From Candidatus Pacearchaeota archaeon (lineage in GTDB: Archaea > Nanobdellota > Nanobdellia > Pacearchaeales > GW2011-AR1): DNA of 64,000 bases. The first letter of the stretch is position 1. Each line of letters begins with the position of its first letter. A model generated the notes under the pieces. The model made no database searches. It saw only the letters and a program-made list of their open reading frames with translations, and was not told the DNA's origin. Below, piece after piece: positions 1-64,000 of this stretch. Location of the stretch: assembly GCA_016866975.1 (NCBI GenBank), contig VGKP01000001.1, positions 1 through 64,000 of the forward strand, written 5' to 3'. The position numbers were made by a program, and so were the translations under genes.

Positions 1-99
1 CATTATACGAAGATATATTCAACAACAGGGAAGAAGCGGTAAGCAGTTGAGATTAGATAACTTCTAGATGCCCCACGGTCTTGCCGTGGGGAGCTTCAC
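1..99 (+). mobile_element. tnpA: IS200/IS605-family element, right end: C-terminus of Y1 transposase TnpA (2..67) plus terminal hairpin
   Basis: Frame 2..67 reads IIRRYIQQQGRSGKQLRLDNF*, containing the YIxxQ catalytic-Tyr motif of Y1 transposases. It is followed by the hairpin CCCCACGG-tcttg-CCGTGGGG (71-91) and ends ...GCTTCAC, typical of IS200/IS605 right ends. Truncated by the window edge. Confidence 0.8.
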
Positions 100-121
100 A
101 GGTATTTTTTTCGGATAATCT

Positions 122-358
122 ATGAAAGAGAATATTAAAACTCGACAATGTCCGGATGGCAAGCATCTAAATTATACCCTTCAGAGATATTATCTCAATA
201 CGCGAGAGGCTGAAATGAAATGTATGGAATGTGATTATCGTTATTTTAGACCGATGAGCGATGTAGAGCGCTTTAATTTGCGCAATGAAGTAAACTTTCT
301 TGTTGATGCCTCTACCCAACAACATAGAAAATTTTTTCCTAGAGATGATAGAAAATAG
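122..358 (+). CDS. small hypothetical protein (possible Cys-containing Zn-ribbon)
   Basis: 78-aa ORF with CPDG...CMEC; no recognisable family. Confidence 0.4.
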   Translation: MKENIKTRQCPDGKHLNYTLQRYYLNTREAEMKCMECDYRYFRPMSDVERFNLRNEVNFLVDASTQQHRKFFPRDDRK

Positions 359-402
359 CATCTTTCCAAAGTGTTTATATATTATAAAAACTCATTTAAT
401 AT

Positions 403-861
403 ATGAAAGAGGCAAAGATCATAATAGGCTCTGATCATGCTGGTTTTTCTGCAAAAGAGAAATTGAAGAGATATCTTAATATGAAAGGAATAGAATATGA
501 AGATGTGGGAGCATTGGTTTTTAAGAAAGATGATGATTACCCTAAGTATGCATTTGCTGTGGCTGAGAAAGTCGTAAAAGACAAGATTTCTAGAGGGATA
601 TTAATATGTCATACTGGAACGGGAATGGCTATAGCTGCAAATAAAGTCAAAGGAATAAGGGCAGCAGAAGCATTTGACGTCTATTCAGCCAAGATGTCAA
701 GGAAAGACAATGATTCTAACATCTTGAGTCTACATGCTTATAATCTTTCATATATGGAGATGGAGAAGATTGTATCTGCTTGGTTAAATACTCCTTTTAG
801 CGGGAAAAGAAGGCACGAGAGAAGGATAAGACAGATTCAGAGGTATGAATCAATAAAATGA
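403..861 (+). CDS. rpiB: ribose-5-phosphate isomerase B
   Basis: IGSDHAG, DDYP, GILICHTGTG, ANKVKGIRA and RRHERR motifs of the RpiB/LacAB family. Confidence 0.95.
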   Translation: MKEAKIIIGSDHAGFSAKEKLKRYLNMKGIEYEDVGALVFKKDDDYPKYAFAVAEKVVKDKISRGILICHTGTGMAIAANKVKGIRAAEAFDVYSAKMSRKDNDSNILSLHAYNLSYMEMEKIVSAWLNTPFSGKRRHERRIRQIQRYESIK

Positions 862-1511
862 GCACAGTCATACCAACTATATTTTCTCATTCTATTGGCG
901 ATTTTAAGAAAAGATTGTCTTTACTTGTGAAGTTTGCTCCGCAACTCCAAATTGATTTCATGGATGGAGTGTTTGTAAGTTCTAAATCTGCTCCTTTGTC
1001 TGAGATTCCCGATTTGAAACGCTATAAAAAGGAATTTGAAGCCCATTTAATGGTTGCACATCCAGAAGACTGGATTGCAGACCTTATCCACAAGGGTTTT
1101 GGTAAAATCATTGTTCACATCGAATCCCTCCAAAATAATGATAGAGGGCTTAATCTAATTCATCTTATAAAGGCCATGGGGGCCCAACCCATGCTCGCTA
1201 TCAATCCTGAAACTTCTATAGATAGACTTGATCCATTCCTTGATAACGTAAATCATATTCTTGTGATGGGTGTGTCTCCAGGAGAGGAACATCAGAAGCT
1301 TGCTCCGAACACTATACGACGAGTCTCAACTCTCAAAAAAAGAGGGATTTGGGTGCAAGTTGATGGAGGAGTCAATGGAGATACTATCGGCAAATTAGTT
1401 ACCTCCGGTGTAGATGCCGTTAATTCAGGGAGTTTTATTGCCGAATCTAGAGATCCTAAGAACGCTTATAATCAGCTTTTGATGGCATTTAAGAAAGAAA
1501 AGAAAAAATAA
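858..1511 (+). CDS. rpe: ribulose-phosphate 3-epimerase
   Basis: IDFMDGVFV, EAHLMV, HIE, VMGVSPG and QVDGGVN motifs; ATGA overlap with rpiB. Confidence 0.93.
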   Translation: MSTVIPTIFSHSIGDFKKRLSLLVKFAPQLQIDFMDGVFVSSKSAPLSEIPDLKRYKKEFEAHLMVAHPEDWIADLIHKGFGKIIVHIESLQNNDRGLNLIHLIKAMGAQPMLAINPETSIDRLDPFLDNVNHILVMGVSPGEEHQKLAPNTIRRVSTLKKRGIWVQVDGGVNGDTIGKLVTSGVDAVNSGSFIAESRDPKNAYNQLLMAFKKEKKK

Positions 1512-1534
1512 AAGGATTTCTATTGATGCTCCTA

Positions 1535-1664
1535 TTTCTTAACGCTTGTAGAAATTCTCTACTTTTAGTAGAGGTTAAAATTGTAAGGATTTCCACGGCA
1601 GTCACAAAACCTCAAGCAAGCCTCCGCTTAAAAGCCGAGGTTAAAACCTGAAGGGTTTTTTGAC
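1535..1664 (-). repeat. non-coding palindromic element (IS200/IS605-derived, PATE-like) with two hairpins
   Basis: Imperfect inverted repeat GTCACAAAACC (1601-1611) / GGTTTTTTGAC (1654-1664) encloses the hairpin CCTCCGCTT-AA-AAGCCGAGG (1621-1640). A second hairpin CTCTAC-tttta-GTAGAG lies in 1535-1580, a segment repeated at 32865-32910. Confidence 0.6.
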
Positions 1665-1678
1665 GTTTATTGAGGACT

Positions 1679-2206
1679 TCATTTTGAAATTTCTCCTTGA
1701 ATGTATCTAAGAATCATATCTGTTCTCTTATTAACATCTGTTGCTGGAATATGTACTATTTTGTATCCTGCCATGATATAGACTTCTTTTAACTTACATT
1801 CAATCTGCATGGCGGCGTCATGGTTTTCAGCTCTAATTTCATTATTTTTTACAAAGCCCAAGTTTTCTACGAGAAAAACACCTGTATAGGCTCTTGTTTG
1901 TCTTTGTATCTCTCTGCTAATTTCTGTTTCAGGTTGAATATACGCTAGACCATCCAATATTCCTCGGTCTATAAAGATCCTCTCTAGATTTTTTGGAACT
2001 CTTTCTTCTCTCTGCATTTGCAGATTGAGAATCTTCTTTTGAAAATCTGGAGACTTCCAAGGCGAGGGATTTCCTTTTGCCTGCTCTAGCCTAATCACAT
2101 CCTCTGCTGCTTCTCTTATAATATATTCTCCTCTTCTTTCAAGTTCAAGCACTATACAGCTCTTGCCACTTCCAGGCCCACCAGTTAGTATGTATTTCTT
2201 AGTCAT
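1679..2206 (-). CDS. AAA_28 / NadR-Ttd14-type P-loop ATPase (possible nucleotide kinase)
   Basis: N-terminal LTGGPGSGKS Walker A, REAAEDVI and FIDRGILDGLAY. Confidence 0.85.
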   Translation of the reverse strand: MTKKYILTGGPGSGKSCIVLELERRGEYIIREAAEDVIRLEQAKGNPSPWKSPDFQKKILNLQMQREERVPKNLERIFIDRGILDGLAYIQPETEISREIQRQTRAYTGVFLVENLGFVKNNEIRAENHDAAMQIECKLKEVYIMAGYKIVHIPATDVNKRTDMILRYIQGEISK

Positions 2207-2213
2207 TGTAAAA

Positions 2214-2384
2214 TTAGTTCAGTTGCGCCTCTAGTCTCTGTAGCTCTTGCGCGTATTCAGCGACTGTTGCAGTGCTGACGCGGATTCCTGCTGCGCGGCA
2301 TTGTAGGGCTGTTCTAAGATAGCGCTGTTTGAGCTCTGCAATTTTTGCCTTTATATTTGCTGCGTTTTCGATGTAGGCTTTCAT
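2214..2384 (-). CDS. small coiled-coil hypothetical protein (56 aa; not in ORF track)
   Basis: ATG at 2384 with GGAGG upstream; reads MKAYIENAANIKAKIAELKQRYLRTALQCRAAGIRVSTATVAEYAQELQRLEAQLN*; ends 7 nt before the AAA_28 start. Confidence 0.6.
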   Translation of the reverse strand: MKAYIENAANIKAKIAELKQRYLRTALQCRAAGIRVSTATVAEYAQELQRLEAQLN

Positions 2385-2492
2385 GTTTGGTCCTCCATTG
2401 TATAATTTTGCTGCCAGAGAAGTATTTCAATATGTGTAGAGGAATATTCTACAACTATTATTTAATTAGTCTCCTTACGCAAAACTTATAAC

Positions 2493-2717
2493 ATGGAAGA
2501 AAAAAACAAAGACACAAACCTTGCATACAAAGGAGATTGGTGCGAACAGACGGCAGAACTTGCCAGAGTAATGGGAAATAAAGAAATTATGGAAAGAAAC
2601 TATAGGCGAGCAATAGAAGCTTATGAACTTGGAGGATGGTTAGATCAGGCCATTAGAGTCGCAAAAATAATTGATGATAGTGACAAGGTCAGAGAATTGG
2701 AGGAAAAACTAAGATGA
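2493..2717 (+). CDS. small helical (TPR-like) hypothetical protein
   Basis: 74 aa helical-repeat pattern (NYRRAIEAYELGGWLDQAIRVA); ATGA overlap with upp. Confidence 0.6.
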   Translation: MEEKNKDTNLAYKGDWCEQTAELARVMGNKEIMERNYRRAIEAYELGGWLDQAIRVAKIIDDSDKVRELEEKLR

Positions 2718-3337
2718 TTAATAAGATAAATAATCCCGCGATCGAGAATCTACTCTTAAATCTTCGTAATCCTGGAACTAATTCTAAAAACTTCAGAGAG
2801 TCATTGGAAAAAATAGGAGAATATCTGGGCTACGAAATCTCTTTAGGATTAGAGACAATGGAAAAATATATCCTCGCATGCCTTGAAGAAGTTGCCAAAC
2901 ATAGGACATTAAAACAGTCTCCAGTGCTAATAACCATATTAAGGGCTGGATTGCCTCTCCACAGAGGTCTCCAGAATGTTTTTCCTGATTCTGAATCTGG
3001 GTTTATCGGAGCCATGAGGGATGAAGGAACACTCAAATCAAAAATTTATTACTCTGCAATTCCAGATATAAAAGATAAAGAAACAATCATAGTTGATACC
3101 ATGCTCGCCACAGGAGGAAGCCTGATAGATTGCGCAGAATTACTCAAGCAAAGAAACCCTAGAAGCATCAGCATTGTCTCAGCCATGGCTTCTAAGGAAG
3201 GAATAGACAGGATGATAAGATATGACTCTAATATCAAAGTGACTATTGCAGCCATAGATCCAATGCTAAATGACAAAGGGTATATAGTACCTGGACTTGG
3301 TGATGCAGGAGACAGAATATACGGGAAGAAATCATGA
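2714..3337 (+). CDS. upp: uracil phosphoribosyltransferase
   Basis: ILRAG, IIVDTMLATGGS PRPP-binding loop, YIVPGLGDAGDR C-terminal motif. Confidence 0.95.
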   Translation: MINKINNPAIENLLLNLRNPGTNSKNFRESLEKIGEYLGYEISLGLETMEKYILACLEEVAKHRTLKQSPVLITILRAGLPLHRGLQNVFPDSESGFIGAMRDEGTLKSKIYYSAIPDIKDKETIIVDTMLATGGSLIDCAELLKQRNPRSISIVSAMASKEGIDRMIRYDSNIKVTIAAIDPMLNDKGYIVPGLGDAGDRIYGKKS

Positions 3338-3783
3338 GGCAAACCACTTTCGGAATGATAAAACCTGAAAGTATAAAAGAAGGGCTTGAAACTGAGTTAA
3401 TTGAGAGAATTGAAGGTAAAGGTCTAAAGATATCTGGGAGAATAAAGAGAAAGTTGACTAGAGAGGAAGTAAGTATATTATACGGGCATGTTAGAGAGTC
3501 TATCCCCGATATTTATCCCCAAATTGAAGAGCATTTTACAATAAATGAATGCATTCTGCTCAAAGTAGAAGGAGATAATTCTGTCAATAGACTATTAGAT
3601 ATAAGAGGCGCGTCTAACCCTAAAGATGCATTACCTGGGTCAATAAGAGGAGATTACGCCAAAAATCAAGACTATGAAGTGCTCAGAGCCAAGAGAAGAG
3701 TTGCTCATAATTATTTTCATGCTGCCGGGACAGAGGAAGAAGCAAGAAGTATGATTTCTTGCTTGATGAGAAATGACTTCTAA
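3334..3783 (+). CDS. ndk: nucleoside-diphosphate kinase (divergent, copy 1)
   Basis: TFGMIKPE, GASNP..ALPGSIRGDY and catalytic His in NYFHAAG. Confidence 0.88.
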   Translation: MRQTTFGMIKPESIKEGLETELIERIEGKGLKISGRIKRKLTREEVSILYGHVRESIPDIYPQIEEHFTINECILLKVEGDNSVNRLLDIRGASNPKDALPGSIRGDYAKNQDYEVLRAKRRVAHNYFHAAGTEEEARSMISCLMRNDF

Positions 3784-6496
3784 GTTTTTCTTCTCTAAAA
3801 CTCTTGGATTTTATGTCTCTCTAGAGCCACTAAAAATTGACAGCCGTGTAAAAAATGCAGCCGATAAGGCGGGTATAAGCTTGGAATGGGACGATGAAGG
3901 AAGAATAAATTATATAGACTTTGACGATTCTAAGAGACTTCTTGAAGAACTAGGATCTTTCATGCTTACTCCTGCAAATTATTGGAAAGTTTTTGGAGAT
4001 GCTGAAGTTGAGGATAATAAAGAGATGATAAAATCCTTGATGTCCGATTCTTTTTGTGAGTGGCTTGATAGAGTATATGGCGCAGATGGATATTATATTG
4101 ACAATCCAAAGATTGTTTCTAAGCATAGTTATGGAGGAAGTAAGATAAAATCAAACGCGCCTTTTGGAAGACCAGGATGGCTAGATCCAAAAAATAATAT
4201 AAATGATAATGAAGGAGTTCCCCTAAGTGTAAAAATAAAAAGAGGCAAATTTGAGAGTAGCTGGAAATATTGGTCTCCTGATTTCAGTGTCACAAAGATA
4301 CCTTTTCTTGCTCCAATCAGAGGCTATGTGACATCCGTAGGAAAACCTTCGCTTGACTTGGGGATACCTGTAAATGCCAGGCAACCTGTACAGATGATAA
4401 GAGAATGCCGAAATACTCTACTATCATCTTCAATACCCCAAGAAGTTGTCCAAGAAGCTGTCAAAATTATATATCAAGGCTTTGAAAGTGAGTTATTTGA
4501 ATTCATAAAATCACATGGGCATTATTTCAAAGACGCAAAAGAATCTATTAGCATCTCATTGAGAGAAAATTTAATTGATGTGCTCGGAATGGTCAGAATA
4601 AAAGGTTGTAAAAATGAAAATATCAGACGCCATGTAACAAATTTAGTCGATATAGACTATGGCAAATCTGGATTCAAAGAATTTCGAGAATTTGTTGAAA
4701 CTTCTAGGGAAAGATTGAATGATGCCTTAAAATACAAAAAAGACATAGTCTTTGTGATGGGTCATAAGAATCCAGACACAGATACGGTTGTGAGCTCATT
4801 GTTTGAGGCCTGGAGGAATAATCTCATTAAGGAAGATTCAGCCTTTATTCCAATCCTGCAAAGTGAAAAGATGCCTGATGAAATACACGAACTTCTAGGA
4901 GATAGACTAACCTGTAATATAGTAAATTTCAATGACCCTCTGTATATCAAAGCAAAGAAATCTGGTCTTGCGAGATGGATATCTGTTGACCAGAATAGAG
5001 AACCTGAAGTCCAGAGGTTTTTCATATCTATCATTGATCATCACGTTCCATCTGAAATATCAAAAAAACAAGATATACCTAAGACATTGGATGTAATAGG
5101 ATCATGTGCAGCTATGATAACCAGAAAACTAGCAGGGATGGGGGTGGATTTTGACAAAGATACAGCTTTCATTCTTCATGGAGCTACCCTGATGGATACT
5201 GAGAACAGAGTTTCTCATAAAATGACTCCTCAAGATATATCTATAATGAATTTCTTAAAATCCAAGTCCGGAATTGGCGATGAGACTAGGTTTTATCAGG
5301 GACTTATGTCTGTACTATTGAACACTGATGACCCAGACAGACTATTCAATAGAGATTATAAGGAAGATTGGGGATTTGGATTTGCAGTCGCAAAGATAAA
5401 GGGAGGATTTTCCAAAGGCGGGAGAGTATTAAAAAATAAATTGTTAAGGGAAATAGCTGACTTGGCAAGGAGAAATAATCTCCAAAAAAACCTTCCATTG
5501 ACATTAACAAGGATAACTGACTATGATCAGGATAATTCTACAGTAAATCGCGAGAGAGTATATCTTTCCTATAATAGTTCTGCATCAAAGGATTTAAGGG
5601 CTACAATCAGGGAACTTATAATCAAGACTATCAAATTTGAATTTGGTAGCGTGAATTTCAAGGAAGGAAAAGATTGGATAGAGTTTTGGGGTACTGGTAT
5701 ACAATTGTCCAGGAAGAAGACTGCCCCCATATTAGAACCAGTAGTAAAAGCTTTTGACTCATATTTCTATTCTCCATCGAATAAACTATGGATAAAGAAA
5801 GATTTCCTGAAAAAATCCTCTGATCTTATGAAAGTAGAAAAGATATTGGATCATAAATTATCATTCGATGAGGATAAGAGAGTAAATTGGGTGACTTATC
5901 CAGAAGCAAAGAATATTGTAAGCATGCTTGGATTCTCAATTCTTTCTTTATCTGAATATTGGAAAGCATATGATGATGCAGTAAAGTCAAAAGACAGAGA
6001 TATGATCACCAACATGCAAGGATCTGGATTCGTTGAATTTCTAGATTCAGCCATAATAAAGAATAAATGGCTGGTAGATCATCCTAGAATAGAGAATGGA
6101 AAATTAATGGGAAAGAAGACTAAAGTAAAGGTCCCTAAAGATAGTCCTGGATTGATACATCCGGACAATATCGATAGAAGAACTGGGATTCCTGGTAATG
6201 TCCGTTCTACAAATGAATATGGGAATCCTAGGCTTTGGAGATACTGGGCACCTGATGCGGATGTAGTTATACCTGTAAGAAGTTATATTTTCCTTCTCAA
6301 GCAGCCATGTTGGGATGGGAAGTTTCATATAGATGACTGTTTTCCAAACCTAGGAATAAGACCCTGCACCCGAGAACAAATACGTCCTATAATAAACATT
6401 CGTATAAAGGGTAGCAGACTTGTAGTTTCCATAGTCCAAGATGGAGATGCTGTAGAATATATCTGGAAAAAAGGTGAATCTGGCCAGGAAGATTAG
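3773..6496 (+). CDS. 907-aa fusion: central DHH-family (PpaC-like) pyrophosphatase flanked by two homologous FGE/C-type-lectin-like domains
   Basis: GHKNPDTDTVVS, SVDQN, IIDHH, GSCAAMI and GATLMDTEN motifs of family II PPase. The N-terminal (~1-215) and C-terminal (~670-875) regions align with each other. Confidence 0.8.
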   Translation: MTSKFFFSKTLGFYVSLEPLKIDSRVKNAADKAGISLEWDDEGRINYIDFDDSKRLLEELGSFMLTPANYWKVFGDAEVEDNKEMIKSLMSDSFCEWLDRVYGADGYYIDNPKIVSKHSYGGSKIKSNAPFGRPGWLDPKNNINDNEGVPLSVKIKRGKFESSWKYWSPDFSVTKIPFLAPIRGYVTSVGKPSLDLGIPVNARQPVQMIRECRNTLLSSSIPQEVVQEAVKIIYQGFESELFEFIKSHGHYFKDAKESISISLRENLIDVLGMVRIKGCKNENIRRHVTNLVDIDYGKSGFKEFREFVETSRERLNDALKYKKDIVFVMGHKNPDTDTVVSSLFEAWRNNLIKEDSAFIPILQSEKMPDEIHELLGDRLTCNIVNFNDPLYIKAKKSGLARWISVDQNREPEVQRFFISIIDHHVPSEISKKQDIPKTLDVIGSCAAMITRKLAGMGVDFDKDTAFILHGATLMDTENRVSHKMTPQDISIMNFLKSKSGIGDETRFYQGLMSVLLNTDDPDRLFNRDYKEDWGFGFAVAKIKGGFSKGGRVLKNKLLREIADLARRNNLQKNLPLTLTRITDYDQDNSTVNRERVYLSYNSSASKDLRATIRELIIKTIKFEFGSVNFKEGKDWIEFWGTGIQLSRKKTAPILEPVVKAFDSYFYSPSNKLWIKKDFLKKSSDLMKVEKILDHKLSFDEDKRVNWVTYPEAKNIVSMLGFSILSLSEYWKAYDDAVKSKDRDMITNMQGSGFVEFLDSAIIKNKWLVDHPRIENGKLMGKKTKVKVPKDSPGLIHPDNIDRRTGIPGNVRSTNEYGNPRLWRYWAPDADVVIPVRSYIFLLKQPCWDGKFHIDDCFPNLGIRPCTREQIRPIINIRIKGSRLVVSIVQDGDAVEYIWKKGESGQED

Positions 6497-6554
6497 TGTG
6501 GAAGAATATTCTACAACAGATATTTATGTAGTCTTTTTTCTCAGAAATTTCAGA

Positions 6555-7049
6555 ATGGAACAAGAAACAAAACAACAGGAAACAGAAAGACTGGGAACGC
6601 AGGAAGCGACTCTGGCGCTCATAAAACCCGACGGAGTAGCTAGAGGGCTAACAATAGAGTGCATACAAAGAATAGAAAAAGCAGGTCTCAGGATTGCGAG
6701 AAAGAAAATGCTCTGGCTGAACAGAGGAAAAGCTGAAGAACTAAGAAAAGAAATCAGGGAAAAGCACCCCCTAATCTTTGAAGCGCTCATGGAATACATG
6801 ACGGAAGGGCCCTGCATAGCCCTCTTAATAGAAGGGGAAAGCACAATAGAATCACTCAGAAAAATCTGCGGAGCAACAAACCCCAAGGAAGCTGCTTCTG
6901 GAACAATACGTGGTGATTTTGGGGATAAAAAAGAAGATATGAAGGAGCTTTACAGGCAGGGCAAAGTCGTCAAGAACATAATACACTCCTCAGGAAATAA
7001 AGAAGAAGCGCAAGAAGAAATAAAAATAATCTTCGGAGGTGCAGAATGA
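6555..7049 (+). CDS. ndk: nucleoside-diphosphate kinase (divergent, copy 2)
   Basis: TLALIKPDGV, YMTEGP, RKICGATNP, GTIRGDF and NIIHSS. Start probably the ATG at 6555 rather than 6474. Confidence 0.9.
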   Translation: MEQETKQQETERLGTQEATLALIKPDGVARGLTIECIQRIEKAGLRIARKKMLWLNRGKAEELRKEIREKHPLIFEALMEYMTEGPCIALLIEGESTIESLRKICGATNPKEAASGTIRGDFGDKKEDMKELYRQGKVVKNIIHSSGNKEEAQEEIKIIFGGAE

Positions 7050-7516
7050 CCTTTGAGCTTCGCGAAAGAAAAGAGGGGGAGATAATCACTCAATACGATC
7101 CGATAAATAGAAGCATGAACATCCTCGATGCGCAGGGAAAGCCATTCAGGGGACAATTTCATCAGGGGCTCATCACTTATCCTGTAAGAATGGTTTTGGA
7201 AATAGACTCAAGGTGCAATTTCAGATGCCAATATTGCTCTGAAGGAATAAATCCTCCAAAATTCAACATCTCAAAAAGAAAAATTATGTGGCTTATAGAT
7301 GAAGCGGAAGAAATGAAAGTCCACGAATTAACTTTAAGGGGTGGCGAGGCAACTCTCCATCCATGGGCTGAGGGCTATGGCTTGAAGCTGAGGCAGGCAG
7401 AAATTGCGGACAGGCACTATGGATATTACCTCGGTTGGCTCAAGAGCCTCGATAGGAAACCTGATGTCGACCCATTTATTGTAATGTCTTTGGTGAGGCA
7501 ATATGATGGGATATGA
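7046..7516 (+). pseudogene. radical SAM protein, truncated or internally deleted
   Basis: VLEIDSRCNFRCQYC (CxxxCxxC) and LRGGEATLHP, then only ~50 aa before the stop; too short for a complete TIM-barrel radical SAM domain. Confidence 0.75.
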
Positions 7517-7566
7517 TAAGCACGACGCAATGAAGCAGCCCAGCAGGGACACAATGGGGGGAGAAG

Positions 7567-8112
7567 ATGAAAGAAATAACTAGAAAACAAGCTGAAATAG
7601 CACTTTCTGGGATGGCAATAGTCCCTGGATTCGAAAGCATGATCTTGGAGTCTATGGGCTATAAAATTGTTGAACCTCGATTGAGCCTGAAGTATCTGAT
7701 AAATCGGTCAAGAGACAGATACACTTATTGGACAGTTGATGGATTAGATGAGGCAGAGACAGAGAATTTTCTTGTAGCTGCAGGGCCAGTAATCGGGAAA
7801 TACACTGGAAGAACCACATTGGGAATAGGAAAGTGGAGAGAGCTTTGGCTTGAATTTGCCAGAAAAGATAGTTTGGACAAAGTTGTAAGCCTTGAAATGG
7901 CTAACTTGCCTATAACTGCTTCAGACAGCACAGAATTTAACTCCAGAAACTGCTCAATTATAGGGGCAAGAATAGATGTTGTTGGCAGAGATATGATAGA
8001 TGCAAACTACCTTGACCCTAAAGGGAATGTCCTGGAGAAATTCAGAGTAGACTTGAACGAGAAATATCAGCAAGCTGTAGACCAAAAATCTACAACAGAT
8101 AGAAAGGTATAA
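7567..8112 (+). CDS. hypothetical protein
   Basis: 181-aa ORF with upstream GGGGGGAG RBS; no recognisable motif. Confidence 0.65.
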   Translation: MKEITRKQAEIALSGMAIVPGFESMILESMGYKIVEPRLSLKYLINRSRDRYTYWTVDGLDEAETENFLVAAGPVIGKYTGRTTLGIGKWRELWLEFARKDSLDKVVSLEMANLPITASDSTEFNSRNCSIIGARIDVVGRDMIDANYLDPKGNVLEKFRVDLNEKYQQAVDQKSTTDRKV

Positions 8113-8140
8113 ATAGATAGGGCTACTCGTTAGAAGTAAT

Positions 8141-8776
8141 ATGATGAAGGATCTATCCATAAAGTTGGCAAAAGAAGTTGAACCCTTTTATGATAAAAAT
8201 GGTGCACACGACTTAGCTCACGTCAAAAGAGTTCTTGATATTGCTGAACAAATTGCAAAAACAGAAAAAGGTGTCGATTTAGACATTCTGCGCGCAGGAG
8301 TATTGCTTCATGATATTGCCCGTAAAATGGAAGAAGAAGGCAAATGTGAAAATCATGCTATAAAAGGAGCGGAAATGGCCCCTGAACTCTTAAGGAATAT
8401 AGGTTTTCCAGAAGATAAGATAAAAGCTGTTCAGTATTGCGTGCTTGTACATCGTAAAAGTAAGAGAATCAAAGCAGAGACTATTGAAGCTAAAATATTA
8501 CAAGATGCTGATAGAATTGAGATATTTGGAGCAGTGGGCATTGCACGCACATTTGCTGATCTTTCTGCTCGAGGAATGCTTCTTCATTCCAATAAATCGA
8601 GAAAACTGACTTATTTTGAAGATACTGATAGTGATAGTATCTTGGAATATATGAGAAGCTTACTATTTGCTACAAGAAAAAAATTTCATACCAAAAAAGG
8701 ATGGGATATTATTAAGCCGCGCTTGGAATTTATTAGGAATTTTATTGTTCAATTTGAAAAAGAGTGGAGAGAATGA
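8141..8776 (+). CDS. HD-domain metal-dependent phosphohydrolase
   Basis: HDLAHVKRV, LLHDIA, VHR and LQDADRIE motifs. Confidence 0.9.
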   Translation: MMKDLSIKLAKEVEPFYDKNGAHDLAHVKRVLDIAEQIAKTEKGVDLDILRAGVLLHDIARKMEEEGKCENHAIKGAEMAPELLRNIGFPEDKIKAVQYCVLVHRKSKRIKAETIEAKILQDADRIEIFGAVGIARTFADLSARGMLLHSNKSRKLTYFEDTDSDSILEYMRSLLFATRKKFHTKKGWDIIKPRLEFIRNFIVQFEKEWRE

Positions 8777-9489
8777 ATTCAATAGAGAAAACCCTTGAGA
8801 AGATTGGATTATCGCAGAACGAGATTAAAGTGTATTTGACTCTTAATGATCAAGGAAGCATGAAAGCAGGAAGGATTGCGAAGCTTGCGCATATGGATCG
8901 CAGTAGTGCCTATAATGCAATTCAGATGCTTCTTGATAAAGGCCTTGCGAGTTATGTCTTAATTGGGAAAGTGAAATGGTTTCAAGCTACTGGGCCACAA
9001 CGCATTTTGGAATACTTGAAAGAGCAACAAGATGATGTCATGGCTGTCCTGCCAGAATTGCAGGAAAGACATAAACGCAAGAAGATTGAGGGGCAAGTTA
9101 GGTTGTTTAAGGGAGTGAAAGGGGTGAAATCAGTGTTTCTTGATATGATTCGGACGGGAAAAGATAATTATGTCTTTGGAAGTGAAGGTCAGTTTTCTGC
9201 ACGAATGCCTGAGTTTGCTTATCAATTCAGCAGGATGAAGAAGGAGAAAGGTATGAAGACTCAAATAATTTTACGCAAGGGGCAACGAGAATTGGATGTC
9301 AAATCATCTGATCACAAATATATCTCTAACATTGCAGAAAGTCCTGCGGTAACGAATATCTATGGAGATAAAATTGCGATAATTATATGGACTGACGAGC
9401 CTGAAGCGATTATTATAGAGAATGCAGCCGCCGCGAAAGCATATAAATCATACTTTGACTTTATGTGGAAGAATGGGAATAAGCCTTAA
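8773..9489 (+). CDS. TrmB-family transcriptional regulator
   Basis: LEKIGLSQNEIKVYLTL wHTH N-terminus with TrmB-like C-terminal domain; ATGA overlap with the HD gene gives start 8773. Confidence 0.85.
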   Translation: MNSIEKTLEKIGLSQNEIKVYLTLNDQGSMKAGRIAKLAHMDRSSAYNAIQMLLDKGLASYVLIGKVKWFQATGPQRILEYLKEQQDDVMAVLPELQERHKRKKIEGQVRLFKGVKGVKSVFLDMIRTGKDNYVFGSEGQFSARMPEFAYQFSRMKKEKGMKTQIILRKGQRELDVKSSDHKYISNIAESPAVTNIYGDKIAIIIWTDEPEAIIIENAAAAKAYKSYFDFMWKNGNKP

Positions 9490-9595
9490 TGAGGCGATTT
9501 TAGTTCAATCCTATATCTTTGGAAGATTACAGACTGGAACTCAAGGTGAGGAATATTTATAAGTTACGCTTTCTTGAAGTTTTTGAGGCAAAGAG

Positions 9596-10228
9596 ATGAT
9601 TGTAATAAATTTCAAGAATTATGTATTTGGGGCGAAAGCTATCGATTTAGTAAGGAAGATTGACATTTACCTAAATAAGTCAGTTGTGGCTGTCTCTTTG
9701 ATTGATTTGGTAGATATAGTGAAGAATACTACCTTGCCTGTATATGCACAGCATATTGATGCGCAAGAAGAGGGAAGAGCAACTGGATTTGTCATTCCCG
9801 AGATTGTTGCTGCATCTGGCGCTAAAGGTACATTACTTAATCATTCAGAACATCCTCTAAAGATAACTGAGATAAAAAAAGCACTTGATAGGTGCCATGA
9901 TGCTGGATTGAAAGTTATATTATGCGCTTCTACGCTTGCACAGGCAAAGAAATTTGTTGCTCTTAAGCCCCATGCTCTTGCATTTGAGGATCCTGCTCTT
10001 ATTTCTACAGGGAAATCCATTACATCTCATAAGGCGCATGCTCTTAAGGAATTTGTCGATTTGGTTAAAGGAAGTGAGGTTATACCTCTTTGTGGAGCAG
10101 GGATAAGCAATGCAGAGGATGTGAAAGAAGCACTTGCTTTGGGATGTATGGGAGTCTTGGTCTCTTCTGCTGTGGCGCATAGCAACGATCCTGAGAAGTT
10201 TCTTAAAGAAGTTTCAAGAATCGTATGA
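9596..10228 (+). CDS. tpiA: triosephosphate isomerase (archaeal type)
   Basis: INFKNY, AQH, LLNHSE, FEDPALISTG and LCGAGIS motifs. Confidence 0.93.
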   Translation: MIVINFKNYVFGAKAIDLVRKIDIYLNKSVVAVSLIDLVDIVKNTTLPVYAQHIDAQEEGRATGFVIPEIVAASGAKGTLLNHSEHPLKITEIKKALDRCHDAGLKVILCASTLAQAKKFVALKPHALAFEDPALISTGKSITSHKAHALKEFVDLVKGSEVIPLCGAGISNAEDVKEALALGCMGVLVSSAVAHSNDPEKFLKEVSRIV

Positions 10229-10290
10229 TTTTTAATTAAGTTCAAAGATGACTTTTCCAAATTGTTTTAGAAAGATTTAATAATGCCCTT

Positions 10291-10668
10291 ATGGTGTGGA
10301 ATTTTATGAATCGAGCACTAATTGGTATGCATGATGTACATCTCCGTGAATATTTTGCTAAACATTTTCGAGACAAAGGATATGAAGTTGAGACTACTGG
10401 AAATTTTAGCGAAATGCGTAAACTAGCTGAAACAAACACACATAGAGTCTATTTTATGGATATTAATTTAGGTCTTCCTAATGTAGGTACTTGTGCTCCT
10501 GCGGAGGAAATTTATGGAGTAGTGCGCTCACGGGTAGAAAAAAATGATGCCTTCTTTTTTTCTTTTTCAGCCAATGATGTTGCCGTACGCCTGGCCCAAT
10601 CAAAAAGAATTCCTGCTAGTGATAAAAATAATATGAAAGAAATACTTGATTTTTTAAGAAAAACTTAG
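10291..10668 (+). CDS. receiver (CheY-like) domain protein
   Basis: GYEVET...VYFMDINLG pattern with the phospho-acceptor Asp position; acidic pocket degenerate. Confidence 0.5.
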   Translation: MVWNFMNRALIGMHDVHLREYFAKHFRDKGYEVETTGNFSEMRKLAETNTHRVYFMDINLGLPNVGTCAPAEEIYGVVRSRVEKNDAFFFSFSANDVAVRLAQSKRIPASDKNNMKEILDFLRKT

Positions 10669-10768
10669 TTTTGAATTGACTAAAAGTTTCATAGTTACTT
10701 CTTATTTATGAGAACATGCCTTATTTTCATACGGAAGTTTTAAAAAGCTGTTTTTGTACTTTGGTTTT

Positions 10769-12958
10769 ATGGCAGAAAAAGAAACAAGTTTGCAGAAAAT
10801 ACAGAGATTGACAAGCAAGCAAGAGACAATCAGAAACGTCGCCACTAGCGCACACATCCACCATGGGAAAACAGCATTTACTGACAATTTATTAGCTGCA
10901 GCAGGTATGATGGCTGCAAAGAATGCTGGAAGCCTTGAAGAGGGCATGACAACCTGGCAGCATGCTGATGAACAGGAAAGATTGATGACTGTCGATGCGG
11001 CAAATGTCAGTATGGCTCATGAATATGCGGGAAACGAATATCTAATTAATCTTATTGATACTCCAGGCCACGTTGATTTTGGAGGAAACGTAACTAGGGC
11101 TATGCGCGCTATTGATGGCACGTTCGTGTTGATTTGTGCCGTAGAAGGTATAATGCCTCAGACGGAGACAGTATTAAAACAGGCATTAAGGGAGAGAGTC
11201 AAACCTGTGTTATTTATCAATAAAGTTGACAGGCTAATAAAGGAACTTAAGCTTACGCCAGAGCAGATGCAAGAGCGTTTTATGAAGCTTATAGCTGCTT
11301 TTAACAATTTGATAATGCAGATTGCAGAAGACGAATACAAAGAGAAATGGAAAGTAAGCGTCACTGATGGAAGCGTCGCATTTGGATCGGCAAGGGAAAA
11401 TTGGGCAGTATCTATTCCTTTTATGAAGAAAAGAGGAGTCTCATTCAAGGATATCTATAAGATCTATGAGCTTGAAGGAGAGGAAAGAAAGAAATGGGTC
11501 TGGGAAAAGGCTCCATTACATGAAGTAGTTCTCGATATGGCTGTAAAACATCTTCCAAACCCTGTAGATGCCCAGAAATATCGTATTCCAAAGATTTGGA
11601 GAGGAGACCCTTCAAGTAAATTTGGACAGGATCTTGTAGCTTGCAGCAGAGATGGAGAAGTAGCATTTGTCATAACTAATATAGTCATAGATAAGAAATC
11701 AGGAAAGGAGATTGCTGCAGGAAGGCTTTATTCTGGGACTATCCGAAATGGTATGGAAGTCTATGCAAATAACGCTAAGAAGAAATATAGGATACAGCAA
11801 GTACTTGTATATAACGGAATAAAACCTGAACAGCTCGAAGAAGTGCCTGCAGGAAATGTTCTTGCAATTTCTGGACTAAACGTTGATGTAGGAGATACAA
11901 TCACTGTAAACGAACAGACTCCATTTGAAGAGATAAAGCACATATTCCAGCCTGTTATCACAAAGTCGATTGAAGTTGTCAAATCGGCAGATCTTCCTAA
12001 GTTGATTGAAGTATTGAGGAGAGTTGGTAAGGAAGACCCTAGCATAAAGATAGAGATCAATGAAGAGACTGGAGAGAACCTTATGTCTGGAATGGGTGAA
12101 TTGCATCTTGAGATAATTGAAGGCAGAATAAAGAATGAGAAAGGTCTTGATGTTAAGATGGGTGCCCCGATAGTGGTTTATAGGGAAAGTATAGGGAAGA
12201 ATAGCGGAGAGATAGAAGTAAGAACCCCCAATGGCCATAATATTTTCACAATAAGCATGGAGCCATTGGAAGATGAGATTTATGCAGCTATAGAAAAAGG
12301 AGATATTCCTGAGGGAAGGCTTAAGAAGAAGGCTGAAGATGTGTGGAAGAAATTACAAACTTTGGGCGTCTCCAATGAAGAAGCAAGGCAGTATCAGGAA
12401 ATATATAAGGGAAATGTATTTGAAGAAAGAACAAGAGGAATAGTCACTTTACCTGAGATTATTGAATCACTTATAGATGGATGGAAACTTGTTGTTGATG
12501 GCGGACCAATGGCAAAGGAGCCTTTGATGAAGACCAAATTTATATTACATGATGCCAAGATTCACGTAGATCATATGCATCGAGGTCCTGCACAAATCTA
12601 TCCAGCTATGAGATTAGGAATGTTTGAATGCATGAAGAAAGGTGGGGCAGTATTGCTTGAACCTATTCAGACGCATCTTATCGAAGCCCCTGTAGATTTT
12701 ATGGGAGCAGTTACCACACTTGTTGGGAGCAAGAGAGGAATGCTTATTGATGTCCAGCAAGAAGGAATTGATACTTTCATTAAGGCAAAGATTCCTGTTT
12801 CGGAGATGATAGGATGGAGTAATGACTTGCGTAGCTCTACTGAAGGACGCGGCGTATCAAGCTTGATGGACCAAGAATTCCAGAAGATGCCAGGTGAACT
12901 TCAGTTAAACGTAATAAGAAAGATTAGAGAAAGAAAAGGATTGGCTGAGAATCAATAA
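10769..12958 (+). CDS. fusA: translation elongation factor EF-2
   Basis: AHIHHGKT (G1 variant), DTPGH, NKVD, GMGELHLE and HRGPAQ diphthamide loop; likely start ATG 10769. Confidence 0.97.
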   Translation: MAEKETSLQKIQRLTSKQETIRNVATSAHIHHGKTAFTDNLLAAAGMMAAKNAGSLEEGMTTWQHADEQERLMTVDAANVSMAHEYAGNEYLINLIDTPGHVDFGGNVTRAMRAIDGTFVLICAVEGIMPQTETVLKQALRERVKPVLFINKVDRLIKELKLTPEQMQERFMKLIAAFNNLIMQIAEDEYKEKWKVSVTDGSVAFGSARENWAVSIPFMKKRGVSFKDIYKIYELEGEERKKWVWEKAPLHEVVLDMAVKHLPNPVDAQKYRIPKIWRGDPSSKFGQDLVACSRDGEVAFVITNIVIDKKSGKEIAAGRLYSGTIRNGMEVYANNAKKKYRIQQVLVYNGIKPEQLEEVPAGNVLAISGLNVDVGDTITVNEQTPFEEIKHIFQPVITKSIEVVKSADLPKLIEVLRRVGKEDPSIKIEINEETGENLMSGMGELHLEIIEGRIKNEKGLDVKMGAPIVVYRESIGKNSGEIEVRTPNGHNIFTISMEPLEDEIYAAIEKGDIPEGRLKKKAEDVWKKLQTLGVSNEEARQYQEIYKGNVFEERTRGIVTLPEIIESLIDGWKLVVDGGPMAKEPLMKTKFILHDAKIHVDHMHRGPAQIYPAMRLGMFECMKKGGAVLLEPIQTHLIEAPVDFMGAVTTLVGSKRGMLIDVQQEGIDTFIKAKIPVSEMIGWSNDLRSSTEGRGVSSLMDQEFQKMPGELQLNVIRKIRERKGLAENQ

Positions 12959-13007
12959 TTAGTCTAATAATATATATTTTTATAAACTACCAAGAAATTT
13001 AGGCTCT

Positions 13008-13577
13008 ATGCAAAAAGTTCAACTTCAAAAAAATATCTTTGACGAATATGTTCAATGGAAGTATGGCTCAACTTATGTTGTAGCCATGCTCGGAAAGTGT
13101 GACCTTCCTTTAAAAGAGTGGTCGCAGGCATGTAACGGTCTGTCATTAGAATTTGCTGACGCAATAGAACAATCTAATATAAGGAGAACTTTTCTTCCTA
13201 TGTTTGCAGAAAAAGGTGCCCTTGATATTACTGCTGTAACTACTTACCGCCCTGTTGAAAGTTCTATCGTCATTTATGGGGTAGAAAAAGAACCAATTAA
13301 TACTGTACTAGATGCAATTAGAGATAGAGTAAATTTTCAACCCCGATACCCTGGCAAAAGATTTGTCTCGTCTTTAGAAGGAGAGGTCAGAATGCGTACA
13401 CAATTCAATTACTCTCTTTGTATGGCAATGGCTGCTAATCAGAATGTCTCACTTGAATGCGTCTTTGCAGCTTTGCATTACTCTAGATTTATAACATATA
13501 CAGGTCTTACTCAATTGGAAAGTATAAATCAAGCATCTTTACGCTTTAATCTTCCTCTTCTTCGATCACAAAGGTAA
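13008..13577 (+). CDS. hypothetical protein
   Basis: 189-aa ORF downstream of a TATA-like element; no motif recognised. Confidence 0.6.
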   Translation: MQKVQLQKNIFDEYVQWKYGSTYVVAMLGKCDLPLKEWSQACNGLSLEFADAIEQSNIRRTFLPMFAEKGALDITAVTTYRPVESSIVIYGVEKEPINTVLDAIRDRVNFQPRYPGKRFVSSLEGEVRMRTQFNYSLCMAMAANQNVSLECVFAALHYSRFITYTGLTQLESINQASLRFNLPLLRSQR

Positions 13578-13962
13578 AGGTATAAATAAATTTCTACTTT
13601 TCATTTCTTTCTCATCAGTTCTTTCTGATTTGACCAAATGAAATAAGCGACGAGGATTAGGAAAAGCCAATGCACAAAATATGATAGTGCAAAGGATGCA
13701 AGGGCAAGAAGGGATTGAATGATGACTCTTTTGTTTAACATAGCCTTTAGAAGAATAGTCTCGATTTAAACTTGTCGACATTAGTGATTCATTACAATTG
13801 TTCCATAAGATATATAAACTCCAGTCCCTTGAGTATATTATGCATATAAACAAGAGGATGAGTGCTTCGTGGAAGTTGTCTCTCAATACTACTTGTGATT
13901 GCGTCTTTATTTCTCTCCGCAAGTAAATCAGCTTTCAATCCCTGATACTTGCATTATACAAC

Positions 13963-14265
13963 ATGACAAAAACACAAACATTTTCAATTCTTGCATCGAT
14001 TTCCAGAGAAGGAGGTATGGAAACATTTTTCAAGATGCTTATAGAAGCGCAAGCGACTTATAATTTTCTTGAGGAATTATCATCTTTCAATGAGAGGAAC
14101 CTTATACATGGCAAGGAGTGCTGTCCCAGATGTCTTAAAGCGCATCTATTGAAGGCCTCCAAAGATGAGCCAGTACACTTCCATAAGACGATAAAAGGCT
14201 ATTTAAGAGGAGAAATTGGGCATAACGGATATTATCTTGATGGAGATGAGGTGATAAAGATTTAA
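13963..14265 (+). CDS. hypothetical protein
   Basis: 100-aa ORF with CCPRC. Confidence 0.5.
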   Translation: MTKTQTFSILASISREGGMETFFKMLIEAQATYNFLEELSSFNERNLIHGKECCPRCLKAHLLKASKDEPVHFHKTIKGYLRGEIGHNGYYLDGDEVIKI

Positions 14266-14443
14266 ATTTAGAATATCTTTTAGTCTTGAATTCCTATTGT
14301 TATTTTGACTGAAATGGAAGTTTATGAGGCAGTCCATACTTCTATATGATTGCTTGAATGATGATGCCTATTTCATTTAGATACGAATATCTTCCGTGAA
14401 AATAAAATATCCTTACAAATTCAGGGACATGAAAATAAGGTAA

Positions 14444-16429
14444 TTATCTTTCCTGTCTTTTCATGAATTTATCTATAAACTCAGAATAATCTTCTCTTTC
14501 AACTATATCCATCACTTTCCATAGACTTTCTGCATGAATCTTCTCTGCTTTTACAACTCCGCTTACTTTTCTGTGAACAGGGCCCGTCAAAAGTAGCTGT
14601 TGATTTGCTCTTTCTGCCGCTTTTTTTGCAGTTATAACCGTATTGCCAATCGCGTGGAATGCAGAAGCTTTGTTCATAGATTCTACTATCATCTCCCCGA
14701 GATGTATTCCTATGCCAAATTTTATCTTCAAAGCGTGCTTTTGGTTGTACTCATTTATCCATCTCTCAATGTCTTTACTTAGCTTTACGGCTAATATTGA
14801 GGGATTTGGATTCTGGGTTTTTTGAGGTGAGAAAATCATCAGATGAGTGTTTCTATCTTCTCTCACAGCAGCCTTTGACGATGTGGCTCTATTAGTTATC
14901 TTGTTCAAAAAGTCTGTAGCTTGATCATCCTCAACAAGCTCATGGATGTTTTGGACTGTGAGGGCGACCACTGCGCATTCTTCTTTCTTTCCTGTAGCAG
15001 CTGAGTATCCCATGCTTTTCTTGATAGTATTAGTTGCTTGGATAGGCATAGAAGAGAATTGCTGCACAGGCTTTAGGCGAGGTTCATTCCATCTAGAGGC
15101 CATTAAAGGCATTCTACCAGTGTATTTTCTTTTAATAGCTACTTTGTAAGCTACAACTGTCAAGAATATCAAGCCAAATAATAAGATGAAGTAAAATATG
15201 TTCCATCCCTTGCCTTTAGACAGAGAATCTAGATCTTTGATATCAATAGAATTGCCTGTGAGAAAGATATTTCCTAGTTGAACCTTATCTTCACCATCAG
15301 ATACGGCTATCGAGTATGTTCCTTCAGGAGCAAGAAGTTTGAAAGATTTTTTCTCTCCAAGGGCGAGTTCGACCTCTCTAATCTCGTTTACTCCATTTAT
15401 TGATACCTCTACTGACTTTTTGAAAGGCACGTTTCCTGTATTAATTATAATTATTGTATCATTGACAAGATCATATGACGCGCTCTCTATCTCATCTATA
15501 CTCCAAGATCTTTCGCCTTTTAGATCTCCACTTTTAGCCTCCATCCTCCAGAGACCAGGTGTAGAGTTTTGAGGGAATGAGTAAATCTGAGTCTCTCCAG
15601 CCTTTATCAACTTTTTATCAATTAACTTTCCATTTGGGTCTGTTATGACTATTTTTGCATCGTCATTAATGTCTTCATCTGCTTGATCCTTTAAGATGAC
15701 CATGTAGACAAGATCGCTTCCGGGCTGCAGATTAGGTGAATTTAGAGCGAGATCCAATTCTTTTGGTACCTGAGATACCTTGATAACTCCTTCACTGATA
15801 CCTATATTCATAGTATTGCCTGAATCATCTTTGTCATATGCTCTTGCACGGACAATATAATTTCTCGAAGGAGTGTTATGAGGAATTATCAGGCTTACAT
15901 TGAAAGCTCCCTTTGATATTGGTGTTGACAGGCTTGCCGGCAATCCTTGAAGAGAAATATCCACGAAGCCCTTAACAAGGGCCCCATTATTTTTTGTTAC
16001 TGATCCAGATAATTTAATACTTTCTCCTGGGAAGTAGATTGCCTTTTCAAGTTTGATAGATGATATAAGCGACTTTGAAATATCGAAAGGTCTGCTTTCT
16101 CCTCTTTCTGACCCATGTTCTGCTAAAATATGGCAAGAACCTATGATGTCTCCAATCAAATTAATATCCAGATAAGTTGAGAATGGCACTTTTTTCTGCT
16201 CATTTTCTTTTATAGTTAATGGACTCTTGTAAAGCTCTACCTTATTTTCCTTACATACAAGGCTAATAGATAGGAAGTTTGTCCTGGAATTGCTTGAGAA
16301 AAGAGTAATATTTGTAGAAATCTGGTCTCCTAGGTTGAATAATGGGTCTACTTGTCCTACAAAGACCTCAGCTGAGACGTAAGGCATCGCAAACAATATT
16401 GCAACCAGAATCAATCCTCTCTTTATCAT
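14444..16429 (-). CDS. secreted/membrane protein: extracellular beta-sandwich (MG2-like) region, TM helix and C-terminal degenerate class III nucleotide-cyclase-like domain
   Basis: N-terminal signal peptide, TM WNIFYFILLFGLIFLTVVAY, C-terminal FGIGIHLGEMIV and IGNTVITAKK resembling the cyclase GIHxG and GxxVNxAxR motifs. Confidence 0.7.
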   Translation of the reverse strand: MIKRGLILVAILFAMPYVSAEVFVGQVDPLFNLGDQISTNITLFSSNSRTNFLSISLVCKENKVELYKSPLTIKENEQKKVPFSTYLDINLIGDIIGSCHILAEHGSERGESRPFDISKSLISSIKLEKAIYFPGESIKLSGSVTKNNGALVKGFVDISLQGLPASLSTPISKGAFNVSLIIPHNTPSRNYIVRARAYDKDDSGNTMNIGISEGVIKVSQVPKELDLALNSPNLQPGSDLVYMVILKDQADEDINDDAKIVITDPNGKLIDKKLIKAGETQIYSFPQNSTPGLWRMEAKSGDLKGERSWSIDEIESASYDLVNDTIIIINTGNVPFKKSVEVSINGVNEIREVELALGEKKSFKLLAPEGTYSIAVSDGEDKVQLGNIFLTGNSIDIKDLDSLSKGKGWNIFYFILLFGLIFLTVVAYKVAIKRKYTGRMPLMASRWNEPRLKPVQQFSSMPIQATNTIKKSMGYSAATGKKEECAVVALTVQNIHELVEDDQATDFLNKITNRATSSKAAVREDRNTHLMIFSPQKTQNPNPSILAVKLSKDIERWINEYNQKHALKIKFGIGIHLGEMIVESMNKASAFHAIGNTVITAKKAAERANQQLLLTGPVHRKVSGVVKAEKIHAESLWKVMDIVEREDYSEFIDKFMKRQER

Positions 16430-16478
16430 GTGGAGTCAAGGTGTTTTTCGTATATAAATGTTTTTAATTTTAGCAGGT

Positions 16479-16757
16479 CTAGATATTTTCTTTCCAATAT
16501 CTTGTTGAGGCTTTTCTTTCACTTCCACTATATTTCTTGATGACTTGATACGTTCCAGTTGTAGTGCCTGGCCTGTTTGTAAATTCAGTCACTTCGATTT
16601 TTGCTATAGCTTCTCGATCCATAGTGATTAAGTCAATAGGCGTTTCTAGAGGAAATATTCTGTTTCCAGGTTTTTCAAAAGAATATGTTTCTCTTTCTTT
16701 GAGATCTTTCGGTGGAGTTATTTGTAATGCCCAGTTAAATCGTATATCTATACCTAT
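16479..16757 (-). pseudogene. unannotated 92-aa ORF lacking ATG (DUF2584-like)
   Basis: Open frame IGIDIRFNWALQITPPKDLKERETYSFEKPGNRIFPLETPIDL...YWKENI* starts at ATA (16757), with an in-frame stop a few codons upstream. Resemblance to DUF2584 is from memory. Confidence 0.45.
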
Positions 16758-16867
16758 CTTTCTAATGAAATACCTGCCTTTTTATATATTATGTATATCG
16801 CCTTGATATTTCAACTCCTGATTTTTCTGTGACTAATCTTTATAAAGTTGATTTCCTTAGAACAATA

Positions 16868-17989
16868 ATGGCTAAAGAGTTCAGTGTTAGTCCTTATGAG
16901 GTGAAAGGAGTCGTAGATTATGATAGACTGATAAAACAGTTTGGAGTTGAGAAAATAACGGCCGATATGACCAAGAGAATAGAGAAACATGCAAAGTCCC
17001 TTCATCCGATGCTTAGAAGAAAGATATTCTTTGCGCATAGAGATATGGGCTGGATACTGGACGAGTTCGAAAAAGGGAACAAATTCTTTCTTTATACTGG
17101 ACGAGCACCATCAGGGCCGATGCATATAGGGCATGCATTACCTATGCTCTTCACAAAGTGGATACAGGAGTCATTTGATGTTGAACTATGGTTACAAATA
17201 CCTGATGAAGAGAAATTTTTGTTTAAGCAAGATTTGTCTTTTGAAGATGCGCAGGAGTTTTTAGAGGATAATTTGCTGGATATAATTGCCTTGGGATTCG
17301 ACACGAAGAAGACGCATATACTTATAGATACTAAAAATTCAGGTATTATGTATCCAGAGGCATGCAAAGTCGCAAAGAAACTCACTTATTCTATGGTAAG
17401 GTCTTCTTTTGGGTTTAATGAACAGACAAATGTGGGCTCGTTATTCTACACATCTATGCAGGCAGTGCCTGCTTTTCTGCCATCAGTACTTTCTGGGAAA
17501 GAAATACCTTGCCTTATACCTCATGCTATCGACCAAGATCCTCATTTTCGCCTTACTCGGGATATATTGCCTAAATTAGGGCATTACAAGCCTGCGTCAA
17601 TTCAGTGTTCTTTCTTGCCTCCATTGACAGGTTCTGATGGCAAGATGTCTTCATCTAATGAAGGGACTGCAATATATCTTACAGACTCCCCAGAAACAGT
17701 AAAGAATAAAATAAACAAGTATGCTTTTTCAGGAGGAAGAGATACATTGGAAGAACATCGCAAGCATGGAGGAAACCCTGATATCGATGTATCTTTTCAA
17801 TATTTAAGATACATTTTTGAACCCGATGACAAGAAACTCGCCCAAATAGAGAAGAATTATAGGGCAGGTAAATTGCTTTCTGGAGAGTTAAAGGCTATTG
17901 CAATCGATAAGATAAATTCTTTCCTGAAGGAGCACAAGAAGAACAGGGAAAAAGTGAAGAAAGATATCTCGAAGTATATCTACAAATAA
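16868..17989 (+). CDS. trpS: tryptophanyl-tRNA synthetase (archaeal/eukaryotic type)
   Basis: YTGRAPSGPMHIGH (HIGH), IPHAIDQDPHFR, KMSSS; likely start ATG 16868. Confidence 0.96.
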   Translation: MAKEFSVSPYEVKGVVDYDRLIKQFGVEKITADMTKRIEKHAKSLHPMLRRKIFFAHRDMGWILDEFEKGNKFFLYTGRAPSGPMHIGHALPMLFTKWIQESFDVELWLQIPDEEKFLFKQDLSFEDAQEFLEDNLLDIIALGFDTKKTHILIDTKNSGIMYPEACKVAKKLTYSMVRSSFGFNEQTNVGSLFYTSMQAVPAFLPSVLSGKEIPCLIPHAIDQDPHFRLTRDILPKLGHYKPASIQCSFLPPLTGSDGKMSSSNEGTAIYLTDSPETVKNKINKYAFSGGRDTLEEHRKHGGNPDIDVSFQYLRYIFEPDDKKLAQIEKNYRAGKLLSGELKAIAIDKINSFLKEHKKNREKVKKDISKYIYK

Positions 17990-18556
17990 CTATCTTGTCT
18001 TTTTAACACTTAGCAATTTTTGTCTTAGTTCCTCTGCGCGATTACGAGTAAGCTTATTCCTATAAAATTCAGAATTTCTGAGCGCTTGTGCAGCAGATAT
18101 ATAATCCTCTAGCTCTATATTTTTTCTGAATGTCTCATATTTCATGAATCCTGAAAAACCATGACAATATATCATGTTTACAATGACTTCTTTTACTTCC
18201 TTTGGCTGTTGGTGATAATTGGATATGGCAGATATTGCTTTTGAATTTATTTTAGATATATCTTGATACATCAATTTGAGAGCTTGTTCATGACTTATCG
18301 ACTGCTGTTTGAGCATCAATTTCTGATGGTCCAGGCCGAAGGCCCTTACTTCCTCAACGTGCTGCCTTGCGCCAGGCTTGCCAAGGCTGGTACCGTAACC
18401 TATTGCATAATTTCCTTTCCTATCGTGATATGCGTGAGATCTGAAACCCTCGTGCCTCATCAATTGCTGTTCTATGGTTTCAGCATTTAGAGAAATTACT
18501 GATCCTAAGAGTAGTATTCCTGCCAAGCTTTCTTTTATTATTTTTTCAATATTCAT
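17990..18556 (-). CDS. T4-like lysozyme (GH24 muramidase) with signal peptide
   Basis: RHEGFRSHAYHDRKGNYAIGYG matches T4L E11/D20 region; VNMIY, SAAQALRNSEFY and NRAEEL match the T4L C-lobe; hydrophobic leader ending SLNA. Confidence 0.85.
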   Translation of the reverse strand: MNIEKIIKESLAGILLLGSVISLNAETIEQQLMRHEGFRSHAYHDRKGNYAIGYGTSLGKPGARQHVEEVRAFGLDHQKLMLKQQSISHEQALKLMYQDISKINSKAISAISNYHQQPKEVKEVIVNMIYCHGFSGFMKYETFRKNIELEDYISAAQALRNSEFYRNKLTRNRAEELRQKLLSVKKTR

Positions 18557-18957
18557 TTTATTCCTGCTCGAGTCTCTATATATTTCTTTATGTCTTTAAA
18601 TGGTGTAACAATTATGTAATGGCCTTTCATGACTCCCTCTTGTGAAAAAAGAGTCTGCTTGAAATCAGTAGCGGATAGCAACCTTACCTCAAAACAATCC
18701 AATTTAAGACTCCTTTCACCCTCGCAGTACAGTTTATTCTTTAAACAGTATTTAAAATTTTCTACATCAGTTATCCTATCCTCGCGACCTACCAACTGAA
18801 AATCCAGGTCACTGTCAGGCCTTTCAGTCTTCTTTACCCTGCTTCCATATAACAATGCAGCAGCTATGTTATAGTGCTGTCCAAATTCTATCAAGGTTTC
18901 TAACTCTCTTTGTCTCAATATATTCTCCATAATCTTTGCTATCCTTTTGATATTCAT
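18553..18957 (-). CDS. minimal nucleotidyltransferase (MNT/Pol-beta superfamily)
   Basis: LYGSRVK...SDLDF motif; ATGA overlap with the lysozyme gene. Confidence 0.8.
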   Translation of the reverse strand: MNIKRIAKIMENILRQRELETLIEFGQHYNIAAALLYGSRVKKTERPDSDLDFQLVGREDRITDVENFKYCLKNKLYCEGERSLKLDCFEVRLLSATDFKQTLFSQEGVMKGHYIIVTPFKDIKKYIETRAGIK

Positions 18958-19056
18958 AAAAAGACAGTCACAAGATGACTTTTAAATCTTTCGATATGTT
19001 ACCTTTAATTAGTAACAACAAGAAAGATTTATATAGTCTAATTTCATAGAATTATC

Positions 19057-19398
19057 ATGAAAAATGGGCATAAAATATTGCTTGGAATCGCAGCTGTAGG
19101 AGCAATTGGAACTCTTACGGGAATGATATACAGGATTGATCGAAAAGAAATTGATGGATGGTATAGTCTGACGAACACAATCCCTGAGATGATTGCTCGA
19201 GGAGAGACATCAGAAGCCCGTGAGATTTATGTAGATACTTGGAGAGATATTAACCAGAGAATAAGAGATTCTGGAAGGGACCCTATAAGTTTAATTTCTC
19301 CTAGTGTAATTAAGCGTCTTGAGAAGGATTTCACTTGGGATGTTCTTATGAATAGGGCAAGAGAATATCGCCAGAACGGATTAACTAACGCGCATTAA
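19057..19398 (+). CDS. hypothetical membrane-anchored protein
   Basis: N-terminal hydrophobic helix ILLGIAAVGAIGTLTGMIY. Confidence 0.65.
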   Translation: MKNGHKILLGIAAVGAIGTLTGMIYRIDRKEIDGWYSLTNTIPEMIARGETSEAREIYVDTWRDINQRIRDSGRDPISLISPSVIKRLEKDFTWDVLMNRAREYRQNGLTNAH

Positions 19399-20066
19399 TA
19401 TTTTTTTAGATTTTCTGCAAAAAACGGAAGAAGTTTTGCTTCGGCCTTTCTAAGATGCTCTTGGAATGTTGATATTGATACTCCAAGATGTTTTGATAAT
19501 TTACCCAGGTCTGCTTTTCTGGGCCAAGTATAATAGCCGTGTTGGAGCGCAAGCTGAAATGCTTTCTTTTGCTGTTCAGGAAGTTCGGGAAGGATGCGAG
19601 GGAAATAGAGTTCTCTGAGATCAGTTTTTTGAAGGCTTAGGAGCTCGAAATGACTGAATTTATCTTTTGTTTGTTCTATGGCTTGCATAAGTTTCTCTAG
19701 CTTCTTACGATCCCAAGAGGCGATGTGCCAAGTTTCCTTCCCGTTCTGGATTATTGCAGGTGCAGGATGGTAAAGTGAAGGATCGTAAATAAGGTCGTAG
19801 AAGAGCTCTTCTTCTTTCATCAGGACTATGAGCATATGCCCGTGACTTTCGAATTGTTCTGTTTTTTTGTGTTTCTTGAGAGCTGATGCAAACGCTTCCT
19901 GCTCTTTTTCCTCACCTTGGAGAAGATGGATACCCATAATATGCACTGTGCTTTTGCCAGTCCTGTAGAAGTCTGCAGGATAGAGAAAATCAGTTATCTT
20001 ATACTTTTTCGTCAGCACTGTATATACGCTATCTTTGTTCTCAACCGTAAATTTAAGGGACCACAT
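19395..20066 (-). CDS. bacterio-opsin-activator-type (HTH_10) transcriptional regulator
   Basis: C-terminal LPEQQKKAFQLALQHGYYTWPRKADLGKLSKHLGVSISTFQEHLRKAEAKL. Confidence 0.88.
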   Translation of the reverse strand: MWSLKFTVENKDSVYTVLTKKYKITDFLYPADFYRTGKSTVHIMGIHLLQGEEKEQEAFASALKKHKKTEQFESHGHMLIVLMKEEELFYDLIYDPSLYHPAPAIIQNGKETWHIASWDRKKLEKLMQAIEQTKDKFSHFELLSLQKTDLRELYFPRILPELPEQQKKAFQLALQHGYYTWPRKADLGKLSKHLGVSISTFQEHLRKAEAKLLPFFAENLKKY

Positions 20067-20125
20067 ACGGAAATAGGAATGTATCTAGATTTTTAAATTT
20101 ACCCGTATATATCAGGGATGGAAGA

Positions 20126-20701
20126 TTAACCTTTCAGAGGGAGTTTTACTTCTACGATTGTTTTCTCTTTGTGAAACACTGGTCGGTTGACTCTTAGGAA
20201 ATACCAAAAGTCGTGGCTGAAAATATCTCTAATATGGGGGCGCAGATTTGTTGAAAAGGCCACCGATACTTTTTCTTCCGAACTATTCTTTCTAATTGCA
20301 AATGGCTTATAGGTTAAGTGTCCCTGATAGTGTATATCTCTCTGCCCACTCTCTGCAATTGTTTTTGCAGATTTTTCTCTTAAATCTACCAGATATAATT
20401 CGTGCCATTCATCTCCTCCTGCAGAGCGATAATATCTTACAGGAACTATACAGAGCCTTGAACTACATTCATCAAAGAAAACTTCTCCAAAATAAGGTGT
20501 GATTGAATATTCTCTCTGGTTGCCTCTCCAGTCTTCATCCCCCAACCAGGCTTCATAGCGCGTCTTAACTCCTTTCTCCCTTAGTATTTCGTATGCTCTT
20601 TGCACTCTTGCCTCATTATCTCTTTTATCCTCAAGATATGCTCTTATTTTCTCATATGTCTGAGGGCTTAGTGCCCCAACTATTTTCTCAAGGAAGCTCA
20701 T
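20126..20701 (-). CDS. hypothetical protein
   Basis: 191-aa ORF, ATGA-coupled to the upstream ORF. Confidence 0.65.
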   Translation of the reverse strand: MSFLEKIVGALSPQTYEKIRAYLEDKRDNEARVQRAYEILREKGVKTRYEAWLGDEDWRGNQREYSITPYFGEVFFDECSSRLCIVPVRYYRSAGGDEWHELYLVDLREKSAKTIAESGQRDIHYQGHLTYKPFAIRKNSSEEKVSVAFSTNLRPHIRDIFSHDFWYFLRVNRPVFHKEKTIVEVKLPLKG

Positions 20702-21414
20702 TTTTCTGCTTCCATATATTCAAAATGAACACCAATGTTTTTAATTTCCATACCCCATCCATTATTTTGAGTGAATCTCATTAATGAAAGAACAGGCATT
20801 ACTTTACCAGTTAATAATCCTCTAATTACTCCTCCAGTGTCAATAGTTCTAACTGATTCTATATTTATTCCTCTTTTATCAGATAAATCGTGCAGATATT
20901 GCTGCACATGCTTTGTGGAGTCTATTTCGCCAGTGCAGAAACTAACTATAGCATATTTGACCTCTCTTGCTTCACTTATTACACAATTAATTTCTCCAAG
21001 ATAGTTTTCCATATATGAAAATTCTAAAGGCATTCCCTGCACAATCATTTTCATTCTCGTTTTAGGAGAAAATGCTGCCTCTAATCTAGACTTTCTTTCT
21101 ATCTCTGTATAAAGAACATCGAAGTCTTTCGAGGGAGAACTCATTGTAAGAAGCAATTTCGAAGAGTCGGATATTCTTTCACTTTCAGAAAGATTATACA
21201 TGAGAGCATTATTTCTTGCAAATGAGAGAAGGTTTTTTTCAAGAAGGTCTTCCAGTAAATTTGCTCTTTTATGATTTGGAGCAATTATATGGTATTCTCT
21301 TGTTGAAATAGTTGGTTTCACATCTAATCTGCTTGTGGCTTTGGCTACTTTCGTGTTTGCAGTATCTTCCTGAATATCTCTTCCAGTTTCTTGTGCCAAT
21401 ATTTGTATGTCCAT
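20698..21414 (-). CDS. hypothetical protein
   Basis: 238-aa ORF; no motif recognised. Confidence 0.65.
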   Translation of the reverse strand: MDIQILAQETGRDIQEDTANTKVAKATSRLDVKPTISTREYHIIAPNHKRANLLEDLLEKNLLSFARNNALMYNLSESERISDSSKLLLTMSSPSKDFDVLYTEIERKSRLEAAFSPKTRMKMIVQGMPLEFSYMENYLGEINCVISEAREVKYAIVSFCTGEIDSTKHVQQYLHDLSDKRGINIESVRTIDTGGVIRGLLTGKVMPVLSLMRFTQNNGWGMEIKNIGVHFEYMEAEK

Positions 21415-21468
21415 TAAAAATCACAGAAAGAAAGCTATCTATAGATTTACCCGTATATATCGGGGCAC

Positions 21469-21732
21469 TTATCCATAAACTGCGTCATGATGATCGTAAT
21501 CCAGCAAGCGTATTATTTTTTCATTTTCGTCTATTTCATAGGTCAAAACGAAATTTCTAATATGAACTCTCCGCTGCCCAACCATGTTTGCTGTAAGAGG
21601 TTTTCCTATCTGTGGATTTTCACTTATTTCTCTTATTTTTCTACTTATTATCTCAAACTGAAGTTTATCTTTCTTCGATAATTTATAGATGATTCTTTCT
21701 AAATGGTCTGAAATCTCGATGTTATACGGCAA
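21469..21732 (-). CDS. relE: RelE/ParE-family toxin
   Basis: NPQIGKPL..MVGQRRVHI..FVLTYEI...IIRLLDYDHHD pattern; TTG start. Confidence 0.85.
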   Translation of the reverse strand: MPYNIEISDHLERIIYKLSKKDKLQFEIISRKIREISENPQIGKPLTANMVGQRRVHIRNFVLTYEIDENEKIIRLLDYDHHDAVYG

Positions 21733-21734
21733 CG

Positions 21735-21962
21735 TTATCCATACTTCTCCTTAAACTCTTCATATGTTCCTATCTTGATAAATTTGCCTTTACGAATAGC
21801 ATCAAGCTTTTTGAGATATTCCTCTCTTACTTGCGGCTTTGTTTCTATCTGGGCTTTGATGAATGTATTGACTTGACTGCTCATGCTAATACCATTTTCC
21901 TTACAAAATTGAGCATATTTTTCATATACTTCTTCCTCTACATTAAATGTTTTGAGTACCAT
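21735..21962 (-). CDS. ribbon-helix-helix-type antitoxin
   Basis: MVLKTFNVEEEVYEKY..FCKENGISMS; directly upstream of the RelE-like toxin. Confidence 0.75.
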   Translation of the reverse strand: MVLKTFNVEEEVYEKYAQFCKENGISMSSQVNTFIKAQIETKPQVREEYLKKLDAIRKGKFIKIGTYEEFKEKYG

Positions 21963-21964
21963 GT

Positions 21965-21990
21965 TAAATAATATTATTTAATATTATTTA
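21965..21990. promoter_or_regulatory. candidate TA autoregulatory operator
   Basis: Perfect 16-bp palindrome TAAATAATATTATTTA with a tandem AATATTATTT repeat, immediately upstream of the antitoxin start. Confidence 0.5.
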
Positions 21991-22009
21991 AATCTTTCGA
22001 TGTTAAATG

Positions 22010-22252
22010 TCATCCTTTCAGAACCGCCATTGGCTTCAAACGGGCAACGAGCTGACCGATGCCGAGATCGTCTGAGACACGGGCTACTTCATCAATGTCT
22101 TTGTATGCTTCGGGAGCTTCTTCTACAATGCCTTTTCTGCTTCCTGCTTTTATTGCTACGTTTCTTAAGGCAAGCTGTTTTTCAACATTTTCTGGAGTAA
22201 AGTTCTTTATTGCGTAAGAACGGGAGAGAACGCGGCCTGCGCCATGGGCTGT
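22010..22252 (-). pseudogene. orphan duplicate of the rtcB 3' end (last 80 codons)
   Basis: 243-bp direct repeat of 24262-24504, encoding TAHGAGRVLSRS...KPMAVLKG*; no upstream coding part. Confidence 0.95.
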
Positions 22253-22347
22253 GCTTTATAAGATTATGTGTAAGCGAGTGATGCTTTAACTTCAAATTCA
22301 TTGGAAGTTAAAAAAAGGTTTAAATAGGGAAGGGTATTTGATGGGAT

Positions 22348-23613
22348 ATGAAAAGGCGAGTTGTAGTGGTTATAATTGTGCTGCTTCTGATTGCGGGAGT
22401 TGCAGCAGGGGCGAAGTTTCTTTTCCCGTATGCGCCGAAATTACCGCCTAAGGCAGATGAGAGCAATGCAACTGCAGATGGGATTCAAAAAGTTGTGAAT
22501 GCGAATAATAAGTTTGCGTTTGATTTGTATAATGAATTAGATAAGTCTGAAAAAGGAAATGTTTTTTATTCGCCTTATAGTGTTTCTGCCGCGCTGGCGA
22601 TGGTTGATGAAGGCGCTGTTGGGCAGACTGCTGATGAAATTAATGCTGTTTTTCACTTTCCTTCGCGCGAGGTTTTGAGGCCGAATTTTGCTTCTATTTA
22701 TAATGGGATAAATAATGGAAGCGGGGCTTACGAGCTGAGGACAGGCAATGCGCTTTGGGTGCAGCAGGATTATCCTTTTCTGGATAGTTATAAAACTAAT
22801 GTTGAGAAATATTATGGCGGAAAAGCTGCGCCACTGGATTTTGTGAAGGACACTGAAAATTCTAGGAAGACAATCAACTCATTTATTGAGGAGCAGACAA
22901 ATGGGAAGATTAAGGAGCTGATTCCTTCTGGTGTGCTTAATCCAATGTCCCGGGCTGTTTTGACGAATGCAATATACTTTAAGGGCACATGGGAGTGGGA
23001 ATTTGACAAGTCTCGCACATATGATGATGACTTCAAGCTGGCCGGAGGCAATAGTATTAAGGTTCAGATGATGCATATGAGCCCTGAAAAAGCGAGATTT
23101 AATTATGCTTATCTGGACAATTTGCAGATTCTTGAGTTGCCTTACAAGGATGGGAAGATTTCAATGCTGATATTGCTGCCTAAGGAGAGCTTGGATTCTT
23201 TGGCTGCTAATTTCACGGCTGAGAAGCTTAATGATTATAAGGCTGCGATGAATGAGCAGAGCCTGGATAATATTTATATTCCTAAATTTGAGTTTGACAC
23301 AAAGTATTTCATGAAGGACACTTTGAGTGCGCTGGGCATGCCGACTGCATTTTCAATAAACAATGCTGACTTTTCAGGAATAGCGCAGGCAGAGCAGCTT
23401 TATATCAGCCAGGTAATTCATCAGGCCTATGTGAAGGTTGATGAAAAAGGCACAGAAGCTGCTGCTGCAACTGCTGTGGGCATGGAAGCTATGGCTTCTG
23501 CTCCCAGTGAGAAAAAAATATTCAGGGCAGACCATCCTTTTGTTTTTGTTATACAGAATAAGGAGACAGGGAATATTTTGTTTATGGGAAGGTTCAGCGA
23601 GCCTGCGAAGTAA
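22348..23613 (+). CDS. serpin (serine protease inhibitor) with N-terminal membrane anchor/signal
   Basis: NVFYSPYS, NAIYFKGTW, LELPY, hinge DEKGTEAAAAT and FRADHPF motifs. Confidence 0.95.
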   Translation: MKRRVVVVIIVLLLIAGVAAGAKFLFPYAPKLPPKADESNATADGIQKVVNANNKFAFDLYNELDKSEKGNVFYSPYSVSAALAMVDEGAVGQTADEINAVFHFPSREVLRPNFASIYNGINNGSGAYELRTGNALWVQQDYPFLDSYKTNVEKYYGGKAAPLDFVKDTENSRKTINSFIEEQTNGKIKELIPSGVLNPMSRAVLTNAIYFKGTWEWEFDKSRTYDDDFKLAGGNSIKVQMMHMSPEKARFNYAYLDNLQILELPYKDGKISMLILLPKESLDSLAANFTAEKLNDYKAAMNEQSLDNIYIPKFEFDTKYFMKDTLSALGMPTAFSINNADFSGIAQAEQLYISQVIHQAYVKVDEKGTEAAAATAVGMEAMASAPSEKKIFRADHPFVFVIQNKETGNILFMGRFSEPAK

Positions 23614-23665
23614 TTAGATAATTTATCATAGATATTCTTTTAAATGAAGTATTGTTGTACACAGA

Positions 23666-24232
23666 ATGGCGCCTGAGGGAGAAATCTTCGGAACAGATAG
23701 TCGCGGAAACTATAAAGTACGTACCCCCAGACAGAAAACAGTTGTTCTTACTGGGAGCGTGATGGGACGATTTAAAATAGGGGATCGCGTTAATTATAAG
23801 GTAACCTCTTATGGGGAGCATGTGAATTTTTCAACCGATTATGGGCTTGCAGATGCGCCGAAACCTGAAGGCTCTTTTCAAAGAAGCAGTGCTGCGAGTC
23901 GTCTGGATAATGTCGGTGTTGAGATTGTTCTTTGTGACACTTACACAAACGATGTTTTGTTAGTTGGAAATTGGGACAATCCCTTTTTTGTTGCGCATAC
24001 TGAAAAAGGAAAAATTTGTGGCAGGGATTATGTATTAACCCATACTGCGAGTATTGGAGCGACGATTATAAATGAAGAAAGTTTGGCAAGAAGGTTTGGT
24101 GTTGATGAAAGAAAAGTTCTCGTTGAAGTATTCCCGAGTTGTATAGGAAGAAGTGCTCTGCAGTATGTTTTTTCTGTTCCGCATCATGAGGATAGACAGC
24201 TTTTGGAAAGGGCAATACAACGCCTCAAGTAG
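23666..24232 (+). CDS. hypothetical protein
   Basis: 188-aa ORF co-directional with the serpin inside the rtcB-bracketed segment. Confidence 0.65.
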   Translation: MAPEGEIFGTDSRGNYKVRTPRQKTVVLTGSVMGRFKIGDRVNYKVTSYGEHVNFSTDYGLADAPKPEGSFQRSSAASRLDNVGVEIVLCDTYTNDVLLVGNWDNPFFVAHTEKGKICGRDYVLTHTASIGATIINEESLARRFGVDERKVLVEVFPSCIGRSALQYVFSVPHHEDRQLLERAIQRLK

Positions 24233-24261
24233 CCGCAGGATTGCCTGTTCAGATGGATTGT

Positions 24262-25683
24262 TTATCCTTTCAGAACCGCCATAGGTTTCAAACGGGCAAC
24301 GAGCTGACCGATGCCGAGATCGTCTGAGACACGGGCTACTTCATCAATGTCTTTGTATGCTTCGGGAGCTTCTTCTACAATGCCTTTTCTGCTTCCTGCT
24401 TTAATTGCCACGTTTCTTAAGGCAAGCTGTTTTTCAACATTTTCTGGAGTAAAGTTCTTTATTGCGTAAGAGCGCGAGAGAACTCTGCCTGCTCCGTGGG
24501 CTGTAGAGCCGAAAGAAAGCTCTTCTGCTTTTTTAGTTCCGACTAAAACATAAGAGAATGTGCCCATGCTTCCGGGAATAAAGATGGGACAGCCGATGTT
24601 CCTGTAAATGGAAGGTATTTCTTTTCTCCCTGGGCCAAATGAACGCGTTGCTCCCTTTCTGTGGACGCAGACATCGCACTTCTTACCGTTTATTGTGTGT
24701 TCTTCGAATTTTGCTATATTGTGCGCGATGTCATAAATTAATGAAAGCTGAGATTTTGGAAAGTATTTTGAGAACACTTTTCTTAATTGGTAAGTCATAA
24801 GCTGGCGGTTTACAAAAGCGAAGTTTGCTGCCGCAGCCATTGCTGCTCTGTATTCTTTGCCTAATGGAGAGTTTATTGGAGCACAGATTAATTCTCTATC
24901 AGGGAGATCTTTGAATCCGTATTGCTTTTCCATTTTCATTATGTAGTCTGATGCTGTTTGATGCCCGAGTCCGCGGGATCCAGAGTGAATCATTATTACT
25001 ACCTGCCCTGTTTTAAGGCCGAAAGCTTTTGCTATTTCTTTGTTGAATATCTGCTCTACTTCCTGTATTTCTAAGAAATGGTTTCCTGAACCGAGAGAGC
25101 CGAGCTGGCTTCTTCCTCGTGCTTTTGCTCTGGGTGAGACTTTTGATGCGTCTGCGCCCTGAATACAGCCATTGTCTTCTATTCTTTGCATGTCTTCTTT
25201 TGTCGCATATCCTTTTTCAACTGCCCACTCTACTCCTCTTTCCAAGACTTGATTTAATTCTTTATCTTCTAATGTGAATTCACTTTCTTTTCCTACACCT
25301 GATGGAATGTCTTTTGATAATTGATTAAGAATTTCTTTTCTTTTTGCGAGGAATTCTTCTTTTTGGATGTTTGACGCTAGTATACGGACTCCGCAATTTA
25401 TGTCATATCCTACTCCGCCAGGGGAGATTATACCCTCTTCTAGATCAAAGGCAGCTACCCCTCCAATTGGGAAACCATAGCCTTGGTGCGCGTCTGGCAT
25501 TGCGATTGATTCTCCGACTATTCCCTTAAGGCAGGCGACATTTTTTACCTGCTCGATTGTTTTTCCATCTTTCTTGATGTTTTCCATCAGTTTTTCTGAT
25601 GCAAAGATCTTCCCAGGAACATGCATCTTGCCTTCTTTCTCTATTTGCCAGATATTTTCAGATATTTTCTTTGGATAAGCCAT
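24262..25683 (-). CDS. rtcB: RNA ligase RtcB (tRNA-splicing ligase)
   Basis: MPDAHQGYGFPIGG, GYDINCG, GSGNHFLE, HSGSRG, DIAHN, HRKGAT and HGAGR motifs. Confidence 0.98.
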   Translation of the reverse strand: MAYPKKISENIWQIEKEGKMHVPGKIFASEKLMENIKKDGKTIEQVKNVACLKGIVGESIAMPDAHQGYGFPIGGVAAFDLEEGIISPGGVGYDINCGVRILASNIQKEEFLAKRKEILNQLSKDIPSGVGKESEFTLEDKELNQVLERGVEWAVEKGYATKEDMQRIEDNGCIQGADASKVSPRAKARGRSQLGSLGSGNHFLEIQEVEQIFNKEIAKAFGLKTGQVVIMIHSGSRGLGHQTASDYIMKMEKQYGFKDLPDRELICAPINSPLGKEYRAAMAAAANFAFVNRQLMTYQLRKVFSKYFPKSQLSLIYDIAHNIAKFEEHTINGKKCDVCVHRKGATRSFGPGRKEIPSIYRNIGCPIFIPGSMGTFSYVLVGTKKAEELSFGSTAHGAGRVLSRSYAIKNFTPENVEKQLALRNVAIKAGSRKGIVEEAPEAYKDIDEVARVSDDLGIGQLVARLKPMAVLKG

Positions 25684-25728
25684 ACTTAGAAGAAGGAGAA
25701 GGGGTTTTAATAAGGTGCTGGTTGCTCG

Positions 25729-26424
25729 TTAAACTTCACCTTCAATAGGGTGATAGATACATATCTCATAGTTGGCCCCTGTTATGTGCATAAGTTTTCC
25801 ATTTTTTAGATAAATTATTTTTTTATTAGTTTCAATCCTTGTTTTTTCAGCAATTTTAATAAAATCATAATCTCTTGTTAGAATACAGGGAACTATTCCT
25901 TGACGTTGTATTAAATATGCCAAAGTGTTTACCGAAATGTCTGCTATACTGGGTGGCTTTTGTTTATACTTGTGTGTCAGAAAAACCTCATTGTGATATG
26001 ATTCCCATGCATCTTGATATTGCCTTGAATCCGTATCTATAATTTTCACAAGCCCTACCTGACAGGCACGAGGATCTCTTCCCGTACTTTTTTCCTGAAA
26101 TACTTTTAATGCAGAAGTATATTTATGAATTGCAGAACGTCTTTGCCGAAGATTATCGGCTCTTCCTTCATAAAAACCATTAATATGTGAAATCGTGCCA
26201 ATACCTTCATCTATTTCTTCTCTTACTTCTAATGGTACAACTATTGTTTGGGCCTCATTTAGGAGATTGTTAACTTTAAATACATGTAAAGTCGCGTCAT
26301 TAATTTCATTTAAGATTTGAACATTATATTGTCCAAATACGAAACTGGAGTCTAGGATGAACGCCGTTTTTTTAGGCGGATTAACTACTTTTTCAATGAT
26401 GTCGCTTATAATTGAACTTGTCAC
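25729..26424 (-). CDS. PIN-like domain protein
   Basis: FILDSSF, VREEI, ADISV and ILTRDYDF acidic PIN motifs. Confidence 0.6.
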   Translation of the reverse strand: MTSSIISDIIEKVVNPPKKTAFILDSSFVFGQYNVQILNEINDATLHVFKVNNLLNEAQTIVVPLEVREEIDEGIGTISHINGFYEGRADNLRQRRSAIHKYTSALKVFQEKSTGRDPRACQVGLVKIIDTDSRQYQDAWESYHNEVFLTHKYKQKPPSIADISVNTLAYLIQRQGIVPCILTRDYDFIKIAEKTRIETNKKIIYLKNGKLMHITGANYEICIYHPIEGEV

Positions 26425-26566
26425 GATTTTTTTAAATGAAGGCAGTATTTAAGTTTATTTATTCGTGTAACTTAATAATAGTTACAAAATTTGGAAATAA
26501 GCAAGGAGGTAGAGCAGGGGATGTCGTTTTATGTTTCGATGATGATGGATATGGTGCTGTGGTGAA

Positions 26567-26980
26567 TTAAACATCGAGTACGATGAATGCTTCCCATCCA
26601 TTCTTAGTCTTTTGTATTGACATTTCTGCGTAAGTAGCGGCCTTGATATGGGAAAGATTGTAGTTTTTAGTGTCGTCACCAAATATTTCTGCTTTGAGAT
26701 TGTTGCCTCGGAGCAGGACTTGGGCTTTTGAGGGGATGAAATGTTCTGCATCTATGAGATAGATAAGCTCATCTATAAAGTTGTACATGAGAGAAAGCAT
26801 ATCTGTGCCCTGTACTTCTACAACCTTACCTTTCTTGCTTTTAATAGGGTTACCAGAATTTGTGTAGCTGGCCAAGGCCAGTACTGTGTTCTGAAAAATC
26901 TCGTCAAGAGTTCTGCCTGTAATCCTGACTTTGATATCTGCGGTGTGTTCAAGGAATATAAAAGGCTCTTTATCAGGCAT
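26567..26980 (-). CDS. archease (RtcB cofactor)
   Basis: FLEHTADI N-terminus, IKAATY and LDV C-terminus. Confidence 0.95.
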   Translation of the reverse strand: MPDKEPFIFLEHTADIKVRITGRTLDEIFQNTVLALASYTNSGNPIKSKKGKVVEVQGTDMLSLMYNFIDELIYLIDAEHFIPSKAQVLLRGNNLKAEIFGDDTKNYNLSHIKAATYAEMSIQKTKNGWEAFIVLDV

Positions 26981-27030
26981 AATAAGAAAAGACTAAGCAC
27001 CTTTATAAATTACTTCATCCAATCTTATAT

Positions 27031-27649
27031 ATGAAGTTTCTAGATTTTGCGATATTGATTTTATTCTTTATTGTTGTTGGACTGGGTGCTTTCATAATTT
27101 TCATCATAACTTCAGATAATACTCCATATGAAGGGCTAGGAACGATAAATCAGAATAAGATTCATGGTCAAGATTCTCAAGTTTTTGGAGTAGAGCAATT
27201 TTATCCAAATATAAGGTTTCCAGAGAAGGATGTCTCTTATTCTCTGGATCCTTCCTGTGAGTTCATGCGATCAGGAAATTGATGGATCTATCCTGCAAGA
27301 GATAAACCGCCTATACTCCATACCTTCTGCGCCTGATCTTGTGATCGATAGTGTTAGTGTGAGCAGAGTTGGAAACATGCTTTCATTCCAAGCTAATGTA
27401 AGTAATAGAGGGCTTAAGACTACAAAGTCTGCCAATATTTCCGTTTATAATGAGGGTAAGTTTTTAAGGAGTTTTAGTCTGACTGAATTTCCTTTAATTC
27501 TAGAGACAACAAAAATATTGACTGTAAGAAATCTTGGAGTTCCTAGAGGTTCAGACACCTTTGAGTTTTATGTTGAATCTTTTGATCCAGTCTCTGAGAT
27601 AAGAGTAGATAATAATCGTCTGGAAGTTACTCTCCAGAGAGAAGCATAA
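27031..27649 (+). pseudogene. membrane-anchored matrixin/CARDB-type gene split by a frameshifting internal deletion
   Basis: 5' part (TM, FYPNIRF...SC) and 3' part (CDQEIDGSILQEINRLYS..PDL.I..VSNRG, CARDB-like) lie in different frames and abut at ~27260. No HEXXH domain remains. Family assignment is from memory. Confidence 0.5.
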
Positions 27650-27788
27650 AGGTTAATTCATCAAAAACATAGCGGTTTTTTTGGCTCGAAAAAATCCTTT
27701 GGATTTTTGGAGACCAGAAAAGCATAGCTTTTCTTAGCTTAAAAGTTCAGGTAGGAACTTTTAAATAGAACTTTTTCCTTTGAAGGAG

Positions 27789-28289
27789 ATGGCTGAGAAA
27801 GAAGAGGTAATAAAAGAAAAATTAACTCACTCTGGAGTGTTTAATTTCTCGGAATTCTACAGTTACGCTCATAATTGGCTCAAAGATGAAAATTATGGAG
27901 TTTCTGAGGGCAAATATGCTGAAAAGCTATCTGGAAATGAAAGAAATATCTCTATAGAGTGGACTGTAGTCAAGAAAGTATCTGACTATTTCAAGGTATC
28001 CTGGAAGGTAGAAATGGAGATTGAGAATCTAATTGATGTAGAAGTGGAGATAGACGGAAAGAAGAAAAAGATGAACAAGGGCAAGATATCCTTTGAGATA
28101 AAGGCGGCCTTGTTCAAAGATCCTGATAGTAAGTGGGAAACATCCCCTTTCAACAGGTTTTTGAGGGATATATACAATAAATATATTATACCTAAAAGAC
28201 TTGAAGATATGCAAGGAAGGATTATATCTGATGTGCAAGAGTACAAGGAGACATTGAAGTCATTCCTTGAACTGACTGGAAAACGCTAG
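27789..28289 (+). CDS. conserved hypothetical protein (DPANN-type)
   Basis: 167-aa ORF with GGAG RBS before ATG 27789. Confidence 0.7.
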   Translation: MAEKEEVIKEKLTHSGVFNFSEFYSYAHNWLKDENYGVSEGKYAEKLSGNERNISIEWTVVKKVSDYFKVSWKVEMEIENLIDVEVEIDGKKKKMNKGKISFEIKAALFKDPDSKWETSPFNRFLRDIYNKYIIPKRLEDMQGRIISDVQEYKETLKSFLELTGKR

Positions 28290-28381
28290 GATATTCTACA
28301 TATCAACTTATATTGCCTCTTCGACATTGAAATGTAATTCATCACGCAAATATTTATATATCGGTCGGTGTTTTTTACTGT

Positions 28382-29755
28382 ATGAAAAAGAGTTCAGTGA
28401 TTTTAGCGTTAGGCTTCAGCATTCTACTTTTGCAAGTGGTAGCTGCGATAAGCGTGAATGAGGAAGACAAGGGTTCAGTTCTTATAGCCGAGCTTGAAAA
28501 TCCTGCAGTCTTTGAGTTTACAATAAACAACCCAGGAGCGTCTGAAATTGCAGAAATATATACCCTCATAGGTGTTAAAATGTTGCCCGACCGTTCATTT
28601 GAGATACCTTCTGGGAACTCAACGCTTGAAGTTAGAGCATATCTTCCTTCATCTTTAAGGAAAAACATAGGGTTTCTCAATTTTGAATATCAGATAAAAG
28701 GAGAAAAATCTGGAATATTCTCAGACACATTGAGGGTCAAGATTGTTCAGCTAAAAGATGTTTTAGACATAAGTTCTGAGAGACTCAGTCCTGCAGACAA
28801 AGCTGCTGTAGTGCTTGTAAGAAACAAAGAGAATACTTTCATTGAAGGATTATCCTTAAAGTTAAGCTCGCCACTTTTCGACTCTGTGCAGAAGATTTCA
28901 CTGAAACCTTATGAAGTTGTCAAAGTTAGGATACCTTTTGACCAAGAGACTGTTAAGTCATTGTCTGCTGGTGCATATGTCCTTAATGCTGATGCGGAAT
29001 TTCAGGGAGTCAAGCAACACTGGGAAGGTGTTCTTAATTATGTCGAAAAAAAGGATATCTCTGAAATAAAGTCAACTGAAGGTTTTGTAATTAGAAAAAC
29101 TGCCATAAGCCAGACAAATGAGGGAAATGTTCCAGAAAATGTAAGGATAGAAATGACTAAAGATGTACTTTCAAGACTTTTCACAATATTTTCCTTTGAG
29201 CCTCAAACATCTGAGAGATCTGGATTCTTTGTGACTTATTCTTGGGAAAAGAGACTTGAACCATCTTCATCTCTGACCGTCACGGCAACTACCAATTATA
29301 CTTTACCTTTAGTATTTCTTGTGCTAATAATCGCAATAGCAGTATTTGTAACAATGGTAATGAGGACAAATGTCACATTACATAAACGAGTGTCATTCGT
29401 CAAGACAAAAGGCGGAGAATTTGCTCTTAAAGTAAGGCTTCATCTAAAAGCTAATAAATATGTCGAAAACATCCAAATTATTGACAGACTTCCTGGAATG
29501 ACTGTGCTGTATGATCAATTTGGAATTAAGCCTGATAAGATTGATCCTGCCACAAGAAGATTGATATGGAAAGTTGACAGACTCAATGCAGGCGAGGAGA
29601 GAGTCTTTTCTTATATAGTTTATTCCAAGATAAAAGTTGTTGGAAGATTTGAATTGCCATCTGCAGCGGCAATATTTGAGAGAGATGGCAAAGCCCAAGA
29701 AGTATCTTCTAACAGGACATTTTTTGTGAATGAGACGACCACAAGTATTGAATAG
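28382..29755 (+). CDS. secreted/membrane beta-rich protein
   Basis: Signal peptide, internal TM (LPLVFLVLIIAIAVFVTMVM), C-terminal beta domain. Confidence 0.7.
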   Translation: MKKSSVILALGFSILLLQVVAAISVNEEDKGSVLIAELENPAVFEFTINNPGASEIAEIYTLIGVKMLPDRSFEIPSGNSTLEVRAYLPSSLRKNIGFLNFEYQIKGEKSGIFSDTLRVKIVQLKDVLDISSERLSPADKAAVVLVRNKENTFIEGLSLKLSSPLFDSVQKISLKPYEVVKVRIPFDQETVKSLSAGAYVLNADAEFQGVKQHWEGVLNYVEKKDISEIKSTEGFVIRKTAISQTNEGNVPENVRIEMTKDVLSRLFTIFSFEPQTSERSGFFVTYSWEKRLEPSSSLTVTATTNYTLPLVFLVLIIAIAVFVTMVMRTNVTLHKRVSFVKTKGGEFALKVRLHLKANKYVENIQIIDRLPGMTVLYDQFGIKPDKIDPATRRLIWKVDRLNAGEERVFSYIVYSKIKVVGRFELPSAAAIFERDGKAQEVSSNRTFFVNETTTSIE

Positions 29756-31069
29756 TCAGAAGTAGTACTTTCTGACAGCATCCAAGTGATTTCTGCATGA
29801 TGCCACGAATGGCTTACTTTTATCAATCCACTCCTTGAAAGCTCCATTGCCTAATTTTTCGTCTATATTCTGGCACATCAATTTATGCCTTGCGTCAAAG
29901 GATGTCTCGTTTTCATATAACAATGCATCAGACCATCCTGTAATTTCCCTGTCAAATACAAGATCATCTGCGCGCAGATCTGCATAACGGAAAGGGGCAT
30001 CCAATGCTGCCTCAAACCTGTCAGTCATGCACATATGGTCTACAAGACATAACAATCCCCTATAGAGAGGTGTGGCTGCCTTTAGATCAGGCCCCGGTTT
30101 TCTCTTCAATTCCGCATAGGACACAAGCCATTGCATCAAAGATAAGTCGCTATTTTCCCTTGAAATCCCAACTGGGCCGAAGATTTTAACTAAGTCTTCT
30201 TCAGACATAATTGGATTTCTATTTTCATTACCAAAAACATATTCCCTCGCCAATCTACACCTTTTTTGATATTTATCCTTATTCTCTGAAATTATACTAT
30301 TGAAAAGTTGGTGTTCTACATCTATAGACTTTCTTACTATCTCTTTTCCTTGTGGGCTTCCAAATTGAATACCTTTGTAGACATGACCCTTACCGCTGGC
30401 AATTCGCATGGCAAGAGAGAACTTTGCCGCGTCAAAAGGACATTGATAATGTTGATTTAACCAAGGAAAGCATCCAGCCCGAGCAAAACCGCTGCCGATC
30501 GATAGAAGGCATCTGGATGCGTTAATCTGAGTGAAACCTGTAGTTATGTCATGTTCTTCGATAGAACTAAATTGTTCAACTGAGTCGGAGAGTACACTGT
30601 AAAATGCTAAAGCAGAGTCATAAGTCGCATCTGATGCGTGATGTCGAATAACGCCCAATATTTCATTCCTTACGTTAGGAGTTATACTGGGATTGCAAAG
30701 AGTATGCAACGTTACCATCTCTAGTTGGGATTCTGGAGAGCTTCCAATATATTTATCAAATGCTCTGGCTTCTGGCGCCTTTCTGCTTGTCTCTCCAGAT
30801 ATAATCGCGCCCTTCTTACAGTATGGAAGTGTCTGCGTCATTGTTTCTTCTACAGATTCTGTAGGGACGCAAAAAATAACTTTTTCGGCATCTTTTACAG
30901 CATCCCTCAGGCTATCTGCTGGCCTAAATGATTGTATTCCTTGGAGAGCTTCTTCCATTTTAACTCTGTCTTTGTCATATCCGAAAATATTCTCGCAATG
31001 AGGAGAGAGTTCTCTAACTAAATAGCTCCCCATAGTACCTCCTGCACCGATAACTGCAAGATTTGTCAT
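29756..31069 (-). CDS. tyrA: prephenate dehydrogenase TyrA, long (fungal Tyr1-like) form
   Basis: GAGGTMG Rossmann motif, FCVP, GETSRKAPE, EEHD..T..TQ, plus an extended C-terminal region. Confidence 0.8.
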   Translation of the reverse strand: MTNLAVIGAGGTMGSYLVRELSPHCENIFGYDKDRVKMEEALQGIQSFRPADSLRDAVKDAEKVIFCVPTESVEETMTQTLPYCKKGAIISGETSRKAPEARAFDKYIGSSPESQLEMVTLHTLCNPSITPNVRNEILGVIRHHASDATYDSALAFYSVLSDSVEQFSSIEEHDITTGFTQINASRCLLSIGSGFARAGCFPWLNQHYQCPFDAAKFSLAMRIASGKGHVYKGIQFGSPQGKEIVRKSIDVEHQLFNSIISENKDKYQKRCRLAREYVFGNENRNPIMSEEDLVKIFGPVGISRENSDLSLMQWLVSYAELKRKPGPDLKAATPLYRGLLCLVDHMCMTDRFEAALDAPFRYADLRADDLVFDREITGWSDALLYENETSFDARHKLMCQNIDEKLGNGAFKEWIDKSKPFVASCRNHLDAVRKYYF

Positions 31070-31121
31070 GGAGTGAAGGCAAAAGTAATGTTTAAATATC
31101 TTCCTCTCGCTTTTTATTCAG

Positions 31122-31286
31122 CCCCCTATAGCTCAACGGTAGAGCGTCCGGCTGTAGTCAATAAAGCTTAGAAAGCCTCGACTAGCGCAGACTTTCCTTC
31201 GGGAAAAAGAATGAAGCGCGATCAGAACGTGTCCGCTAGGACATGGCAGAACCCGGAATACCCAAGTTCGACTCTCGGTGGGGGGA
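31122..31286 (+). tRNA. tRNA-Tyr(GTA) with 94-nt BHB intron at 37/38 (intron 31158-31251)
   Basis: C1-G72 and A73 archaeal Tyr identity; anticodon GTA at 31154-56; central helix CTGT/GCAG with 3-nt bulges AG|T and AA|C; T-loop TTCGACT. Confidence 0.9.
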
Positions 31287-31292
31287 TTGTAT

Positions 31293-31841
31293 ATGCAAGT
31301 CAAAAAAAACACCCTAGGAATGTTTATAATAGCATTAGCAGTGATAATATTGGGAGTATGGTACATGGCACAACAGAATACATCATCGGGAAACACTGCA
31401 ACTCTTAAGACAAATATGGGAGACATTGTCATTGAATTAGACAAGAATATGCCTATTACAGCTGGAAATTTCAAGAAATTGGTGGGAGAGAAATTCTATG
31501 ATCAAACGATATTCCATAGAGTTATTGAAGGATTCATGATACAGGGAGGAGATCCTACTGGCTCTGGAAGAGGAGGCCCAGGGTATACAATACGTGATGA
31601 ATTTGGACCAAATAATAAGAACAATAGAGGGACTATTTCCATGGCGAATGCCGGGCCAAATACTGGTGGCAGTCAGTTCTTCATCAATACAGTGGACAAT
31701 AATTTCCTTGATGGCAAGCACCCTGTATTTGGAAAGGTAGTAAAAGGAATGGAGATCGTTGACAAGATTAGCAAAGTGCAAAAAGACAGAAATGACAAGC
31801 CAATGCAAGATGTTAAGATTATAAGCGCGACGCTGTCTTGA
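31293..31841 (+). CDS. ppiA: cyclophilin-type peptidyl-prolyl isomerase with N-terminal anchor
   Basis: FHRVIEGFMIQGGDP, SMANAGPNTGGSQFFIN and HPVFG motifs; likely start ATG 31293. Confidence 0.95.
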   Translation: MQVKKNTLGMFIIALAVIILGVWYMAQQNTSSGNTATLKTNMGDIVIELDKNMPITAGNFKKLVGEKFYDQTIFHRVIEGFMIQGGDPTGSGRGGPGYTIRDEFGPNNKNNRGTISMANAGPNTGGSQFFINTVDNNFLDGKHPVFGKVVKGMEIVDKISKVQKDRNDKPMQDVKIISATLS

Positions 31842-31895
31842 AACCAGTGTTTCAATCATCATAATCTTTATTAATTTATTTCTTATGGACTATGT

Positions 31896-32195
31896 ATGGA
31901 CTTATTGTTAGAACCTTCTTTAAGCGAGATTGCGCAAGAAGTGTCACGTGTAAAGAGGTTTTGCATCGAAGAGCAAATGAATCTCTGGTCAAATGCAGTG
32001 CAGAATCTGAGGAAACGCGAAGGGTGGGTGCCTGAACTCTTTTACAAGCTCGAAGAAAGAGGTTTCTTAATGAAGCAATTTGATGATCGTGATTTTTGTA
32101 ATAAAGCAGGCATTCCCTATGACACGCTTGATTGTCATTGGCATGATATTCGTGCTGCTGTTGCGCTGTGGTATTATGAAAGGCTTGCCGCATAA
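31896..32195 (+). CDS. hypothetical protein
   Basis: 99-aa ORF. Confidence 0.55.
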   Translation: MDLLLEPSLSEIAQEVSRVKRFCIEEQMNLWSNAVQNLRKREGWVPELFYKLEERGFLMKQFDDRDFCNKAGIPYDTLDCHWHDIRAAVALWYYERLAA

Positions 32196-32198
32196 CGA

Positions 32199-32603
32199 TT
32201 AGTCACTTAAGGAAAGACCTTTGATTCTTTGAAAATGGCTTTTATTATTCGTTTTTAGAGGCATTTTTTCTGTAAGCGCTATTGCTCCTATGAGTGCATC
32301 TCTAAACTCTATTGTTCTTCCTTCTTTTGAAAGCCGCGCCAATTGTTTTCCTGCTTCTTCTGCACTGTGTTTGGATAAATAAAGAAGGCGCGTAGTTTCC
32401 AGTAAATTATCTACCTTTTCTTTGCTTTTAGAGGGATTATGAGAAGCATATGCTCCTAAGTAAAGCTCAAAAAGAGAGATAATTGTCATGCAAACGTCAT
32501 CTTCATCGTGTTTTTTCGCCCATTCTACTGCATAGGGTTTATTTCTCAATATATCTGCTAAAATGTCCGTGTCTACACTGATGGAATTTTCCATTTTTTC
32601 CAT
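32199..32603 (-). CDS. vapC: VapC PIN-domain toxin
   Basis: VDTDILAD, ISLFELY, RDALIGA and TNNKSHFQRI motifs. Confidence 0.9.
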   Translation of the reverse strand: MEKMENSISVDTDILADILRNKPYAVEWAKKHDEDDVCMTIISLFELYLGAYASHNPSKSKEKVDNLLETTRLLYLSKHSAEEAGKQLARLSKEGRTIEFRDALIGAIALTEKMPLKTNNKSHFQRIKGLSLSD

Positions 32604-32830
32604 CCTATTTTAAGATTTTCTTGGATTTTGTTCCATTCTTTATCAGACATATTCCATGCGCCCGCTAAATCACTGAGCTTTGTTTTTTTTATCTTTTCTT
32701 TCTTAAGAGTGTCTAGAGCATCATCAAAAGATGCAGGCTGACCTCTTTCTTTTTGCAGTTCTGCAGCTATACGAGCAAGCCACTTATATGTTTCTGCGCT
32801 AACTTTGATCGTTTTACTTTCCATAGTCAC
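32573..32830 (-). CDS. vapB: VapB-type antitoxin
   Basis: KTIKVSAETYKWL..., SFDDAL, LSDLAGAW; overlaps the vapC start. Confidence 0.8.
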   Translation of the reverse strand: MTMESKTIKVSAETYKWLARIAAELQKERGQPASFDDALDTLKKEKIKKTKLSDLAGAWNMSDKEWNKIQENLKIGWKKWKIPSV

Positions 32831-32864
32831 TTAGTTATTTGGTAACTTAGTTACTTTATAAATC

Positions 32865-32910
32865 TTTCTTAACGCTCGTAGAAATCCTCTGCCTTTATGT
32901 AGAGGTTAAA
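32865..32910 (-). repeat. dispersed hairpin repeat (second copy of 1535-1580), IS200/IS605-like end remnant
   Basis: TTTCTTAACGCTCGTAGAAATCCTCTGCCTTTATGTAGAGGTTAAA versus TTTCTTAACGCTTGTAGAAATTCTCTACTTTTAGTAGAGGTTAAA at 1535. Confidence 0.7.
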
Positions 32911-33007
32911 TATTGCTTAGTACATAAGATACTGGAATGGTTTGCGGAACATAGACCTAGCCAGGTGTAATCTAAAAACTTATTAACCTCACTTTCTTTG
33001 CGCCCCG

Positions 33008-36000
33008 ATGGGCGATATCCAAGCTGCACTTGATAAAAAAGAGGGGCCGTGTCTTATACTCGCAGGGGCAGGTACAGGCAAGACGCAGGCAATAGTAGAG
33101 AAGATGAGACTTCTTATCCAAAGTGGTGCCTGCGATCCTGAAAAAATTGTATGTATAACCTTTTCAAATGAGGCTGCAAACAATCTGCTCCTAAGAGTTG
33201 GAAAGATGGTTCAGCTACCTGATAAAAGAGAGCCCATAATAAGGACATTCCATGCATTCTCTGCTGAGATATTAAGAAGTCATGGAACCAAAATAGGCCT
33301 ATCAGACAACTTCAAGATACTTGACCCTGACCAGGCCATGGTCTTGCTTCATAGGAATCTTAAGGTGCATGTAAACTATTGCCAAAAATATGTGGCCACC
33401 ATAGGAACTGCCAAAGACCTGGGGATAACTATCGAAGAGTTCAAAAAATACCTTGAGAAAAATACCGAGGAATATAGAGACATTGAGATACCAAAAAGAA
33501 TAGAGAGCCTTAATTTTGAACTTCAGACATTGCATCTTAGGAAGGCATCTTGGCAAAAAAAACTCTTGGTGGAAGAGATAAAAAAGTTGCGCAATATTCT
33601 TGAGATAAAGAGGTTTGTGATTGCCTGGGGGGCTTATGAGAAGCTTAAATCGAAGGGCAATTATCAAGATTATTCTGACCTAAATGCGAACGCTCTTGAC
33701 ATTCTCCGCAAGTATCCTGAGATATCTCATGACTATTCTTATATCATCGTAGATGAGTTCCAGGACACCAACAAGCTTCAGCTCGACTTTCTAGTCAAAC
33801 TTGCATCTCACAAAAATATTACTGTGGTGGGAGATATGAACCAGAGCATATACAGATTTAGAGGAGCATATAGCAAGAACTTATCCCTCTTCAAAGAGGC
33901 TTTTGGGTTGGGCGAGAGAGATATATTCACATTGTCAAGATCATATAGGTCACCTAACAAGATACTTAGGACAGCGCACCAGCTAATATCAAAAAATTAC
34001 TCATCTTCTGAAGAGTGTTTCTTTGTAGAGAATGCGCATCAAAGAGAGGGCGAGGAAATTCAGATATTTGAGATGAAAGATCTTAAGGAAGAGGCGAGAA
34101 AAGTTATTGAGATAATAAAAGAAGAGCAGAGCAAAGGAGTACCTTCTGAAGAGATTTGCGTCATATTCAGGACACACCAATATGGACGAATAATAAAAAG
34201 AGCTCTTGAAGTATCAAATATCCCTTATTGCTCGGTATCTAGGTCCTCATTGCTCAAACAGCATTCAGTAAAAGTGATACATGATTACCTTATGATAATA
34301 GATAAGATAAAGAGGGAGGATTCCGGAGGGGAACAAGCATGGTGGGACTTGCTCTATCTTATGAGATTCTCTTCTGAAGACTTGATGTCTCTTGGCAAAG
34401 TAATACAATCCCTGTCAAAAGAGAGGAAGAAAGAAAGAGACTCTAGTGAGCCTCAGAAAGATCTTAAACCTTTCTCTCTGGCATTTTTAGATGACCTTAA
34501 GGGAGCAAAATTATCAGATGAAGGAAAACTTGCCGTAAAGATATTATTGGATAAAATACAGATGATGATTCCTCTGATGAGCCAACCCTTGTCAAAAGCT
34601 ATCCAAGAGATATACAGGATATCGGGTATATTGAGCGAATCTAAGACTTTTGAAGACAGAGAAGCCATGCTCAACTTGCAGAAATTCTATGATCTGGCCA
34701 AAACCCATGAAGACTTATATGATGCAGAAGTATCAAATTTCCTTTATTATCTTGAAGTGATAGAAAACCTAGGCATAGAAATAGAGGCTGCAAGGCTTGA
34801 GGAAGAAGGAGTGAGATTGATGACTTGCCATGCTACAAAAGGCCTAGAGTATAAGACAGTAATACTTACTAATTTTGCCCAAGGAAGATTTCCTATTGAG
34901 AGATATGTTGGCAACTCCTTGATACCTACTGAACTTCTGCCAGAAGTAAAAGAAGAAATAAAACAAACATCATCAGCTGAAGCTGAGGAGTACATCCAAA
35001 AATATGAAAGGCACCATCAAATGCTTGAAGAAAGAAGACTTGCTTATGTTACATTTACAAGAGCAAAGGAAAGACTCTATATTACTTACGCCAGAGAATA
35101 CGGAGGAAAGAAATTTTATCCATCAATATTTCTTGAGGAAATATCTTATATTAAAAATCCTGATATATCCTATGTAAAGGATGAATCCCAACTGTATGTT
35201 GAAGAAAATGAGACCAAGACAACGTTTCATTTTGCAAGTTCATTAGAGTCAAGTAATTTTGAGAATGTCCTAAAGACTCTTGCAAATGAGACAGGAAAAG
35301 AAAAAGAGAAGGTCCATAGGCTCTCACCTTCTGCTCTTTTGTTGTTTGATGAATGTCAGAAAGAATTTGAGTATAAATACGTGTATCATATGCCTGAAAG
35401 AAAGACATTCTCCTGGGAAGCAATGCAACTTGGCAGCTTTGTACATTTAGTCCTTGAGAGGGGCGTTGCTTCACTTTTTCAGAGAGTTGACGATTTCCTT
35501 TACCTTGCTAAGCAATTGAGCATGGAAGAAGAGTGGTCAAGCATTTCTCTCCCAGAGGCCGAAACATTGATAAGAGTATTCTTTGAGAGAAATAAAGGAA
35601 GATATGACTCTAGGACAAGAACAGAACAGTTTCTTCCTTTGACTCTGGCCGGAATACCTTTTATGGGATTTGCAGACAGAATAGACGTCAAAGATGATGG
35701 AGTCGAGATAATAGATTATAAGACTGGTAAGACGGCGATTTCCCCAAGAAGTAGGGATTGGCAACTTGGTTTTTATGCCATTGCAGCACAAGAGCGGTTT
35801 GGAAAAGTAAAGAAAGTTGTATTGGAAATGCTGAAACAGGAAAAGCCATTGGAATTCGAATTTGATGCCGCGGGCAATGCTCATTGCATTAGCTCTAAGT
35901 GGATAGATGGATTCAACCTTGTTGATGTTCGGAATCAACTTATTGAAGCTGCCCAGGCAATACAAGGTGCCTATGCTTCAGGATTCAAGCCCTGTAACAT

Positions 36001-36046
36001 AGAGAAAAACTGTGAATTCTGTAACGAATATGTTTACGGTTTGTAG
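33008..36046 (+). CDS. UvrD/PcrA-like SF1 helicase fused to a C-terminal PD-(D/E)XK nuclease with Fe-S cysteines (AdnB/AddA-like)
   Basis: AGAGTGKT, DEFQD, TCHATKGLE, EERRLAYVTFTRAKE; ADRID...IIDYKTG; C...PC...CEFC. Confidence 0.9.
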   Translation: MGDIQAALDKKEGPCLILAGAGTGKTQAIVEKMRLLIQSGACDPEKIVCITFSNEAANNLLLRVGKMVQLPDKREPIIRTFHAFSAEILRSHGTKIGLSDNFKILDPDQAMVLLHRNLKVHVNYCQKYVATIGTAKDLGITIEEFKKYLEKNTEEYRDIEIPKRIESLNFELQTLHLRKASWQKKLLVEEIKKLRNILEIKRFVIAWGAYEKLKSKGNYQDYSDLNANALDILRKYPEISHDYSYIIVDEFQDTNKLQLDFLVKLASHKNITVVGDMNQSIYRFRGAYSKNLSLFKEAFGLGERDIFTLSRSYRSPNKILRTAHQLISKNYSSSEECFFVENAHQREGEEIQIFEMKDLKEEARKVIEIIKEEQSKGVPSEEICVIFRTHQYGRIIKRALEVSNIPYCSVSRSSLLKQHSVKVIHDYLMIIDKIKREDSGGEQAWWDLLYLMRFSSEDLMSLGKVIQSLSKERKKERDSSEPQKDLKPFSLAFLDDLKGAKLSDEGKLAVKILLDKIQMMIPLMSQPLSKAIQEIYRISGILSESKTFEDREAMLNLQKFYDLAKTHEDLYDAEVSNFLYYLEVIENLGIEIEAARLEEEGVRLMTCHATKGLEYKTVILTNFAQGRFPIERYVGNSLIPTELLPEVKEEIKQTSSAEAEEYIQKYERHHQMLEERRLAYVTFTRAKERLYITYAREYGGKKFYPSIFLEEISYIKNPDISYVKDESQLYVEENETKTTFHFASSLESSNFENVLKTLANETGKEKEKVHRLSPSALLLFDECQKEFEYKYVYHMPERKTFSWEAMQLGSFVHLVLERGVASLFQRVDDFLYLAKQLSMEEEWSSISLPEAETLIRVFFERNKGRYDSRTRTEQFLPLTLAGIPFMGFADRIDVKDDGVEIIDYKTGKTAISPRSRDWQLGFYAIAAQERFGKVKKVVLEMLKQEKPLEFEFDAAGNAHCISSKWIDGFNLVDVRNQLIEAAQAIQGAYASGFKPCNIEKNCEFCNEYVYGL

Positions 36047-36125
36047 ATGCAGTATTCGTTCAGAATACTGTTATAAAAAAAGTCAAAAATAATTATAAAA
36101 TAAAAAATAAAATTCAGAAGATTAA

Positions 36126-36440
36126 TTAATATCTTCTGTTGAAAGATCGTCTTTCTCCGAAGTCTCTTCGAGGTCTTCTAGGGGCGTTTTCTTCCATAGG
36201 TCGGGCTTCATTGACAACCAATTGTCGGCCTTCAATATCTTTGCCGTTCATTTCTTGGATTGCCTTGTCAGCTTGTGCGTCATCCGCAAGCGTGACGAAT
36301 CCGAAACCTTTTGATTTTCCTGTATCCTTAAAAGAGATAACAGTTGCCTCAACCACTTCACCATAAGCAGCAAAAAGCTCTTTTAGCTTATCGTTGTTTA
36401 TGCTGTAGGGTAGATTACCTACATATAGTTTCTTACTCAT
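36126..36440 (-). CDS. RRM-domain RNA-binding protein (bacterial RbpA type)
   Basis: KLYVGNL (RNP2), KGFGFV (RNP1), LVVNEARP. Confidence 0.95.
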   Translation of the reverse strand: MSKKLYVGNLPYSINNDKLKELFAAYGEVVEATVISFKDTGKSKGFGFVTLADDAQADKAIQEMNGKDIEGRQLVVNEARPMEENAPRRPRRDFGERRSFNRRY

Positions 36441-36531
36441 GTTTTCCTTACTCTCCTTACACTTATGTCCTCAAGGCTTGTGCCTTGATAAACTTTGAGA
36501 TGAATGATGGTATATAAAGATATGTTTTTAT

Positions 36532-37413
36532 CTAGCTATGTAGAAAGTAAACCTCTATAGAGTAAAGGTTTACTAGTTTCTCCGCATTATAGGCAATAAA
36601 TCTGAATAGTAACTCATTCTTTTGACTAATAAATTTCCTAGCCAGAAGTAAATGTCCAAATCTTCTCTTTACAGCAGAAAAGGTACTTTCAACTAAGACT
36701 CTCTGATGATAGATCTCCGATGGAAAATTGCGAAATAATCTCTTTCTATATTTGCCATTAACTCTTCTTCCCACAGTTGCAAACTTTCTTACAGGAACAA
36801 TAAGTTCACTTCCACATTTATGAGCTAATTCGTGATTTCTCTCGCAATCATAGGCTTTGTCTGCAAGAAAAGCAGTTATAGGTAACTGCTTTGAAGACTG
36901 TTTCATAAGGTAAGGAACATCAATGATTTCATGACGCTTCTTTCTTCTCAGTCTAACGGCAATAATCAATCTTCTTTTCACTTCAACTGCAACATTCGCC
37001 TGCATGAAACGATTGCGTTCTCCCGCAATCATGCAGAAGTAGGGGCTTCTTGAATTCAAACTAAACCCTGTCCCGTCAATTGCAACAAGACTCGATTCGT
37101 TACTTTTTACCATGTTTGCAATTATTGTTTCCAGATAGGTTTGCTTAACTCGTAAGGCAAACTTATTTATCTTAGTAAAATGGACAGCTCTCGCTAAGTG
37201 GAGTTCTTCTTGTACAAGCGCAAGAAAAGCTGGCATCTTTCGTAATGCCTTACCTTCCAGTTGCATAAGCACCTGGATAACAATGTGTTGCTCATTAGAA
37301 AACACATTGTTCTTCTTTTTACTAAAGCTTCTAGGTATTCTAGCAGCTCTAACTCCAGATTTGACTCTCTGGATAAGTTTTTTATAGGAACTTTCCTCTT
37401 TCATTTGGACCAC
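36532..37413 (-). CDS. IS5-family DDE transposase
   Basis: AIDGTGF, ADKAYD and Y..R..VESTFSAVKRRFG motifs; reading frame runs through the TIR and stops in the TSD. Confidence 0.93.
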   Translation of the reverse strand: MVQMKEESSYKKLIQRVKSGVRAARIPRSFSKKKNNVFSNEQHIVIQVLMQLEGKALRKMPAFLALVQEELHLARAVHFTKINKFALRVKQTYLETIIANMVKSNESSLVAIDGTGFSLNSRSPYFCMIAGERNRFMQANVAVEVKRRLIIAVRLRRKKRHEIIDVPYLMKQSSKQLPITAFLADKAYDCERNHELAHKCGSELIVPVRKFATVGRRVNGKYRKRLFRNFPSEIYHQRVLVESTFSAVKRRFGHLLLARKFISQKNELLFRFIAYNAEKLVNLYSIEVYFLHS

Positions 37414-37469
37414 CTCTTTAGTCTCAAACCAAATAGGTGGTCAATATTCTTTTAACTTTCTACATAGCT
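36534..37469 (-). mobile_element. IS5-family insertion sequence, complete (936 bp)
   Basis: Perfect 15-bp TIR AGCTATGTAGAAAGT (36534-36548 / 37455-37469) flanked by a 9-bp TSD TTTTTATCT (36525-36533, 37470-37478). Confidence 0.95.
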
Positions 37470-37554
37470 TTTTTATCTGCATTGTTAAGTTAAAGGGAGT
37501 TTAGGAAGTTTTAAAAGTAAGGTTTGGAGCAAATTTAATAAGGAGAGATATATT

Positions 37555-38358
37555 ATGTTAGAAATGAAAGTTTTAGCAATAGGAGACCCCCACGGAGATT
37601 TAGAAAAGGTGAAGATAATTCCAATTAAAGATGTAGATTTAATTCTTTTAACTGGAGATTTGGGAAGTGCAAATCTCATGCGAAAAATAGCTTTTGAAAA
37701 TGTTGAAAGACAAAAGCGAGGATTAGAAAAAAGAGAATTTTCACCGACACAACGAAAAATGGCATTTATGGAAGCATATAATTCCACAATGAAAGTTATA
37801 AAATATTTAAGAAATTTTGCTCCTGTTTATACTATTTATGGTAATGTTGAAAGTTCTAATTTAGAAACAAGAAAAGAATCTAAAGAGATTGGATTGCTAT
37901 TACCATTCTTAACAGATGATTTAAGAGAGATAGATAATGTAAGAGTAATTAATAACAGACTTGTTAATTTTAACGGGGTTAGAATTGGAGGTTTACAATA
38001 TTTTGTTGATACAAATTGGGTACAAGATTTTAAACCAAAAGATTATAGAAAAAGAATGAAGAAAGCAAAGAGGCAAACAGACAAAGCAAGGGATATATTA
38101 AAGAGATTTGATGAAGTAGATATTTTAGTCCATCATCAGCCCCCTTATAGTTATTTGGATAAAGTTACTTTTTCTGGGGCACCAAAGCATTGGAAAGGAA
38201 AACACGCAGGAAGTAAGTTAATACTCGATTATATACAGAGAAAACAACCAAGATATGCTTTCTGTGGACATATCCATGAAGGAGAAGGAATGAGAAGAAT
38301 TGGAAGAACAGAAGTTTATAATTTAGGTGTTTGTGGATATAAATTTATTACTCTCTAA
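37555..38358 (+). CDS. calcineurin-like metallophosphoesterase
   Basis: GDPHG, TGDLG, YGN, HHQPP and CGHIHE motifs. Confidence 0.9.
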   Translation: MLEMKVLAIGDPHGDLEKVKIIPIKDVDLILLTGDLGSANLMRKIAFENVERQKRGLEKREFSPTQRKMAFMEAYNSTMKVIKYLRNFAPVYTIYGNVESSNLETRKESKEIGLLLPFLTDDLREIDNVRVINNRLVNFNGVRIGGLQYFVDTNWVQDFKPKDYRKRMKKAKRQTDKARDILKRFDEVDILVHHQPPYSYLDKVTFSGAPKHWKGKHAGSKLILDYIQRKQPRYAFCGHIHEGEGMRRIGRTEVYNLGVCGYKFITL

Positions 38359-38720
38359 ATCTCTAAAACTGCATTAATTGAGTAGTGGTCAGAAGCTTTT
38401 TCTGTTAATTTGTTTTTTATCTTCCCTGCTTCCATTATCTTGAAATCATCAGAACAGAAAATATAATCTATTCTAGAGTAATCTGGATTAGAATTATTAA
38501 GAGAAGTATGATAACTATAATCCTATCTTTTATTTTTTATCTTGAATGTATCTGTTAATTTACTTTTTAATAAGACATTTATAGCTTTTCCAGTTAATAT
38601 GTCATTAACAATACTTTTTGCTTTGTGTTTATCTTCTTGTTTTAGACTTAATTCAAATCCCCTGATTAACTTTCTTTTATTATATTTATCTTGTGGAGAA
38701 AAGGGCTTAAAAATCAACAT
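38355..38720 (-). pseudogene. endonuclease/exonuclease/phosphatase (EEP) C-terminal remnant
   Basis: Frame continues past an in-frame TAG (38523-25) into SRIDYIF...ASDHYSINAVLEI*, the EEP signature; N-terminal half missing. Confidence 0.7.
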
Positions 38721-38738
38721 CTTTATAAATATTTTAAT

Positions 38739-38854
38739 GTCGGGAACCGATGAAAACCACACCTTGAAAGGTGTGGTGGTTCCCGAGCATCTCCAAAAAC
38801 GAGCGCCTGCAACAAACCTCGGCTTTTAAGCCGAGGTGGCGCATCGTTTTTGTG
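38739..38854 (+). mobile_element. non-autonomous two-armed palindromic element, copy 1 (divergent)
   Basis: GTC...TTTTTGTG flanked by AT on both sides; same architecture as 39229-39349 with compensatory stem changes. Confidence 0.8.
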
Positions 38855-38964
38855 ATATTTATAGTCGAAGAGGAAACCATAGAAAAACATCTCCAGAGTG
38901 AGAGTTATTAATGATGGTGGTGTGAATTTCCTTAGTTCAAAATAAAAGTCACCGAAAAATAATA

Positions 38965-39585
38965 TTGACGCAGATGAATAAAATTTTACTTAAGGATATA
39001 CTTTTTAATGAATCAAAAGTCAAGAAAATTGCGGATGAGATTCATAATGTATATTCATCATTTAAAAGAGAAGAATTTGTTCACGAAGTATTTACTAAAT
39101 TTCCAGAACTTGAATTAAAAGCTCGTATTTCTTGGATAGCTGTAAGTCTCAAGAAGTATCTGCCAGAAGATTATCCGCGCACTGTTGGCATTCTTATTAA
39201 GTCCCTTCCACAAACTAATAATCCTGATGTCAAGGAACTTGACTAAAACTCCAGCTTAAAAGCTGGAGTTGTTCTTTGAGCATCTCCAAAAACGAGCGCC
39301 TGCATCAAACTGCGGCTTAAAAGCCGCAGTGGCGCATCGTTTTTTTTTGATTTATCTGATGGCGACTTTGGCGATTTCATTTATACCCCATATGCAGAGT
39401 ATGTCGCAAAAAATGGATGTATAGAAGAAAATTTACAACTCTCACTTAATGCGCTACATGAAATAACGCAACGATTCTCTGCTGAAGATGCCATTCGATA
39501 TTTTATCAACGCATTTCCTAAGGAAACACTAAAAGAACTTATGAAATGTTTCAGAAAGGAGATAAAGCTCATATTGGGGCAATGA
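38965..39585 (+). pseudogene. DNA alkylation repair enzyme (AlkC/AlkD-like), interrupted and truncated
   Basis: PELELKARI..LKKYLPEDY, then after the inserted element DFGDFIYTPY...ITQRFSAEDAIRYFINAFP. Removing the element restores NNPD|LSDGDFG in frame. Confidence 0.8.
39229..39349 (+). mobile_element. non-autonomous two-armed palindromic element, copy 2 (inside AlkC/D-like gene)
   Basis: Hairpins CTCCAGCTT-AA-AAGCTGGAG and CTGCGGCTT-AA-AAGCCGCAG; AT on both flanks; near-identical to 46346-46463. Confidence 0.9.
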
Positions 39586-39683
39586 ATGAAATGATGGGAC
39601 TTATGAAGGATGAAAAGGCTATGAAAAAATGGATGGATGAGAAGAAGAAAGAGTTTGATGCACTACCTGATGATAATTCCTAG
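39546..39683 (+). pseudogene. C-terminal remnant of a small DUF1059-like protein
   Basis: Frame MFQKGDKAHIGAMNEMMGLMKDEKAMKKWMDEKKKEFDALPDDNS* starts abruptly inside the AlkC/D remnant; family recalled from memory. Confidence 0.55.
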
Positions 39684-39699
39684 AAGAAGATATAATAAA

Positions 39700-40329
39700 T
39701 CATATTTCTTTGATAAATGATCTAATATCACTTACAAAATCATCTGAGCCAATGACATAGGATTGTTTATTTTTAGGTAAGAATTGCCTGAGGGTAGTTT
39801 TATTAATCCTCCCATAAAGGTAATCAGGATGATTTTCTTTTGTCAATGCAATTATATAATTATTGCCTAAAAAGCTTTTGAGTTCATTTTCAAGAAATAA
39901 GTCATCTCTTCTTGATACTGAATGTAAGAGAGTATTGCCTGTCAGAGAATTATCTCTTTTAAGCTGTCGCAGTATGGCGATGAAAGGGGTTATTGCCTGA
40001 CCTGCAGCAATCATAAGGCCCGGTTTAGTATATCTTATCGAGCCAAATTGGTCTGAAAGTATGAGGGAGTCTCCAGGTTTTAATGAATGTAGTCTAGATG
40101 TGAAATTCCCAGGGCTGTTGTATTTCTTAATATGAAATTCTAAGTAAGAATCATCATTTGTCGATGTGAATGAAAATGGATGAGAGTCTTTTATGTTTTC
40201 AGGAAGAGAGATCATCACTGAATGACCTGGAATGAATTTAAAACCTGGGGGTTTATCCAGCCTGAATCTTTTTACATTATTGGAGACATCGACTATCTCT
40301 TCAATAATCACAATATGCTCTTTTGCCAT
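39700..40329 (-). CDS. FAD/NAD(P)-binding oxidoreductase (ferredoxin/flavodoxin reductase-like)
   Basis: FIPGHSV, HPFSFTS, EFHIKKY and IAAGQAITPF motifs. Confidence 0.88.
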   Translation of the reverse strand: MAKEHIVIIEEIVDVSNNVKRFRLDKPPGFKFIPGHSVMISLPENIKDSHPFSFTSTNDDSYLEFHIKKYNSPGNFTSRLHSLKPGDSLILSDQFGSIRYTKPGLMIAAGQAITPFIAILRQLKRDNSLTGNTLLHSVSRRDDLFLENELKSFLGNNYIIALTKENHPDYLYGRINKTTLRQFLPKNKQSYVIGSDDFVSDIRSFIKEI

Positions 40330-40415
40330 GATGGATAATAATTTGATACTGGTTAAAGATTTTTGGGTTTTCCACCATACAAAAACCTTTTAAATATAAA
40401 TTATTTATATTAATC

Positions 40416-40841
40416 ATGGCATTACCAAGTGTTGCGGTCAATTATGGGGCAGTTCTTGTCTCGGCTGTCGCAAGCATGATTATAGGGGTGATATGGTATT
40501 CCCCTTCAGTTTTTGGAAAAATCTGGATGAGGGGTGCGGGAATTTCTTCACAACAATTATCCAGAGCGAAAAAGAAAGGAATGGGAAAATTGTACTTGAT
40601 TGCCTTTCTAGGTTTAATAGTCATGGCTTGTGTCCTTGCAAGTTTCTTGGCTTTCGTTGCCGCCACAACGGTGTCTGACACCCTAGAGCTGTCATTGTGG
40701 ATATGGGTAGGTTTTGTATTACCACTTCTTCTTGGAAGCACATTATGGAAGGGAGAGTCATGGGGTTCTTATCTTGTGAATGTCGTATATCAGCTTGTCA
40801 TTATTGTAGTCATGTCTTTGATTCTTACTCTCTGGGTCTAA
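40416..40841 (+). CDS. DUF1761-family membrane protein
   Basis: VNYGAVLVSAVASMIIGVIWYSPSVFGKIWM N-terminus with four hydrophobic helices. Confidence 0.8.
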   Translation: MALPSVAVNYGAVLVSAVASMIIGVIWYSPSVFGKIWMRGAGISSQQLSRAKKKGMGKLYLIAFLGLIVMACVLASFLAFVAATTVSDTLELSLWIWVGFVLPLLLGSTLWKGESWGSYLVNVVYQLVIIVVMSLILTLWV

Positions 40842-40842
40842 A

Positions 40843-41151
40843 ATGGTTTCTTTTAACGAGCGTTGTTATGCTTTGCTGAGTAAAGTGCCGAGAGGAAATG
40901 TAGTCACCTATAAGGCTCTTGCAAACGCAATGAGGACAAAAGCATATAGAGCAGTTGGAAATGCAATGAATAAAAATCCGTATGCTCCAAAAGTGCCGTG
41001 CCATCGCGTTGTTGGAAGCTCGGGGGCGTTGGTTGGGTTTGCATCTGGATTGAATAAGAAGAAAAAGATTCTTGAAGATGAAGGCATCAAGATAGATAAT
41101 GGGAAGATAGATCTTGAGAGATATGGATTTGAGTTTAAACAAGCTTTTTAA
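40843..41151 (+). CDS. ogt: methylated-DNA-protein-cysteine methyltransferase (MGMT, C-terminal domain only)
   Basis: VPRGNVVTY, RAVGNAM and VPCHRVV active site. Confidence 0.92.
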   Translation: MVSFNERCYALLSKVPRGNVVTYKALANAMRTKAYRAVGNAMNKNPYAPKVPCHRVVGSSGALVGFASGLNKKKKILEDEGIKIDNGKIDLERYGFEFKQAF

Positions 41152-41173
41152 ATAACTTATTCTTTGATAGAAG

Positions 41174-41905
41174 ATGTACCTATTGGAATTCAATGGGATA
41201 AATAAGAGGTATGGGAATAAAGATGTCCTGACGGCACTTTCTCTAAAAATACGAGAAGGAGAGATATTTGGGCTGATCGGAAAGAGTGGAGAGGGTAAAA
41301 CCACATTGCTTAAGATACTCATTGGGATGGTAAAAGCAGACAAAGGAGAAGTATATTTTGAAGGATCCCTATTACCTGAAGATCCAATGTATCTTAGGAG
41401 AAAAACAGGGTTTTCTACACAGGACAATACATTATTTGAAGAGTTGAATCTCGTAGAGAATAGCATATACTTTGGAAGTCTATACGGCATGAAGAAAAAA
41501 GAAATAGAGGCAAACATGAAAGAGCTTCTTCAATTGGTAGAATTGAAGGGATATGAGAACCTATTGATTAAGCAGATATCCGGGGGCATGAAAAAAAGAG
41601 CTAATTTGTTGGTATCCTTGATACATAAACCAAAACTCTTGGTATTGGATGAGCCTACTGTCGGTCTAGACCCGATTATAAGAAATGGAATATGGGAGTA
41701 TATCCATAAGATAAACCAGGCAGGCACCACTATTCTTGTGACCTCACATATACTTGAAGAGATAGAGAAAAACTGCAGCAGAATAGGTATATTGAACAAG
41801 GGAGATATGATAGCTGTAGGTACCATTGAACAATATAAGGCCAGTTATCCAAAGGCAGCAACTTTGAATGAGATATTTGGAGAGGTGTTAAATAAATCAC
41901 CATGA
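41174..41905 (+). CDS. ABC transporter ATP-binding protein
   Basis: GKSGEGKTT, ISGGMKKR, LDEPTVGLD, TSH. Confidence 0.95.
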   Translation: MYLLEFNGINKRYGNKDVLTALSLKIREGEIFGLIGKSGEGKTTLLKILIGMVKADKGEVYFEGSLLPEDPMYLRRKTGFSTQDNTLFEELNLVENSIYFGSLYGMKKKEIEANMKELLQLVELKGYENLLIKQISGGMKKRANLLVSLIHKPKLLVLDEPTVGLDPIIRNGIWEYIHKINQAGTTILVTSHILEEIEKNCSRIGILNKGDMIAVGTIEQYKASYPKAATLNEIFGEVLNKSP

Positions 41906-43275
41906 TCTGGCCAATATTCAGCAAGAATCTAAAGACTGTATCTAGGAATTGGAACTATTTTCTTGTCTTAGTGATTTTTCCAATATTTCTCATACTTCTC
42001 TCAGGAGCAGTATTAAATTCCGCAAGCACTGATAACATAAAGGTAGGTCTCGTAAATGAAGGAGAGACCGTTTCTCTTGATTTTTCCAGCAAAGTTAAAC
42101 AACTATACTCTCATAGTTCATTAAGCGATTGCATTGCGAAGATGGCTGAAGGAAGCAGGGCGATCTGCATAAGAGTATATACAAAAGATGAAAAGCCACA
42201 GATAGATGCTTATATAGACAATACACAGAAAGTTGTCGAGTCCTATACGAAACAGTTCTTCCTGGAGACTATATTGGAGAGGCAGAATCTAGAAATAGGC
42301 CATTCGGAGAAAATCGAGGACAGACTATCTGTCTTCTCAACTTCTTTTCAAGATGCAAGAAAAGAACTTGATGTCAGCTTCCAAGAACTTGACAGACAAG
42401 AAAAGATATTGACGGCTTATAGTGCCGAAATATTCGGGACAATGGAATCTTTTCCAAGAGATTCTCCTACAAGGAAATTACTTGAAAGAATGCAGTCAAA
42501 TATTAGCAATTCAATACAGTCTGCACAAGAGGGCAAGAGAAAGATTGTTGTACTATTAAGCAAGACTGAACAAGGTAGTAAACAAATATACTCCTTAAAA
42601 GATTCCATAAGAGACAAAAGTGTAATATATCAAATTATGGATGGGATTGAAAACGTCCCAAAAAGTCCAGTAGCAAATACTTTCCCCCTCCTAGTAGCGA
42701 TAATAATAACATTTACTTCACTAATACTCTCAAACCTCTTCATATCGAGGCAAGTCAACCAGTCAAATTATTTCAGGTCGCTTATATCTCCCGTGAAAGG
42801 TTACTCCTTTTTCATCGCAGATTTCCTGATAAACTTATTCTTTGTGTTTATACAGTCACTGTTTATATTCATAGTAGGATTTTATATGTTTAATATACAA
42901 GTCATAAGCATCCTACCCCAATTAGCCTTGGTGATCTTCTTATCATCCTCCATATTTATCTTCTTAGGTATGAGCTTTGGCTATCTCTTCAAATCTGAAA
43001 ACCTTTCAATGCTCGTATCTATATTTGTAGTAATTTTGTTCCAGATATTCTCAGATATCCTTGCACCTCCTGCACTGGTAGGCCCAGCAGTTGGATTCTT
43101 CATGAGCATAAATCCATTCGTTATATTAGAGAATCTCTTAAGAGACCTTATAGTCATTGATAGACCTATGACATTACTGATTCCTTCCTTAAGCAAGTTG
43201 CTGATATTATTTTTATTGTCCATGGGCCTCGCAATTGCTGCTCAGAAGGCTAGGAAGAAAAAAGCTCTAGAGTAA
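41902..43275 (+). CDS. ABC-2 type permease
   Basis: N-terminal TM, coiled extracellular region, six C-terminal TMs; coupled to the ATPase gene. Confidence 0.85.
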   Translation: MIWPIFSKNLKTVSRNWNYFLVLVIFPIFLILLSGAVLNSASTDNIKVGLVNEGETVSLDFSSKVKQLYSHSSLSDCIAKMAEGSRAICIRVYTKDEKPQIDAYIDNTQKVVESYTKQFFLETILERQNLEIGHSEKIEDRLSVFSTSFQDARKELDVSFQELDRQEKILTAYSAEIFGTMESFPRDSPTRKLLERMQSNISNSIQSAQEGKRKIVVLLSKTEQGSKQIYSLKDSIRDKSVIYQIMDGIENVPKSPVANTFPLLVAIIITFTSLILSNLFISRQVNQSNYFRSLISPVKGYSFFIADFLINLFFVFIQSLFIFIVGFYMFNIQVISILPQLALVIFLSSSIFIFLGMSFGYLFKSENLSMLVSIFVVILFQIFSDILAPPALVGPAVGFFMSINPFVILENLLRDLIVIDRPMTLLIPSLSKLLILFLLSMGLAIAAQKARKKKALE

Positions 43276-43334
43276 TAATCCTGAAAAAGGTTATACTAGA
43301 GAACATCAAAGTTTTTATTGTGTAATTATAATTC

Positions 43335-43898
43335 TTGATAATGAGATTGAAAAAAGCAATTGTTGCTATTGGATTGTCTGGGCTACTATTAAATAATGGA
43401 TGTATTGTTTTTAAAAAAATAGACCAAAGTCTAGATACATTTGCTGAAAAACTTGAGAAGAGAAGGGAAAAACACCCTGAAAGCATACTGAATAGACAGG
43501 GCTATATCGTTTATACTGGAGATGCAGATATCCAACCTATTCAGACAACTATTGTAACAAATATTGAGAAAATTGTCAAATTTTCTTATCATGCTCCAGA
43601 GAATGTAAATGTTGAAGACACATATCTTGTCTTATCCAGGGAATTTAAAGATGTTTTAGGAGAACCATTTCATGAAGTGAAGCATAGGATCTATCCAGCA
43701 GGTTTTGATTTAGAGAAAAATACAGAAGGCACTGTGATGTCTTATACTTTCAAAAGCGGAGATATTGAACCGGGGAGATACCTTTATGAATGGATAATGG
43801 TGCTTCCTCAAGATTCAAATTCAGGTTTATTAAAGAGCATTTCTAGAGTCTTTTCATCTAAAAGTAGAATTTTAATGAAGGGATATTATCAGCATTAA
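43335..43898 (+). CDS. hypothetical lipoprotein-like protein
   Basis: Leader KKAIVAIGLSGLLLNNGC ending in a lipobox-like Cys. Confidence 0.6.
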   Translation: MIMRLKKAIVAIGLSGLLLNNGCIVFKKIDQSLDTFAEKLEKRREKHPESILNRQGYIVYTGDADIQPIQTTIVTNIEKIVKFSYHAPENVNVEDTYLVLSREFKDVLGEPFHEVKHRIYPAGFDLEKNTEGTVMSYTFKSGDIEPGRYLYEWIMVLPQDSNSGLLKSISRVFSSKSRILMKGYYQH

Positions 43899-44506
43899 TT
43901 TAGGTTCCGGTCTTCCCATGCCCTAATATAATCCTCGTCAAGATGTACATTGCTTCTATTTGGCTTTTGTGGGATATACTTCCGATAGTAGGCCCCAAAT
44001 AAAAATCCAAAGAATATTCCTCCAAGATGAGCGAGATTTGCCACATTACTTGGGATAAAAAGACCAATCAAGTCCCCTATAATCCATAGAGATCCGGCCA
44101 GAAAAAGAGGCATGGGAAGACCAAATGCAAAAACCATCATGCTCGGCCTTATCATTATCAGCGCACCTATCACTCCAAAAATCGCCCCTGATGCTCCTAA
44201 TGCAGAGTCATAAAATGGCAACGATATAAAATTTGCAGAAATACCTGTCAAAAGAAAGACAGAGACAAACCTTCTTGGCCCTATCCATGCCTCCAACATG
44301 CTCCCAAAAAGAGCAAGGGCAAAAGAATTGTATAATAGATGACTTAATCCTCCATGAAGGAAAATTGCAGTTATAAATCGCCAAGGCTGTACCAATGAAG
44401 ATTTGTTGAGCAATAAAGATTCTGTGAATCCTGGGACAAGTGTTTGCACTATAAACATAACTATGCAAAGAAAAGTTGTCATTATTGCTATTCCTTTGAA
44501 TGCCAT
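43895..44506 (-). CDS. rhomboid intramembrane serine protease
   Basis: PWRFITAIFLH, HLLYN, GASGAIFG and AHLGG motifs. Confidence 0.95.
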   Translation of the reverse strand: MAFKGIAIMTTFLCIVMFIVQTLVPGFTESLLLNKSSLVQPWRFITAIFLHGGLSHLLYNSFALALFGSMLEAWIGPRRFVSVFLLTGISANFISLPFYDSALGASGAIFGVIGALIMIRPSMMVFAFGLPMPLFLAGSLWIIGDLIGLFIPSNVANLAHLGGIFFGFLFGAYYRKYIPQKPNRSNVHLDEDYIRAWEDRNLN

Positions 44507-44597
44507 TAATAAGAGAATTATGTTACCCTTATTAACTCTCCTAAAATCCTATGGGTTAGCGGTAGATTAAAAAACTCTCCTTTTTGTATATCTTTAT

Positions 44598-44669
44598 GGC
44601 GGATGTAGTTTAATGGTAGAACGACGGTCTGTGGCGCCGTAGACGAGGGTTCGATTCCCTCCTTCCGCT
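44598..44669 (+). tRNA. tRNA-His(GTG)
   Basis: Cloverleaf GCGGATG...CTTCCGC, anticodon stem ACGGT/GCCGT with loop CTGTGGC, T arm GAGGG-TTCGATT-CCCTC; genomic G at position -1. Confidence 0.9.
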
Positions 44670-44720
44670 TATAAAAAGGATTTACATAAAGTTTATAATG
44701 TCTTTTAGTTTTTTGAGAAA

Positions 44721-46112
44721 ATGAAAGGTGTTGTTATTAAAAAGAAGGCATATGACAATCATTCTCCTTGGATACACCAGCTTGAGAAAGTAAGGAAGCC
44801 TCGAGATATATTAAAAAAAGACATAAAGACCGATATGGCCATTGTAGGTGCAGGAATAGCAGGCATTTGTACAGCATATTTTATTTTAAGAGACACAAAA
44901 AACAAAGTAGTTGTAGTAGAGGCCAATAAAGTTGCACATGGTGCTACAGGGCATAATGCTGGCCAAATAGTAAGTTATTTTGAGAAGCCATTTTCAAAAA
45001 TAGTGGAAGAATATGGGCTTGAATTGGCAGCAAGAGGGCAAGAAGAGATACTTAGCGGCTGGGAATTGCTTGAGCAAGTATATTCCGAGAGTGAGATTAA
45101 GACTTATTTCTCCCAGTTCATAGGATATGCCGGGTGCTCAACCTTAAAACAGCTCAATTCTCATCTTGAGAACAAGTATCTTAGAAACAAGGCAAATATC
45201 TCAATTGAAAAAGTCTTTGTATCTGAGAAGGCTCCGTTTTTAAAAGAAATACCTAAAAAATATGATGGCCTTTACGAGCTTGTTCCACATAAAAAAGTAC
45301 TTGAAATATTAGAGACCAAAAGCAGTTTATATCATGCTGCATTGGCTTCTAAAAAAGGCTGTCTTAATAGTGCATTGTTTTGTGAGGAGCTTATTAGTTA
45401 TCTTCTTTATAAATATAAAGATAGGATTTCCCTATATGAGTTTACACCTATTGATAAGGTAGAGCTTTATGGTGATCATGTAAAACTTTCTACTAGAAAG
45501 GGTAAAATAATCAATGGAAAGAAAGTTGTGTTATGCACAAATGGATTTCAGAAATTAAAGATAAATAATAAATCTGGAAAGAACATAGATACCAGTTTCC
45601 ATGATTTTATACTGGGAGTTGTTGGATACATGGCTGCATACATAAGCCCTCAGACTGGAACCAAATCAAATGCCATAAGTTACTTCCCTAAAAGTAACAA
45701 TGATGCAAGTGATGCATATTTCTATCTTACTAAAAGAGAGTTCTCTGACAAGATGGAATCTGGCAATCTTATTTCTGTAGGTGGCCCTGAAGTCACACTT
45801 GACAATACTATAGAGTATATAAGAGACAAGCCTTATTTTGAGAAACATGAGAAAAAAATAGACAAGTTTCTCAAAAAGAATTATATCCATGCTCCAAAAA
45901 AGATAAATTACAAATACCACTGGCATGGCCTTATGGGGTACACCAAAAGTGAACTTAGAGCGATAGGTCCTCACCCTTATAACAAAAACCTATTATATAA
46001 TCTTGGATGCAATGGAGTAGGCATCCTGCCTTCGATATATGGGGGATACAAGATAGCACGTTTTATAACTGGGATAAAGATGCCAAAGTCAATATTTGAT
46101 GTTGGAGTATAA
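44721..46112 (+). CDS. FAD-dependent oxidoreductase (DAO/PuuB-like)
   Basis: IVGAGIAG, HGATGHNAG, VVLCTNG and GCNGVG motifs. Confidence 0.88.
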   Translation: MKGVVIKKKAYDNHSPWIHQLEKVRKPRDILKKDIKTDMAIVGAGIAGICTAYFILRDTKNKVVVVEANKVAHGATGHNAGQIVSYFEKPFSKIVEEYGLELAARGQEEILSGWELLEQVYSESEIKTYFSQFIGYAGCSTLKQLNSHLENKYLRNKANISIEKVFVSEKAPFLKEIPKKYDGLYELVPHKKVLEILETKSSLYHAALASKKGCLNSALFCEELISYLLYKYKDRISLYEFTPIDKVELYGDHVKLSTRKGKIINGKKVVLCTNGFQKLKINNKSGKNIDTSFHDFILGVVGYMAAYISPQTGTKSNAISYFPKSNNDASDAYFYLTKREFSDKMESGNLISVGGPEVTLDNTIEYIRDKPYFEKHEKKIDKFLKKNYIHAPKKINYKYHWHGLMGYTKSELRAIGPHPYNKNLLYNLGCNGVGILPSIYGGYKIARFITGIKMPKSIFDVGV

Positions 46113-46580
46113 TCAACTCTTATCATCTACTTGGTAGTTTTGACCATCACTATCTAGAATTTCTTCAGGTGGAGAATGGCTTGGAGGTTCGGGATGCATA
46201 TATGGTTCGCAGATTGTCCAGGCAGCACTCATATCTTCTCTGGCTTGATAGAGGGCGGCTGCGCATTTCTCGAGTTGTCCTGCGAGCTGTGGTCTTCCTC
46301 TTTTTTTGTCTGCCGTGGCTTGCCGTTGGATGTCTTCTGCGAGATCAAAAAAACGATGCGCCACTGCGGCTTTTAAGCCGCAGTTTGATGCAGGCGCTCG
46401 TTTTTTGGATGCTCAAGGAACAACTCCAGCTTTTAAGCTGGAGTTTTAGTCAAGTTCCTTGACATAATAAATAACTTTTTCAGTTTGATCATAACGCATA
46501 TTACCAATGGCTTGCGCTAATTCTTGAAGAGTACCAGAATAACCTTGTACATGATCGGGATGTTTGTTGCAGTTGTCCAT
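46113..46580 (-). pseudogene. hypothetical protein (115 aa when restored) interrupted by palindromic element copy 3
   Basis: MDNCNKHPDHVQGYSGTLQELAQAIGNMRYDQTEKVIYY | LAEDIQRQATADKKRGRPQLA...WTICEPYM joins in frame once the 120-bp insertion is removed. Confidence 0.8.
46346..46463 (-). mobile_element. non-autonomous two-armed palindromic element, copy 3
   Basis: Reverse complement nearly identical to 39229-39349; AT on both flanks. Confidence 0.9.
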
Positions 46581-46658
46581 TTTATTCTAAGTCTGATTTG
46601 CTCTTTTTGTGGGCATCCTCGCTTACGCTGCGGTGCTCTTCACTACGGGCAAACAGAC

Positions 46659-46795
46659 TGGCCTCGAGGGGATTTGAACCCCCGACACCTGGATTTCCTC
46701 CTAAGAGAAACAATGTTCCCTTATGGGTAAACTCTCCTTTCAGAGAGTTTCTTAGGTAAAAGTCCAGTACTCTAACCGGGCTGAGCTACGAGGCC
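46659..46795 (-). tRNA. tRNA-Lys(TTT) with 62-nt BHB intron at 37/38 (intron 46695-46756)
   Basis: GGCCTCG/CGAGGCC acceptor stem, CTGGA/TCCAG anticodon stem, anticodon TTT; BHB with CTTT/GAGG helix, 3-nt bulges and CTAAGA/TCTTAG intron stem. Confidence 0.92.
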
Positions 46796-46901
46796 TTATA
46801 AAAAGAAGTAGAGGGGCGTTTTTAAATCTTTATTTTGAATCAATGAGAAAGCGTCTTTGCAGAACTTTTAGAAATGCGTGCTTTTTTAAATCTAATAAAT
46901 T

Positions 46902-47219
46902 TTAGAATGTCTCTTTGACGAGCTTGAGAATTTCGGCTTTGGAGATTGCGCCGGTGTGCGCATAGACCATCTTGCCGTCTTTGAAAAACATTGTTGTGGG
47001 TATGCTCATGATATTGAAACGATCGGAGAGCTCGAAATGGTCCTCAACATTGACTTTTCCGAAATGCACTTTTCCCTTTAATTCCCGCGCTGCTGCTTCA
47101 AATTCAGGAGCCATCATCTTGCACGGTCCGCACCAACTTGCCCAAAAATCAATAATCCAATGCCCTTTTTTGGTTTTCGAATCAAATGTACCTGTAGTCA
47201 GCTCTATTGTATCTGTCAT
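46902..47219 (-). CDS. trxA: thioredoxin
   Basis: DFWASWCGPCK and IMSIPT motifs. Confidence 0.97.
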   Translation of the reverse strand: MTDTIELTTGTFDSKTKKGHWIIDFWASWCGPCKMMAPEFEAAARELKGKVHFGKVNVEDHFELSDRFNIMSIPTTMFFKDGKMVYAHTGAISKAEILKLVKETF

Positions 47220-47300
47220 GATAACCTCTTTGATTGAGATGTTCGGGAATGCGAGTTAATAAATGTTATGTCTTTATTGTATTTGTCTAAGATAATTAAT

Positions 47301-47318
47301 CCTTGACAGCTGTCAAGG
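47301..47318. promoter_or_regulatory. perfect 18-bp palindrome between divergent genes (candidate operator or element-end relic)
   Basis: CCTTGACAGCTGTCAAGG. Confidence 0.45.
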
Positions 47319-47367
47319 AATTTATGGTTTATTAGAATATTTTAAATACTCATCATTTTCGATATAT

Positions 47368-48276
47368 TTGATGAATTTAAAAGATTTATACATTGGGATG
47401 ATAGGAGTTTTTCTAGCTAGCGCAGCATGTGATTCAAAGATAAAAAGATCAGAGCATTCTTCAATAGAATCTCGTGTAAAAATAAATAACCTTGAGACAA
47501 ACAGAATTTCATTGACAAATGATTTTTTTGCAGATGGTACTCTTAATGTAGGAGTTGTTAGTGATATTGAAGGTGCCATTGACAGAGCTGAATTAAGCGC
47601 AAAGGCATTGAAGGACAATAAAGTCGATATAATCCTTATTGCTGGAGACCTATATGAGAATGAAAATATACGGAAGAATCCTTTGTATCCAACTTCAACT
47701 AATAATGTTGATGAAATGTTATCTGGTATCAGACCATATGCAAAAATTGGCGTACCTGTATTTGTGATTGCTGGCAATCATGAAGAATCTCCTGTTTATA
47801 CTAATGCCCTTGCACTATTGAAGAAGGAATTTCCTCATGTGCATGATATCTCCCGACGTTCTGCTGACCTAAATGGCATTAATATTGTTGGCCTTGGAGG
47901 CTATCACGACCCTAAATTTATTGCTAAGCAGGGTTTTATGATTAAAAGACAAGATTATATGCGTTCTGAAAACGAAATAGTAGAACTAATGCAAAAAAAA
48001 GATCCTTTGGTTTTTATGACTCATGGTCCACCCCTTGCAACTAATAATATAGATTATGTGAAAGGCGTAGGCCATGTTGGAGATCCTGAAATTGCGCGCA
48101 TTCTCTCTAATAAATATAGTCGACAAATCACTCATGTGCATGGACATATCCATGAAGGAGGGGGAACTAATTCTTATTATCCTGCTGGCTTTTCTATCAA
48201 TGTCTCATCTATCACTCCTTATAATTCCTCACAAAGAGAGCTTGACCATACTATTTTGATTTATCCTAAGAAGTAA
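47368..48276 (+). CDS. secreted/lipoprotein metallophosphoesterase
   Basis: Leader ending ASAAC; VSDIEG, AGDL, AGNHE, THGPP and HGHIHE motifs. Confidence 0.88.
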   Translation: MMNLKDLYIGMIGVFLASAACDSKIKRSEHSSIESRVKINNLETNRISLTNDFFADGTLNVGVVSDIEGAIDRAELSAKALKDNKVDIILIAGDLYENENIRKNPLYPTSTNNVDEMLSGIRPYAKIGVPVFVIAGNHEESPVYTNALALLKKEFPHVHDISRRSADLNGINIVGLGGYHDPKFIAKQGFMIKRQDYMRSENEIVELMQKKDPLVFMTHGPPLATNNIDYVKGVGHVGDPEIARILSNKYSRQITHVHGHIHEGGGTNSYYPAGFSINVSSITPYNSSQRELDHTILIYPKK

Positions 48277-51200
48277 TTATTCTCCACAGCCACTTCTTGT
48301 TGTCTGCTTGCAAGAAGGGCAGTAGATGGCGCAATTACCCATACGCTTTGCAGAACTGCCACATTGAGGGCAGACAAGGCCCTCATTGCCGAAATCCTTA
48401 AGTGATTTCTGCTCTTCGTTAGTATTAATGGCTGTCGGTGTTTCTGAATGCTGCTGATGAGCCTCTATGGGGGCTATCTCTATCTCCACATCCATCTTAG
48501 GGGTCTTGCCAAAAGTCTGTATCATGAACTGGGCAACATAGTCGATTATAGATGATGCTGTGCGTATCATTGGTCTGTTCTTATCTAATTCTCCAGGAGG
48601 AGTATTCCTTACGAAACCAGATGGCTCAAACTTCTGATGCCTGAATTTATTGAATAATATCTCTACAGGTATCCCATATTGAAGATTTAAGGATATCGAT
48701 GCCGCCCATGCATCCATAAGTCCTCTGATTGTGGATCCCTCCTTGCTCATAGTGATGAATATCTCTCCTGGTTTGCCATCATCATACAAACCTATCGTGA
48801 GATATCCTTTATGTCCTGCAATCTCGAATCTATGCGTTATGGATTTCCTTGTCTGAGGCATATCCTGCTGTTGCATCCTAACTACCTGGACTGTCTGTTG
48901 CTGCTTCTTCACCATCTCTCCTTCTGTCTTCTGGGTGTTTAGTGGCTGACTGCGCTTGCTATTCTCTCTATAGATTGCGACTGCTTTCAATCCTTGCTCC
49001 CATGCGAATACATAGGCATCCATGATATCATCGACAGTGGCTTGCTCTGGAAGATTGACTGTCTTACTTATAGCTCCGGAGATGAATGGTTGTGTTACTG
49101 CCATCATCTTTATATGCCCTTTATAATGTATAGCTCTCTTTCCTTTTGCTGGCTTGAAAGCACAGTCAAAGATAGGTAGATGTTCTTGCCTTATCCAAGG
49201 TGCTCCCTCTATGGTGTCGTTCTTATCTATATATTGAATTATTTCCTGGACTTGTTCGTGGCCATATCCTAGAGAGGTTAATGCTATTGGTACTGAACGA
49301 TTAACTAACTTCAACATCCCTCCTCCTGAAAGGACTTTGTATTTAACAAGAGCGATATCTGGCTCTATACCTGTAGTATCACAGTCCATCATGAAAGCTA
49401 TTGTGCCAGTTGGGGCTAATACAGTAGTCTGTGCGTTCCTATATCCAAATTTCTCTCCTAGTTCTATAGCCTCTGTCCAAGAATCCCAGGCCTCATTTAC
49501 AAGAAACTTAAGGTGAGATGGCATTTTTGTGACTTGTATCTCCTTGACATGTTCCCTGTGCATATTCATCACTTGGAGCATTGGCTCTTTATTCTTTTCA
49601 TATCCAGGGAATGGACCCATTAAGGCTGCAAGTTCTGCTGATGTCTTGTAAGCCTCACCGCACATGATTGCAGTTATGGCTGCTGCAACTGCTCTGCCTT
49701 CATCTGAATCATAAGGAAGCCCGAAACTCATAAGCAATGCACCTAGATTTGCATATCCTAAACCTAATGTCCTGAAAATATGAGACCTTTCGGCTATATC
49801 TTGGGTAGGATAGCTTGCTCCATCTACAATTATATCCATTGAAGTTATAAAATTCCTTACTACTGCCTTGAATTTCTGGACATCAAAATTTCCATCTGGG
49901 GTAAGGAATTTCATCAGATTGATTGATGCTAAATTGCAGGCAGTATCGTCCAAGAAGAGGTATTCACTGCAATTATGCGCCGTAATGCCATTGGGCATAA
50001 AGGTATGGGTTAAAGGTTCTGTAAGATCATACACATCTTCTTCACCTTTGTAGACAAGAGAGGCTACAGCATCAATAGGCAGATCGCGATAGGTTGTTAC
50101 CGATTCATTCAATGCTTTTAGTTTTGCAGCTTTAGGAGACTCCGCTATAAATCCTATATATTTTTCAAAAAGATTCCTGCTCGAACGAGAAATGCGAAGT
50201 GAATGTATTTCAAGAACTTCGTATTCTTTCATCCCTCCTTTTCCATCAGGCAAGTGAGAATGTAAATTTCCTGCTCTTCGGTTTTTATAGAGCTTGCTTT
50301 TAATTCCAAATCCTAAGAGAAGTGTTTGAACTCCCTTGAGTAATTGCAAACTTGTAGAATCTAAAGAGATATATTGAGATTTTTCACCATAATTCGCAAC
50401 TGTTCCATCCGTAGTAAAGAGTCCTTGAATAACATACTTCTGTGCTGAAAGTGGAAGGGCAAAGATTGCATCTGAGATGGTCTTTTGATGAGAATAGAGT
50501 GATAAGTCAAGCATCCCGTTAATTTTCTGTACTAGAGCAGTATTCGCAATATTATACTTTGCAGAAGTCTGCGTTATTTGGACTTGTGCAGGTGAAGACT
50601 TATGAGTTGTTCGTTCATAATGTTTTGCGATATGCTCTGAAAAAGCCTGAAGAATAGGGATTTCATCCTTTTTGCTCATCGTAATCTGAATTGCATTATC
50701 TTCTGTTCCTTTTCTTGATCCATCTCCGAGATAAATGCCTATAAGTTGATAGAAACGTTTTTCCTCTTCTGGCAATTCCTGGAGTTCTGCTACTGGGTGG
50801 GCAGGAAGAAGAAGGTGATCGTCTTTTGTTAATTCGCAGGCCTTTACAAATCCTCTATTTATAGTAAACATTTGATGGTCTGCGGTTAAATTTAATTCGT
50901 AACCTGATTGCGTGGTTAGAGTATAAACTGGTTTTTTTCCAGTCTTAAAAGACCCATCAATATTCGCTTCCTGAATAATCCCTGTATTCGTAAGAATTGT
51001 TGTGGGTTTTCCTATAAGTTGGTCTATTCTGAACCACTTCCCATCTTTTGTCAATACTTTAGTATCCCCTGTGAAACATGGATTTGTTGCGTTGATCCTG
51101 CCAGAATTCTTACAAGTATGGTATTTTTGGATAACTGAATCGCACTGGATTCCAGGATCTCCGCATATCCAAGTACCTTCTGCAATTGCGCGCATTATAT

Positions 51201-52242
51201 CTTTTGCCTTAAATGTCTCTATTGGCCTCCCATCCATCACCGCCTTTGTCTGCCATTCACCGTCTTCCCTCACAGCATTCATGAATTCATCGGTAACTCT
51301 GACTGACATATTGCAATTCTGGAAGAAAATACTACTATATGCCTCTCCATTCATCCCTCCACTATACCCTTGCTCTATCAAAGCCCAAGCTTTCTTTTCT
51401 TCACTCTGTTTAGAATTGATAAATTCCATTATATCTGGATGTGAGACATTAAGAATCTCCATCTTGGCCGCCCTTCTAGTCTTTCCTCCAGATTTGATTA
51501 TGTTGGCATATGCGTCATAGCCTCTCATGAACGATACTGGTCCTGAAGCCCTGCCTCCTCCAGTTATCTTCTCTTTTGAGCTTCTTAGTGGAGAACGATT
51601 GGTTCCTGTCCCAGATCCTGCCTTGAACAGAATAGCTTCAGCAGTCTGCACCTTCAAAATCGACTCCATATTATCTTCTATACTTAAAATAAAGCAAGCA
51701 GAACATTGAGGCCGATCATCTGATTTTATAGCCTTGACAACTTTCTGAGAGTCATTGTCCCATTTCCATGCAGATACACCGCCTGCTTCCTTGTTGTATT
51801 CACAGATGCCTGCATTAAACCAGACTGGGGAATTGAAGACGCAAAGCTGATTAAGAGTTATCGATGCTATCTCGTCCCTCAATAGATTTGCTTGTGCTTC
51901 ATTAAAGTATTTCTGCTCAAATGCCTGTCTGCCTATGTATCTTGAGACTCTCCCTATAATCTTCTCCACAGAATTTTCTCTTTCTCCCTTGGCCTGGTCT
52001 CCCCAGAAATATTTGCTGGCTACTACTTTTATGGCTAAGGGGCTCCAAAAGTCTGGTCTTCTTACAGAAGGCTGAGTGAATATAGGTTTGCCCATGTCAT
52101 CCGTTACCTTGACATCTTCTGCTACCCATTTTATTGGATTCCCATAAAGGTCGAATTCAAATGGACTCTTGCCTTCAAAACTGAAGGTTCTCGAAATTTG
52201 CATTTTCCCTAGACTTAGTTGTTCTATTTTTTCAGGCGTCAC
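48277..52242 (-). CDS. nrdJ: adenosylcobalamin-dependent class II ribonucleotide reductase with intein, C-terminal TSCPD/Zn-ribbon region
   Basis: FNSPVWFN, SACFI, TNP[intein]CSE, ACNLASINL, APTGTIAFM, GAISKTVN. Confidence 0.95.
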   Translation of the reverse strand: MTPEKIEQLSLGKMQISRTFSFEGKSPFEFDLYGNPIKWVAEDVKVTDDMGKPIFTQPSVRRPDFWSPLAIKVVASKYFWGDQAKGERENSVEKIIGRVSRYIGRQAFEQKYFNEAQANLLRDEIASITLNQLCVFNSPVWFNAGICEYNKEAGGVSAWKWDNDSQKVVKAIKSDDRPQCSACFILSIEDNMESILKVQTAEAILFKAGSGTGTNRSPLRSSKEKITGGGRASGPVSFMRGYDAYANIIKSGGKTRRAAKMEILNVSHPDIMEFINSKQSEEKKAWALIEQGYSGGMNGEAYSSIFFQNCNMSVRVTDEFMNAVREDGEWQTKAVMDGRPIETFKAKDIMRAIAEGTWICGDPGIQCDSVIQKYHTCKNSGRINATNPCFTGDTKVLTKDGKWFRIDQLIGKPTTILTNTGIIQEANIDGSFKTGKKPVYTLTTQSGYELNLTADHQMFTINRGFVKACELTKDDHLLLPAHPVAELQELPEEEKRFYQLIGIYLGDGSRKGTEDNAIQITMSKKDEIPILQAFSEHIAKHYERTTHKSSPAQVQITQTSAKYNIANTALVQKINGMLDLSLYSHQKTISDAIFALPLSAQKYVIQGLFTTDGTVANYGEKSQYISLDSTSLQLLKGVQTLLLGFGIKSKLYKNRRAGNLHSHLPDGKGGMKEYEVLEIHSLRISRSSRNLFEKYIGFIAESPKAAKLKALNESVTTYRDLPIDAVASLVYKGEEDVYDLTEPLTHTFMPNGITAHNCSEYLFLDDTACNLASINLMKFLTPDGNFDVQKFKAVVRNFITSMDIIVDGASYPTQDIAERSHIFRTLGLGYANLGALLMSFGLPYDSDEGRAVAAAITAIMCGEAYKTSAELAALMGPFPGYEKNKEPMLQVMNMHREHVKEIQVTKMPSHLKFLVNEAWDSWTEAIELGEKFGYRNAQTTVLAPTGTIAFMMDCDTTGIEPDIALVKYKVLSGGGMLKLVNRSVPIALTSLGYGHEQVQEIIQYIDKNDTIEGAPWIRQEHLPIFDCAFKPAKGKRAIHYKGHIKMMAVTQPFISGAISKTVNLPEQATVDDIMDAYVFAWEQGLKAVAIYRENSKRSQPLNTQKTEGEMVKKQQQTVQVVRMQQQDMPQTRKSITHRFEIAGHKGYLTIGLYDDGKPGEIFITMSKEGSTIRGLMDAWAASISLNLQYGIPVEILFNKFRHQKFEPSGFVRNTPPGELDKNRPMIRTASSIIDYVAQFMIQTFGKTPKMDVEIEIAPIEAHQQHSETPTAINTNEEQKSLKDFGNEGLVCPQCGSSAKRMGNCAIYCPSCKQTTRSGCGE
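49972..51078 (-). mobile_element. LAGLIDADG intein (369 aa) in nrdJ
   Basis: Starts CFTGDTKV; block B TADH; endonuclease motifs IGIYLGDG and IQGLFTTDG; ends VYDL...AHN followed by C(+1)SE. Confidence 0.95.
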
Positions 52243-52499
52243 GCTGCAACACCTCTCTGAAGCTCTGTAATACGGTCTGCAAGAACAATCTTTCCCCTGC
52301 CAGGTCGACCTTCATAGGCAAGAAATTGAAACGCCTCACTTTCCTTATGAAAATAATAATTATCGCCATCTTCATCGATAAAGTGAACAAGACCTTTTAA
52401 TGACCAGCGCTGAGAATCTCCTCTCAATACGAGACCTTGGCTTTGCAAATGTTCTAGTGTGTACTCTGCTCTGTTTTCAAGAAATGATGTTGCACCCAT
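52239..52499 (-). CDS. hypothetical protein
   Basis: 86-aa ORF translationally coupled between nrdR and nrdJ. Confidence 0.65.
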   Translation of the reverse strand: MGATSFLENRAEYTLEHLQSQGLVLRGDSQRWSLKGLVHFIDEDGDNYYFHKESEAFQFLAYEGRPGRGKIVLADRITELQRGVAA

Positions 52500-52936
52500 T
52501 ATACAAGCTCCTTTATCTCTTTCTTGAAATCTTCAAGATCCCTAAAATCCCTATAGACTGAGGCAAATCTTATGTAAGCTATCTTATCAGATTTCTTTAA
52601 CTCTCTAGAAACTGTCTCCCCTATTAGGGACGATTTTACCTCTTTCCCGTGTTTTCTCAATTTCTCTTCTATCGATGTAAGCATTTTTTCTATTTTTTCT
52701 GATCCAATGGGCCTCTTCTCACAGGCCTTCACCAGTCCTCTTTTTATTTTTTCTCGATCAAAGTCCTCCATCCGACCATCTTTCTTAATGACTCTTAAGT
52801 GGATGTCTTCAACCTTCTCAAGAGTGTTATAGCGTCTCTCACACTTAAGACACTCTCTCCTTCTTCGGGTAAAATTATCTATATCTCTCTTGTCCACTAC
52901 CTTAGTATCTTCATTATTGCAGTAGGGACATTTCAT
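52499..52936 (-). CDS. nrdR: transcriptional repressor NrdR
   Basis: MKCPYC...RRRRECLKC Zn ribbon, ATP-cone VIKKDG..EDFDREKI, AYIRFASVY. Confidence 0.97.
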   Translation of the reverse strand: MKCPYCNNEDTKVVDKRDIDNFTRRRRECLKCERRYNTLEKVEDIHLRVIKKDGRMEDFDREKIKRGLVKACEKRPIGSEKIEKMLTSIEEKLRKHGKEVKSSLIGETVSRELKKSDKIAYIRFASVYRDFRDLEDFKKEIKELV

Positions 52937-52949
52937 TCCTTCTTGTTTA

Positions 52950-52997
52950 CCCCAAGATGTTGTGTCTCAGAGCAATTCCGGACACAATACCTTGTAA
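52950..52997. promoter_or_regulatory. tandem NrdR boxes
   Basis: CCCCAAGATGTTGTGT (52950-65) and ACACAATACCTTGTAA (52982-97) match the consensus acaCwAtATaTwGtgt, offset 32 bp, just upstream of nrdR. Confidence 0.8.
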
Positions 52998-53192
52998 TTT
53001 TATTTTTTAACTGCATTTACTATTTAAATGTTTCTTCAAAAATAAATCTTTCGTCGCTGTTTTAGAAGAAATATTATTTTGTCACTTTGTCATGATTATT
53101 TTTGGATTTTCCCTCGAGACTCCGTCGGAAAATATTTCCCATACCCTGATTGCGATAGGAATATTTAAATTGAGGCAGATATTGATTGTTTC

Positions 53193-53432
53193 ATGAATAC
53201 AAAGTTCAAAAGACATCAATCCGTAGTGCTTATTAGAGATCCAGACCCTGAGTACGTAGAGTATCATAATGAGGATGACGCTGAATTTAAGGAGATACCT
53301 ATTAAGAAAGGCATGAAAGGAAAAGTCAATGTATTGCTCCCTAATGGCAAGTATCATGTAGAAGTATTTGATTCCAAAGGCAATATCCTTGCTTATGTGC
53401 CTATGAACGAAGAAGATCTAGAGGCAGAATAA
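53193..53432 (+). CDS. small hypothetical (SH3-like beta) protein
   Basis: 79-aa ORF with IKKGMKGKVNVLLPNGKYHVEV. Confidence 0.6.
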   Translation: MNTKFKRHQSVVLIRDPDPEYVEYHNEDDAEFKEIPIKKGMKGKVNVLLPNGKYHVEVFDSKGNILAYVPMNEEDLEAE

Positions 53433-53737
53433 TGGTCCGTTTTGCGACTGGCACTGTGCATAAGGTGCCATCTGACTTGAAAAAGGCCTTATGCGCTGAT
53501 TCAAGAGCTTTAGCAGAATGGAATGATATTACATCGCTTGCCCGCAATGAATGGATATGCTGGGTCACTTTTGTGAGGAAAGAAGAGACAAGAAAAGAGC
53601 ACCTTAATAGACTATTAATAGAAATTAAAGAAGGAAAGCGGCGGCCGTGCTGTTGGATAGGCTGCATCCATCGAAAAGACAAAACTATAAGTCCTTCAGT
53701 GAGAGGAATACTAGAAAGAAGAAAAAATAAGTCGTGA
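53432..53737 (+). CDS. YdeI/OmpD-associated family protein
   Basis: VPSDLKKAL, WNDITSLARNEWICWV, KEETR and GKRRPCCW motifs. Confidence 0.85.
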   Translation: MVRFATGTVHKVPSDLKKALCADSRALAEWNDITSLARNEWICWVTFVRKEETRKEHLNRLLIEIKEGKRRPCCWIGCIHRKDKTISPSVRGILERRKNKS

Positions 53738-53779
53738 TGAGATGGAAATCTTTAATAATAGATATTTAGTTGTTTTTTT

Positions 53780-54163
53780 ATGAATGATCCTATATCTGAG
53801 CTAAGATTAACTGTTGGAAAGTATTTGCAAGGCAGTGGTCCTGAAGGAGAGCATCTTGACCAATGTTACTTGGTCCGGGCTAGATCTGAGATATTGAAAG
53901 GTTGGTATGGGGAAAAATTTACTAGATTCAAAGAGTCTTATTTTACGATATCTACTTATGTTTGTGGCAGAAATGGCCTTGAAAATCCTGAATTTATACC
54001 ACTCAGAGATTCTTTCTTCCATGTGCAGGGAATCATTAATAACTGTCGCCCCGCTCATTTTGATAAAGAACGTGCGTATTCTCATCTTTCAGGATTGTTT
54101 ACTGCTTTGGAATTAATGGAGCTAATTTCGTCTGACGGAATGGAAATCCGAAGAGAAATTTAG
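53780..54163 (+). CDS. hypothetical protein
   Basis: 127-aa ORF. Confidence 0.55.
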   Translation: MNDPISELRLTVGKYLQGSGPEGEHLDQCYLVRARSEILKGWYGEKFTRFKESYFTISTYVCGRNGLENPEFIPLRDSFFHVQGIINNCRPAHFDKERAYSHLSGLFTALELMELISSDGMEIRREI

Positions 54164-54212
54164 CAAGATAGTTTTATATATGCCTTGGTATTTAATTGCC
54201 TTGAGGTGATAA

Positions 54213-55073
54213 ATGTTAATAGCTGGTTTTCCTGATACTAGAGAGATTGCTAAGAGAGTTGCACAGTCATTAGGGGCACATTATACTGAAGTCAAAGTAA
54301 AAGATTTCCCTGATTCTGAGTTCCATATAAAATTAAAGAAGAATCCTGCCCATCAGACTGTTGTTTTCATCACATCAATCACCAAGGATCCAGATGATAA
54401 ATTGATAGAGACTATCCTTGCATCAGGGATAGCAAAAGATTATGGAGCAAAGAAAGTAGTAGTGGTCGCAACATATTTCCCCTATATGAGGCAAGACAAG
54501 CATTTCAAGAAATATGATAGTTTCTCTTCAAAATATATTCTGGATATGTTCAAGCATGTTGATAAACTGCTTGTCATTGATCCCCACCTGCACAGAATAC
54601 CTAAGATGGAAAAATTGCTGCCGCAAGCGCATGCTTTCACAGTGAATGACCTTCTTGTAGAGTACATAAAGAAAAGATTCAAGGATGACTTTTCCATAGT
54701 CGGTCCAGATGAAGAGAGTGCACAGTGGAGCCAGAAGATAGCAGACAAGCTTGGAAAGAAAGTGGTTATACTGAAAAAAACAAGATTCTCTTCGACACAT
54801 GTCAAGATAAAAGAAAAACCTCTTGGAAAAAATATAATAATCATAGATGATATAATAAGCACTGGAAAGACAATAGTGGAGACGATAAAGATGGCCAAAA
54901 GGCAGGGAGCAAATAGGATAATCTGCATGGGTATCCATGGAGTACTTGTAAATAAGGCGGATAAGCACATCTCAAAGCACGCTGAACTGATAACTACCAA
55001 CACCATAGAAAACAAATATGCAAAGATAGATGTTTCACCAGCAATTGTAAACATTCTGAAGAAATATCGCTAA
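54213..55073 (+). CDS. prs: ribose-phosphate pyrophosphokinase
   Basis: FPDSE, YFPYMRQDK, IDPHL, VGPD and IIDDIISTGKT motifs. Confidence 0.95.
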   Translation: MLIAGFPDTREIAKRVAQSLGAHYTEVKVKDFPDSEFHIKLKKNPAHQTVVFITSITKDPDDKLIETILASGIAKDYGAKKVVVVATYFPYMRQDKHFKKYDSFSSKYILDMFKHVDKLLVIDPHLHRIPKMEKLLPQAHAFTVNDLLVEYIKKRFKDDFSIVGPDEESAQWSQKIADKLGKKVVILKKTRFSSTHVKIKEKPLGKNIIIIDDIISTGKTIVETIKMAKRQGANRIICMGIHGVLVNKADKHISKHAELITTNTIENKYAKIDVSPAIVNILKKYR

Positions 55074-55103
55074 TTTTATAAGACATCTACCTCATACCAT
55101 CTG

Positions 55104-56396
55104 ATGGTAAAAGACATAGTTTTTGTTGTATTTGGGGGGACGGGAGACTTGATGAGGAGAAAACTGGCTCCTGCCATATCAAAGCTTTCTGAGAAAAATC
55201 TTATAGGCAAAGATTCCATATTGATTGGGGTATCAAGAAAGAAACTTAGTAATGAAGAATATAAAGAATATATAAATTCTGGGGCTAGCGGACTGAATTC
55301 TTTAAAAGTGATTTATGAATCTGGAGATGCCTCGAAAGCTGATGGATTGGACAATCTCATGGAAAGGCTCAAAAATTTTAAAGATAAAGAGAAAATCTTT
55401 TATCTTGCGACCTCTTTCAAGCTTTTTCCTTCCATTCTTGGCAGACTTAAAAAAGAAGGATTTGATGATAATTCAAAGATAGTGTTTGAAAAGCCATTCG
55501 GAAATGACCTCAAATCTTCTGATTTGTTGAATGATGATATAAAGGCATATTTTCCAGAGGAGAAAACATTCAGAATAGACCATTATTTAGCGAAAGAGAC
55601 TGTCCTTAATCTCACAACTCTAAAGTTCTCTAATCCAGTGATACACGACCTCATGAATAATAATTATGTGGATAAGATAGAGATAATCGCACATGAAGAT
55701 CTTGGAGTAAAGGATAGGATAGAATACTATAATGATTCTGGAGCGATAAAGGACATGATACAAAGCCATCTTCTCCAGATACTAGCTTTGCTCCTTGCAG
55801 AAAAGCAAGGCAATATCCATGAAGAAAAAAGAAATATATTGTCCGATATTAATATCATGGATTCCCCGTTAAATATTATAGGGCAATACAAGTCATATGC
55901 TGATGAATTGAGAGCAAAAGAGATCCCCCATTCAAAGACAGAGACATTTGCACAGATAGCATTGGAATGCAAGAATAGCACATGGGGAGGCGTGCCTTTG
56001 ATAGTAAGCACTGGAAAGAAACTCAAGAGTAAATATGGCCAGATAAAAATATCCTTCAAAAGCGAGAAAGGCATTCCATCCAATATGCTTATCGTAGATA
56101 TATATCCTAAACAAGATATAGCTATGATATTGAATTCCAGGATGCCTGGCAGCGATATGTTTAAACCTGTAAGACTTGAATTTTGCAGGGAGTGTGAATT
56201 TGGCCCCAATAGCCCAGATGAATATTCTGTCCTCTTAAACGAGATAATAAAAGGTGAGAATCTGCTTTTCCCAAAATATGAAGAAGTAAGAGAATCCTGG
56301 AGAATTGTAGAGGATATTGAATCTCTGAGGAAGGGTATGAATTTAGTAATATATGATGATGGGAGCAATCTTGCCGACATTATTTCTAGGGATTAG
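55104..56396 (+). CDS. zwf: glucose-6-phosphate 1-dehydrogenase (bacterial type)
   Basis: FGGTGDL.RRKL.P, EKPFG, RIDHYLAKE, DMIQSHLLQ and WGGVP...TGK motifs. Confidence 0.95.
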   Translation: MVKDIVFVVFGGTGDLMRRKLAPAISKLSEKNLIGKDSILIGVSRKKLSNEEYKEYINSGASGLNSLKVIYESGDASKADGLDNLMERLKNFKDKEKIFYLATSFKLFPSILGRLKKEGFDDNSKIVFEKPFGNDLKSSDLLNDDIKAYFPEEKTFRIDHYLAKETVLNLTTLKFSNPVIHDLMNNNYVDKIEIIAHEDLGVKDRIEYYNDSGAIKDMIQSHLLQILALLLAEKQGNIHEEKRNILSDINIMDSPLNIIGQYKSYADELRAKEIPHSKTETFAQIALECKNSTWGGVPLIVSTGKKLKSKYGQIKISFKSEKGIPSNMLIVDIYPKQDIAMILNSRMPGSDMFKPVRLEFCRECEFGPNSPDEYSVLLNEIIKGENLLFPKYEEVRESWRIVEDIESLRKGMNLVIYDDGSNLADIISRD

Positions 56397-56671
56397 TTGA
56401 CTTTTCTTCTTATTAGTGCAATAAACCCTAAAATCAAGCATAGAATGCCTATGAATAGAAAAAATGTTTGCCAAAATAAGAAATCTTGTTGTGTACATGT
56501 ATGCAGAGAAATAAGACACGATCCAAAGAGACAGAGATATTCGCATTGTCCTATTTGGAGAGGGCCTAGATGAATGAGGACGCCCACTATTGTAAAGACA
56601 AAGCCTACTAAAAGAGATATTGCTATTCCTAATTTGCTATCTTTGGGAAGAATAATATGATTCTTTGCCAT
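56393..56671 (-). CDS. small membrane protein
   Basis: Two TM helices separated by a Cys-rich loop. Confidence 0.55.
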   Translation of the reverse strand: MAKNHIILPKDSKLGIAISLLVGFVFTIVGVLIHLGPLQIGQCEYLCLFGSCLISLHTCTQQDFLFWQTFFLFIGILCLILGFIALIRRKVN

Positions 56672-56863
56672 TGAAGGAAACAGTAATATGCATTATAAAA
56701 ATATTCCTAAGAGAATTTTATAAAAGATGAAGTTTTATTAAAAGATGAAAAAGTTGGTTGTATTTGTTTTTAATCCTTCTAATGATTAAAAATTCCTATT
56801 CCATCCTAATAAGATTTAAATCCGTAAGGATATGTTTAAATACGTCTTTCTTTTAATATTTCT

Positions 56864-57415
56864 ATGAAGAGTGTTGATTTCTTTATGCAATTCATAAAAA
56901 ACAAGAGAGAGATAGGTGCTATTGCACCTAGCTCAAATTTTCTTGCAAGAAAGATTACTGGATGCGTTGATTTTGATCGCGCCAAGCTCATAGTCGAACT
57001 GGGAGCAGGCACTGGAATCATAACAAGGCACTTGGCAGAAAGCCTTAGGCCTGAATCTAATCTCATCGTAGTTGAGCCAAATGATGAATTCCATAGGGAT
57101 CTTATAAAACTTAAAAGAAGGAATATAAAAATAATAAAAGGATATGCCGAAGACCTTTCTAAACATATTGAGGATAAAGGTTTCTGCAAAGCAGACTATA
57201 TAGTATCAGGGCTTCCTTTGGCTGCTTGGAGTGAGGTGCAAAGGAAAGATGTCATGGAATCAATAATGAGAGGGTTATCAGATAAGGGAGGATTTGTACA
57301 ATTCCAGTATTCACTGCAATCCTATAGAAAATTCAAAGAATTATTCTCAGATGTACAGATAAAATTCACCTTAATGAACCTGCCTCCTGCCTTTGTCTAT
57401 TCGTGTTCTATCTGA
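56864..57415 (+). CDS. SAM-dependent methyltransferase (PmtA phospholipid N-methyltransferase-like)
   Basis: IGAIAPSS.FLA, IVELGAGTG, IVSGLP, FVQFQYS and NLPPAFVY motifs. Confidence 0.85.
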   Translation: MKSVDFFMQFIKNKREIGAIAPSSNFLARKITGCVDFDRAKLIVELGAGTGIITRHLAESLRPESNLIVVEPNDEFHRDLIKLKRRNIKIIKGYAEDLSKHIEDKGFCKADYIVSGLPLAAWSEVQRKDVMESIMRGLSDKGGFVQFQYSLQSYRKFKELFSDVQIKFTLMNLPPAFVYSCSI

Positions 57416-57417
57416 GA

Positions 57418-59426
<2,009 letters not shown>

Positions 59427-59430
59427 GTTC

Positions 59431-59865
59431 CTACAGCTCAGTCAGGGTTTTTAAAGATTTCTTTAGTAAAAAATACTTTTCCCCCTCACTACTTGATAAA
59501 TCATTTACAGGCACTTTTAAGATATTTCCAAGAGTTCTGACCTCTGGTGTAGCGCAGGCCCTGTCAACTGTAGAACCTTGGATGGCTATCACATGAGGAC
59601 CATTTATAGGTACTGCTATGTAAACGAGGCCCCGATTATCATGACGGAATGCGGCTGTTCTTTTTGAGTCTACCAATGGAGAAAAAGCATTTGGTTCAAC
59701 CTCAATACGAGTCAGTAAAGGGGTAAATAAATTCGTATCAAGATTCTGGATGTATATTAGAAAGGCATCAAGGACATTACCTCCTGAACTACAGAGATAG
59801 TTTATATCTATGCTTGCAGTTTTTTGGTCAATCCGAGCAGGAGATTCGTATTGGCCTGTTATCAT
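59431..59865 (-). CDS. hypothetical protein
   Basis: 144-aa ORF starting 1 nt after the groES stop. Confidence 0.6.
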   Translation of the reverse strand: MITGQYESPARIDQKTASIDINYLCSSGGNVLDAFLIYIQNLDTNLFTPLLTRIEVEPNAFSPLVDSKRTAAFRHDNRGLVYIAVPINGPHVIAIQGSTVDRACATPEVRTLGNILKVPVNDLSSSEGEKYFLLKKSLKTLTEL

Positions 59866-59866
59866 C

Positions 59867-60139
59867 TTACTCTATTTTGGCCGCGATATCCTTTAATTCG
59901 ATTATGAGATGTTTCTCGCTATTAATTTCAATTTCCTCAGAACTATATCCGCCATATATTACTCTATCGCCTTCTTTTACAGGAAATGTTGAACCATTAT
60001 TCATTGTACCTACTGCAACTACTATTCCTTCTTTTTTCTCATCCTTTGATTTGGGGAGAATAAGGCCAGACTTAGTCCTTTCTTCCGTTTGTTTAATATG
60101 TCTTAAAAGGACTCTCTCTCCTAATGGCTTGATGTTCAT
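59867..60139 (-). CDS. groES: co-chaperonin GroES
   Basis: IKPLGERVL, TKSGLILP, VVAVG and VKEGDRV motifs. Confidence 0.97.
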   Translation of the reverse strand: MNIKPLGERVLLRHIKQTEERTKSGLILPKSKDEKKEGIVVAVGTMNNGSTFPVKEGDRVIYGGYSSEEIEINSEKHLIIELKDIAAKIE

Positions 60140-60242
60140 GGTTCTTACGATATTTTAGGGTTTTTAAGGTTTTTTGTGATTGACTGCCATCACTGTTATT
60201 GCACATGTGAAGGTTTATTAATGCCAATTTGTATTTTTTATT

Positions 60243-60455
60243 ATGGGAAAGGTTGACTCATGGGCAGTTGTTACGGGAGTAGTGTTTGTGGTAATTGGAG
60301 CGTTGCTCTTATTATTATCATTTCTTTTTATACCTGCCCTTATTTATGCAATAATTGCTCTGGCTATAGGAATAGCCATACTTGTGACGCTTAAAGAACA
60401 AGATGCGATTGAACCTATAAAAGAGAAAAGAATAAAAAGGAGAAATAACAGGTAG
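60243..60455 (+). CDS. small membrane protein
   Basis: Two hydrophobic helices. Confidence 0.65.
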   Translation: MGKVDSWAVVTGVVFVVIGALLLLLSFLFIPALIYAIIALAIGIAILVTLKEQDAIEPIKEKRIKRRNNR

Positions 60456-60459
60456 TAAC

Positions 60460-60780
60460 ATGAGCATTATAGTTTCTTCTACTTCTGAAGTGCCTGGGAA
60501 GAAAGTAAAGAAAATACTCGGAGTTGTCAAAGGGAATACTGTGCGCTCAAGGCATATCGGGAGAGATATCATGGCAGGATTCAAGAATATTGTCGGAGGA
60601 GAAATAAAGAGTTATACTGAACTGCTTACGCAGGCAAGAGAAGAGGCATATAACAGGATGGTAAACCAAGCAATAGATCTTGGAGCAGATGCTGTGCTCA
60701 ATGTAAGATTTACAACATCAAATGTTATGAATGCTGCCTCTGAAATACTTGCTTATGGCACTGCGGTGAAGTTGGATTAA
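60460..60780 (+). CDS. YbjQ/UPF0145 family protein
   Basis: GVVKGNTV, GFKNIVGGE, AREEA, GADAVLNVRF and AYGTAV motifs. Confidence 0.93.
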   Translation: MSIIVSSTSEVPGKKVKKILGVVKGNTVRSRHIGRDIMAGFKNIVGGEIKSYTELLTQAREEAYNRMVNQAIDLGADAVLNVRFTTSNVMNAASEILAYGTAVKLD

Positions 60781-60790
60781 TACTCCAGAA

Positions 60791-60876
60791 TCATACTATT
60801 TTTCTATGTCCAATCTTAAGGATGGTATTACTTGAGAAGCCTTGTCGATATCAATTATTATCCTATAATCTCCTCT
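60791..60876 (-). pseudogene. RelE-like toxin C-terminal remnant
   Basis: RGDYRIIIDIDK...; a shifted frame gives KIGHRKIV; lies directly after the antitoxin stop with no start or N-terminus. Confidence 0.55.
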
Positions 60877-60877
60877 T

Positions 60878-61114
60878 TTAAAAGCCAAGAATTTTCTTAG
60901 CTTCTTCTTCTGTATAGAATTCTCCTTTCTTAATTCTTTCCCTTGCCTCTTGAATTTCTATCATTACTTGCTTGCTTAATCTGGGATTTTTTTGAGCTGA
61001 TTTAGCAATGTAGATCAATTTTCTAATGAGTTCATCATAGCTCTCGCTTTTATATTGCTTAAACATATCGAGTTCTGTTTTTGTTTCTGCAGCTAGCCTA
61101 ATCGTAGTATCCAT
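60878..61114 (-). CDS. antitoxin-like DNA-binding protein
   Basis: MDTTIRL..ETK.EL...K...ESYDELIRKL pattern with a palindrome ATACATATGTAT at the start. Confidence 0.65.
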   Translation of the reverse strand: MDTTIRLAAETKTELDMFKQYKSESYDELIRKLIYIAKSAQKNPRLSKQVMIEIQEARERIKKGEFYTEEEAKKILGF

Positions 61115-61196
61115 ACATATGTATACATTTGTAGATTATATAAATGTTTGTATGCCTATTCAAAGTAATGAGGTACGAATCTGCTTGTATTGTTTG

Positions 61197-62384
61197 TTAT
61201 TTCTTCAGCACTTCAAGACCTGGAAGCCTGTCACCTGCAAGATAAGCCATTAAAGCCCCGCCTGAAAGACTTATTGAAGAGAACCTATTTGGGATATGAT
61301 ATGTTGTCAAAGTTGTCGTAAGATGACCTCCACCCAGAAGAGAGTGACATCTCTTCTTAATTGTCTGGGAGCTTATTTCTTTAAGTATATCAACGGTGCC
61401 ATAGCTAAACTTTGGATCCTCTGAATAACCTACTGGCCCTTTCATGAAAACTGCCTTTGCGTAAGAGATATGCTCCTTGAAGAGAGCAGAAGTCATATGG
61501 CCTATATCCCATATCTTTTCCTCTGATGGTGTATCTGATAAAAGAATTTCCTTTCTTTTCTTATTGCCTATCGCAAAATCTATTGGGAGTATAATCTGTC
61601 CAGGGTGCTTGCTGAACAAGTATCTCAGATTAGGATATAAAATATGAAAACCTTTCTTCTTCATCCATATATTTTCATATCCTAAATCTATGCCTTGTGC
61701 TGCTATAAATGCATTGCCTAAAACACCTGAAGTCAGAATTTTGTTATCCTTGTTTTTCAAGACTTTGAAGAATGATATATAGTCATCAAGCTTTGTACCT
61801 CCAAGGAGATATACTTTCTTCCCGCTCTTGTCCTTGACAAAATAATCAGCAGACTTCAGCTCATTCTCAAAACTCCTGCCTATTGCGCTTGGAAGATACA
61901 TTGGAGGGATGATTATGCTTCCTTGCTCCCTATGAGAGACTGAGAAAGCATCATTTATGAAAAAATCAAAAAGAGAACAAAATCCCTTGAACCTGTTTTT
62001 TTTCCCAAGGCTCGTCTCATCATCTTGAAATCTTGTATTCTCTAGAAGAAGGACTTCTCCAGGAGGCAAATGTGTTATATATTCGGATGCTCTCTCGCCA
62101 AACAAGTCATTGACAAAATGCACTTTTTTTCCAATATGTTTTGACAGAATTGATGAATGATGTTTCAAAGATATGCAATCAGCTTCGCCCTGCCTGCCTT
62201 GATGGGCAATTATCACAACTTTCGCTTTTTTATCACATAACTCTGTTATTGTCTTTGAGTGTTCTATAAAGCGGGGAGAATCTAGAGGCTTGCCATTCCT
62301 TAGGGCTGAATTTATATCTATCCTAAGAAGGACTCTTGCATTTGAGAGATGAAAAGAGTCTAATGTTTTTAAGGCCATAGTCAC
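61197..62384 (-). CDS. pgk: phosphoglycerate kinase
   Basis: VLLRIDINS, AHQGR, LLENTRF, NDAFSVSHR, LGGTK and GGGH motifs. Confidence 0.96.
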   Translation of the reverse strand: MTMALKTLDSFHLSNARVLLRIDINSALRNGKPLDSPRFIEHSKTITELCDKKAKVVIIAHQGRQGEADCISLKHHSSILSKHIGKKVHFVNDLFGERASEYITHLPPGEVLLLENTRFQDDETSLGKKNRFKGFCSLFDFFINDAFSVSHREQGSIIIPPMYLPSAIGRSFENELKSADYFVKDKSGKKVYLLGGTKLDDYISFFKVLKNKDNKILTSGVLGNAFIAAQGIDLGYENIWMKKKGFHILYPNLRYLFSKHPGQIILPIDFAIGNKKRKEILLSDTPSEEKIWDIGHMTSALFKEHISYAKAVFMKGPVGYSEDPKFSYGTVDILKEISSQTIKKRCHSLLGGGHLTTTLTTYHIPNRFSSISLSGGALMAYLAGDRLPGLEVLKK

Positions 62385-63400
62385 TTCCTTGACTTTTTAG
62401 GGACCTTCTCGCTTTCCAAGATCATCTGGGCTACATCAATAAGACGATTGGAATATCCCCATTCATTGTCGTACCAACCAGCTATGCTTATAGTATCGTC
62501 TATCACTTGAGTGAAATGTGAGTTGAAGATACATGAGTGAGGATTGCCTATGATATCTGAAGATACAAGGAAATCATCTGAGTACTCAACAATGCCTTTG
62601 TAGTCTGTAGATGTCTTCCTCTTGAAAACGGCGTTGACATCCTTCGCAGAGACTTTCTTCTCGACTTTTGCAACAATACTTGTGATCGAGCCGTCTATGA
62701 CTGGCACCCTAAGTGCGTAGCCTTCTATCTTACCTTTCAATTGAGGCAGGCTCTCAACCACAGATATTGCTGCCCCGGATGTAGTGGGAACAATATTATA
62801 CGCTGCCGCCCTGCCTCTTGCAAGGTCGCGCTTGTCATGCCCGTCAACTAGGCGTTGAGTCGAAGTATAAGCGTGGGTTGTGACAAAGAATGCGCTCTTC
62901 AGATTGTATGCCTCGTGGAGTATCTTTATCATTGGAGCAGTACAATTTGTAGTGCAGCTTCCCGCAGATATTATTTTATGCTCTTTCCTGAAATCAGAAT
63001 TATTGACGCCAGGTATAAGTGTGAGGTCATGGCCCTTTGCTGGGGCGGAAATAAGGACCTTCCTAGCGCCCGCCTTGAGATGTTTCTCTGCTCCTTCCTT
63101 TTCAGTAAAGAAACCTGTGCATTCAACCACGAGATCTATGTTCTCTTTCTTCCAAGGCAATTTAAGGGGATCTGTCTCATGGACTGTGAGGAATTTTCTT
63201 TTTCCTATGAAAAGATGTTTTCCATCATGATGAATAGGTTCCTGGATTCCATGATGCACTGAATCATGTTTTAGTGTGTATACCACATAATCTGGGTCAC
63301 CCATCTCATTTATGACAATATTCCAAGGCACATTCTTCTGTACGCAGGTCTGAAGAAAAAGCTTGCCTATTCTTCCTAAGCCGTTAATGGCAACATTCAT
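62381..63400 (-). CDS. gap: glyceraldehyde-3-phosphate dehydrogenase, type I (bacterial-like)
   Basis: AINGLGRIG, ECTGFF, SAGSCTTNC and WYDNEWGYS motifs. Confidence 0.96.
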   Translation of the reverse strand: MNVAINGLGRIGKLFLQTCVQKNVPWNIVINEMGDPDYVVYTLKHDSVHHGIQEPIHHDGKHLFIGKRKFLTVHETDPLKLPWKKENIDLVVECTGFFTEKEGAEKHLKAGARKVLISAPAKGHDLTLIPGVNNSDFRKEHKIISAGSCTTNCTAPMIKILHEAYNLKSAFFVTTHAYTSTQRLVDGHDKRDLARGRAAAYNIVPTTSGAAISVVESLPQLKGKIEGYALRVPVIDGSITSIVAKVEKKVSAKDVNAVFKRKTSTDYKGIVEYSDDFLVSSDIIGNPHSCIFNSHFTQVIDDTISIAGWYDNEWGYSNRLIDVAQMILESEKVPKKSRK

Positions 63401-63579
63401 GCTCCACCCACTCTTTCATAGACTCTTGAGGAGAAAGGCATATTTAAAAGTTGGGTTTTTAGGAGCAAAAGTAGTGTCACTTAAGAGGATTAACTTTTTG
63501 GAAAATTAATAACGATAATACCTCCTCTTAGAGGTCTTTTCTCAAGGATTTTTTATTAGCTTCAGGAGCTTCTTGATGA

Positions 63580-63999
63580 TCATTCTCTCTCGTTTGAGGC
63601 TAGGATATAAGAAGCTACACAACCTTTTCCTTTTTTATCACCTGCGTACACTCTGAGGTCAGATGTAACGTTTGGATCATCTGAATCCCTCATCATGACT
63701 TTTAGGGGAGACCTGATTGCTATTATGCTCCTTCCATCGAATCCTTCAGGGGAAAACTTTTCTGTAAATTCTCCCATGCCCAAGGCTTTTTCACTGTTTG
63801 TCGCTCCCCAGATGGCGACATATCCTTTTTCTCCTGGAAGATGAGCAGATATACATGAAACGCCATATCCTCCTCTCTGGGAGCTTCTCCAAACCCCCCA
63901 AGTGCCAGCTTCTTTCTGTTCGAGAGAAAAGCCATCGCCTTGATAGCCTGCTGCTGAAGTGATTAGTGCAGCCTCTACATTCCCAGGTGAAGATATGCG
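63580..63999 (-). CDS. hypothetical protein, 5'-truncated by the window end
   Basis: Open frame from the window edge (RISSPGNVEAALITS...) to the stop at 63580. Confidence 0.6.
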   Translation of the reverse strand, partial: RISSPGNVEAALITSAAGYQGDGFSLEQKEAGTWGVWRSSQRGGYGVSCISAHLPGEKGYVAIWGATNSEKALGMGEFTEKFSPEGFDGRSIIAIRSPLKVMMRDSDDPNVTSDLRVYAGDKKGKGCVASYILASNERE

Positions 64000-64000
64000 G

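Follow-up and report, generated by a model that had tools for sequence, protein, structure and literature searches.

The window, by which we mean the whole stretch of 64,000 nucleotides analysed from a Candidatus Pacearchaeota archaeon, carries towards its left end a row of six plus-strand ORFs linked by overlaps or short gaps, as an ORF check of positions 2493-7516 confirmed. The row and its flanking genes are as follows.

1679-2206, minus strand: AAA_28 P-loop protein, nucleoside/nucleotide-kinase-like, divergent from the row (PF13521, 93.8 bits, cut-off 27, covering all 164 profile positions)
2493-2717, plus strand: 74-aa ORF without family match, not conserved
2714-3337, plus strand: upp, uracil phosphoribosyltransferase (UPRT; NF001097, PF14681)
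3334-3783, plus strand: NDK1, accessory-lineage nucleoside diphosphate kinase, predicted partner of the DHH protein (PF00334, 75.9 bits)
3773-6496, plus strand: 907-aa lectin-DHH/DHHA2-lectin protein (fold, motifs, AF2 model)
6555-7049 (alternative GTG start at 6474), plus strand: NDK2, accessory-lineage NDK (PF00334, 131.7 bits)
7046-7516, plus strand: radical SAM remnant, internally deleted in frame (alignment to a relative in G012)
7567-8112, plus strand: 181-aa ORF without detectable relatives or family match
8141-8776, plus strand: HD-domain phosphohydrolase, YedJ/HDIG-like (PF01966, 54 bits)
8764-9489, plus strand: TrmB-family regulator, right-hand flank of the radical SAM/NDK cassette (PF01978, 45.8 bits)

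Overlaps of 4 nt join the 74-aa ORF to upp, upp to NDK1, and NDK2 (end 7049) to the radical SAM ORF (start 7046), while NDK1 and the DHH gene overlap by 11 nt. NDK2 has two candidate starts, a GTG at 6474, which overlaps the DHH gene, and an ATG at 6555, which leaves a 58-nt gap; comparison with the orthologue in locus L092 makes the ATG the more likely one. The GC content of NDK2 (43.2%) and of the radical SAM remnant (43.5%) is above that of their neighbours (36-39%), a rise that is not decisive for import because the NDK genes are also GC-richer in L092. Genes for RpiB, Rpe, TIM and EF-2 adjoin the row.

The gene identities proposed in the first-pass annotation largely held. The full-length PF13521 match bears out the divergent AAA_28 gene, which in addition weakly matches deoxynucleoside kinase 2jas (E 0.016) and phage thymidylate kinase phrog_2107 (E 3e-6), the latter being the only match in the PHROGs search. 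The UPRT assignment is upheld by a full-length match that passes the curated cut-off of NF001097 (211.2 bits versus 114); PF14681 gives 165.6 bits versus 27, and TIGR01091 gives 203 bits, slightly below its cut-off of 208.35. Both NDKs, likewise, exceed the PF00334 cut-off of 27 bits with the predicted catalytic and nucleotide-binding residues present, and both fall below the NCBIfam NDK equivalog cut-off of 155 bits. By contrast, the label 'TPR-like' for the 74-aa ORF is unsupported, since this ORF has no match in Pfam or NCBIfam (E 0.01) or in PHROG, and no tblastn match in 42 related loci. The 181-aa ORF similarly gave no tblastn match in related loci. The HD protein scores 92 bits with NF007515, below the cut-off of that model; L007, L008, L015 and L131 also have HD genes close to these cassettes.

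The lectin-DHH/DHHA2-lectin protein and its NDK partner

The AF2 model of the 907-aa protein (pLDDT 88, pTM 0.81) comprises a lectin-fold domain (residues 1-215), a helical linker, a DHH/DHHA2 core (residues ~320-660), a second lectin-fold domain (residues ~664-867) and a small beta domain. The N- and C-terminal flanks are homologous to each other (26% identity, E 1e-23). The N-domain, modelled with a pLDDT of 93, has 5vf4 as its best structural match (Z 11.1, rmsd 3.6, 187 aligned residues), and the top 50 matches in the structural search with the lectin flank are all of the C-type lectin/FGE fold; proteins sharing this fold include TaqVP (5vf4), TvpA (2y3c), CarF, PvdO, EgtB, SenA and pFGE, with Z scores of 11.1, 10.1, 9.7, 9.5, 9.3, 9.1 and 9.0, respectively. 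Neither flank matched any Pfam family, the FGE-sulfatase family PF03781 included, at E values up to 10. Unlike the variable proteins of DGRs, the flanks are strongly conserved rather than hypervariable, and no DGR is evident; patches of conservation in them include WKYW, R183, D195 and R210-E211-C212. The lectin subfamily is nearly confined to the ~900-aa architecture (171 representative clusters among 1.84 billion); a search of small proteins for a stand-alone form of the domain returned only 19, mostly fragments on short contigs. In the ESM Atlas, structure matches were to DHH/DHHA2 clusters only, without a usable feature match. Homologous lectin-fold flanks around a core resembling family II pyrophosphatases (PPases) are what the first-pass annotation had called a CLec-DHH-CLec fusion, and that description stands.

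The Pfam DHH match of the core lies slightly below its cut-off (27.2 bits versus 28.1), but fold and motifs confirm the DHH assignment. In Foldseek searches the core, which spans both DHH and DHHA2 in the predicted fold, matched family II PPases (E 1.7e-13, TM 0.76 on the target) and yeast PPX1. With PpaC (B. subtilis 1k23/1wpm, Streptococcus 1i74) it shares the two-domain DHH plus DHHA2 layout and, by alignment, the motifs GH(K/Q)NPDTD, VD(Q/H)N and DHH and the equivalents of D149 and K205. Residues H331, D335, D337, D406, D422, H423, H424, D475, K530, R647 and K648 are invariant in 40 homologues, and the conserved core residues align to GHQNPDTD, VDHN, DHH, D149 and K205 of the Bacillus enzyme: the DHH metal ligands of B. 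subtilis PPase (H9, D13, D15, D75, H97, H98 and D149) correspond to H331, D335, D337, D406, H423, H424 and D475, while K530 (RDYKED) aligns to the DHHA2 substrate lysine in the DAKE of 1k23. The invariant QLSRKK motif (R647, K648) presumably matches the SRKK of PpaC in the consensus of the lectin-DHH-lectin family. By alignment, then, the core has every catalytic residue of an Mn-dependent family II pyrophosphatase / PPX1 / PRUNE-type phosphoanhydride hydrolase. Its identity to PpaC is nevertheless only ~16-19%, it fails the curated family II PPase cut-offs (NF003877, 52.6 bits versus 283; NF011447, 62.3 versus 522), and it differs from described PPases in its two lectin-fold domains and helical linker and in being paired with or fused to an NDK. 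A precedent for regulatory domains in such enzymes exists in the CBS inserts of CBS-type family II PPases. Since the genome also encodes a family I pyrophosphatase, the cell does not need the DHH protein simply as a PPase; a role as sole PPase was rejected, as G000 and the congener G001 both have the family I enzyme as well, and 57 of 61 relatives show none.

In 11 of 42 DHH loci the gene directly upstream, in the same orientation, encodes an NDK, and in two more (L024 and L034) NDK and DHH are fused, which makes 13 loci from DPANN archaea, Patescibacteria and Omnitrophota; further fusions occur in protein clusters P0054, P0061, P0066 and P0067, and most bacterial DHH loci (Planctomycetota, Spirochaetia and others) have no adjacent NDK. 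A single clade (support 99/94) that spans archaea and bacteria holds 16 of the 17 linked or fused NDKs, and NDK1 nests within it. NDK1 keeps the catalytic His, Lys, Arg and Asn, and K10, Y50, R91, R105, N126 and H129 are invariant in the linked clade. A further split (99/95) separates all DHH-linked and all radical-SAM-linked NDKs, with NDK1 and NDK2, from the housekeeping NDKs, among which the third NDK copy of this genome falls. Complex prediction from alignments of NDK1 and of the DHH protein (residues 1-851) gave a score of 0.00 without controls and weighs neither way. The DHH gene itself is patchy (2 of 61 relatives). AAA_28 homologues adjoin it in 10 loci from DPANN, Planctomycetota, Acidobacteriota and Spirochaetia, but the two genes do not strictly co-occur, because AAA_28, present in 13 of the 61 relatives, is mostly found without a DHH gene. 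A search of the open-access literature turned up no paper describing either an NDK-DHH pairing in prokaryotes or a PPase with lectin-fold domains.

The radical SAM remnant and its cassette

The last ORF of the row had been read as a radical SAM gene, and the superfamily motifs are indeed present (CNFRCQYC for CxxxCxxC, RGGEAT for GGE), but they are all that the ORF retains. Its PF04055 match (28.6 bits versus 29.5) covers only the part from CxxxCxxC to GGE. Aligned to a 344-aa, 5'-incomplete relative in G012, residues 31-106 of the remnant correspond to residues 1-76 and residues 107-136 to residues 306-335, an in-frame loss of ~229 residues; relatives are 365-386 aa long, so that two thirds of the length are gone and the partial-TIM-barrel core is incomplete. 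The deletion junction is bridged without a difference by Logan contigs from other lake samples (X4, X7), and no intact allele was seen among the contigs of four lake-water runs, contigs which show presence and not absence. Judged by its sequence, the radical SAM gene is dead in this genome.

Intact relatives of the gene were found on six contigs; AAA_28 adjoins in five of these, an NDK in four, and a TrmB gene lies within 2.5 kb in five. Intact homologues include P0283, P0299 and P0300. The kinases-feed-radical-SAM idea therefore has a comparative basis. The distribution of the gene is patchy: with the remnant included, 4 of the 401 genomes in the order have it. NDK2 belongs to this set: it is 66% identical and sister (support 99/97) to the radical-SAM-linked NDK of L092. 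TrmB orthologues (69-83% identity) stand beside cassettes in L017, L027, L032, L092, L093 and L094. The housekeeping NDK loci of 20 relatives have neither AAA_28 nor TrmB alongside, and the TrmB-orthologue loci of 13 relatives have AAA_28 alongside once and an NDK never. TrmB was thus rejected as a general anchor, and the cassettes are not simply ancestral synteny around it.

Viperins occur with neighbouring kinases, as in eukaryotic viperin-CMPK2 and in the prokaryotic pVips, which PADLOC models name as 'associated with kinases', and the ancestral cassette resembles them in pairing a radical SAM gene with an NDK and a P-loop kinase-like gene. Viperin identity was nevertheless rejected for this family, because intact relatives score only 41-48 bits, and the fragment 25.6, against the cut-off of 180 of the viperin model NF038283, with the match confined to the N-terminal third. 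The likeness to pVip is limited to weak matches on the Fe-S motif region, and the copy in the window is in addition deleted. By sequence the family lies closer to SkfB, CteB, BlsE and PqqE-type enzymes.

Pyrimidine salvage and the competing readings

To our knowledge, de novo nucleotide synthesis is generally absent from DPANN archaea and Patescibacteria, and neither OMP decarboxylase nor CTP synthase was found in this 89%-complete genome, so converting scavenged bases and nucleosides to NTPs is central for such cells. The genome does contain a PRPP synthase gene (window positions 54225-54926) and, elsewhere, a PyrH-like kinase. Pyrimidine-salvage genes are tied to the DHH gene in several loci, through uridine kinase in L019 and L039, upp in L017, and the fusions Udk-CYTH-UPRT-Cmk in L029 and Udk-CYTH in P0150. 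Because genes for uridine kinase (Udk), UPRT, CMP kinase (Cmk) and adenylate kinase (Adk) recur beside it, as AAA_28 does, whether as neighbours or as fusion partners, the nucleotide-salvage setting that had been proposed is borne out; for upp itself, proximity to the DHH gene is limited to a few loci.

From these comparisons, the row is best described as two recurrent nucleotide-kinase cassettes and upp, which a tiny archaeon from a lake carries next to one another. On balance we favour, with some reserve, a mosaic of upp, the NDK1/DHH module and a remnant cassette, running a base-to-NTP phosphorylation line. It would not be one working six-gene machine, because two thirds of the radical SAM gene are missing. 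That loss weighs against the first-pass interpretation, in which UPRT, the kinases, the DHH enzyme and the radical SAM enzyme form one dedicated system making a modified uridine nucleotide for defence or signalling. The tight coupling of the six ORFs, the patchy spread of the radical SAM and DHH genes, the weak pVip matches on the Fe-S motif and intact radical SAM relatives beside NDK and AAA_28, in an arrangement reminiscent of viperin-plus-kinase logic, speak for such a system. However, the ~229 missing residues belong to the core of the enzyme and the deleted form is seen in several samples, the radical SAM family fails the viperin model, and the two halves of the row do not travel together: none of the 42 DHH loci has a radical SAM gene or a downstream NDK, and no gene called in the 6 radical SAM loci gives a DHH match in Pfam. 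Synteny thus recurs for NDK-DHH and for AAA_28/NDK/radical SAM/TrmB, but not for the six-gene set. In the PADLOC search for known defence families, the other genes were without a match save for a weak Cas3-HD match on the HD protein, and nothing points to a modified uridine nucleotide from this locus. We regard the dedicated system as very improbable and, given the deletion, as largely refuted here; what survives of the earlier reading are the ties of the DHH gene to NDK, AAA_28 and salvage and the comparative basis for kinases feeding a radical SAM enzyme, and not the single system, the modified nucleotide or the defence role. Chance juxtaposition, in a small genome dense with genes, of housekeeping nucleotide and pentose genes that have nothing to do with one another would account for the adjoining RpiB, Rpe, TIM and EF-2 genes, for the unconserved small ORFs and for the order differing even in congener G001, where upp lies 5 kb off on the opposite strand. 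It is hard to reconcile with an NDK-DHH adjacency or fusion that recurs across phyla with its own NDK clade, or with a recurring set of AAA_28, NDK, radical SAM and TrmB whose members are not neighbours by default, as the housekeeping NDK loci of 20 relatives and the TrmB loci of 13 show. As an account of the whole row we consider chance improbable: it is contradicted for the NDK-DHH and NDK-radical SAM pairs and stands for the small ORFs and perhaps for upp.

A different question is what the DHH enzyme hydrolyses. Rather than a pyrophosphatase, it may be a PRUNE/PPX1-like short-chain exopolyphosphatase or nucleoside-tetraphosphate hydrolase which, in complex with NDK, removes over-phosphorylated by-products of the kinases or processes short polyphosphate. 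The core matches yeast PPX1 (2qb6, E 2.6e-12, 391 columns) as well as, though no better than, it matches PPases, a family I PPase is already present, and the gene is linked to many nucleotide kinases and, in L029 and P0150, to CYTH triphosphate-tunnel domains. The conserved NDK partnership, fusions included, mirrors PRUNE1-NME1/2 and Drosophila prune/awd (Killer of prune), in which a DHH/DHHA2 phosphohydrolase is likewise partnered with an NDK, and PRUNE1 is reported to be a short-chain exopolyphosphatase (PMC11156750). Yet the animal pair is functional, whereas the partnership here is read from genes, namely operon coupling, fusions and a dedicated NDK clade; the best solved relatives by sequence are bacterial family II PPases; and PRUNE1, which has no lectin-fold domains, binds NME through a disordered C-terminal tail (PMC11156750) without counterpart in the 907-aa protein. 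We hold this assignment to be rather unlikely.

In the mosaic that we favour, the parts would be framed by the divergent AAA_28 kinase-like gene and the TrmB regulator gene. The upp product would form UMP and PPi from uracil and PRPP, as expected at the family level. UMP could be phosphorylated to UDP by the PyrH-like kinase encoded elsewhere or by the AAA_28 protein, and UDP to UTP by NDK1 or NDK2, again as predicted for the family. In the conserved two-gene module, the dedicated and translationally coupled NDK1 would work beside the lectin-DHH/DHHA2-lectin protein, whose core may hydrolyse PPi, short polyphosphate or a nucleoside polyphosphate and whose two lectin-fold domains may serve as ligand-binding or regulatory wings. 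Of the second cassette (AAA_28 / NDK2 plus radical SAM / TrmB), with most of the radical SAM barrel lost, a remnant would persist, and with a dead radical SAM enzyme the locus would yield no modified nucleotide. Base-to-NTP phosphorylation is thus the most likely surviving function.

More speculatively, and at a confidence well short of that for the mosaic, the AAA_28 / unclassified radical SAM plus accessory NDK / TrmB set may be an undescribed DPANN cassette in which the kinases provide an NTP for conversion by the radical SAM enzyme, following the logic of viperin in a family that is not viperin. The same NDK lineage would also serve the lectin-DHH/DHHA2-lectin hydrolase as a second effector, and both cassettes would be present in the window, with that of the radical SAM enzyme inactivated recently. 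If so, NDK would be a subunit shared, as NTP supplier or partner, among interchangeable effectors that act on nucleotides and move between archaea and bacteria.

For annotation, these results would replace a 'six-gene system' by two cassettes and upp, with one cassette dead. A dedicated NDK lineage travels with two different partners and is shared across the archaea-bacteria boundary. The kinase-flanked radical SAM family lies outside every curated model and is a candidate for new nucleotide chemistry, though broken here, while the PPase/PRUNE-like hydrolase with its two lectin-fold wings may offer a prokaryotic, genetically simple counterpart of the long-puzzling PRUNE-NME (prune/Killer of prune) partnership.

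Gene row and the lectin-DHH-lectin protein

The source genome (806 kb, 89% complete) is that of a DPANN archaeon from lake-water metagenomes. All of the ORFs in the first-pass annotation were found at the coordinates listed here, and family scans upheld their identities; the description of the 74-aa ORF as 'TPR-like' is unsupported, since this ORF has no match in any scan. The row junctions overlap by 4, 4, 11 and 4 nt, and the sole gap is a possible 58 nt ahead of NDK2.

Genes of the row and the divergent neighbour (window coordinates)
1679-2206, divergent from the row, AAA_28 gene (family scan)
2493-2717, + strand, 74-aa ORF (no family match)
2714-3337, + strand, upp (family scan)
3334-3783, + strand, NDK1 (family scan)
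3773-6496, + strand, 907-aa DHH protein (family scan)
6474 or 6555 to 7049, + strand, NDK2 (family scan)
7046-7516, + strand, radical SAM ORF (family scan)

Ribose-5-phosphate isomerase B and ribulose-phosphate 3-epimerase (RpiB and Rpe, just upstream of the row) and triosephosphate isomerase flank the cluster (403-1511 and 9596-10228), and in the congener G001 (locus L007) transketolase adjoins upp; genes for pentose-phosphate and nucleotide metabolism thus sit together.

The AlphaFold model of the 907-aa protein, built on an alignment of 40 homologues, is confident (pLDDT 88, pTM 0.81). Foldseek matched its DHH core (residues ~320-660) to family II pyrophosphatases (E 1.7e-13) and to the yeast exopolyphosphatase PPX1 (E 2.6e-12). 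The N-terminal flank is homologous to the C-terminal one (26% identity, E 1e-23). When modelled separately (pLDDT 93), the N-domain gave structural matches exclusively to C-type-lectin/FGE-fold proteins: TaqVP (Z 11.1), CarF (10.1) and TvpA (9.7), then SenA, PvdO, EgtB and pFGE. The 'CLec-DHH-CLec' architecture proposed earlier is therefore right. The residues that bind metal and substrate do not vary within the family and align with those of the Bacillus and Streptococcus enzymes (GHKNPDTD, VDQN, DHH, D475 as the D149 equivalent, K530 and the SRKK motif). The core has all that it would need for phosphoanhydride hydrolysis. Family II pyrophosphatase is the nearest known enzyme and its catalytic features are present, although by score the DHH protein falls outside the curated family.

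No Pfam model detects the lectin subfamily, which comprises 171 representative clusters among 1.84 billion proteins, nearly all with the ~900-aa architecture. The DHH protein family occurs in DPANN archaea, Patescibacteria, SR1, Omnitrophota, Planctomycetota, Spirochaetia, Acidobacteriota and others; no paper describing its twin lectin-fold wings came up in the searchable literature. The homologue in an SR1 MAG (L012/L040:4949-7696) translates only if TGA is read as Gly, and the next gene there encodes uracil-DNA glycosylase, not NDK.

The NDK-DHH module

We scanned 42 genome loci with the proteins of the window and clustered the neighbours of the DHH gene. In 11 of the 42 the gene immediately upstream, in the same orientation, is an NDK, and in two more (L024 and the giant Omnitrophota ORF of L034) NDK is fused to the DHH protein; four additional DHH protein clusters have an NDK fused at the N-terminus. 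AAA_28 adjoins the DHH gene in 10/42 loci (5 from DPANN, 5 from Planctomycetota/Acidobacteriota/Spirochaetia), adenylate kinase in 3/42, and uridine kinase (Udk) is nearby in L019 (order NDK-Udk-DHH) and L039. In the Patescibacteria UBA2591 locus L029, a 961-aa fusion of Udk, CYTH (a triphosphate-tunnel domain), UPRT and Cmk (cytidylate kinase) is encoded ~0.85 kb downstream (L029:3695-6580), and in the 2362-aa cluster P0150 the DHH protein itself is joined to a related Udk-CYTH unit. In G001 (L017), upp is close to the DHH gene. The NDK-DHH pair is thus a real module, and the genes that recur around it place it in a broader context of pyrimidine salvage and nucleotide phosphorylation. Among known partnerships, PRUNE-NME comes nearest.

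The giant ORF (L034:2-22270, on a 575-kb contig of an Omnitrophota MAG) is a single stop-free frame of >7,400 codons with TIM, GNAT, methyltransferase, M50 peptidase, NDK, lectin-DHH-lectin, WD40, GDPD, HEAT, cation-efflux and PHP domains, in which NDK immediately precedes the DHH unit. In G001, a toxin-antitoxin pair (ParE/YoeB-type and VapB-like, respectively) lies between upp and the AAA_28/NDK/DHH genes (L007:3283-3799), which fits a variable region.

The source genome has three NDK copies. In a maximum-likelihood tree, 16 of the 17 NDKs that are linked or fused to DHH group together, across archaea and bacteria, in one clade (support 99/94) within which NDK1 is nested. When NDKs accompanying intact radical SAM genes were added, a 99/95 split set accessory NDKs (all DHH-linked and radical-SAM-linked copies, NDK1, NDK2 and one upp-adjacent NDK) apart from the housekeeping NDKs of 20 relatives and the third copy on contig 8. 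NDK2 is sister to the radical-SAM-linked NDK of L092 (66% identity, 99/97), and that of L094 pairs with NDK1 (99/88). Catalytic residues are kept in both NDK1 and NDK2. No paper on a dedicated NDK lineage was found in the searchable literature. The third copy (G000:C8:29307-29828, outside the window) is a 197-aa frame in which an insert splits the Pfam match in two; about a dozen relatives have NDKs split in the same way, and this type groups with the housekeeping NDKs.

The DHH core may act on PPi, thereby pulling UPRT, or on short polyP/Np4, of the type reported for PRUNE1 (PMC11156750). The second substrate is plausible because a family I pyrophosphatase co-exists with the DHH protein, many kinases are linked to it, and CYTH fusions occur. 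The family I enzyme (G000:C5:9377-9832) was found in only 4/61 related genomes, including the source genome and G001, both of which also have the lectin-DHH-lectin protein.

The radical SAM remnant and its cassette

Residues 31-106 of the remnant correspond to residues 1-76 of a full-length relative in the congener G012 (71% identity), and residues 107-136 to its residues 306-335 (63%); ~229 barrel residues are therefore missing, in frame. The remnant is the only radical SAM match genome-wide and scores under the cut-off. The deletion is real and not an artefact, since contigs of other lake samples read straight through the junction (~position 7364) without difference; no intact allele was seen among them. 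Between the remnant and the HD gene sits a 181-aa ORF (7567-8112) with no family match and no relative across the related loci examined.

Intact members of this radical SAM family have 365-386 aa, and with the remnant the family occurs in 4/401 genomes of the order. It matches no curated model (viperin, 41-48 bits versus 180); its closest enzymes by sequence are of the SkfB, CteB, BlsE and PqqE type. On six independent contigs with intact genes, AAA_28 adjoins in five, often divergent as in the window; an NDK is near in four (adjacent in three, one gene away in L092); and a TrmB orthologue lies within 2.5 kb in five. As controls, neither AAA_28 nor TrmB adjoined the housekeeping NDK genes in 20 relatives, and TrmB-orthologue loci of 13 relatives had AAA_28 once and NDK never. 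In the searchable literature we found no paper on an AAA_28/radical SAM/NDK/TrmB cassette. In the closest intact locus (L092:20-7058), the NDK and radical SAM row has extra genes for a B12-binding radical SAM protein, a dihydroorotate-dehydrogenase-family protein and a second small radical SAM protein; the B12-radical SAM gene also adjoins the G012 copy (L067).

Composition of the locus

The first-pass annotation had proposed that the row is one six-gene system making a modified uridine nucleotide. Its link between the DHH gene and salvage and kinase genes is real (NDK, AAA_28, Udk and Adk neighbours), but the set is not conserved, with neither a downstream NDK nor the radical SAM gene at any of the 42 DHH loci, and a modified product is unsupported here. 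The window instead looks like an AAA_28(-) | NDK2-radical SAM | TrmB cassette with two blocks inside. One block (the 74-aa ORF, upp, NDK1 and lectin-DHH-lectin) would have been set between AAA_28 and NDK2, and another (ORF181 and HD) between the radical SAM remnant and TrmB, with the radical SAM gene presumably decaying afterwards. Most simply, the functional remainder is the NDK-DHH module together with a uracil-to-UTP line. The genome encodes PRPP synthase (54225-54926 in the window) and a PyrH-like kinase; searches of this 89% complete genome recovered neither OMP decarboxylase nor CTP synthase. The undescribed radical SAM cassette is the more novel tail of the finding.

Follow-up and report, generated by a model that had tools for sequence, protein, structure and literature searches.

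Short two-armed repeats in a Pacearchaeota genome: a probable non-autonomous element of the IS200/IS605 type

The three structured repeats found in the window (the whole 64,000-nucleotide stretch analysed, positions 1 to 64,000 of contig VGKP01000001.1 of the Candidatus Pacearchaeota archaeon assembly GCA_016866975.1) are, with a probability that we put at roughly 85%, copies of a non-autonomous IS200/IS605-type element, that is, a PATE-like 'MITE' without inverted ends in which the left end is fused to the right end. It represents a well-documented new family within a familiar class of selfish DNA and is not a new RNA. A sequence-only reading had proposed an IS200/IS605-type, PATE/REP-like mobile element in a DPANN genome. 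The assignment to DPANN is correct, and the element type is supported by the target, the lack of target duplication and of inverted ends, and an apparent guide match. The strand bias, the resident IS200-type TnpA, and the presence of the hairpins in TnpA-bearing insertion sequences (ISs) argue further for the IS200/IS605 assignment.

Copies, fold and spread

The features of the window that are used below are the following.

38735..38738, + strand: left flank TAAT of copy 1, target or left cleavage tetranucleotide, a variant of TTAT
38739..38856, + strand: copy 1, subfamily A, 118 nt, intergenic
38756..38777, + strand: left inner hairpin of copy 1, putative TnpA-binding palindrome, guide GAAA 5' of the hairpin, 17 nt from the left end
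38816..38837, + strand: right inner hairpin of copy 1, guide ACAA 5' of it, followed by a 19-nt linker ending in TGAT
38974..39228, + strand: 5' part of the interrupted gene, 85 codons (orthologues are proteins of ~375-400 aa)
39225..39228, + strand: left flank TGAT of copy 2
39229..39351, + strand: copy 2, subfamily B, 123 nt (T9 run), sense insertion in a gene remnant
39247..39270, + strand: left inner hairpin of copy 2, loop TAAA, the inverse of the TTTA form that predominates in the genome
39309..39330, + strand: right inner hairpin of copy 2, guide TCAA 5' of it
39352..39558, + strand: 3' part of the interrupted gene, 69 codons, same frame, with a stop at residue 156 of ~374
46116..46580, - strand: open frame split by copy 3, 39 + 76 codons, an orphan and putative coding frame
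46344..46463, - strand: copy 3, subfamily B, 120 nt, 97% identity to copy 2, within the orphan open frame
46363..46384, - strand: right inner hairpin of copy 3
46422..46445, - strand: left inner hairpin of copy 3
46464..46467, - strand: left flank TTAT of copy 3, the canonical target

All three copies that the sequence-only reading had placed at 38739-38854, 39229-39349 and 46346-46463 are present, with 3' ends that lie 2 nt further out and take in the terminal TGAT. The left flanks (TAAT, TGAT and TTAT), the common TGAT end, the quoted stem pairs and the stem closing the right arm were all found in the sequence as claimed.

Each copy consists of two arms in direct orientation, and each arm of an outer stem, an 8-nt one-sided bulge and an inner hairpin of 9-10 bp with a 4-nt loop; the left and right ends are joined via a conserved GAGCATCC joint. 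The proposed two-armed fold was borne out for every copy, with z-scores between -7.9 and -10.6 whichever strand was folded, and none of 200 shuffles folded equally well. Compensation of the stem differences, first noticed between the window copies, extends well beyond them. Among 19 copies from 10 species, 94.6% of the cells in stems were paired, compared to 84.2% when shuffled and 38-49% when the partners were slid, and changes on both sides were encountered in 20 of the 42 base pairs, in all four helices. For the inner pairs, compensatory changes were present in 11 out of 19. The left outer stem of copy 2 contains one G.T pair (GTTCTTTGA). The inner hairpins follow the pattern ACTnCnGC-TTTTAA-GCnGnAGT at both ends, and this mutual resemblance of the subterminal hairpins is a feature by which IS200/IS605-derived non-autonomous elements are recognised. 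The earlier remark that the outer stems are selected and exceed an IS608-type minimum is correct, yet it is compatible with a role at the DNA level: what they keep folded may be the single DNA strand at each end, and not an RNA.

The 805.7-kb genome contains ~60 copies, or about 1% of its DNA, which form two subfamilies plus chimeras and have unrelated flanks. Recent bursts are indicated by 11 type-B and 10 type-A copies that are identical among themselves; copy 1 is 98% identical to these 10 type-A copies, located elsewhere in the genome, and has its left loop inverted. Many contig ends fall inside copies, and at least 12 assembly contig ends are due to the element. The family is patchily distributed: relatives were present in 13 of the genus's 16 species and, at the level of the order (Pacearchaeota/Woesearchaeota-type MAGs), in 26 of 141 genomes. 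In some copies, two-hairpin modules of 50-52 nt are nested at fixed points, namely the hairpin loops and the central joint.

Ends, target sites and orientation

The element is 118-123 bases long and carries no gene. It has no terminal inverted repeats, the ends GTCAAGGAAC... and ...CGTTTTTTTGAT not being complementary (GTCAAGG... compared to ...TTTTGAT). No target duplication was seen either: four copies flanked on the left by TTCT, TTCT, TGAG and TTAC keep the GAT end, after which the sequence is unrelated, and in the typical TTAT...TGAT case AT alone is common to flank and end. The left flank was TTAT at 27 of 38 sites (71%, compared to 0.85% in the background) and TNAT at 89% (background 2.6%); the same preference was found in 10 other species.

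The four bases 5' of each hairpin, or putative guide, fit the sites in three pairings: NAAA with TTAT on the left, NCAA with TGAT on the right, and GGAA with TCAT at the right end of the related IS. Of the 7 copies with a C at position 2 of the left guide, 4 had a G at flank position 2, compared to 5 of the 91 others (Fisher p ~0.001, with few informative copies and several exceptions). These exceptions are GCAA with TAAT or TTAT, TCTA with ATAT, and TAAA with TGAT, which is copy 2 itself. Barabas et al. in 2008 reportedly described a non-canonical A:A at position 3, as in TTAC/AAAG, and the present element has the same. The left linker, from cleavage site to hairpin foot, measures 17-19 nt, depending on subfamily and foot placement, and that of wild-type IS608 measures 19 nt (PMC3597680). 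The right linker is 19 nt long, that of IS608 and of the related IS 10 nt. Melting of the outer stems would be needed before the linkers could reach the guides. The central GCATC is invariant.

Copies 2 and 3 interrupt open frames. A search for empty sites, as the sequence-only reading had suggested, yielded 43 metagenomic orthologues of the copy 2 host gene that run through the junction colinearly and without interruption (NNP[E/D] before it, LSDD after it), none of which is a strictly isogenic empty site. Given the stop at residue 156 of ~374, this host gene is a pseudogene with a second lesion. For the open frame of copy 3, there was no Pfam match and no homologue in 60 related genomes.

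The orientation of the copies was analysed relative to GC skew, from which replication direction was inferred, a proxy assumed to hold for this archaeon. In 54 of 61 copies the top strand was the locally G-rich strand (p = 4e-10), independently of gene strand, which is balanced on the contigs carrying these copies; on contig C3, all 12 copies point in the same direction, and genes are balanced between strands. Some copies are antisense in open frames, others are intergenic, and some lie inside genes and pseudogenes.

Transposase, proposed mobility and alternatives

An intact transposase gene (TnpA, G000 C10:122-541) is present in the genome. Its product matches the IS200/IS605 transposase model NF033573 with 78 bits (cut-off 55) and has the HUH motif and the C-terminal Tyr. 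The gene is flanked by IS-type ends and not by the repeat, and this one complete TnpA locus has lost its left end at a contig end; two partial copies of a second Y1 TnpA type also occur. IS copies from three sister genera, with TnpAs 48-61% identical, are inserted after TTAT, and their hairpins (left CTCCAGCC-TTT-AGGCTGGAG, right ACTGCGGAC-TTTA-GTCCGCAG) have stems nearly equal to the element's inner hairpins. As to the parent element that the sequence-only reading had suggested looking for, there is an intact IS200-type TnpA in the genome and there are hairpins common to the sister-genus IS, but a TnpA-bearing IS with exactly the element's ends was found in none of the genomes searched.

By analogy with IS608, a Y1 HUH transposase (TnpA) acting in trans would bind both of the similar inner hairpins and excise the top strand as a single-stranded circle. 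The guides (NAAA on the left, NCAA on the right) would choose the cleavage sites, which would be the flanking TTAT at the left and the element's own TGAT at the right, and the circle would then be inserted at the replication fork, into single-stranded DNA, on the 3' side of a TTAT. Insertion into such DNA would fix the orientation relative to the replication strand. Both the circle and the choice of a particular TnpA as the mobilising enzyme are put forward on the strength of this analogy.

A Y1 transposase gene was found in 8 of 26 element-bearing genomes and in 22 of 115 element-free ones, a weak co-occurrence; among the 18 element genomes where it was undetected are the copy-rich G005, G008, G016, G087 and G161. 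These are incomplete MAGs, and repeats in them are often unassembled. Two ideas, which we jointly hold to be rather improbable, go beyond the basic IS200/IS605 mechanism. The covarying outer stems and the invariant GCATC can pair with the left flank plus the first base (ATG) or else with the terminal GAT, and both cleavage sites may be displayed by a self-contained three-way fold that they build; and/or the nested 50-52-nt modules may be a separate class of micro-elements that target the hairpins of IS200-type ends, as the 110-bp SMR-A repeats of Haloquadratum do at twice the size. If true, the three-way fold would permit mobilisation by a distant or transient TnpA, which would explain why most element genomes have no TnpA gene, and the modules would rank with the smallest known mobile DNAs.

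The genomes with no detected Y1 gene, and the failure to find an IS with identical ends, could also be read as a sign that the element is mobile but moved by an enzyme other than that of IS200/IS605. This could be a different HUH enzyme, of the rolling-circle IS91/Helitron-like or the REP-associated RAYT-like sort, or an undescribed one that a virus, a plasmid or the symbiont's host cell provides. Haloquadratum PATEs move too, though nearly all IS200-type genes there are broken (PMC3119063). We consider such an enzyme unlikely. IS91-type Y2, IS110-type and TnpB genes were undetected in this genome (the Y2 search being without a positive control), no copy was found in the viral contigs searched, and the resident TnpA scores as IS200 and not as RAYT (31.8 bits with the RAYT model NF047646, below its cut-off of 80). 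Moreover, the target, linker length, apparent guide match and the hairpins common with TnpA-bearing IS fit the IS608 model. A REP/REPIN-RAYT system was tried as a candidate and rejected, because TnpA falls below the RAYT cut-off, passes the IS200 model and is flanked by IS-type ends.

The strong fold and extensive covariation, which includes outer stems that the IS608 model does not require, might instead reflect RNA structure, the repeats being small RNA genes or having been co-opted as such, for example with the right arm and its T5-T9 run as a terminator or small hairpin RNA. A T run is an archaeal terminator signal, and the right arm ends in one; in addition, the hairpin loops (TTTTAA) resemble TATA boxes, and length is kept at 119-121 nt across species. 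A non-coding RNA had been inferred from the sequence alone, but it gained no support here, and we regard it as very unlikely. Rfam yielded no match to the repeat, either at the gathering threshold or with the limit relaxed to E = 10; in the window, three tRNAs alone reach the gathering score, the matches up to E = 10 around copies 1 and 2 being at chance level. Stem G.T (22) and A.C (25) mismatches are about equally frequent, indicating no strand-specific wobble tolerance, the two strands fold equally well, and loops occur in either orientation (TTAAAA, TTTTAA) among copies. Copies lie inside genes and pseudogenes, their orientation tracks GC skew, that is, the replication-type strand, and not genes, and copy number varies from 0 to ~60 among close relatives.

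Finally, the copies within open frames might be introns that the archaeal splicing endonuclease, for instance, cuts out of the mRNA, given that copies 2 and 3 (123 and 120 nt) are multiples of three, keep the frame and are both in sense, that long introns occur in tRNA genes of the genome, and that 5' GUCA could pair with 3' UGAU in a 4-bp helix; but this is exceedingly improbable, as there are in-frame stops within the element, the bulge-helix-bulge motif is absent from the minimum-free-energy fold, the sole register drawn for it (GUCA/UGAU) leaves extra bases and shifts the frame, by reasoning on the sequence, the truncation of the copy 2 host gene at residue 156 of 374 shows that the gene is not being maintained, the subfamily A length of 118 nt is no multiple of three, further copies are antisense in open frames or intergenic, and the 12 copies of contig C3 run in one direction despite balanced genes.

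Implications and comparison with known systems

In a streamlined DPANN genome of 0.8 Mb, a single gene-less, recently active single-strand transposon, which breaks genes, can thus make up about 1% of the DNA. The cross-species family constitutes a natural series of end variants: the hairpin stems are free to change as long as the changes are compensated, and the loops, linkers, guides and central joint are conserved. It should be useful for learning which features of an end are recognised by an archaeal IS200-type TnpA. Replication direction in uncultured archaea might be inferred at little cost from the strand bias and the putative guide-to-target rule. In annotation, a covariance model flags the copies, so that split ORFs nearby are not called separate genes or new RNAs.

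The REPs and REPINs with their RAYTs are likewise short, gene-less, hairpin-forming and of high copy number, with a two-hairpin doublet, and the Y1 HUH enzyme that they need is a relative of IS200 TnpA (Nunvar 2010, PMC2817692; Bertels and Rainey 2011, PMC3116915). However, REPs are extragenic, have a GTAG/CGTC head and a single-copy domesticated RAYT flanked by REPs, and are bacterial in the RAYT/REP papers, whereas copies of the present element land within genes, its arms are direct and not inverted, and the TnpA is below the RAYT cut-off.

With IS608 and ISDra2, the element has in common insertion 3' of a fixed tetranucleotide, subterminal hairpins, a left linker of ~19 nt, cleavage sites that apparently match the four bases 5' of each hairpin, and an orientation linked to the replication strand (PMC3597680). 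It differs in being gene-less, in its right linker (19 nt, not 10 nt), in outer stems that sequester both linkers, and in its target TTAT and end TGAT, compared to TTAC and TCAA.

The palindrome-associated transposable elements (PATEs) were described in Haloquadratum walsbyi and other haloarchaea (Dyall-Smith et al. 2011, PMC3119063). The present element has no sequence similarity to these haloarchaeal elements; its host is a DPANN archaeon (Pacearchaeota-type) and not a haloarchaeon, its partner IS is tnpA-only (IS200 type) with no TnpB found, whereas Haloquadratum PATEs derive mostly from IS1341/TnpB elements, and a covarying outer stem wraps each hairpin, so that the two bulged arms are symmetric, with a 19-nt linker at either side. 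PATEs resemble it in being free of transposase, inverted terminal repeats and target duplication, and in having many copies, near-terminal palindromes similar to each other and to those of IS605-type transposons, a 4-5-nt targeting sequence at the 5' end, an end-to-palindrome distance that is greater at the 5' end in the parent IS, 'terminal-only' forms down to 52 bp, and smaller mobile repeats that land in their palindromes (PMC3119063).

Copies in the window and the genes they split

The window holds three copies of a gene-less element of about 120 nt that folds into two hairpin arms. These copies, and the remnant of one gene they interrupt, are the following:

38739-38856, + strand: copy 1, 118 nt, subfamily A, intergenic
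39229-39351, + strand: copy 2, 123 nt, subfamily B, splits a gene
38974-39558, + strand: remnant of the gene split by copy 2, a ~375-aa gene widespread in metagenomes
46344-46463, - strand: copy 3, 120 nt, subfamily B, splits a 115-codon frame

A sequence-only reading had described the three copies, and they proved real, with every stem pair it quoted correct. As it had also reported, the left flanks are TAAT, TGAT and TTAT and all copies end in TGAT. The first bases of each copy, directly after the flank, are GTC. Both arms share one design: an outer stem (9 bp in the left arm, 13-14 bp in the right), then 8 nt bulging on the 5' side, then an inner hairpin with 9-10 bp and a loop of 4 nt. The joint between the arms is GAGCATC(TC)C. 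Fold energy is 8-10 SD below that of shuffled sequence on either strand. Copies 2 and 3 (39229-39351 and 46344-46463) form an inverted pair, 97% identical and 7 kb apart. The window also contains a 241-nt direct repeat (22012-22252 and 24264-24504, 96% identical, 2.25 kb apart), which is unrelated to the hairpin element.

When the flanks are joined without the element, they read AATCCTGAT followed by TTATCT for copy 2, and TATTAT followed by CTCGCA for copy 3. The sequence-only reading had proposed to look for empty sites in relatives; for copy 2, 43 metagenomic orthologues of its gene (35-71% identical, ~375-400 aa) are uninterrupted at the insertion site, where NNP[E/D] runs directly into LSDD, and removal of 123 nt leaves residues neither gained nor lost. 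The family shares the conserved motifs FPELELKARI, DFGDFIY and HYHVRRL..EGTRPKLPW. The copy 2 gene stops at residue 156 of 374, and residues 157-374 are nowhere in the genome. Because it ends early and its remainder is lost, the gene is a decayed pseudogene; that the insert has an in-frame length is of no functional significance.

An intron reading of the in-frame copies was rejected. A translated in-frame palindromic insert of the Rickettsia type was ruled out by in-frame stops in the element, and programmed translational bypass was discarded, since copy 3, unlike copy 2, lacks matching take-off and landing codons. Assignment of the copy 2 gene to DNA-alkylation repair is not supported by any family match, and its orthologues are described by alignment only. 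Pfam returned no significant family for any of the four half-ORFs that flank copies 2 and 3, and the frame split by copy 3 had no homologue in 60 relatives. A tRNA gene (46659-46795, - strand, 137 nt) lies 80 nt from this frame; like a second one (31122-31286, + strand, 165 nt), it has a long intron, and was found by Rfam and missed by ARAGORN. Such genes are consistent with an archaeon.

Spread of the element and selection on its structure

The window opens contig C1 of the source genome (805.7 kb, 31 contigs, 89% complete), in which BLAST with the three copies as queries found the element in about 60 places; since at least 12 contig ends fall inside copies, the true number is probably higher. 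Subfamily A, which includes copy 1, starts GTCGGGAACC... and is 118 nt long, while subfamily B, which includes copies 2 and 3, starts GTCAAGGAAC... and is 120 nt long. Eleven copies of subfamily B, and ten of subfamily A, are mutually identical. Other forms comprise left/right chimeras, a third right-arm type and truncated copies, and some longer copies hold small nested modules.

Within the genus, 13 of 16 species genomes carry the element, at 76-88% identity. The covariance-model scan that had been suggested from the sequence was carried out with a model built here, and 26 of the 141 genomes of the order were positive, representing 16 of 81 genera. Exact-word matches came from hosts named Pacearchaeota, Woesearchaeota or 'Nanoarchaeota' MAGs, so that the guess of a DPANN host was right. 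About half of the 17-mer matches in the genome contig collection were chance matches in bacteria. Viral contigs gave 34 exact 17-mer matches, none of them an element by the covariance model, and these are thus chance matches as well.

For covariation, 19 copies from 10 species were aligned and pairs were counted on the four-helix structure. The proportion of paired cells was 94.6%, compared to 84.2% when shuffled and 38-49% when partners were slid. Changes on both sides were found in 20 of 42 pairs, every one of the four helices being represented. The inner stems vary with almost no restriction. Conservation is found in the loops (YTTTWR), in the bulges, in the central joint and at the last bases, and element length is 119-121 nt across species. 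The structure is under selection.

Selection on RNA or on the top strand was tested by asymmetry between G.T and A.C mismatches; the stems show none, the two being equally frequent (22 and 25). Folding is equally good on both strands, loops exist in both orientations among the copies, and Rfam gave nothing relevant, whether at the gathering threshold or up to E = 10. Nothing among these observations calls for RNA: of the 'undescribed DPANN element or ncRNA' envisaged earlier, the DPANN element family stands and the ncRNA finds no support.

In all three window copies, hairpin loops run opposite to the majority form of the genome (38756-38777, 39247-39270 and 39309-39330, with the corresponding stretches of 46344-46463): TTAAAA instead of TTTTAA, or TTGAAA instead of TTTCAA. 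Inversion of a loop within a perfect palindrome would leave the stems as they are, and they are indeed unchanged; the reversal looks like an inversion of the hairpin loop at the DNA level.

Ends, target sites and candidate transposase

The element has no inverted ends. TTAT is the left flank at 71% of sites, for a background of 0.85%. The end is GAT even in copies that have TTCT, TGAG or TTAC as left flank; the terminal AT is therefore not a target duplication. The left cleavage point lies 17-19 nt from the foot of the inner hairpin, varying with subfamily and foot placement; in IS608, the wild-type linker on the left measures 19 nt (PMC3597680).

Of the guides (the four bases 5' of each inner hairpin), the left one is NAAA and the right one NCAA, and the sites where TnpA, the Y1 HUH transposase of the IS200/IS605 family, would cleave are TTAT and TGAT, respectively. 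Guide and site pair T:A or G:C at position 2, and T:A at position 4. Where the left guide has C at position 2, position 2 of the flank is G in 4 of 7 independent insertions, compared to 5 of the remaining 91 (P ~0.001); such informative insertions are few, and the rule has exceptions, copy 2 included. Guides were taken from model-based alignment columns, an automatic guide caller having been discarded as too noisy.

Orientation is strongly biased: all 12 copies on contig C3 point in the same direction and all 7 on contig C2 in the opposite one, genes there being less biased, and in 54 of 61 copies overall the top strand coincides with the strand that is locally G-rich. Copy 3 is among the few oriented against the local GC skew. 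Insertion into the lagging-strand template predicts such a bias (PMC3597680), and the bias fits it if skew marks replication strands here.

The source genome has an intact IS200-type TnpA gene (C10:122-541), whose product scores 78 bits on NF033573 and below the RAYT cut-off, with HLH as its HUH motif and the C-terminal Tyr present. The right end of this IS consists of GGAA, ACCGCACCC-TTTA-GGGTGTCGG and AGGATGTCAT; by the same guide rule, GGAA predicts a TCAT site. In three sister genera, IS copies with TnpA 48-61% identical are inserted after TTAT, and the stems of their left (CTCCAGCC-TTT-AGGCTGGAG) and right (ACTGCGGAC-TTTA-GTCCGCAG) hairpins are almost those of subfamily B. The IS family of the C10-type TnpA is the best candidate partner. 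BLAST of the element arms against all TnpA loci gave only 12-22-nt matches, so that no complete parent IS, with the full element ends, was recovered. TnpB, IS110-type and IS91-type genes were not found in the source genome, the IS91 search being run without positive control.

Across the 141 genomes, Y1 genes were found in only 8 of the 26 with the element, compared to 22 of the 115 without, an association that is weak and, by our own estimate, not significant. Haloquadratum PATEs, that is, transposase-free elements with IS605-type ends, were reported to present the same puzzle (PMC3119063).

A second IS200 type is present at two contig ends of the source genome:

C6:1-230 and C12:26683-26912: second IS200-type element

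Its right end is classic, CCCCACGG-TCTT-GCCGTGGGG then AGCTTCAC, and is the same in three other genomes (G003, G006 and G013).

Nested modules, derivatives and comparison with PATEs

Outside the window, the source genome contains module-bearing copies and single-hairpin derivatives:

C13:7454-7674, C2:40336-40556, C3:37448-37668, C24:4520-4717 and C8:1-126: module-bearing copies
C5:44990-45110, C8:30850-30960 and C15:4940-5060: single-hairpin derivatives

The modules are precise inserts of 50-52 nt in which two mini-hairpins of 7 bp flank a GCATC-like centre. A first type is placed after CATCCAAA in the central joint, and another inside the TTTT loop of inner hairpins with quite different stems; the modules are 88-100% identical to one another, while the surrounding stems differ. 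In other species, the same insertion points are occupied by additional types of module. Each derivative keeps the outermost 19 nt at either end of the element and, between them, a single inner hairpin, here bearing a nested module; the derivatives look as if the arms had collapsed by deletion between similar hairpins.

With its IS605-type ends and no gene, the element conforms to the PATEs as published, in agreement with the IS200/IS605-type, PATE-like reading made from the sequence. PATEs are known down to 52 bp, and their palindromes are often targets of smaller repeats (PMC3119063). The modules resemble the SMR-A repeats that target Haloquadratum PATE palindromes (PMC3119063), at half the size, and the single-hairpin derivatives recall PATEs whose core, according to published descriptions, was lost by repeat-mediated deletion. 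The present element differs from PATEs in its host, a DPANN archaeon, in its tnpA-only partner, in its symmetric arms and in its covarying outer stems.
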